DNA of 30,774 nt, from the NCBI GenBank assembly GCA_032249235.1, contig JAVVGF010000007.1, positions 1 to 30,774 on the forward strand, in the 5' to 3' direction. Position numbers and translations under genes: made by a program. Shown piece after piece: positions 1-30,774 of the stretch (positions are counted from its first letter, which is position 1; each line of letters begins with the position of its first letter). Under the pieces are notes generated by a model that saw nothing but the letters and a program-made list of their open reading frames with translations, had not been told where the DNA came from and did not search any database. This DNA comes from Thermoproteota archaeon. Its GTDB lineage: Archaea > Thermoproteota > Thermoprotei > Gearchaeales > Gearchaeaceae.

Positions 1-530
1 AGCACGATAGGAAGTTTGACGAAATCGTGAAACGCCTCGAAGAGCACGATAGGAAATTCGTGACATTAGAAGAGCAGATGAGGAAAGGATTTGAAAACAC
101 TGAAAGATATCTTAAATACTTGGCAGCTACATTGGAAGATATAAAAAGATCTATAGGTATTTCTCTTGAATACTATACTTCTAATTTTGTTGAAATGTTT
201 CTAAAGGAGAAGGGGTTTAAAGAAGTCTCTGTAAACGCGCACGTTAACTTATTCAATCCTTTAAACAACACTTTTAGAGAAATTGATATTTTATGCATAG
301 AGCCACTTGTAGTTGGTGAAGTAACAACGGTTTTGACAAGCATAGAAAACGCTGAGAACGAATTGAATAAATTACTCGATAATACAAAGTTTGCAGAAGA
401 GTTATTTAAGAAAAAGCACTTCATGAAATTATTGGCTGTCGAGAATGTAACTGAAGAAGTTTTAAACTATTTAAAAACCAAAGCTAAAGAATTGAATGTT
501 ACTTTAATTACTGGTAGGGAGGTTGGCTGA
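1..530 (+). CDS. 5'-partial crenarchaeal coiled-coil repeat protein with C-terminal restriction-endonuclease-like (PD-(D/E)XK-fold) domain
   Basis: Frame is open from the window edge. 14-aa/42-bp repeat (HDRKFDEIVKRLEE-HDRKF; agcacgatagga at 1 and 43), followed by an EIDIL...VVGEVT motif. Confidence 0.65.
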   Translation, partial: HDRKFDEIVKRLEEHDRKFVTLEEQMRKGFENTERYLKYLAATLEDIKRSIGISLEYYTSNFVEMFLKEKGFKEVSVNAHVNLFNPLNNTFREIDILCIEPLVVGEVTTVLTSIENAENELNKLLDNTKFAEELFKKKHFMKLLAVENVTEEVLNYLKTKAKELNVTLITGREVG

Positions 531-588
531 CTTCCTCTAACGTATTTTATTTCCGTGTTTTTGATTTTAGAAATTATTTTGCTTAACT

Positions 589-1038
589 TCATTTTATCAA
601 ATAATTATTTTTTATATGTTCAACTGTTCTTTCGGGATCAAAGACTCCTTTCATATCGAATGATCCTCCATCTTCTTTGAAGAATCTTACTGAACCAGTA
701 ATGTAAGATGCACGTTTTCCGTTTAATATAGGAGGGAATACTCTATATGCCCTGGCGCGTATTATCACAACTGGCTTTACTTCTAAAACTTCTAAGTCCT
801 TTATTTCTTCCCATTTGATGATAAGTTTATTATTCTTCCATATCCCATTTTGATTATACCAGTAAAATGGCTGAAAGATAGACTTGGCAGCTAATGCATA
901 AGCTGACATTGGTGGAAAAATTATCTTAAATCTGAAGATGAGTGAAATAAGAATTAATAAGAAGAATCCTCCAATGAAAATTGAAATATTACCTATTATT
1001 GATGAGCCAAATTTTCCTTCAAGCGAATAAAAATACAA
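589..1038 (-). CDS. Hypothetical membrane protein; true start uncertain, possibly a frameshifted 5' end
   Basis: Hydrophobic N-terminal segment. The frame stays open upstream to ~1125 (FIDTETFKKRYLVSIAIFTFYTVFFSSIG, a second TM-like stretch) with no ATG. Confidence 0.5.
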   Translation of the reverse strand: MYFYSLEGKFGSSIIGNISIFIGGFFLLILISLIFRFKIIFPPMSAYALAAKSIFQPFYWYNQNGIWKNNKLIIKWEEIKDLEVLEVKPVVIIRARAYRVFPPILNGKRASYITGSVRFFKEDGGSFDMKGVFDPERTVEHIKNNYLIK

Positions 1039-1222
1039 TCCAATTGAGCTAAAAAATACTGTGTAAAATGTAAAAATTGCTATCGAAACTAGATAACGTT
1101 TTTTAAAAGTCTCTGTATCGATAAATTATCTTCTTCTTCATTATTTATATTTTTTATTTCAATACCTTCTTATTTTCTAACGATAATTAGTTCAAAACAA
1201 ACATTTTATAAAACATCTCGCT

Positions 1223-2548
1223 TCAAACCATAATCTCAACGAATTGAGGTATATCAAGCATAGCTAAGAACAATGAAACTGGTATTACACCTTCATCTAG
1301 AGTATCTTTACTTAATACAAATACTTTCTTCATTTTACCTAACACCTTGAGCGTTTTCCTAACTCTACCAAGTTTTACCTCGAACCCAATCAATTCATCA
1401 CCATGTCTTATCGTGATATCAAGCTCCTCATCTCTCTTAATATAGTTTACTTCGAATAGTCTAGATAAATGAGAAACGACCAGGGCTTCTAATAATTTGC
1501 TCTCATCTAGTGCTTTACTCATTGTCCATTTAGAGAAGGCTGAATAAACAAAAGGATCTATGAAATAGAATTTCTTTTGTTTTCTAGATAAAACTCTCAG
1601 ATCATTGACATCTATTGCTTCAATGACCTTCAATATGAATAATTTCTCCATTAAATGAACATAGCTGATCGCAGTCTTAACATTTCCTACACCATATTCT
1701 TTAGAGATGCTTTGAAAGCTGAACTCTGAAGAACTTTTCTCAATTATCGCTTTAACAGTCAATTTGAAGAATTTTTCGCTTCTTTTAAGTTTGTTTATAT
1801 CGCTTATAATACTACTTAAAAAATCGAAAATGGTAGCATTTCTAACTTTACCTTCTATAATGAAATCTTTTATTGGATTAGGAAAGCCTCCAGTGATCAA
1901 GTAAAGCTCTAATAAATCGTTTAGCTTAGGCAAATAGGCTTGATACTTAAAGTAATTATTTAAGACGAAATCCAGATTTCCTTTTGGTAAATCTATTCCG
2001 AAAATTCTTATATAACTAGAGAAAGATAAGGGTAGCATGATTAAGGTTTTGCCATAACCTCTTCTTCCTGGAAAAGCTTCAATCTCCCTCTTTGCTTCCA
2101 TAGATAACGAGCCAGAGAGTATTAGTACATCTTCATTGAAATCTCCTTTATCTATTCTGAATTTAATTGCTCTATACCATTCTTTAGGAAATGTTACTTC
2201 ATCTAGAATTATATAAGATGTTTTAATTCTTTCCCTTTTCTTAAATTTTAAATACATAGAAATTACTTCATCGAGTTCTTTATAATCCGCTAATTTATCA
2301 CATGAAAAATAGAATATAGATTTAGGGTTTATTTTTTCATCTAATAATTTTTTAATCAAGAGTATTAAAGAAGTCGATTTACCCACTTGCCTAGGTCCAA
2401 ATATAAAATTTAGTGAAAATGGTCTTAGGGAAAGTTTTTCTTCAATCTTTGGATCCCATTTATTAGGTGATTGAAGATATTTCTTATAATATTCATTCTC
2501 TAAAAGTAGTTCCTGTGAAATCCACCATGGGTTTTGCTCTTCAATCAT
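1223..2548 (-). CDS. AAA+ superfamily ATPase (AAA_14 + DUF4143-type C-terminus)
   Basis: N-terminal QNPWW, Walker A GPRQVGKS, Walker B IILDEV, LSGS, TGGFP, KKFYFIDP and C-terminal ELD...FEVK. ATG at 2548 preferred over TTG 2569 because TTTATAA lies ~27-33 bp upstream. Confidence 0.9.
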   Translation of the reverse strand: MIEEQNPWWISQELLLENEYYKKYLQSPNKWDPKIEEKLSLRPFSLNFIFGPRQVGKSTSLILLIKKLLDEKINPKSIFYFSCDKLADYKELDEVISMYLKFKKRERIKTSYIILDEVTFPKEWYRAIKFRIDKGDFNEDVLILSGSLSMEAKREIEAFPGRRGYGKTLIMLPLSFSSYIRIFGIDLPKGNLDFVLNNYFKYQAYLPKLNDLLELYLITGGFPNPIKDFIIEGKVRNATIFDFLSSIISDINKLKRSEKFFKLTVKAIIEKSSSEFSFQSISKEYGVGNVKTAISYVHLMEKLFILKVIEAIDVNDLRVLSRKQKKFYFIDPFVYSAFSKWTMSKALDESKLLEALVVSHLSRLFEVNYIKRDEELDITIRHGDELIGFEVKLGRVRKTLKVLGKMKKVFVLSKDTLDEGVIPVSLFLAMLDIPQFVEIMV

Positions 2549-2718
2549 TTGTGTAATATAAATCCACAATGACTTATAAATATTGTTTACTCAAGATCTA
2601 CAAGGTAAAAAATTAGATGCATGGTAGTGGTCAGCTATGTACCTACCTTTAATAGTCTTTAAATTATTCTTAAACTAAACAGTCAAAAAATTTAAGAAGC
2701 TTAAATTCAAAACTAATT

Positions 2719-3681
2719 TTATTTTATTATATCTAACAAATAATTTAGAAGTTCATTTATTCCGTAACCTTTTTCAGCACTTATTTCAAAATAATGTTCT
2801 TTTTCTAGCTCACTTTTAATTAAAGTATATAATTCTTTATTAACATCATCAATTTTGTTTATTACAGGTACAACTATTTTACCTAACTCTTTAACTTCAT
2901 TGTATAAGTTTATTTGTTCTTTTGGCGTGAGCATAGATAAACTGGAAGCATCGAAAAGAAAAACAATCACGCCTTCCAAATTCTTAATAGCATTTATAGC
3001 CTTCAATTCTATCTTATTCCTTTCCTTCATAGGTCTATCGAGTATTCCAGGCGTATCTATTACTTGTATTTTCTTAAATTCATCTATTATATGACCTACG
3101 TGCACGTCTTTAGTTGTAAAAGGATAAACAGCGACTTCAGGCTTTGCTGTAGAAATTTTACCAACTAAGGTGCTTTTACCTGCATTTGGAGGCCCAGCGA
3201 TTATAATTGTTGGTAAATTCGGATCTATGGCATGGAGTTTTTTCAGTTGTTTAGAAATTTCAATTGCAAAATTTATGCATTTCTTTCTTCTTCTTAAAAT
3301 CGAAAAGACTCTTCCAACATATTCTCTTAAATATTTATTAAAATCTTTTTCTTCTTTTAATACTAATCTTGAATAATCTTTTGATAATTTTCTTGTTAAG
3401 AATACAGCATGTTTGATAGAAGCTAAGCAAATTCTAAATCTATCTAAGTCGCCAGTTAATATCTCAACTACTTCTTTATAAAAAGGATGCAGTTCATTTA
3501 TTTTAGGAAAAGATTTCAAAAAGAACTCATATCTGCTTACTTGTTCTTCAACAAATCTTATCCTTCTTAAGCATCTCTCCTTAGGATCACTAGTAGCTAT
3601 TTTCGGTAAACCTTCTAGTATCTTCTTGATTGTATCCTCAGTCTCTAATGGTATTTTAATTCTTTCAAAAGGGCTTGACAT
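2719..3681 (-). CDS. nog1: NOG1-family GTP-binding protein
   Basis: LHPFY N-terminal motif, G1 GPPNAGKS, YPFTTK, G3 DTPGILDRP, ERNKIE, G4 NKID, G5 SA. Confidence 0.92.
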   Translation of the reverse strand: MSSPFERIKIPLETEDTIKKILEGLPKIATSDPKERCLRRIRFVEEQVSRYEFFLKSFPKINELHPFYKEVVEILTGDLDRFRICLASIKHAVFLTRKLSKDYSRLVLKEEKDFNKYLREYVGRVFSILRRRKKCINFAIEISKQLKKLHAIDPNLPTIIIAGPPNAGKSTLVGKISTAKPEVAVYPFTTKDVHVGHIIDEFKKIQVIDTPGILDRPMKERNKIELKAINAIKNLEGVIVFLFDASSLSMLTPKEQINLYNEVKELGKIVVPVINKIDDVNKELYTLIKSELEKEHYFEISAEKGYGINELLNYLLDIIK

Positions 3682-4012
3682 GACTTATGATTTTGATGGA
3701 CTTTCTATTCCATTATTTCATTATTATAATATCTTAATTAAACTATGCTCTATCATATTTCTCTAACACAGAGCCTTAAACCTAAACATATTCACATCAT
3801 CAATGTTTCACTAACTTTTAATGATTTCCTTAATTTATAAAACTCATGAAGAAGCTGTCAAATAAATTTTTAAAAGGAGGAAAGCTTTTTAGGGATTCGG
3901 CATCCTACTACTATTTTGAAAAGTAATAGAAGGTTAAGAACGAGTCCATATGTTTTAGATACTTATGCTTGGATAGAATATTTAAGAGAATCTTATTTGG
4001 CGAGTTTAGTCA

Positions 4013-5377
4013 TTAAGAGATCAATTTTCCGGGATTTAAAATGTTTTTATTATCGATTAACTTCTTAATATTCTTCAATAACTCTAATTGTTTACCAACC
4101 TCATCCTTAACCCACTTTTTCTTTAATAATCCAACACCGTGATGATGCGAGATGGTTCCGCCATTGCTTATAACAATCTTAGTAGTGGTTTCCCATACTT
4201 CTTGTAATATTTCGGTATCTTGTTTCATTATTACTACATTATATAACGAAGCACCGTTTGTATATAAATGAGTCATTCTGGATAAAACATTACTAACACC
4301 TTCTATTGATAATAATGAATTTTTCAATTTATCATATATTTTGGTTAAAACGCTCCAACTTCCAGCTAAATCTAAAGTATCCATCCATAATCCTGAAGAT
4401 ATTAATTTAGCTAATTGTTCCTCATATTTTTTAGAAAATGCTTCTCTCCAAACTTTTAGTAAATCTTTCTCGGCTTCATATCCATTATAATTTTGAGCTA
4501 TTTTTCTTACTACTTTTTCTTGTGCACTAACTAACTCTTCGTCATAACCTCTAATTCTAATCAAGGCTACGCTATATGGCAAACTAAGCATAAGCATACT
4601 ACTATCATTGTCATGTATTACAATTCTATGAGGAGGAGGTAATCTAATTGCAAACTCTCTAGCGAACTTAATACTGGTATCGAAATTATCGAATCTAAAA
4701 GCTAGGTCTCTATATAATGGGGCTAAAGGGAATATTCTTAATTTAGCTTTAGTTATTATGCCCAAAGTGCCTTCAGATCCTATAAATAGTTTCATCAAAT
4801 CAGGAATTATAGAAGTCCTAATAGCCTTCTCAGAACCTAAATATATTAAATCTCCATTAGGGAGTAAAACTTCCATCCATAACACTAAATTTTCTATATT
4901 GCTCTGACTATGAGAACCAGTTCCTCTATGAGCTATAGCTCCTCCTATTGTAGCTAAATAGAATGATTGTGGATGGTAATCTAAAGTATAGCCTTTACTA
5001 TTCAGCCAACTTTCTAGATCACTTATTTTAATTCCGGCCTCTACTGTAACTGTTAGATCTTCATCGTTTAACTCTATTATCTTATTTAACTTGGTCATAT
5101 CAATAACTAAACATCCATTATGATAAGAGCCTCCAACTACACTGGACCCTCCACCATAAGGCACCATACATATGTTATTCTCATTAGCAAGTTTTACAAC
5201 TTCAACTAATTCCTCAATTTTCGATGGTGCTACTACAGCTAATGGTTTTCCCAGATCTTCTCTTAGAAATTCTCTTAATATTAATAAAGGAGTCCAATCT
5301 CTTTTATATCTTTCAATGTCTTTAACTAATATATGAGGAAAACTCTTCTCAAGTACGGTCTGAAACTTCTCAGACAT
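4013..5377 (-). CDS. FAD-linked oxidoreductase (VAO/GlcD superfamily), alkyl-dihydroxyacetonephosphate-synthase-like
   Basis: PYGGGSSVVGG, HPQSFYLATIGG, GSEGTLGIIT, THLYTNGASLY, HHHGVG, NILNPGK. Confidence 0.85.
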   Translation of the reverse strand: MSEKFQTVLEKSFPHILVKDIERYKRDWTPLLILREFLREDLGKPLAVVAPSKIEELVEVVKLANENNICMVPYGGGSSVVGGSYHNGCLVIDMTKLNKIIELNDEDLTVTVEAGIKISDLESWLNSKGYTLDYHPQSFYLATIGGAIAHRGTGSHSQSNIENLVLWMEVLLPNGDLIYLGSEKAIRTSIIPDLMKLFIGSEGTLGIITKAKLRIFPLAPLYRDLAFRFDNFDTSIKFAREFAIRLPPPHRIVIHDNDSSMLMLSLPYSVALIRIRGYDEELVSAQEKVVRKIAQNYNGYEAEKDLLKVWREAFSKKYEEQLAKLISSGLWMDTLDLAGSWSVLTKIYDKLKNSLLSIEGVSNVLSRMTHLYTNGASLYNVVIMKQDTEILQEVWETTTKIVISNGGTISHHHGVGLLKKKWVKDEVGKQLELLKNIKKLIDNKNILNPGKLIS

Positions 5378-5534
5378 AAATAACATTAAAATAAGTTATA
5401 TAAATTTCTAGAATTTACTTTGTTGATCATCAATGAGTATAAGATGTGTAAATTTCTTCAAAATCATGAAACACAGCAAACTTTTAGAATACCTTTATTA
5501 ATCTTAGACACTAATCTAGATTTAGGCGATAGAT

Positions 5535-7373
5535 TTGAAAGATGAAAGTATTTTTAATAAAGTAATCACTGGTTTATCAGAAATAGAATTAAGTAATCAA
5601 TGGCCTGCACTTTTTATTAATAAAGAAATCATACCATATCTTACTTCATCAACTAAAAAAGTATTAAAAATAGCATCTTGGATCATAAACTTTTCACCAT
5701 TACTTTCAAGATTTAAAACATTTAATATGCTAAATTATGAAGAGAAAAGGAAATGGTTGTTAAAAATTAAGGAGGAGAGTCTCACTTATAATATGATTAA
5801 TCTTTTAGAATTACTTCTTAGTGCAGTTTATTATGTAAATCAGGAGAATGCTGTGAAAATAAACTATAAAAGAGAACCTTATATACTGCCATCCAATGAG
5901 ATTATTCAATCAACAACACTTTCTGTACCTTTAAAAGTTCTAAATAAAAAATATGATGTGATAATAGTCGGTAGTGGAGCGGGTGGTGCTGTATCTGCAT
6001 GGAACTTTGCTAGAAAAGGTTATAACGTAGCTATTTTTGAGATTGGTCCTGAACCTACTCGAGAAGAATTTTTAAATGAACATCCTGTGTATCGAGTATT
6101 AAAATATTATTGGGATAATGGGGTTACATTCACATGGGGATCACCAATAATTCATGTCCCATTTGGACGTGTGTTAGGCGGTACGGTTACTTTAAATTCT
6201 GGGACAATGTTCCGTATTCCAGATGAGACTCTTTTAAATTGGAAAAAAGAGACTGGCGCAAATATTAGAAGCGATGAATTAAATTTGGCTTATAAGATCG
6301 TAGAAAATAAATTAAATGTAAAATCAATTCCACAGTACCTGCTTGGAAATAATGCTTTAGTTATGAAGGAAGGCGCTGAAAAATTAGGATTACATCATTA
6401 TCCAGTAAAAAGACCCCTAGGAAGTTGTCACGGTATGGGCGAATGCGCATTTGGTTGTCCATATAATGGAAAATTAGATATGCGGCTCACATTTCTTAGA
6501 GAAGCTGTAGAATATGGGGCATCAATATTTACTTATGCAGAAGTTAAGAAAATAATTATTAATAATGGTAAGGCTCAAGGTGTTTTAGTTAACATCAATG
6601 GCACTAATGTTATTGTTGAAGCTAAAGTTATTATAGTTTCAGCTGGAGCCATCAATACTCCCAAATTGCTAAGAAGCTCGGGTGTAAAAAACAGTAATAT
6701 AGGGAAACATCTTCATATACATCCAGCTGTAGGTGTTACAGCCCTCATGAATTATCGTATAGAGGGGTGGAAAGGTACTATGCAATCATACTGCGTAGAT
6801 AATTTATTAAAAGAACTTCATACACTTCTTCTGGCAACATTTCCTCCACCAGGAATAGGCTATAGCGCAGGAAGTTTATCATTTTCTGAGTTAGATAAAT
6901 ATCCATATCTAGCATCTATAGGAGTTCAAGCTAGTGATGATAGCGAGGGCAATGTTTTTGGAAGACGTATAGCTGGGATTGCTGCGTATAATTTAAGAGA
7001 GCATGATTTAGAGAAAATAAAGGAAGGAATCATCTTAGCATCAGAAATATTGCTTGCTGCTGGTGCAATAAAAATATTTTTACCAATTAAAAAACTAAAT
7101 AGTATAAACAATATTTTAGACGTTAAGAATATTCTAAAAAATACTAAACTTAAAGCATTTAAACTCAGCGCCTATCATCCTATGTCAACTGCTCGAATGA
7201 GTGCAGATCAAGATAGTGGTGTTGTTGATGTTGATGGTAAAGTGTATGGAGTTTCTAATTTATATGTTGCTGATGCTTCTATTCTTCCCTCAACTACATA
7301 TGTAAATCCTCAATTAACAATAAACGCATTGAGTTTTCTAATAAGCGAAAAAATCATTAAGGCGATGTCTTAA
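5535..7373 (+). CDS. GMC-family oxidoreductase, long-chain-alcohol-oxidase-like, with ~135-aa N-terminal extension
   Basis: DVIIVGSGAGG, GRVLGGTVTLNSG, CHGMGECAFGCP, SAGAINTPKLL, SAYHPMSTARM, ADASILP, VNPQLTI. Confidence 0.88.
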   Translation: MKDESIFNKVITGLSEIELSNQWPALFINKEIIPYLTSSTKKVLKIASWIINFSPLLSRFKTFNMLNYEEKRKWLLKIKEESLTYNMINLLELLLSAVYYVNQENAVKINYKREPYILPSNEIIQSTTLSVPLKVLNKKYDVIIVGSGAGGAVSAWNFARKGYNVAIFEIGPEPTREEFLNEHPVYRVLKYYWDNGVTFTWGSPIIHVPFGRVLGGTVTLNSGTMFRIPDETLLNWKKETGANIRSDELNLAYKIVENKLNVKSIPQYLLGNNALVMKEGAEKLGLHHYPVKRPLGSCHGMGECAFGCPYNGKLDMRLTFLREAVEYGASIFTYAEVKKIIINNGKAQGVLVNINGTNVIVEAKVIIVSAGAINTPKLLRSSGVKNSNIGKHLHIHPAVGVTALMNYRIEGWKGTMQSYCVDNLLKELHTLLLATFPPPGIGYSAGSLSFSELDKYPYLASIGVQASDDSEGNVFGRRIAGIAAYNLREHDLEKIKEGIILASEILLAAGAIKIFLPIKKLNSINNILDVKNILKNTKLKAFKLSAYHPMSTARMSADQDSGVVDVDGKVYGVSNLYVADASILPSTTYVNPQLTINALSFLISEKIIKAMS

Positions 7374-7374
7374 G

Positions 7375-7770
7375 ATGAAAGATAAAATTTGGTTCATAAT
7401 TAGACTGCTTTCATTTATAGCATTCCTTGGTTTTGTTTATGTAGGAGCATTATTTGCTTTTAAGCCAGAAATGTTCACAGAAAAATTAATCTCGCCAGAC
7501 TCAGCATTTTGGCATAGTTTAGCTTTAGCTTTCATGGCCACAGTTTCAGTATTGGCTTTACTAATTACGCTTAGTCCTAAAAAATATTTAGATATGTTAT
7601 TGCCATTAGCTATTGGTAAATTTGTTTCATCTTTTTCAAGCTATTATTGGTATATACATTTTAATGTCAACTTTTTAATGTTTAATGTTTTAACAGATGG
7701 GATAATAGCATCAATAGCATTAATTCTTTATATTATAGTTAAGATCTATACTCTGCGCGTATCCTCATAA
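7375..7770 (+). CDS. Four-TM hypothetical membrane protein, probably co-transcribed with the GMC oxidoreductase
   Basis: Starts 1 bp after the GMC stop; four hydrophobic segments. Confidence 0.75.
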   Translation: MKDKIWFIIRLLSFIAFLGFVYVGALFAFKPEMFTEKLISPDSAFWHSLALAFMATVSVLALLITLSPKKYLDMLLPLAIGKFVSSFSSYYWYIHFNVNFLMFNVLTDGIIASIALILYIIVKIYTLRVSS

Positions 7771-7838
7771 TCATATCCAACTAAGAAAATTAATAAATAG
7801 AAAAATTCTACTTCCACGCTAAATAAATCATATATTAT

Positions 7839-8750
7839 TCATAAGTACTTTATTTCTGAAAGATTTTCATCCAAAATTCTAGGAAGAGCATATTCAAAAA
7901 ATGTTCTTTTTACACAAGTTAATTGTTTAGTCTCATTGTTTATCTGCATAGTTATATTCATATCAGCAATTTCTGTATTATGACAATATCTATAACCCTC
8001 AATAGGATCTTCGTATTTTGCGATTATCATATCATTTTTATTTGCAATCACATTAATATTTACTAACACATTTTTACTTATTCTCACATTTGCTAGCAAA
8101 TAATTTATATCGTATTTTCCATTAAAAGGTAATCCGATCATCCTTCCAATATAAAACATTTTACCGTGTAACATAATAGTACCAAACATGATATCTTTAG
8201 TTCCATCAGGTGATACTATAAGCAAGTCCAACCATCCATTATTATCCTCTTCAAAACCACTACAATGAACCCACACCCAATGATGCAAATACCTATTTGA
8301 GGAAATATATCCTATCATTCCTTTATATTCACTTATCTCGTAAACTTTATCATCATACATGATACTTCCATTAAAAATTGCTAAAGGTGTTACCATTACA
8401 TACTCTGAACTCCTTCGAAATACACGAAATAAAAACGGCATACTGTTAACAGTTTTAAAAAGCGGCTTAATTTTAAGAAGCCATCTAAACTTGTTTGTAA
8501 CAGCAGAAGCCTCACCATTTTTAAGCGAAAATATTGCTCTATTTATTTTTGCATAATCCCTACTAATATAGGCATTTCTAATATCATATTTAGCTAAAAA
8601 CCCTTCAGGAATTCTCTCCCCAAATGAAGCAAGCCACAAACCAGAATAACCATTATCCTTAAATAACGCAGTATATCTTAACCAGAAACCAGAACCCTTA
8701 CGTGCAAATGTCATAAAAATAACCTTATAACCTCTAATAAATCTCACCAA
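7839..8750 (-). CDS. Uncharacterised beta-rich protein, possibly tocopherol-cyclase/AttH-like fold
   Basis: 303-aa ORF with GFWLRYT, HWVWVHCSGF and YEDPxxGYRYCHNTEIAD motifs; fold assignment is recognition only. Confidence 0.5.
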   Translation of the reverse strand: MVRFIRGYKVIFMTFARKGSGFWLRYTALFKDNGYSGLWLASFGERIPEGFLAKYDIRNAYISRDYAKINRAIFSLKNGEASAVTNKFRWLLKIKPLFKTVNSMPFLFRVFRRSSEYVMVTPLAIFNGSIMYDDKVYEISEYKGMIGYISSNRYLHHWVWVHCSGFEEDNNGWLDLLIVSPDGTKDIMFGTIMLHGKMFYIGRMIGLPFNGKYDINYLLANVRISKNVLVNINVIANKNDMIIAKYEDPIEGYRYCHNTEIADMNITMQINNETKQLTCVKRTFFEYALPRILDENLSEIKYL

Positions 8751-9408
8751 TCATTTTATCGCAACCAAAAAAATAAAACCTTAACAATATTTTCTTTCTT
8801 CCTTCGTAAGATTCTGTTCAAAATACTCTAACCACTAAATGCTTTTTTCTTAGCCTCTTCCAATTCTTTTAGTATTTCTTTGAAGACCTATAACATACTA
8901 GTTTTCTTTTAAAGAAGAAAAGCATTAGAACTCACATATAAAATTCATTATTATCATTTTTTACGAAATTGGTTTCCCCTTATTTAGTTCACAAAAGATT
9001 TAAACACCTAAAAATGTTTCCTGAAACCTATATCTTTGTGTAAGTTATAGCCTAGTAATGTATTGTAGGCTAGAATACTTATTATCACTTTCTAGATATA
9101 CATCGTAAATATCTCTGCACAAGACGAATTTCTTTCTAGTAAAGATTTATTATTAACATCGCCACTCTAATCGTTATTACTCGTATTATTAAAAGTTGAA
9201 TTATCTTGAATAGAATAAAGACGGTTTGAACTAAAGCTCCCACTTCATACTCAAATCGAGCGATTAAAACTATATTCTTTTAAGAAATTATACTAAAATG
9301 TGCTTAGAATGACGATCTTCATATATAAAATCTTATCGATAATGATGATAGAGCTTGCAATTCTAGGTAATACTCTAGAAAGCATGCTAGGTGCTGAAGG
9401 TGATAAAG

Positions 9409-9783
9409 GTGGGAGCAGTTAGGCAAGAGTTGCGTGTTAAAGGAGATAAGGGAGAGAAGAGAGTTAGCGTCCTATTTGATAGTGGTGCATCCAGATCTTT
9501 TATTCGAAGCGATGTTGCGTTGGAGCTCTCCACTCCGCGAAAACTGATTATTCCAAGAGAATTTGTGATAGCTAATGGGGATAAAATCATTTGCAATTTT
9601 TTCTGTGATTTAATAGTTGAGATTGAAGGGAAAGAGATAGGGATTGAGGCTTTTCTAGTCGATAAATTGCCAGTTCCCTTAATCTTCGGGGCATTGGATA
9701 TGGAAGCTTACAGGATCAAGCTCGATCTAGCCAAGAGAAAGCTTGATCTATCAGAGTTTACAGGATATATGCTAGCTCTTTAA
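9409..9783 (+). CDS. Retropepsin-like (clan AA) aspartyl protease
   Basis: LFDSGAS catalytic motif and LIFG psi-loop motif. GTG at 9409 follows a GGTGA Shine-Dalgarno-like site (the ORF track starts at 9391). Confidence 0.85.
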   Translation: MGAVRQELRVKGDKGEKRVSVLFDSGASRSFIRSDVALELSTPRKLIIPREFVIANGDKIICNFFCDLIVEIEGKEIGIEAFLVDKLPVPLIFGALDMEAYRIKLDLAKRKLDLSEFTGYMLAL

Positions 9784-9951
9784 GATTTTCTTAGTGATCA
9801 AAGGAATATGTGCTTTGTAAACAGAATTGAATTACTCAGTTTTTATCGCTTATGAATTTTTATGAAGTATAGGTAGGATACATGCTCATCTGCATTAAAG
9901 TTATTTAAATTAAAGATTAGTTATTGGTAAGGATTTGCGTAATGCTTAGCT

Positions 9952-10303
9952 ATGATGCACGTCTTTGTAAAGGTTAGATTTAGGGGAAAGGGAGATAGAG
10001 TTAGAAAAAGTTCTTATTGATACAGATGCTTCATTTACCGTTATGCCTCTTGATTTCGCTGAAAAACACTTTATCCAAACTCCCTTTGTGGTTGACCTTA
10101 AGCTTAGAGATGGTAGATTTGTTAAAGCTAGGGTTTTCATTGCTGAAGGTGAAATTGAAGGTGGGAAAGGCCCGTTAAGAATAGTAGCTTTTGAAAAAGC
10201 TTCACCAGTTATTGGTGTTGATACCCTAGAAACTCTTAGGCTTAAAGTAGATCCTATAACTGGTAAGATGGAGAAAACAGAGTATTACATGCTTTACATT
10301 TAA
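9952..10303 (+). pseudogene. Frameshifted retropepsin-like aspartyl protease
   Basis: MMHVFVKVRFRGK in one frame continues as EIELEKVLIDTDASFTVMP...VIGVDTLETLRLKVDP in another. The catalytic DTG reads DTD. Confidence 0.75.
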
Positions 10304-10607
10304 TCAGGTTCGATAGTAGTTTGCTTGCATCTCTTAACGATTTCCACTTTCGTTATTATTTTCAAAACTTTAAGCTCTTTTATTCTTTATATCAGTTTGA
10401 AATCTTTATAGTATTCTAAAACATTGGAAGGAAATTATCGAAATAATGTTTCCTAAATCTCCCTTAAATATTCATTTCCAAGTAGCTAAAATTGATAAGG
10501 GAATAATCAAACCATCTAATTAAATGTTATGTTTAGTAAATGTTTATAGAAAACTTAAATCTAAGAAAATGAATTTTTAGAAAGATCAAAGATCTTTTTA
10601 TTAATTG

Positions 10608-11285
10608 TTAAAGTGTTAATTTTTTAGCGGCTTCTCTATGTATTGGATCAGCAAATTCGTATTTTTCATTCTCTTTTAATAGTATACTTAGATCCATTAG
10701 TCGACATAAACTATAATATAGTGTTTTATTAGGAACACGTGCACCTGTCCAGATTTCAACAGCTCTCTTTATTGCACTCCAATTCTTATATCCCATAGCA
10801 ATAGCTCTTAATACATGTTTGTAAAGGCTACCATATCTTACGATCCTATCTAATTCGCCGGTAACCATCTTTATGGCTTCTTCTAACACTCTATCTAGCA
10901 CATCAAATCTCTTGTTCTGAACAGCTTTATATCCATAAAATGCAAGCCAACCAGGTATCCCATTTAACACCCCAACAACTTCTTCTAAAATAGTCTTTGG
11001 AGGATGCATTCCAACTTCATTAAAGCCTGTTTCTAGAAACCTTATTGAATCTTCTTTCGAAAATCTATTCAATACAATTTCATCTCTTACCCTTCCATAA
11101 AGAGGACTAGCATAGTTGTCAAACTCAAGGAAGTCGTAGAGCAATCCAACCTCTGAGCCCTTAAAATAAACTTAATACTGCGTAAATTATCATAACAATA
11201 AGCCATAATTTGTCTGAAGTCTACCTTATTATAACCTCTTAGAAATTTCAATTCTTGAACCTCATCTATGACTATGAGGAAGTAT
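10608..11285 (-). pseudogene. 5'-truncated, frameshifted archaeal ATPase (ATPase_2-like)
   Basis: FLIVIDEVQEL (Walker B)...YCYDN...KFIL, then a frameshift near 11160 into GSEVGLLYDFL...SPLYGR...GIPGWL...FADP. No Walker A present. Confidence 0.8.
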
Positions 11286-11301
11286 CATTCTTCTAATATG
11301 T

Positions 11302-12083
11302 CTAGAAAATCATCAACTCTGTGTTAAGGTTTTCGTCTATTATAAGCATATGCTTATTAGGTATGTTTTCCCATGGTTCTTTTGTTAATTTTTCTGATGC
11401 TACAATGATTGCCTTCTCACCTGAAGCCAGCTTCATTCTTATTAACTGAGCTGTCTTTTCAGATAAACCCTCTAGCCTAAGTCCTTCGCGAGGTCTTTTG
11501 AGATAAAACAGTGTATAATAGTCTAAGCTCTCCTCAGCATACCGTAATGCATAAAGCTTTCTGCCATCGCTTGCAATAAAGTTTAGGGAACTGTAGCTTA
11601 TGTTGTTAGCATTGATTTTAGCTATAGCTCTTTTAACTCCCTCGACGAAATTGTTTGAATTGTTAGCTTCTTGGACTATTAGGTGAAATAAAGCCTCAGA
11701 ATCAGTAACACCTTCAAGGTCAAGATATTCAGGAGATAGAAGTTCTAAAACCTTATCCCTATCATGAATTGTACCATTATGAGCAAAAACATAACCTTTG
11801 TAGAGCCAAGGATGTGTTTTTCCAACTTAGCTTTTCCTTGTGTAGCAAATCTAACATGAGATACTACTATAACTCCATAAACATCTTTAGCAAGCTTTTT
11901 AGCATTCTTTGACAGATAGAGAGGCCAAGGTTCTTTATATAAATGCCAGCCTTCATGAAACCATGCTATGCCCCAACCATCAGGATTATATCTTGAGAGT
12001 TTTTCTAAACTTTTCTCAGCTTCATAAAAGCTGAACTGAACGTTAACACCTCGATTGGCATATAAGCCGAAAAGTCTACACAT
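11302..12083 (-). pseudogene. Class II (Ntn) glutamine amidotransferase, YafJ/EgtC-like, single frameshift
   Basis: N-terminal MCRL, NPDGWG, HVRFAT. One base is missing at 11817-11821, after which the frame reads THPW...FAHNG...GVTDSE...LNF...SDG...VASE to TAG at 11302. Confidence 0.85.
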
Positions 12084-12204
12084 ATTTCTCCTATATTAGA
12101 TATAATAGATTCAAGTTTTTATTTCTTAATTTACAATCTTTTGATGATAAAATCTAGGTTTTAAAAAACTTAGCAAAGAATTTGAGTATTTGCTAAAATT
12201 AAAT

Positions 12205-12455
12205 TTATAATGCTAAGATTACTTCAGCTTCCTTTAATTTGCCCATAGCTATATCGACTTTTAATCCTGAACCTTATAGCACAGGAACTTAATACTTCTT
12301 AATCCTTCTCTTCTCGGAAAATTATGATCGTAAATTCTTTCCTTCCATCTATTTATATTTCAGCTCTTCCTATTCTTCTTAAATTTCGCCTGAAATAGTT
12401 TTGAAAGTTTTTCTGCATGTGGTTTTATTCCTATTTTCTCTAGTTCATTTTTATT
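12205..12455 (-). pseudogene. Heavily decayed retropepsin-like protease C-terminal remnant
   Basis: Mixed frames give ELEKIGIKPH...RIGRAEI*IDGRK..TIIIF..EEKD*EVL...L*GSGLKVDIAMGKLKEAEVILAL*, paralleling the C-termini of the 9409 and 9952 proteases. Confidence 0.55.
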
Positions 12456-12503
12456 AATCTAAGTAATTAGTTTCCATACTTATAAGAACCTTAAGCCTTT
12501 ATA

Positions 12504-12535
12504 AGTTACATTGGTAACTAGTTACATAAGTAACT
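12504..12535. promoter_or_regulatory. Tandem pair of 16-bp palindromes (AGTTAC-N4-GTAACT x2) between TATA box and ATG
   Basis: AGTTACattgGTAACT at 12504-12519 and AGTTACataaGTAACT at 12520-12535; TTTATAA at 12498-12504; ATG at 12536. Confidence 0.75.
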
Positions 12536-13507
12536 ATGCTCTTTGACCTACATCCTAAGGAAAGCAGAAAAGATCTTTTCGGTAGAGATAATGAATATAG
12601 AGAGTTGGAAAGATTGGTAAAAACAGAATGGGTTGTAGTTTTAGGAAGGAGAATGGTTGGGAAGTCAAGCCTTGTGAAAACGTTTGTTAAAGAACATGAT
12701 GGCATTTATATAAATTTAAGCGGCACGAGAGGATTTAAAGATCTTATTGCATCGATAGCTTCGCAACTAGGATATTCTCTTAAGGAATTAAGTTTAGATT
12801 TAAAGTTCCTAGAATTTAAGTGGAGCAGGATTGCAGAGGATATATTTTCTAGATTAAAAAATAAAATTGTTGCTTTGGATGAAGTTCAATACGTTTCCTC
12901 AATACATTTCCTTAGGTTATTAAAAAGAATTTGGGATACTTATCCTAATATAAGAATTATTTTTACTGGTTCAATGGTAGGATTGATCAATAAGCTTTTA
13001 AACCCTTCACCTTCATCCCCGCTATATGGTAGGAAGCCAGTTGTTCTTAATCTTCAACCTTTTAGTAAGGAGAAATCAAAAGAATTCCTCATTAGAGGAT
13101 TTAACGAATTCAACATCAATGTAAGTACAGAAGAAATAGAGAAAGTAGTTGAAAGATTAAACGGATATCCTGGATGGCTAGCATATTTTGGAAATTTTAG
13201 ATGCGTAAGAAAGCTCGACTTTGATAATTCTTTAAGATCTGTTATAGATGAGGGTGTGAAGATTTTCGAAGAAGAAGTCGAAAACTTTCTTCAAGGAAAG
13301 AAAAGAGAAAATTACATAAAAGCATTGAGAATAATAAGCTTAGGAGCTAGATGGAGCGAGCTGAAAAAAGAGCTTATGGTAAACAATAAAGTATTAAGAG
13401 ATATCCTTATGAACTTAAAGAATGCTATGCTAATAGCTGAGGATGATGGATATTACTACATACCTGATCCTGTATTAAGAATAGCTATTAAGAACATTCG
13501 AGCTTAA
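12536..13507 (+). CDS. Archaeal AAA+ ATPase (ATPase_2-like) with probable C-terminal winged helix
   Basis: MLFDLHPK..R.DLFGR, Walker A GRRMVGKS, LDEVQ, TGSMVG, PLYGR, GYPGWL, C-terminal WSELK...L.NLK...DP. Confidence 0.9.
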   Translation: MLFDLHPKESRKDLFGRDNEYRELERLVKTEWVVVLGRRMVGKSSLVKTFVKEHDGIYINLSGTRGFKDLIASIASQLGYSLKELSLDLKFLEFKWSRIAEDIFSRLKNKIVALDEVQYVSSIHFLRLLKRIWDTYPNIRIIFTGSMVGLINKLLNPSPSSPLYGRKPVVLNLQPFSKEKSKEFLIRGFNEFNINVSTEEIEKVVERLNGYPGWLAYFGNFRCVRKLDFDNSLRSVIDEGVKIFEEEVENFLQGKKRENYIKALRIISLGARWSELKKELMVNNKVLRDILMNLKNAMLIAEDDGYYYIPDPVLRIAIKNIRA

Positions 13508-13735
13508 CTTTAGGTATAACTCTATTTCAATTACTAAGATATTTTGCAAAAACTTAGCAAAAATTCTTATACTAATACTCTTCTTTAAAAAAATTTTTAT
13601 TTAATCCTTTATTTTTTAAATTTTTTTAAGATTTTAAAATGAAGACAAATAAATGTTATTTCATTTCTTTTATGAGTAATCTATTTACAATCAAAGATGT
13701 TTGAGTAGTGAGCAATCTAATTCTTTAAATTTATA

Positions 13736-13771
13736 TTTTTCGTTGCGGAAATATTTTTCGGGGCGGAAATA
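13736..13771. promoter_or_regulatory. Tandem 18-bp imperfect palindromes abutting the ATG
   Basis: tttttcgttgcggaaata (13736-13753) and tttttcggggcggaaata (13754-13771); TTTATA immediately upstream; ATG at 13772. Confidence 0.7.
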
Positions 13772-14848
13772 ATGTTATTCGATGTAAGACCAAAGATATC
13801 TAGGAAAGATCTTTACAATTTTGAAAAGGAGATGGAAGAAATAATAAGAAATCTAGATAAGCCTATGATTGTTGTCTCAGGATTAAGAAGAACAGGCAAA
13901 ACTTCACTTGTTTTAACTTCACTTCGAGAGAGCAATTCCAAATTCCTTTTAATAGATTTAAGAGAAGGGTTCCGTTCATATAGGGAGCTTTATTTGTTGC
14001 TTTCAAAAAGTGTAAATGACTTTATTTTAAGTATATCATATTTAGAAAAAATAAAAGATTTGTTTTTAAAATTTTTAAAATCATTAAGAGGTGTATCAAT
14101 AACAGATTATTCTGTTTCTTTTAGTTGGGGAAAGGATCGCTTTTTATTAACAGAATTTTTTGAAAGATTAAACGAATTCGGAGAAAAAATCGGAGAAAGA
14201 ATTATAGTAGTATTTGATGAATTTCAAAAATCTACAGGAAATTTGGGATTGGTTTTACAAGATGCGATATCTTATTCCTATGATTATCATAGAAACATAT
14301 CATTCATATTGACAGGTTCAGAAATGGGAATACTTTATGGTATATTAAAGAATCCTAAAAATCCTTTGTTCGGAAGAGCTTTCATAAATATTAACACAAG
14401 AAAGCTAAATAAAGAAGAATCTATCGATTTTTTAGAAAAAGGATTTAGCGAGTTAAACATAAAAGTATCAAAAGAAGAAGTTGAAAAAGTAGCAAGCGAA
14501 TTAGATGGAATAATAGGCTGGTTAACATATTACGGATACCAAAGGATGATGGGAAAGGAAGATTTTGAAGAAATAAAAAAAGATGCTGTTGAGCTGGCTA
14601 AACAGGAATTAGAGAACTTTATCAAACTAACAGTAAGTAAAAGATATAAAATTGTTCTTAAACTTTTGGCTGAAGAAATAAAGGAATGGAGTTCGCTAAA
14701 AAGAAATGTTGAAAAGTATGAAGGAAAGGAAATAAGCAATAGAGTGTTATATGAAATTTTGCAACAATTGAAAAGGCATTCAATAATTGATGAAGAAAAT
14801 AACTTTACGGATCCAATATATAAAGAAGCATCAAAGTTACTTAGCTAG
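13772..14848 (+). CDS. Archaeal AAA+ ATPase (ATPase_2-like) with probable C-terminal winged helix
   Basis: MLFDVRPK, Walker A GLRRTGKT, FDEFQ, TGSEMG, PLFGR, GIIGWL, WSSLK, FTDP. Confidence 0.9.
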   Translation: MLFDVRPKISRKDLYNFEKEMEEIIRNLDKPMIVVSGLRRTGKTSLVLTSLRESNSKFLLIDLREGFRSYRELYLLLSKSVNDFILSISYLEKIKDLFLKFLKSLRGVSITDYSVSFSWGKDRFLLTEFFERLNEFGEKIGERIIVVFDEFQKSTGNLGLVLQDAISYSYDYHRNISFILTGSEMGILYGILKNPKNPLFGRAFININTRKLNKEESIDFLEKGFSELNIKVSKEEVEKVASELDGIIGWLTYYGYQRMMGKEDFEEIKKDAVELAKQELENFIKLTVSKRYKIVLKLLAEEIKEWSSLKRNVEKYEGKEISNRVLYEILQQLKRHSIIDEENNFTDPIYKEASKLLS

Positions 14849-14970
14849 TCTAATTAAAATTTCATTCCGATTAAATAATTCCAAATGAACCCTACAACAA
14901 ACGGCTGGTAATCTTAATATATAGGATTAAAAACGAACATATAGGTATAGAGTTACCATCATTTTATTTT

Positions 14971-15015
14971 CTGACTTCCATCGCCCTAAAGAGCAGGCTT
15001 TCATTTCTTTGTAAA
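14971..15015 (-). mobile_element. Miniature IS200/IS605-end-like palindromic element (degenerate)
   Basis: Minus strand tttacaaagaaatgaaagcctgctctttagggcgatggaagtcag resembles IS605-family subterminal hairpins (GCCCTTTAGGGC...GAAGTCA); a related copy lies at 23110. Confidence 0.6.
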
Positions 15016-15166
15016 TATATGAATAAGCTTCAAATTCGTTACAGTCCAGCTAAGCCAACTTAACTTCTTATTTTTTAGAATTAATATTATTACACAATAT
15101 AATGGATTAAGAAGTATTCATCAAAGCATCAAAAGTATTCTTAAATATTTTCTTAAACATATTCTT

Positions 15167-16075
15167 TTGAGGGTGCAAAGCGAGCTTAAGGAAAAATTCC
15201 TTGAATTGCTAGATAAGGATAAAGAATTTCGCTATGCTGTAGCAGGCTATTTGGGGCTTGCTGATATTCTTAAAAGATTAGATAGATTTGAAGAAACTCA
15301 AACTAAAATTCTCGAAGAAATAAAGGAAATTAGAATAGAGCAAAGTAAATTATGGGAGAATCAGAACAAATTGTGGGAAGAAATAAAGAGCTTAAGAGAA
15401 AATCAAGAGAGATTAATGGAAAATCAGAATAAAATGTGGGAAGAAATACGAAGTCTGAGAGAAGATCAAAAAAGATTATGGGAGAACCAAAATAAAATGT
15501 GGGAAGAAATAAGGAATCTCAGAGAAGGCCAAAACCAAATTTGGAAAGAAATAAAGAGCCTTAGAGAGGATCAGAATAAAATGTGGGAAGAAATACGAAG
15601 TCTGAGAGAAGGCCAAAATAAAATATGGAAGGAAATTAAAAACATACGCTTAGAGATGAAAGCTATGCGCGAAGAACAGAGAAGGCTCAGTATTACTGTT
15701 GAAAGATTAACTATTTCAGTAGAAGAAGAAGCGAGGGATGTTATAAGCTACAGGCTAAATAAAGAACTCGGTATAGAAATTAAGCTTGACAGATTGTTCA
15801 TAAAAGGAAGAGAAATTAATATCTATGGTGCAAGCGGGGACATTTGCGTAATCGGAGAAGCTTCCGTTAGATTAGGGCCTCGAATAGTGAATGAGGTGGA
15901 GAAAAAAATTGAACTGATTAGGAAATATAAGCCTGAGCTTTTAAGACCTAAGTTAATAAAAGTAATATATACAGACATTGTTCTTCCTCGTGTTTTGGAA
16001 CTTGCTTCTGAGAATAATATTTGGGTATTGAACTGGAAAGGAGATTTGCTTCCTATGAAAATAATTCAATCATAG
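15167..16075 (+). CDS. Heptad-repeat coiled-coil protein with C-terminal nuclease-like domain
   Basis: N-terminal LL.KDKEFRYAVAGYLG, repeated QNKMWEE/IRSLRE heptads, C-terminal EINIYG...IGEASVR. Start may be GTG at 15173. Confidence 0.8.
   Translation: MRVQSELKEKFLELLDKDKEFRYAVAGYLGLADILKRLDRFEETQTKILEEIKEIRIEQSKLWENQNKLWEEIKSLRENQERLMENQNKMWEEIRSLREDQKRLWENQNKMWEEIRNLREGQNQIWKEIKSLREDQNKMWEEIRSLREGQNKIWKEIKNIRLEMKAMREEQRRLSITVERLTISVEEEARDVISYRLNKELGIEIKLDRLFIKGREINIYGASGDICVIGEASVRLGPRIVNEVEKKIELIRKYKPELLRPKLIKVIYTDIVLPRVLELASENNIWVLNWKGDLLPMKIIQS
15350..15640 (+). repeat. Intragenic 21-bp-module tandem repeat region
   Basis: Includes two identical 42-bp blocks (15423-15464 and 15570-15611) 147 bp apart. 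Confidence 0.85.
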
Positions 16076-16402
16076 TTATAATTCATAAGACTTACTTTTC
16101 AAGCTTAATTTTATACAATGTATGTTTTGTCCATTCAATAAAGAATATTATAATTATATGAGTAAAATGAAAAAATTATCATTATCATTCCTGCAGATAT
16201 ACTTCTTAAGATACAAAATATTGTTAGAAATACTAAGTATATCTTATTCATTTGGTCAAGATATAAATTAAAAATTATCTGAGGCTACTTTTATTCATTG
16301 TTAAATCAAATCTTCTCCTAATTAAAATTATTTAGAGAAACTTTGAAGTAAAACTTCGAGATAAAGGGGATAGAAAAGCAATTATATGTGAGAAAAAATT
16401 CT

Positions 16403-16582
16403 TTACTCCTTTTTAATTGCTTTTTTAACTGCTTCAACCACTTCCTTCGGAACTTCTCTTAGACCATGCGACTTTTCTGCATGAACTTTCGCTATGGAAA
16501 GCACTTCATCTTCGCTTGTTGCTCCTTTAACTTCGAAACCGCAGTTCATACCTGCATCTTTACATTTAAAACTGTATGGCAT
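16403..16582 (-). CDS. DUF1059-like small metal-binding protein (59 aa, absent from the ORF track)
   Basis: MPYSFKCKDAGMNCGFEVKGATSEDEVLSIAKVHAEKSHGLREVPKEVVEAVKKAIKKE*, with a C-x6-C and H-x4-H pattern. Confidence 0.85.
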   Translation of the reverse strand: MPYSFKCKDAGMNCGFEVKGATSEDEVLSIAKVHAEKSHGLREVPKEVVEAVKKAIKKE

Positions 16583-16933
16583 AATTATCAGTTCATTATA
16601 GCATATTTAAATTTAATGTTTACACATTAGCAATACAATGTAATACAATTATGATAAATTTAAAATAGTACGCTATTATAGGATGTCTAACTAATAATTG
16701 CAATATCTAATTCCTCAAATAATGGATATATGAGTTGAGATACTAAATGATTATATCTGTTCCAACAATTTGGGAGCGTTAAAGAAGGATGGGAAAATTT
16801 TAATAAAATATCGGAGATGGTAACAGAGCAGGTCATGAACGGAGAAGTCTCAAGAAAAGATTTCGAGAATCTCATAAAAACCTTTCATGAAAGTGTGGTA
16901 AGAGAGGCTTTAAGGACATAGTAAATCTAATAA

Positions 16934-16954
16934 ATAACATATAACATATAACAT
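16934..16954. promoter_or_regulatory. Three perfect ATAACAT heptad repeats, probable antitoxin operator
   Basis: ATAACAT x3 ending 3 bp before the antitoxin ATG. Confidence 0.6.
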
Positions 16955-16957
16955 ACT

Positions 16958-17176
16958 ATGGTTAAGGTGCCTACAAATGTAACAATAGATATTGAAACAA
17001 GGAAAAGACTTGAAGAAGTTGCAAAGAAAGAAAAGAAAACAATGTCAGAAATAATAGAAGAAGCTTTACAAGAATATTTTAAAAAACTTGAATCAATAAG
17101 ATCGATGAAAGGAGCATTTCCACAATTAAAACCGCTAACACAAGAAGAGGAAAAAGAAATAGAAGGTTCGATATGA
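16958..17176 (+). CDS. vapB: Ribbon-helix-helix (CopG-like) antitoxin
   Basis: VTIDI beta strand followed by two helices (RLEEVAKKE, MSEIIEEAL); ATGA overlap with the PIN gene. Confidence 0.8.
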   Translation: MVKVPTNVTIDIETRKRLEEVAKKEKKTMSEIIEEALQEYFKKLESIRSMKGAFPQLKPLTQEEEKEIEGSI

Positions 17177-17559
17177 ATTCATATGTTTTAGATACCTATG
17201 CTTGGGTAGAATATTTTAGAGGAACTAATTTAGCTGATAAAGTTGAAGTTATCTTAAATGAAAAATGTTTTACTCCAACAATTGTAATAGCTGAGCTTCA
17301 AACAAAGTTTCTAAAAGAGAACTTAGATTTTACTCAAGCTGTTAATTTCATTGAAGCAAAAACAATTACAATACCACTTACTACTAATATAGCAATATTG
17401 GCTGGAAAAATAAACTTCGAAAGAAAAAAGCTTAATCCTCATTGGAGTTTATACGATTCTATTATATTGGCAACAGCAAGGGAAATTAAAGCAAAAATTG
17501 TTACTGGAGATGAGGATTTTGCAGATTTGAAAGATGAAGTATTGATGTTAAAAATATAA
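17173..17559 (+). CDS. vapC: PIN-domain toxin
   Basis: VLDTYAWVEYF, IVIAE, SLYDSIILATA, VTGDEDF; acidic PIN residues intact. Confidence 0.92.
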   Translation: MNSYVLDTYAWVEYFRGTNLADKVEVILNEKCFTPTIVIAELQTKFLKENLDFTQAVNFIEAKTITIPLTTNIAILAGKINFERKKLNPHWSLYDSIILATAREIKAKIVTGDEDFADLKDEVLMLKI

Positions 17560-18190
17560 CTAAATATTTTAAATCTTATAATTTTATAAAATTTAAAATT
17601 GTCTTTTCCTTATTAACGAGGAGTAACATTTTCATGATAAAACTAATTCACAAGTGTGCAGAAATAATGCTCGATGATACCGCTCTTCATGATATTCTCT
17701 CTATGGAATAAACCGATACTTTCAAAATAGCATATGAGATCTTTAGCAAGTTTGCTATGATGGTTAGTAAAATTAAAGGGTTTGATATCGTTTTAGCATG
17801 GAATAATATACAAAGGAAAAGTTCCTCTAAAGCAATATAATATTGCTAAACTTCTATAAATCTCGGATTTAAACTAAGGTAAAGTAATATAGAATTATTA
17901 GAATTTTTTATATCTATTCAACGTCCTTATTATAAGTTATGATAATATTGTTATGAGCTTTTCGATTTTGAGTGTTATATCTTTGAAGTCTTCATGTTAA
18001 ATAGCCCTGAAGCCTAGCGATGATAGGTTATCCTTCTAAGGAGTCCGCACTCTTCTAGTTTCTTCTTAAGGAAATATTATAGACATAAGAATTCTTGTGA
18101 CATTCTTTTCTTCTTTGCCTAAATGGTAGATATCTTCGTACAGATGATGTACATGTAAGGATCACTATTTATAATGTAAGTTTTCAGATT

Positions 18191-18593
18191 TTAAATATAA
18201 AGCCCGCTTGCTTTCTTTGCTTTATCTACTTTTTTAAGAGTATTTCATCATATGTTATTAAGGGTGCTTCTAAACTGTTTGAAAGAGAAACATACAATGA
18301 ATCATAAACTGTAATATCATTTTCAAAGGCTATTTTAATTGCATCATAAATCAATTCTTCGAACCTATGTAATACTAAACCAATTTGCATTGCAGCTTTT
18401 ATTCCTAATTCAACATCATTTTCACTAAGATTAGAGTATCTTAGAACGTTTGCGAGTTCAATGAAAATTAAATCAGGAACATGCGCTTCTAGTTTTTTGT
18501 TAGCTATTTCATTTATTATTCTTTTCATATAATCAGATTCCTTTTCTATTAAAAACCACTTAGCTATCGCACTTGCATCAAAACTATTTTCAT
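18191..18593 (-). pseudogene. vapC: Frameshifted PIN-domain toxin
   Basis: ATG 18593 overlaps the antitoxin stop (ATGA). MKIV, then one base missing (18580-18583) before DASAIAKWF...ELANVL...TVYDSLY...LITYD. A second probable slip at 18230-18235 cuts off VDKAKKASGLYI*. Confidence 0.8.
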
Positions 18594-18808
18594 TTCTCTC
18601 TAAATTCCCTAATTAAATTCTTAGCTTCCTTCTCTAACTTTGCTTTCTTTGAAATTTCCTCCATCTTTGCAATTGCCCATTCTATCTCTTTTTTTCTTAC
18701 TTCTTCTTCCAATGCTTTTCTTAAAGTTTCACTTATATTTAGACCGTATTCTTTAGCTTTCTCAACGAGTTCCTTCTTAACTTTAGTAGACACAGTAACG
18801 TAGCTCAT
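18590..18808 (-). CDS. vapB: RHH antitoxin (CcdA/VapB-like)
   Basis: VTVSTKVKKELVEKAKEYGLNISETLRKALEEEV, C-terminal LIREFRE; directly upstream of the PIN pseudogene. Confidence 0.85.
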   Translation of the reverse strand: MSYVTVSTKVKKELVEKAKEYGLNISETLRKALEEEVRKKEIEWAIAKMEEISKKAKLEKEAKNLIREFREK

Positions 18809-18927
18809 GTATTTATTGCCTTATATGTAGGATATTAAATTACTTCCATATAATAAGTTATGAATATTCGATTGTAGGACTGCTTAATATTTCAAATTTC
18901 ATAATTTCTGTAGTTAAAAATAACTGA

Positions 18928-19030
18928 ATGATGAGGATTGATAGAGAATTAGGGAAAGAAGGTTTTCAAAGAATTAATTTCTTAGAAACTAAATCAGATT
19001 TACCTATAATTGTTGAAGTTCTACACAGAG
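18928..19030 (+). pseudogene. Possible DUF190-like internal remnant
   Basis: ELGKEGFQRINFLETKSDLPIIVEV resembles the GFG...LE.S.DLPIVVE motif; fragment only. Confidence 0.35.
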
Positions 19031-19129
19031 TAATAGTTTTAGTAAATTCCATAAGCTGTGGAATACGTCGATTTAGGTGAACTAGTAATGCTTGAGACAA
19101 AGGATGCTGTTGGAAGCCAAGTTAAGAGT

Positions 19130-19373
19130 AAAGATATGGCTTTTCTACACTTTTAAAAACTTCTTCAGTTACCATTTTAACATTTCTATACATTTAATCT
19201 TCTAAAATATGTTTAAATACTTTATCTCTTTTCATAAATTATTCGCATTTCCTTTTTCACGTCTTCCATATATGGATTTAAACTACTAAATATTCCAAGA
19301 TCAACTTTCTTTTAAATATCCTTTTCAATTCATTTTCTATTCTAACCAAATCTAAAAGACTTTTTCCATTTCC
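19130..19373 (-). pseudogene. Remnant of an MNT nucleotidyltransferase-HEPN (DUF86-like) toxin-antitoxin pair
   Basis: KSLLDLVRIENELKRIFKRK/VDLGIFSSLNPYMEDVKKEMRIIYEKR* overlaps MKRDKVFKHILED* (ATG at 19235). Confidence 0.65.
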
Positions 19374-19524
19374 TCGGTTAGTTTAATTCTTAAATAGTTT
19401 ATAGATTCATCAGAAGTCATTTTTTGGCTTTCTTTAACTAGTTCATTTAGAAAATCAAGAAAATCGGGTTTCCACCACCAGTTTTCTTCAACTAGATTTG
19501 ATATTGACAAGACTCTTCACTAAT

Positions 19525-19544
19525 CTTGTCAATATGTTGACAAG
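19525..19544. promoter_or_regulatory. Perfect inverted repeat CTTGTCAA-N4-TTGACAAG with an extra half-site at 19504-19511
   Basis: Read directly from the sequence; lies just upstream of a minus-strand 52-aa ORF (19352-19510) beginning LSISNLVEENWWWK. Confidence 0.55.
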
Positions 19545-19889
19545 TATTTTAATTTGTGGTTATATTAATTAAGAGGTATTAATAAAACAAAATTTAGAAA
19601 GGATGTTGAAATTAAGGCTAATGTCAGAACAAGTAGATATGTGGTAGCTAAGGTAGCAAATTGTCCCATCAAGAATTCTGTGCTAATAATTCGAAAGTTC
19701 TTGTAATGCTATTTATTCTAAAAGTTTTACCTTTTAAAATCAAAGCAGAGAAAAATATGTTGCATCCACAATTAAAATCATTGACTTTAGCTTTTCATAT
19801 TCTAGATATGAAAATGTTAATAGAAATAAGCTTTGAATAAAAATGAAGAACATATTAAAAAATTTAATTAAGACCTTTAAAGTTACAAA

Positions 19890-20010
19890 GAAAATATTGG
19901 GCTGAAGTATCATTTAAAGAGGTTGGAGAGGAAATTAGCAGAAGTCTCGAAATTAGTGGTTGATACTTCATTCATATTACCTTATTTTGGAATCAAAGTC
20001 AAGGAGAGAA
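19890..20010 (+). pseudogene. vapBC remnant (antitoxin tail plus PIN N-terminus)
   Basis: KEVGEEISRSLEISG* overlaps KLVVDTSFILPYFGIKVKE; no continuation downstream. Confidence 0.5.
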
Positions 20011-20165
20011 AAACGAGTTATTAGAAGATAAAGTAATATATTGAACTTAAGAAACATTTTCAAAGCAATTTTCACGATGCTGACTTAGTGTAAGCCATGA
20101 GAAAAGCAACAACTCTTAAAGATCATTAAAAAAATTTTAAATAATAAAAGGAAGAAAATAATAGA

Positions 20166-20735
20166 GTGCAAACTAATATTGAATACCCAATATCAACTTA
20201 TTTACCAAGAGAAATAGTTTATTTTGACAACACTTCCACCATATTATCTAAAGAATATGTATTGAAAGAAGGTAATCTAAGGTTATTTGTACCTAAAAAT
20301 AGACTTGAAGATGTGTTTAATGCTCTAAAAAATTCTGGTTTTAAAGACGTTGGAGTAGAATTTTATAAAGGAGAGAAATATTCTTTGTCGATGAAGATTT
20401 ATAATATTTGGGAGTTATATGTTAGGATTTATGAAGATGGTTTTATTGATTCTCATTTTGAAGTAAGCAGGGATTACTTTGAGCATTTACAATACCCAAC
20501 TATTCCTTCCATATATGAAGTATTCGATTTTTATAGAACTGCTTATAACAAACTTCACATTTTCGATAATGTAGCCAAAAAGTGGATAAAAGAGATTAGA
20601 AATCATTATTTGGTTACTTTAAATTCCCCTAGATCTTTAACTCCTTGGGAACCAATAGTTGTAACTGTAGGAGCTTTGAGTGTTATTGGAATCATGGCAT
20701 ATGCTCTTTCAAGATTAGATAAAGGAGAGGAATAA
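20166..20735 (+). CDS. Hypothetical protein with single C-terminal membrane anchor
   Basis: 189-aa ORF; terminal hydrophobic IVVTVGALSVIGIMAYAL. Confidence 0.7.
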   Translation: MQTNIEYPISTYLPREIVYFDNTSTILSKEYVLKEGNLRLFVPKNRLEDVFNALKNSGFKDVGVEFYKGEKYSLSMKIYNIWELYVRIYEDGFIDSHFEVSRDYFEHLQYPTIPSIYEVFDFYRTAYNKLHIFDNVAKKWIKEIRNHYLVTLNSPRSLTPWEPIVVTVGALSVIGIMAYALSRLDKGEE

Positions 20736-20747
20736 AACTTATTTCTA

Positions 20748-21125
20748 GTGGCTAGAATTGAAGGAATTATAACTGAAGATGATAAAATACTGATCGATGG
20801 ATATTTATTCAAAGATAACATAAAGATAGAAACAAGTTTTGTAATAGATACAGGTTTCACTGGTTACGATTTGGCTATTCCAGCTGATATCGCTACAAGA
20901 CTTAGCTTAAATCCCTCACGTATTGTTTCTGTTAATACTGCTGGTCTTATTGAACTTAAAACTGGAGAAGATCTATATATAAGTTTAGGAAATAAAACCT
21001 ATAAAGTATCATATATAATTTATTATGGTTCAATTAACCTAATTTCCATCAGCTTTCTAAAAAGAATATCAGAAATTATCATAATTGATTTTATTAATAG
21101 ACATGTCGCTATTATACTTTTATGA
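20748..21125 (+). CDS. Clan AA aspartyl-protease-like protein
   Basis: FVIDTGFTG motif. The second motif reads NLISISFL rather than L-[LI]-G. Starts 12 bp after the upstream gene. Confidence 0.7.
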   Translation: MARIEGIITEDDKILIDGYLFKDNIKIETSFVIDTGFTGYDLAIPADIATRLSLNPSRIVSVNTAGLIELKTGEDLYISLGNKTYKVSYIIYYGSINLISISFLKRISEIIIIDFINRHVAIILL

Positions 21126-21157
21126 TAATAAAAATTAAATGAAATTAATTTTTTAAA

Positions 21158-22202
21158 TTATTCAAGCTTAATGTCTATCCAAAATTTTTTGAATTCTACA
21201 TCAGAAATTCTTTTTAATGCGTATTTTAACTTATCATCGATATTTTGTGCAATTATTAAACCTTTTACCTTTTTACCTTCTGCAAGATTATCTTCAACCC
21301 ATTGCATATAGCTTAGTATTTTCAACGCATCAATTGAAGCTATGCCGCTTTTTAATTCTATAACTAGCATTTCTTTATCTTTTTCATTTACAGCTAACAC
21401 ATCTATTCTACCAACGCTAGTGGGATATTCTATTCCGCCATTTTCTTCGTCTTCATAAATGCTAAATCCAGGAAGCAATCTAGTTAGATTTCTTTCTATA
21501 ATTTCTTGTAAAGCTCTTTCCGATATTTCAAATTGTTTAGATACTTCTAATACTTCTCTTTCTATAATTCTTCTTAATGCATTCTCTCCTTCCTCTTCAG
21601 CAACTATTATATGGAGAAATGTATCGATATCATTAAAGTTTTTATAAGGTTCTGGAGCTAAGGATTTTAATTTTTCCAAAGTTTCAAGTATTTGAGAATA
21701 TTTCTCTCCATTTTTCCTCTAAGTTGTGGCTTCCATCCAATTTTCTCTAAACCAATTTCTACCCGATTATTCCAAATACAATATTTATCTGGATTAAAAT
21801 CGAATAAAAAAGACGTTACGAGCGCTTTTCCTAACCTTTTATTCTATATTTTCCGTCGATTTCTAAAACTTCGTTTATTCTTTGTTTGATATCTATACTC
21901 TCATTTAATAGAAATTTTAACATCTCTCTAAATTTTTTGATATCCCTTATTATTCTATCTCTGTTTATAGGAACAAACGCATGTCTGCCTGCTCCGCTAT
22001 CATAGTATTCAATGAATTTATTCTTTAACTCATCATCTGAGAGTTTTTCTAAACCCTCTTTATTTAACCATTCTGCCCATTTTTTATGAGCTTCTACTCT
22101 CTCGGGTTTATATTTGTTAATTTTTTCTTGAATTTTCGGATCATTGAAAAGCTGTTTTATTTGATCTTCGGTAAGTTTAATTTCATTATATGTGATTGTC
22201 AT
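21158..22202 (-). pseudogene. Doubly frameshifted protein with C-terminal NucS/DUF91-like PD-(D/E)XK endonuclease domain
   Basis: IKG/LGKALVTSFLFDFNPDKYCIWN...RGK/GEKYSQILETLEKLK joins the two track ORFs through slips at 21833 and 21711-21715. C-terminus has ERALQ, EYPTSVGRIDVLA, VIELK. Confidence 0.8.
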
Positions 22203-22967
22203 AATAAAATAATAATAACTAACTATTTTTTGTTTATTTAGGAAGTTATTTCTCTAATGAGGGTTACTTCCAGTACTCATTCTTTTTTAACTTTGAGTTT
22301 TTTCGATGCATTACTATGTGTATCCTTATCCCATATTTTGCTTCAATGTCTAGACTTATTTTTTATAATACTTAGGGAAATATTTAGAAATTATTTCCTA
22401 GTTTGTTTCATATCTTTCTTTGTTGTTATTTTAGGTTTTTTAAAGATATAAATATACTTAGCTTATAGCTAAAATCAAACCTAAATTAACATTAAGAAAG
22501 ATTAAATAAATAGACTTCTCTATTTAAATCTTTTCTATCCAATTTTTGTTGTCTTTAATAGCATTGAACGGGTTTGAAGGTTTTATAAAAACGCGAACTA
22601 ATGAGCTAGCAAGATTAGATAAAAACTTTTTTCAATATCAATAATAGGAATTAAAGTGTTTCTTGTTTTAATTTATATAGGATAAATTTCTCTAGGGATT
22701 CCAGACTCTAATCCTTTTCCCAAAACTCCAATAAGCAAGAACCGCAATTAAATCTTCTCTTTTCGTATTTTGTATTGTATGACACAAAATTATATAAATT
22801 TTTGTCATATGTGACATAAATTCAAAGATTTCATGTTCTCTTATTAAAACCTTTCTTAAAGCTGAAATTAAAAACATATCTAGAACATAAATATGCTAAG
22901 GCTTATCAAGAATGCTTTAAATCCGTATAAAAGATACTCTTTATTAATTGCTTTAAACTTTTATGTT

Positions 22968-23110
22968 ATGAGGCCAAAAACGAATAAAGCTAACTTTGAT
23001 TGGAAGGTTACAAAGCGTGAGTTCGATGAAGATAAATACAAGAACCCTTTAGAGGACCTTAAAAAAAGATATAATAACTCCTAGATCCTATTCTGAAAAT
23101 AACTGCTTAT
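22968..23110 (+). pseudogene. Truncated paralog of the 23232-23516 gene
   Basis: KANFDWKVTKREFDEDKYKNPLEDLKK versus KANFDWINASKYDFDEEKYKKALEDLKK; similarity ends at the miniature element. Confidence 0.7.
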
Positions 23111-23146
23111 ACAAATGAAAGCCTCGCCCTTTAGGTCCGGGGATGA
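23110..23146 (+). mobile_element. Miniature IS200/IS605-end-like palindromic element (degenerate)
   Basis: tacaaatgaaagcctcgccctttaggtccggggatga, similar to the copy at 14971-15015. Confidence 0.6.
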
Positions 23147-23231
23147 ATATACTTAAAAACATAACTTTCGATATCGTTCCTTGAGAGGTGGCTACTATTT
23201 TTTTATATTAAGAAAATTATAAGTAGAGTGT

Positions 23232-23516
23232 ATGAAAAAAGCTAACTTTGATTGGATTAACGCTTCAAAGTATGATTTTGATGAAGAGAAATATAAGAAG
23301 GCTTTAGAAGATCTTAAAAAATATGAAGGAATTCTAAGATCTCATCCTGGAATTATAACTGGTTACTGGGTAGGCTGGAAACATGGAGAACCTTATATAA
23401 TGGTTACTATAGAGAAAGGGAAATGTGAAGATCCTGAGAAATTGTTGCCAGATAAACTAGGAGATTATGATGTTTATTATATAGAAGGGTCAATTCATTT
23501 AACTAATCCAAAGTAA
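23232..23516 (+). CDS. Small protein resembling the N-terminal domain of Nal1-like trypsin proteases
   Basis: ILRSHPGIITGYWVGWKHGEPYIMVTI...LLPDKLGDYDVYYIEGSI pattern; the family call is recognition only. Confidence 0.55.
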   Translation: MKKANFDWINASKYDFDEEKYKKALEDLKKYEGILRSHPGIITGYWVGWKHGEPYIMVTIEKGKCEDPEKLLPDKLGDYDVYYIEGSIHLTNPK

Positions 23517-23528
23517 GAGCCTTTTATT

Positions 23529-23680
23529 TCATTTAGTTAGAACATCAACGTTAAGTTCATTTTGAACATTAATAATATCATTATGATATGTAACCGCATC
23601 TTTTCCATTGATTTCCATGGCCGCAAATAGGAGCCCAACAGCTCTCTTATCAAAATCAATTATAAAGACGCAGATGAAGA
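23529..23680 (-). pseudogene. C-terminal remnant of a Nal1-like/trypsin-like serine protease
   Basis: IIDFDKRAVGLLFAAMEINGKDAVTYHNDIINVQNELNVDVLTK*; no GDSG or start codon upstream. Confidence 0.45.
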
Positions 23681-23887
23681 GCTTCCTTAATACTTAAAGT
23701 TATATCCTAGGCTTGTTCATGATCTTTTAGGATTTATTTGCTTGTAAAGCCAGTTAGAATAAATCTAAAGTCATTGAAGCAATAAAAAAAGGTATTTGAA
23801 TGTTATTGAAACTAAATTTTGATTACTTTAATTCTTTTATATGAAGTTCGACCTCAAGATTATTCTAGAATATTTAAAAAAAATTCA

Positions 23888-25096
23888 CTATTTATATGAA
23901 ATTTTCTCGACAAGAGTTCTTGCTAAATCGCTTACAAATAAACTTAAACTAGCTTCGCTAGTATTTTCAGTTTCTCTTAAAAGAAGATATCTTCTTGAGC
24001 TAAGATTCAAAAGTTCTATTCTCTCAGATACTCTCCCCTTTTGTGATGCAATGAATAATAATTTAACATATCTAACCGCATCTTCGATATATGTTAATCC
24101 TCCTTTAATTTGAGTTATGATCCCGTATTTCAATGCAGGTATCAGCAAAACATTGTTAAGTCTATCTTTATAGCCTTCTTCTTTCTTTAATTTCTCTCTG
24201 TAAAATTCGTTTTTATTCTCAATTATTTTCAACAGGTCTTCCATAAGGAAAAATAATGTGCGTAAAGGAATGAAGAAATCTGCAACAGGAGATGCAGGAT
24301 TCATACCTTTTGGTTCGCTTATAGCTACAAGATATAGGTTAACGTTTTTAATTGATTCTTTAGGCAAGTTTATTAAAAGCCAAAGAATTAAAGCTTCCAT
24401 AGGGTATATAGTTGATAATTTTTGTTTGTCTACTTCATCTTCTATTAAAGACTGTAAAGGTATTCTTCTCTCTTTTGTTTCCTGTACTAAAAAACCTCTT
24501 ATTTCGCTTGAAGATGGAGGAAATACTAATACTGTGATGTTCTCTTTGCCCATTCTAAATCTTAAGCATCTAGCATTAATGTATCCTGCAAGTAAGATCA
24601 TCAGCATGTGTAAAGTTGCACTATACTCAATTTCATGCCTACCATCAAAGTAAGCTCCTCTTGTATATCCGTAAAATTCAATGTTAAAAATGGAGGGTAA
24701 GGAATAATCACCGATAGCGAAAGGATATAAAGAATTGTTCAAATCTGAAATTGAGTACTGCTTGTTTTCAAGCTTTCTCACATATTCTTGAAACATTTCA
24801 CCTACATCTGCCGTTTCACTTACACCCAGTTCATTTTTAACTTTCTTTATTATTTTGTCATCATTACCTGAAAGTGGTATTAAAGGTTCATATCTATCTT
24901 TAATTTTGTTGATCCTTTGGCTAATTATTTCAAAGACTTCTTTATAGTTTTTAACTAGATTATAAGAAGATAATTGTATATAGTCATTGTAAGGAACAAT
25001 TTTTACTGTAGGCGATAAAAGTTCTAAGAAACTATAAACATAGTATTTAATTATTCCTTGACCGGGCAAACCAATCTTAAGTTTTTCTTCACTCAT
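23888..25096 (-). CDS. cas8a: Type I-A Cascade large subunit (Cas8a/CsaX-like)
   Basis: Last gene of the operon, overlapping cas3; PLSGND and LPSIFNIEFYGYTR motifs; 402 aa. Confidence 0.7.
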   Translation of the reverse strand: MSEEKLKIGLPGQGIIKYYVYSFLELLSPTVKIVPYNDYIQLSSYNLVKNYKEVFEIISQRINKIKDRYEPLIPLSGNDDKIIKKVKNELGVSETADVGEMFQEYVRKLENKQYSISDLNNSLYPFAIGDYSLPSIFNIEFYGYTRGAYFDGRHEIEYSATLHMLMILLAGYINARCLRFRMGKENITVLVFPPSSSEIRGFLVQETKERRIPLQSLIEDEVDKQKLSTIYPMEALILWLLINLPKESIKNVNLYLVAISEPKGMNPASPVADFFIPLRTLFFLMEDLLKIIENKNEFYREKLKKEEGYKDRLNNVLLIPALKYGIITQIKGGLTYIEDAVRYVKLLFIASQKGRVSERIELLNLSSRRYLLLRETENTSEASLSLFVSDLARTLVEKISYK

Positions 25097-27404
25097 TCCC
25101 TATCGCCTCATATAATTCATTTATGAATATCTTTCTACTTTCAGACACATCTGTTCTTCTATTCTCATAGGAATCTAAATTATCTCCTATACATATTGGT
25201 GCGTATATTAAATTATAGAGTTTTAAGTAATGATAGTTTCTATCAGTCATTATTTTCTTTATTTCCTTTAAGAAATCCAATGCTTCTTGAGTACTAATAT
25301 TAGGTTTATAGTCTAATTTTATCCCATACCTTGATACAAGCGCTTCGAAATATTTCCAATACTTATTGAAGCTCCACTTCATGTTTTTGTTTTCAATACT
25401 GGATATTAAATCATCAATATTCTTACCCGCTATATGGAATAGGATGGCTAATGCGAGGAGTCTCTTAGTATCGAAGTTTAATTCGTAGCCTTCAATGCTT
25501 TTAAGTTGTTTATAAGCGTAATAAGCTGAGGGGACTTCATGTAAATAGAAACTGCTTTTATTTTTGCAACTGCAAACATCATCAAAATATTCTTGATATT
25601 CATCCGCTGCTTTGCCAAGGTCATGTAATATGCAGGCAGCCTTTATCAATTTTTCAACATTTTCTGCATTAATATCAAGGCCCAAAGCTTTAAATCTCTT
25701 ACTCATAGTTTCAAAGCTTTCTTTCATTCTCAAAGCTCTCTTAAGTGTATTCTCTGTGTGTTCAATGAGTGATTGTCCTTCGAAGGCACACGGTTTAGAA
25801 ATTATTTCAGAAAGATTAAGACCTATTATTTTAATATATTCATCTTCGGGGATTACGATTCCTTGATAACCCTTATATAGAAAGTAGATTGAGAGAGATC
25901 CTATTTGGCTTAATTCTTCTTCTTTTAATATTTGAAACTTTTCATTAACTAACATCTTATATCTTCTAAATAACAGAGTTGCATCTTTCTCATCAACGGC
26001 TATTGCAAATTTTTTATCTAAACGTTTTTCACTAAAACAACTTATTATACCGAAGTTTTCAGTTAATCCTCCATAATGTACTATTACTTTTTTAGCTTCT
26101 TCGTGGCTGAATACAGGGAACGTATCAAGTTTGAGTAGAATATTTTTTAATTCGTAATCTATTTTAAAAAGTTCACCCACATCATTCTTATTATATACTC
26201 TCTCGATAGCCTCATTTATAAACTCGAAGGTTAATTCTTCACTATTTCTTATGACATCTAATGTCTTTTCTGTGATATTTTTATCATAAGGAGCAGAATG
26301 TTCAATTTTGGAAGAAACGTAAATATCTCCTTCTTTTTCTTCAAATCTACAAACTCTTCCTGCTCTTTGAATGAGCCTATCGATAGGACATGCGTCTGTT
26401 ATCAGTATATCGTAGCTAATGTTAAGGCCTGCCTCAACCACTTGAGTCGCTACCAGAATTTTAGGTTTTGATCTTTTAATTTCTTTTGCAAATTTACTTC
26501 TTAAAATCTCAGGAATTTTTCCATGCAAAAGCATCACCTCCTCTTTATTGGAAATGGAATTGTAAATTTGTTTAGCTTTTTCGACAGTATTTACAACAAT
26601 TAGTATGTTCTTATTTTTATCTACATTATTCAACATTTCAATTATGTCTTGATTCAATACATGCAATCTTTTTTTCTTCTCTTCAAGTTTTTTATCAAAT
26701 TCAAAATCTATACCTTTTCTGTATTCTACCTTTTCAAGTATTCCTCCAGCGTCTCTGACTTCCTCCTCTAATTGATTAATTAATTCGTTTGGTATTGTTG
26801 CGCTCATTATTACAACAGGAACTCCAGAACCGACAAGAGAAATAATAGCAGCTATTACAGATGTTAAAGCTTTTCTTTCATTGCTAATACTGCCTAATCC
26901 TGTAAATAAGTGAAATTCATCGAAAACAACTATTGAAGAGTATATCATTGCTCTTGGAAATTCGAAATGAGATGTATCATACTGAAATATTTTACTTAAT
27001 TCATGTGCTGGGGCTTTAAAAAAATTTAATAAAAATGTATCTAACGTGGTTATTATGCATTTCTTCGCAAAGAAAGGAGAACCTGGAGATAATAAATGTT
27101 GCACGGCCAAGTTATTAGAAATTGTTTTATCACCCTTAAGCTCCAGGAAAATATCATCTGCTATGCTTCGCATTGGTAAAACATGAATAACTCTGGAAAA
27201 ATACGGATAACCTTTCAAAGTTGCCCTAGCTAATACGTTTGTAATCGTGGTTTTACCATATCCTGTGGGCAAGCGTGTTGTTAAAACAAACCTTTTTTCT
27301 TCATTTAAAAGTCTATCTAACTTATCCAATGTTTCCTTAATGAAATATCTAGGGGTCCAATTTTTTTCCTTACATAACTCCTCATAAATTGAACAAAATG
27401 TCAT
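25089..27404 (-). CDS. cas3: Cas3: SF2 helicase (Cas3') fused to a C-terminal HD nuclease (Cas3'')
   Basis: LPTGYGKT, DEFH, MSAT, ATQVVEAG, QRAGRVCR, then KPCAFEGQSLIEH...LHDLGK...HE...GDNLDS. Confidence 0.93.
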   Translation of the reverse strand: MTFCSIYEELCKEKNWTPRYFIKETLDKLDRLLNEEKRFVLTTRLPTGYGKTTITNVLARATLKGYPYFSRVIHVLPMRSIADDIFLELKGDKTISNNLAVQHLLSPGSPFFAKKCIITTLDTFLLNFFKAPAHELSKIFQYDTSHFEFPRAMIYSSIVVFDEFHLFTGLGSISNERKALTSVIAAIISLVGSGVPVVIMSATIPNELINQLEEEVRDAGGILEKVEYRKGIDFEFDKKLEEKKKRLHVLNQDIIEMLNNVDKNKNILIVVNTVEKAKQIYNSISNKEEVMLLHGKIPEILRSKFAKEIKRSKPKILVATQVVEAGLNISYDILITDACPIDRLIQRAGRVCRFEEKEGDIYVSSKIEHSAPYDKNITEKTLDVIRNSEELTFEFINEAIERVYNKNDVGELFKIDYELKNILLKLDTFPVFSHEEAKKVIVHYGGLTENFGIISCFSEKRLDKKFAIAVDEKDATLLFRRYKMLVNEKFQILKEEELSQIGSLSIYFLYKGYQGIVIPEDEYIKIIGLNLSEIISKPCAFEGQSLIEHTENTLKRALRMKESFETMSKRFKALGLDINAENVEKLIKAACILHDLGKAADEYQEYFDDVCSCKNKSSFYLHEVPSAYYAYKQLKSIEGYELNFDTKRLLALAILFHIAGKNIDDLISSIENKNMKWSFNKYWKYFEALVSRYGIKLDYKPNISTQEALDFLKEIKKIMTDRNYHYLKLYNLIYAPICIGDNLDSYENRRTDVSESRKIFINELYEAIGNE

Positions 27405-28474
27405 TTCTTTATTATGAGCACTTCATTTTCTTCTTTAACACAGTATGCAACTGCTTGATCTGATAATTCAACTTCTATCTCTTTGCTTTCTATGGGGACT
27501 TTATTTCCAGGAATTACATAATCAACGGGTTTTCTGTAATAATCCCTCCCCCAACCTCCTTCCCAAAAAGTCTCTATATAATAGTTACCATTTATTTCAA
27601 TAGAAAGTTCTTTGGGAAAATAGAATAATGTTTTAACGGTTTTATCTTCTAGCTTTTTAGCATCCAATAATTCAACATTATTAATTGAAACAAGAGATTC
27701 TTTACTTCCTATTCTAGTTATATTCCATGCAGCTAAAGCTATTTTATTCAAGTTGCCAGCTAAAACCTCAGTTATTCTTTTTTCGTTTAGCAAGTATGCG
27801 ATTACAAATTCTCCCGGGAAATAGGTCTTACCTACTTGTATTGCACCTGTTCTGTATTCAGGTAAAAATCTTCTTTCAATTTCGGTAATAATTCCTTTCT
27901 TTTTTAAGGTATCTACTACAGGTTTAATCTTACCTAACGTGTTATTGATAAGATTTTCTTTTTTCTTTAATACCTCTTCACTGATCTTCTCTTTACTTAA
28001 CCGCTTCATTTTTGCTTCTAAAACACGTTTGATTGTAGATGATTCAATATAACCCTCTTCTCTTATTACTTCTACTATTAACTTTTCTTCCTCACTCAAA
28101 CCTGGAATTTCTTCAATACTTTTAGTTAGATATTCAGGGCTTATTCGTAAGTTTTTAGCGAATTGCTGAAAATGTAAAGTAATATATTTATTAATGTCTT
28201 CAACAGTAAAACCTCTAAAGTTAGGTTTAAAATAGACTGAAACTGCTAAGAAAAAGTCTTCTATTGTGACAGTTGGGCTAACAAATTTTTTATCTTTTAT
28301 GTAAATTTCTCCATCACTTCTTAAAATACCCAAATTAAAAACGGCTGCTGCAAGAGCTCCAATCAAGCTTGTTGGAGGAAATATAGAAAAAGAAGATTGC
28401 ATTTTGCTGGTTTCTGGAAATCTATTCCAAAATCCCCAATGAAGTTCACCTTCGATCCTCAGTACTTTCATCAC
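27401..28474 (-). CDS. cas5: Type I-A Cas5 with a large internal insertion
   Basis: LHWGF, PPTSLIGALA, ITRIGSKESLVSI; 357 aa. Confidence 0.92.
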   Translation of the reverse strand: MMKVLRIEGELHWGFWNRFPETSKMQSSFSIFPPTSLIGALAAAVFNLGILRSDGEIYIKDKKFVSPTVTIEDFFLAVSVYFKPNFRGFTVEDINKYITLHFQQFAKNLRISPEYLTKSIEEIPGLSEEEKLIVEVIREEGYIESSTIKRVLEAKMKRLSKEKISEEVLKKKENLINNTLGKIKPVVDTLKKKGIITEIERRFLPEYRTGAIQVGKTYFPGEFVIAYLLNEKRITEVLAGNLNKIALAAWNITRIGSKESLVSINNVELLDAKKLEDKTVKTLFYFPKELSIEINGNYYIETFWEGGWGRDYYRKPVDYVIPGNKVPIESKEIEVELSDQAVAYCVKEENEVLIIKK

Positions 28475-28478
28475 TATT

Positions 28479-29489
28479 TTATAGTTGCGTAGCTTTTTCT
28501 ATCACTTTGCTTAGTATTTCTTCTATACTATTGTAAGTTTTTAATTCTTTAGTTGCTCCTTCTTTATCAAAGATGTAAACTTCTATATCAGAATCTGATG
28601 CTTTAAAGCCTAAACGACTTAATGATCCTAAGAATTTACTCTTTCTCTCCAAAGTTGCATTTATATAATTCTTACTGTTACCTGCGCTGGCGATAAAATA
28701 GTAATCTTTGCTATATGTAGCTATCGCTGATACAATTTCGATATTCGGTAAAAATCTAGATCTTTTAGCTCCGAAGGCAAGTGAAGAAAAGAAATTAAGT
28801 AAAGCTGTTAAAGCCCCTTTAACTCTATTTTCTCTTTGAGCCTCAAGCTCTTTTTCCTTTTTCTCATCTCTAACTCCGAAGTTAGTTGAAGGAACACCTA
28901 TTTTGTTAATATTTAAAGTAAACGTAAAAGTATAAAGAGCGGATGCGACTTCAACATTATATGGTTGTTGATAGTCTTTCATTTTAGAAGGGGCAAATCT
29001 CATATGGAACTGCGACTCAAGTGCGGAAGCTTCTCCTTCGTATATTGCAGGAATTGCATAACCTACTTGGAAACAAGAAGTTCTCTTTACAGGAATTCCT
29101 GCAGGACATAAGAAACCTCCAACATCGCATATGTAATCCTTTAAGAGAATATCTACTTCAACTCTTCTTATTTCATTTTCATCTTTTGCAGGCTGTATCT
29201 TTTCTTCAGTTAATAATTCTTCAGCGCTGAACTTTAAAAATTCAAATCTTCTGCTACGTTCACTCAGCGGTAATCTTAATTTTTCTGCTTGTTCTACTAA
29301 AAGTTCCTGATAATAATGAGCAAGAGATTCTCCAGAGAGTACAGGAACAAATCTAATAGTATAACCATTCTCAGTAGGAATTACTACGGGTGCCGTTCTA
29401 TGCCTTGACAGATTACCTATTGTTTCTACACCGCTTAAGCTTTCCGTATTTATTAAAGCTCTACAAACTATACTTACGAATCCCTTCAT
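28479..29489 (-). CDS. cas7: Type I-A Cas7 (Csa2)
   Basis: ESLSGVETIGNLSRHR, VPVLSGESLAH, DVGGFL, VKRTS, QFHMRF, FGAKRSRFLP. Confidence 0.95.
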   Translation of the reverse strand: MKGFVSIVCRALINTESLSGVETIGNLSRHRTAPVVIPTENGYTIRFVPVLSGESLAHYYQELLVEQAEKLRLPLSERSRRFEFLKFSAEELLTEEKIQPAKDENEIRRVEVDILLKDYICDVGGFLCPAGIPVKRTSCFQVGYAIPAIYEGEASALESQFHMRFAPSKMKDYQQPYNVEVASALYTFTFTLNINKIGVPSTNFGVRDEKKEKELEAQRENRVKGALTALLNFFSSLAFGAKRSRFLPNIEIVSAIATYSKDYYFIASAGNSKNYINATLERKSKFLGSLSRLGFKASDSDIEVYIFDKEGATKELKTYNSIEEILSKVIEKATQL

Positions 29490-29491
29490 GT

Positions 29492-29947
29492 TTAAGCACC
29501 ACCTCCAGCTAAACTACTACCAGCCGTTTTGCTTTTCTTCCCAGATTCTACCACACTTGCTACGAGGCCCATTGCTGAAGCACCTACTATTCTAGCAATT
29601 CTTATATCATTCATAGAATCTGTGAGGAATTCATCGATATCAGAAGAGGAAGGCAATGTGCCGTAAAATTCATAATAGTCTTCATCTAAATCAACGACTA
29701 TATGTGGTTTGGCTTCTTTTCTTCCTTCTTTTACTTCTTCTTTGGGAATTTCCTTTAGTTTTCCTTGCTTTAATAAAGCTTCAGCTATTCTAGAAACTTC
29801 ATATATCGTTTTTTGCACAGCATCTATGCTTACTGCATTATTAAGTCTATCAAGTAAAGTATAATGACCCATTGCTATAGCAACTCCGGCGAGAAGGTTT
29901 CTAACTCTTACATGCTTCCTTATTATATCCTCTTTTTTCTCGGACAT
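29492..29947 (-). CDS. csa5: Type I-A small subunit Csa5 (Cas11)
   Basis: NLLA, LLDRLNNA, LPSSSDIDEFL, ARIVGASAM; first gene of the operon. Confidence 0.88.
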   Translation of the reverse strand: MSEKKEDIIRKHVRVRNLLAGVAIAMGHYTLLDRLNNAVSIDAVQKTIYEVSRIAEALLKQGKLKEIPKEEVKEGRKEAKPHIVVDLDEDYYEFYGTLPSSSDIDEFLTDSMNDIRIARIVGASAMGLVASVVESGKKSKTAGSSLAGGGA

Positions 29948-30502
29948 AACTAATTAATATTTTAAAAATGTATAAATTAATGTTTCTCAGAATTGAAAAA
30001 TAATTGAGGAATATTCTTTAATTTCAATCTAAGATTTGTTTCTAATTTTTGAAATAACAACGGATCTTCGATATTTATTCAGTAATTTTTTGCGGTTACT
30101 TGCTTATGAAAGGGCATAAACGTAGTGTGCTATTTTGACTCTAGTTTCTTCATTTGAAAAATTAATGAGCAGGTTGTCTTATTAATACCATCTTGTTATC
30201 TCTTCATTATTAACTTTCTATCGAAGCTTTATGTTGCAAATACTATTGCATTAACTTAGTTTAGGGGTATAAATTTCGATAAAATTTGAAGAAAAATTCT
30301 TAAGTGTGTATTATAACAAGTATTTGCCGTTTCCGTATCCAAGCGTGCTTCTTGATACATTAATTATAAAAGTGGTTAGTATTAGTATTGTTACTTTTTC
30401 AATGGATGAGAAGGTAATTTGGGCGATAATAAATAGACGGTAAATCTTTAAATCATTTTCTGAGTTTAAGTTAGCTGATCGTATCTACTCAATTAGTCGT
30501 AT

Positions 30503-30774
30503 TTAATTGATTTTGAGCATTTCTTCATATAACTCTTTTAAAATTTCTATATAATTTGCTTCATCTTTCTCTATTAAATCAATATTATTTTCTAACTTCC
30601 TAGTTGTATCTACGCTTATATAGTCATAATAGTTTTCTTTTAAAAAATTGAACACTTCTTTTCCAAGCTTTGTTGCGGCAAGTTTACCTTTATAATTTTT
30701 GACTTCAAAAACATATCCCGCTTTAATAGCACCACTACAACCCATGATCTGCTAAAGGATCTTGAAAAGAATTA
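30503..30774 (-). CDS. rgy: 3' end of reverse gyrase (topoisomerase IA module C-terminus), interrupted or fragmentary at the window edge
   Basis: GYVFEV...TKLGKEVFNFL...YISVDTTRKLENNIDLIE...YIEILKELYEE matches reverse-gyrase C-termini; there is an in-frame TAG at 30754-30752. Confidence 0.7.

What the first reader, a model, noticed from the sequence alone, without database searches (positions are those of the whole stretch)
27875..28162. Cas5 carries a ~95-aa winged-helix-like domain inserted between conserved motifs
Seen: between YITLHFQ and RRFLPEYRTGAIQVGK (residues ~105-200) lies PGLSEEEKLIVEVIREEGYIESSTIKRVL...IKPVVDTLKKKGIITE. This has the helix1, helix2 and terminal L.KKG.I signature of MarR/ArsR-like wHTH domains, plus a charged helical extension. 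The protein is 357 aa, longer than I recall for typical Cas5a. The insertion site probably corresponds to the Cas5 thumb near the crRNA 5' handle and PAM-proximal DNA. Inference: a Cascade with a built-in DNA-binding module, for target duplex binding, recruitment or self-regulation of the cas promoter in place of Csa3. This is the best candidate here for an undescribed system.
Basis: partly seen in the sequence, partly recalled or inferred. Interest (0 to 1): 0.82.

Follow-up and report, generated by a model that had tools for sequence, protein, structure and literature searches.

The report
Cas5a with winged-helix thumb insert
A CRISPR type I-A Cas5 protein from an uncultured archaeon carries an extra winged-helix domain spliced into its thumb loop, a rare variant whose job is unknown but which does not replace the usual regulator Csa3.

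Summary
The Cas5a gene (27401-28474, minus strand, 357 aa) has about 97 extra residues (104-200) between YITLHFQ and RRFLPEYRTGAI. Of 164 Cas5a homologues compared, 10 have an insert of 68 aa or more, and these form one clade (support 0.979). AlphaFold2 folds the insert confidently as a separate domain on two flexible conserved linkers. A Foldseek-independent structure search puts winged-helix domains on top (PriA WH, Fur, MecI, Zur; Z 6-7.7). Sub-threshold sequence matches point the same way (BlaI/Penicillinase_R 22.0 bits against a cut-off of 22.6). Plain Foldseek found nothing. The charged segment is a helical hairpin between helices 2 and 3 that shorter relatives lack. The insert is under purifying selection (dN/dS 0.12-0.145; core 0.08-0.146).

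The "in place of Csa3" idea fails. Eight of 13 insert-bearing loci have an intact csa3 directly upstream of csa5. This window holds only a decayed csa3 remnant, so the insert predates that loss.

The function is not shown. My best guess is an auxiliary contact with the PAM-proximal duplex at the Cascade tail. Docking of a protein partner is nearly as likely. I rate it a new variant of a known kind, of moderate interest.

The parts
27401..28474 (-). cas5a CDS (357 aa from GTG; probably 356 aa from the ATG one codon in)
   Evidence: ORF list; TIGR01874 at 65.1 bits; PDB 9cp1_G at E 1e-38; Foldseek TM 0.87 on 9cp1_G
28166..28195 (-). Residues 94-103 (INKYITLHFQ): conserved ascending limb of the thumb-equivalent hairpin, low confidence in the monomer model
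   Evidence: pLDDT below 50 for 94-103; conserved in alignment A1; the thumb assignment is inferred from position
27875..28165 (-). Residues 104-200: the inserted winged-helix-like domain
   Evidence: Alignments A1, A2 and A3; AF2 pLDDT 81-94; VIA-align matches to winged-helix domains
28055..28093 (-). Residues 128-140: helix 1 of the wHTH (EEEKLIVEVIREE), followed by the invariant GYxE strand
   Evidence: DSSP on the models; G41, Y42 and E44 invariant in A3; aligned to BlaI helix 1
27935..28021 (-). Residues ~152-180: K/E-rich helical hairpin extension between helix 2 and helix 3, of variable length in relatives
   Evidence: Helices 145-159 and 166-180; gap in L016/P0005, P0007, P0008 and L017
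27896..27928 (-). Residues 183-193: helix 3 (the position of the recognition helix), ending in the conserved L-x-KKG motif
   Evidence: DSSP; L68, K71 and G72 conserved in A3
27836..27874 (-). Residues 201-213 (RRFLPEYRTGAIQ): conserved descending limb of the thumb-equivalent hairpin
   Evidence: R201 and R202 invariant in A1; pLDDT below 50 for 203-213
29492..29947 (-). csa5 (small subunit), first gene of the interference operon
   Evidence: PF09702 at 70.5 bits
28479..29489 (-). cas7/csa2
   Evidence: PF01905 at 220 bits; TIGR02583 at 247 bits
25089..27404 (-). cas3, with the helicase fused to a C-terminal HD nuclease (771 aa)
   Evidence: TIGR01587 on residues 46-386 and TIGR01596 on 546-708
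23888..25096 (-). CsaX-like putative large subunit (402 aa)
   Evidence: TIGR03876 at E 2.4e-10, but 40 bits against a cut-off of 222; conserved at this position in related loci
29992..30249 (-). Decayed remnant of the first ~90 codons of csa3; the rest of the gene is deleted
   Evidence: tblastn E 0.005 and blastn 67-69% identity to the csa3 of L043 and L045; no ORF over 34 aa; alignment A8

Best explanation
This is a genuine type I-A Cas5a into which a winged-helix (wHTH-like) domain of about 97 residues has been inserted. The insertion point is the tip of the beta-hairpin that corresponds by position to the Cas5 thumb. The entering strand (105-111) and the leaving strand (196-202) pair with each other and with the short GYIE strand. 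The helix bundle therefore sits on a two-stranded stalk that prolongs the thumb. It is joined to the palm by two conserved linkers (INKYITLHFQ and RRFLPEYRTGAI) that are disordered in the monomer model. All of this is shown here.

The rest is inferred. In assembled Cascade the Cas5 thumb folds over crRNA position -1, next to the last Cas7 and the large subunit, where the target duplex enters. The domain should therefore lie at the PAM-proximal tail of the complex. I think it most likely acts as an auxiliary, largely sequence-unspecific grip on the PAM-proximal double-stranded DNA. Such a grip would help target capture or R-loop seeding, much as the extra helical domain of Cas5f2 handles the PAM duplex. 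The insert arose once in one family-level lineage of uncultured Thermoproteota. It is kept under purifying selection and co-exists with Csa3, so it is not a substitute for that regulator.
For: - Identity and site.
- Rarity and single origin: 10 of 164 homologues carry an insert. Three of the 150 listed 50%-identity representatives carry it. The carriers form a clade of 11 terminals with support 0.979.
- Distribution: the insert query found only G000 and G394 (same family), plus one spurious Rad50 coiled-coil match, among 401 genomes of the phylum. The full protein matched contiguously across the insert only in G394, G405 and G404, all of family f1, among 120 genomes of the class.
- Fold: the whole-protein model has pLDDT 86.9, with the insert at 87-94 and the linkers below 50. 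The insert-only model has pLDDT 87.5. In the VIA-align search of 48,161 chains the top rows are PriA WH (Z 7.7), Fur DBD (6.9), MecI (6.7), Zur and Nur. About 25 of the 50 rows bear titles I recognise from recall as winged-helix proteins.
- Independent sequence signals: the A3 profile hits the PH0140 Lrp/AsnC-type regulator at E 8e-6, summed over weak stretches, and BlaI at E 0.066 aligned over helix 1 to helix 2. The short L016 variant scores 22.0 bits on Penicillinase_R against a cut-off of 22.6, with weak TrmB, PadR, MarR_2, GntR and Crp-HTH hits.
- Constraint: dN/dS of the insert is 0.12-0.145, against 0.08-0.146 for the core.
- Position of the thumb in Cascade: E. coli Cas5e thumb residues 79-114, folding over base -1 and reaching Cas7.6 (passages of PMC5965380).
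- Precedent for a Cas5-borne DNA-reading domain: the Cas5f2/Cas5fv AH domain (passages of PMC12956352 and PMC6546366).
Against: - No DNA binding was tested.
- All structural Z-scores are below 8. The tool itself warns that this range can reflect only a common arrangement.
- Foldseek against the PDB found nothing at E below 1, and no Pfam family reaches its cut-off.
- The exposed residues of helix 3 vary between relatives. Only L, K and G of the L-x-KKG motif are conserved, and the net charge of the insert is only 0 to +6.
- Winged-helix matches include protein- and peptide-binding examples: RPA32C, cullin and RiPP recognition elements.
- The locus keeps a CsaX-like large subunit, so no missing PAM reader needs replacing.
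- In L051, L052, P0009 and P0010 the same site holds a 72-aa segment with 12% identity that the insert profile does not find. The wHTH is therefore dispensable in at least one sub-lineage.
- The thumb assignment rests on position and on low monomer confidence, not on a superposition at residue level.
Confidence: 0.4

Rival explanations
1. The winged-helix domain is a protein-docking module. It would hold or position another subunit at the Cascade tail, such as the CsaX-like large subunit, the fused Cas3 or the neighbouring Cas7. Alternatively it would recruit Csa3, and it would not touch DNA itself.
For: Winged-helix domains that bind proteins or peptides are among the structural matches: RPA32C, cullin WH-B and RiPP recognition elements. 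The surface of helix 3 is not conserved, and the invariant polar residues (N, S, Y, E) lie on the strands rather than on helix 3. The net charge is near neutral in several relatives. All loci with the wHTH-type insert also have a fused cas3 of 770-870 aa, apart from L042, where cas3 is broken. Sister loci and L051/L052 have split cas3' and cas3''. CsaX of the wHTH group has a 13-aa segment (residues 210-222) that sister loci lack.
Against: The co-occurring features belong to a single clade, so they count as one event and give no independent support. No partner was identified. In E. coli Cascade the thumb tip contacts the Cas7 fingers, but Cas7 shows no clade-specific change here.
Confidence: 0.3
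2. One reading: the domain lets Cascade bind the cas promoter and regulate itself, replacing Csa3.
For: In Sulfolobus, Cascade together with Csa3b represses the interference promoter (abstract and passages of PMC5389559). In this genome csa3 is reduced to a remnant, and no Csa3 passes the family cut-off anywhere in the 91%-complete assembly. The TATA-like region upstream of csa5 is retained.
Against: Eight of 13 insert-bearing loci, representing four distinct lineages, have an intact csa3 directly upstream of csa5, and a ninth has csa3 fragments. The insert therefore arose and persists alongside Csa3, and the loss of csa3 here is recent and local. Helix 3 is not conserved, as a shared operator would require. 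Profile comparison shows no relation between the insert and the wHTH of Csa3 (hhalign probability 4%).
Confidence: 0.08
3. The insert is a tolerated decoration of a surface loop with no specific role.
For: It evolves faster than the core in protein identity (37% against 57% for P0007; 12% against 51% for P0009). The length of its helical hairpin varies. One relative (L050) has a frameshift inside it.
Against: dN/dS of 0.12-0.145 is close to that of the core. The reading frame and the motifs GYxE and L-x-KKG are kept down to about 55% core identity. The model is a confidently folded domain.
Confidence: 0.12

Closest known systems
Type I-A Cas5a of the Sulfolobales aCascade (PDB 9cp1/9crp chain G) and of Pyrococcus furiosus (7tr6 chain P)
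   Same: Same family and fold: profile E 1e-38, Foldseek E 8e-14 with TM 0.87 on the target. Same operon position between cas7 and cas3.
   Different: Those proteins are 240-256 aa and have only a few residues where this one has a ~97-aa domain. I could not read the papers behind these entries.
Cas5f2 (Cas5fv) of type I-F2 Cascade, with its alpha-helical (AH) domain
   Same: A Cas5 that carries an extra domain beside the thumb, and that domain handles the double-stranded PAM region (passages of PMC12956352 and PMC6546366). This is the best functional analogy.
   Different: The AH domain is a six-helix bundle, not a winged helix. It compensates for a missing large subunit, whereas this locus keeps a CsaX-like large subunit and Csa5. 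The two are not related by sequence or fold beyond the Cas5 core (5o6u_F at Foldseek E 0.07).
Cas5-HNH of type I-E/I-F variant Cascades
   Same: Another Cas5 that acquired a whole extra domain (search listing of 10.1101/2024.07.22.604555; PDB 8zlu and 8yb6 appear as weak matches).
   Different: The added domain there is a nuclease that takes over from Cas3. Here the domain has no catalytic signature and cas3 is present.
BlaI/MecI, Fur and PadR-type winged-helix DNA-binding domains
   Same: Closest folds (MecI Z 6.7, Fur Z 6.9) and closest sequence signals (BlaI E 0.066; Penicillinase_R 22.0 bits). Shares the pattern of helix 1, a short strand, helix 2 and helix 3 ending in L-x-KKG-hydrophobic.
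   Different: Below every family cut-off. The third strand of the sheet comes from the N-terminal entry strand rather than from a hairpin after helix 3. A 20-30-aa helical hairpin is inserted between helices 2 and 3. There is no dimerisation domain.
Csa3 / Csa3b, the CARF-wHTH regulator of type I-A cassettes
   Same: A winged-helix protein tied to the same operon, and it works together with Cascade at the promoter (PMC5389559).
   Different: It is a separate gene, present next to most insert-bearing loci. There is no detectable relation between its wHTH and the insert.

Membership tests
Cas5a (type I-A Cas5, TIGR01874) | Match to the family model above its curated cut-off | tested here: met
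   65.1 bits against a cut-off of 23.05, in two stretches split by the insert; also found by the genome search
Cas5a (type I-A Cas5, TIGR01874) | Cas5 palm fold like solved Cas5a subunits | tested here: met
   Foldseek hits 9cp1_G at E 8e-14 (TM 0.87 on the target), 4mjk and 7tr6_P
Cas5a (type I-A Cas5, TIGR01874) | Encoded between cas7/csa2 and cas3 in a csa5-led interference operon | tested here: met
   same order in related loci
Cas5a (type I-A Cas5, TIGR01874) | Binds the crRNA 5' handle within Cascade | not testable with these tools
   No CRISPR array is assembled in this genome
Winged-helix (wHTH) fold | Three-helix core with a small antiparallel sheet | tested here: met
   AF2 models show strand, helix 1, short strand, helix 2, (extra helix), helix 3, strand at pLDDT 87.5. 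The third strand comes from the N-terminus, giving a permuted wing.
Winged-helix (wHTH) fold | Structural similarity to solved winged-helix domains clearly above background | tested here: inconclusive
   In VIA-align the top rows are winged-helix domains, but Z is 5.3-7.7, all below 8. Foldseek found nothing at E below 1.
Winged-helix (wHTH) fold | Nucleic-acid binding through helix 3 and the wing | not testable with these tools
   Only indirect data: helix 3 residues are variable and the net charge is 0 to +6
   MarR_2 E 0.21-0.23 in 2 of 10 members, and no ArsR model listed. The window insert alone gives no wHTH family at E below 0.1.
BlaI/MecI (Penicillinase_R, PF03965) | Match at the gathering cut-off | tested here: not met
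   Best member (L016 short variant) scores 22.0 bits against 22.6, and only 2 of 10 members match. BlaI 1p6r at E 0.066.
Type I-A CRISPR-Cas interference module | csa5, cas7/csa2, cas5a, cas3 and a Cas8a-type large subunit | tested here: met
   The large subunit is only a weak CsaX match (40 bits against a cut-off of 222).
Type I-A CRISPR-Cas interference module | cas3 split into cas3' and cas3'' | tested here: not met
   A single 771-aa ORF with the helicase followed by the HD domain. It is split in sister loci.
Type I-A CRISPR-Cas interference module | Adjacent csa3 regulator (over 90% of I-A cassettes according to PMC5389559) | tested here: not met
   Only a remnant at 29992-30249. No TIGR01884 match over the cut-off in the genome. 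Present in 8 of 13 related insert-bearing loci.
Cas5f2-type Cascade (the Cas5 domain replaces the large subunit) | Absence of large and small subunits | tested here: not met
   A CsaX-like gene and csa5 are present

The most novel reading that the evidence does not exclude
A Cascade whose Cas5 thumb carries its own winged-helix DNA-binding head. This would give the complex a crRNA-independent hold on double-stranded DNA at the PAM-proximal end. It would be a second PAM-side reader next to the large subunit, or the part of Cascade that parks it on the cas promoter together with Csa3 as in the Sulfolobus Csa3b-Cascade repression model. It would be the first Cas5 with a transcription-factor-type domain.
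Probability: 0.3. Interest if true: 0.7.

Novelty: new variant of a known kind. Interest (0 to 1): 0.5.

Why it matters
Cas5 is normally a compact cap on the crRNA 5' handle. The known cases where it gained a domain (the AH domain in I-F2, HNH in I-E/I-F variants) each changed how the complex recognises or destroys DNA. A winged helix held on the thumb, right where the target duplex enters, could alter PAM-side DNA handling, Cas3 loading or the Csa3-Cascade feedback on the promoter in type I-A systems. These systems are being developed as thermostable detection and editing tools. The clade is small and uncultured, so the practical route is recombinant reconstitution. The negative result also matters: the insert is not a replacement for Csa3.

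Tried and rejected
- **Foldseek.** The insert model against the PDB gave no match at E below 1; the top rows were translin and other helical proteins.
- **Pfam.** The window insert alone gave only noise-level rows: Enkurin, DUF3368, AlkZ-rel, Mga, MCM_WH_arc.
- **ESM Atlas.** Residues 104-200 gave best scores of 0.79-0.81, in the range the tool says shuffled proteins also reach.
- **Origin of the domain.** The A3 profile was searched against 5.8 billion proteins. In the 42-177-aa length class it found only P0170, which is the frameshifted N-terminal Cas5 fragment of L050. In the 178-2000-aa class it found only the Cas5a proteins P0001-P0008. No free-standing or otherwise-fused relative was found.
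- **Relation to Csa3.** hhalign of the insert (A3) against Csa3 (A7) aligned 16 columns at probability 4%, so there is no evidence the insert was copied from the neighbouring csa3.
- **Wider genome search.** The insert query over 401 genomes of the phylum gave one extra hit. It was a coiled-coil stretch of a Rad50-like protein next to an Mre11-like ORF, and I rejected it as spurious.
- **Predicted complex.** The insert (residues 104-203) was sent against CsaX, Cas7 and Csa5 in one job. The verdict was 'no answer' (score 0.02, mark 0.32), which is no evidence either way.
- **Compensating losses.** I looked for losses or gains in Cas7, Csa5 and CsaX of insert-bearing loci and found only small CsaX differences.
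- **cas6.** The cas6 question was left open. TIGR01877 was not found in the genome. A script meant to find cas6 through ~275-aa neighbours gave nothing usable, because the L016 neighbour has a close homologue elsewhere in this genome and is not cas6.
- **Literature.** Searches for a described Cas5 or Cas5a with a winged-helix insert found none. The library lacks most subscription journals. The papers behind PDB 7tr6 (Hu et al. 2022, recalled, not held) and 9cp1 were not seen. Supplements were not consulted.
Full report
**Locus.** The right end of the window holds a type I-A interference operon on the minus strand.
- csa5 at 29492-29947 (PF09702, 70.5 bits).
- cas7/csa2 at 28479-29489 (PF01905, 220 bits).
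- The gene in question at 27401-28474.
- A 771-aa cas3 at 25089-27404, in which a Cas3' helicase core (residues 46-386) is followed by a Cas3'' HD domain (546-708).
- A 402-aa ORF at 23888-25096 with a weak CsaX match.

The window is a whole contig (C7) of a 1.43-Mb, 18-contig, 91%-complete archaeal assembly. Its csa1-cas1-cas2-cas4 adaptation genes lie on another small contig. No CRISPR array is assembled. No cas6 was found with TIGR01877.

**The observation.** The 357-aa product is Cas5a. TIGR01874 scores 65.1 bits against a cut-off of 23.05, but in two stretches that break at profile position 46/47. A profile of the family hits the solved aCascade Cas5 (9cp1_G/9crp_G, 240 aa) at E 1e-38. 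At the break that protein has only 'QRKERR'.

In the alignment with 22 homologues, the window protein and 9 of the 22 (P0001, P0002, P0004-P0010; 331-358 aa) carry extra residues between YITLHFQ and RRFLP. P0003 also carries them but was not in that alignment. The next relatives (271-290 aa; Bathyarchaeota, Methanosuratincola and similar records) do not. Over all 164 fetched homologues in which both flanks could be matched, 10 have a gap of 68-97 aa. The next value is 38, extrapolated from partial matches, and most are under 20. Only 3 of the 150 listed 50%-identity representatives are of the long kind. The finding's coordinates (27875-28162) are residues 105-200.

**Fold.**
- AlphaFold2 on the family alignment gives pLDDT 86.9. 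The insert (104-202) scores 87-94, while residues 94-103 and 203-213, the two conserved flanking motifs, fall below 50. The domain is therefore a separate body on two flexible tethers.
- The insert alone gives pLDDT 87.5, with the order strand, short helices, helix 1, two-residue strand, helix 2, extra helix, helix 3, strand.
- Foldseek against the PDB found nothing at E below 1.
- VIA-align against 48,161 representative chains, which does not depend on Foldseek, put winged-helix domains on top. These were the PriA WH domain (Z 7.7, 69 residues, rmsd 2.5), the Fur DNA-binding domain (6.9), MecI (6.7), Zur (6.4), then Nur, RPC62, TFE-alpha, E2F-DP, RPA32C, RosR, TrmBL2, PadR/AphA, Hel308 WH, cullin WH, TubR, histone H5 and ORC.
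- About 25 of the 50 rows are proteins I recognise from recall as winged helices. All Z-scores are below 8, a range the tool warns may be a common arrangement.
- Independent sequence evidence agrees in kind but not in strength. The insert profile (A3, 10 sequences) matches a Pyrococcus Lrp/AsnC-type regulator at E 8e-6, summed over weak stretches. It matches BlaI at E 0.066 over 'EIPGLSDEEK..GYIE..IKKVL'.
- The short L016 variant reaches 22.0 bits on Penicillinase_R against a cut-off of 22.6. TrmB, PadR, MarR_2, GntR, Crp-HTH and MCM_WH_arc appear as weaker rows.

I conclude that the domain is winged-helix-like, but it is not a member of MarR, ArsR or any other curated family. Two peculiarities stand out. 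The third strand of the small sheet is the N-terminal entry strand, so the 'wing' is the stalk that leads back into Cas5. And in the window's sub-lineage a K/E-rich helical hairpin (about residues 152-180) is intercalated between helices 2 and 3. That hairpin is absent from L016/P0005 and shorter in P0007, P0008 and L017.

**Where the insert sits.** This is inferred. E. coli Cas5e has a palm (1-78, 115-224) and a thumb (79-114). [quoted passage not shown] Here the break lies at 36% of the core length, after the third palm strand. Its flanks are the most conserved and the least confidently modelled segments of the protein (R201 and R202 invariant). That is what a thumb ordered only in the complex would look like. 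I could not superpose at residue level, so the assignment 'tip of the thumb' remains an inference.

**Distribution and selection.**
- In a maximum-likelihood tree of the core, with insert columns removed, I used the window protein plus those of P0001-P0069 that are at least 220 aa; weaker hits were left out. The 11 long proteins form one clade with support 0.979.
- Scans of public contigs with the family alignment returned 106 loci, of which 13 encode the long form (L016, L017, L042-L052). One of these, L050, has a frameshift inside the insert.
- Among 401 genomes of the phylum, the insert query found only the window's genome and one genome of the same family (G394), plus a spurious coiled-coil match.
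- Among 120 genomes of the class, the full protein matched contiguously across the insert only in three genomes of the same family: G394, G405 and G404.
- The insert diverges faster than the core in protein identity: 37% against 57% for P0007.
- Among close relatives its dN/dS is 0.12-0.145, against 0.08-0.146 for the core. It is therefore constrained and not junk.
- In L051, L052, P0009 and P0010 the same site holds a 72-aa segment with 12% identity to the window's insert that the insert profile does not detect. I could not tell whether it is a decayed or a replaced domain.
- The insert profile finds no free-standing or otherwise-fused relative among 5.8 billion proteins.

**The Csa3 question.**
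- In the own genome no TIGR01884 match passes the cut-off. A Csa3 model built from relatives finds nothing better than E 0.0016.
- In the relatives the ORF of 204-213 aa directly upstream of csa5, on the same strand and 59-66 bp away, is Csa3. It scores 92-100 bits against a cut-off of 60.2 in the three I scanned.
- The model built from those three finds it intact in 8 of the 13 insert-bearing loci (L016, L043, L045-L050; four distinct lineages). It finds two fragments in L052.
- Of the remaining four, L017 and L044 have no upstream sequence. L051 has cas4 and a gap. L042 is rearranged.
- The window itself keeps a recognisable remnant of the first ~90 codons of csa3 at 29992-30249. The evidence is tblastn E 0.005 and 67-69% nucleotide identity, with small frame-breaking indels and no ORF over 34 aa. 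A ~400-nt deletion then removes the rest of csa3 up to the conserved TATA-like region before csa5.

The insert therefore arose and persists next to Csa3, and the loss of csa3 here is local and later. Profile comparison gives no sign that the insert was copied from the wHTH of Csa3 (probability 4%).

**Mechanism.** What is shown is a folded, selected, winged-helix-like head on a stalk that prolongs the thumb-equivalent hairpin of Cas5a. What is inferred is that in the complex it lies at the tail, next to crRNA position -1, the last Cas7 and the large subunit, where the PAM-proximal duplex enters.
- My preferred reading (0.4) is an auxiliary, largely unspecific grip on that duplex. It rests on three points: most of the closest folds and all of the sequence signals are DNA-binding winged helices, a basic residue at the start of helix 3 and the KKG at its end recur, and the AH domain of Cas5f2 shows that a Cas5-borne domain can handle the PAM duplex.
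- Against it: helix 3 is otherwise variable, the net charge is only 0 to +6, a large subunit is present, and one sub-lineage does without this domain.
- A protein-docking role (0.3) fits the variable helix 3, the conserved polar residues on the strands and the winged-helix matches that bind proteins or peptides. The wHTH-type loci also share a fused cas3 (770-870 aa) and a small CsaX insertion, but these are single-clade coincidences.
- Self-regulation instead of Csa3 (0.08) is contradicted as a general explanation. A cooperative role with Csa3 at the promoter, as in the Sulfolobus Csa3b-Cascade model, is not excluded and belongs to the novel reading.
- A neutral decoration (0.12) is unlikely given the dN/dS values.
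- The one complex prediction I ran gave no verdict and is not evidence either way.

**Comparison and novelty.** The protein is a member of Cas5a by every test I could run. The system is type I-A with two departures, a fused cas3 and a lost csa3. The insert works like nothing yet described for I-A. The nearest analogies are Cas5f2 with its AH domain and Cas5-HNH, which differ in fold, in context and in what they replace. Five literature searches found no report of a winged helix in Cas5. The library omits the structural papers on I-A Cascade, so I cannot exclude a mention there. I rate it a new variant of a known kind, of moderate interest (0.5). It is real, rare, selected and placed at a mechanistically sensitive spot, but it is confined to a small uncultured lineage and has no demonstrated function.

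Noticed in passing
window 29992-30249 (-), and up to 30500: A decayed remnant of the first ~90 codons of csa3, followed by a ~400-nt deletion that removes the CARF C-terminal part and the wHTH. The TATA-like region before csa5 is kept. No Csa3 passes the family cut-off anywhere in the 91%-complete genome, so the interference operon may be unregulated or regulated differently here.
   Followed up: yes
window 25089-27404 (-): cas3 is a single 771-aa gene with the helicase first and the HD nuclease at the C-terminus. Sister type I-A loci, and L051/L052, have separate cas3' (503-582 aa) and cas3'' (224-269 aa). All loci with the wHTH-type Cas5a insert share the fusion, except L042, where cas3 is broken into 334 and 476 aa.
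   Followed up: partly
L050:10001-11013: A relative (71% identical) has a frameshift inside the insert in an A-rich stretch, splitting cas5a into ORFs of 156 and 169 aa. This is either an assembly error or a pseudogene. The N-terminal piece is on record as a separate protein (P0170).
   Followed up: partly
L042 (96% identical Cas5a): The closest metagenomic relative looks rearranged or decaying. There is no csa5 or cas7 directly before cas5a, cas3 is split into 334 + 476 aa, and csaX into 220 + 81 aa. A second, short cas5/cas7 pair lies elsewhere on the contig.
   Followed up: no
L051:3054-3269 and L052:2793-3008: In a sub-lineage nested in the same clade, the thumb site carries a different-looking 72-aa segment that appears partly beta-rich by eye. 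It has 12% identity to the window's insert and is not found by the insert profile. The thumb tip may be a hot spot for insertions.
   Followed up: partly
insert-bearing loci L016, L043 and L045-L050 versus sister loci: In the insert-bearing loci csa3 lies on the same strand as the interference operon, 59-66 bp upstream of csa5. In most sister loci it is divergent.
   Followed up: no
window 15167-16075 (+): A 302-aa ORF built from 63-nt and 42-nt tandem repeats (about 15336-15636), giving a repetitive coiled-coil-like protein (WEEIRSLREDQ-type units). There is no family match above noise.
   Followed up: no
window 10608-11144 (-), 12536-13507 (+), 13772-14848 (+), 1223-2569 (-): Several paralogous archaeal ATPases (PF01637 / AAA_14), three of them with an MCM_C-type winged helix at the C-terminus. 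PIN-domain ORFs lie at 17173-17559 (+) and 18226-18528 (-), and a NucS_C-like ORF at 21158-21679 (-). Together they suggest a defence or mobile-element-rich island beside the cas operon.
   Followed up: no
window 30503-30745 (-): An 80-aa ORF matching only the last ~60 positions of the bacterial-type topoisomerase model (35.1 bits, exactly at the cut-off). It lies just beyond the csa3 remnant near the contig end and may be a gene fragment.
   Followed up: no
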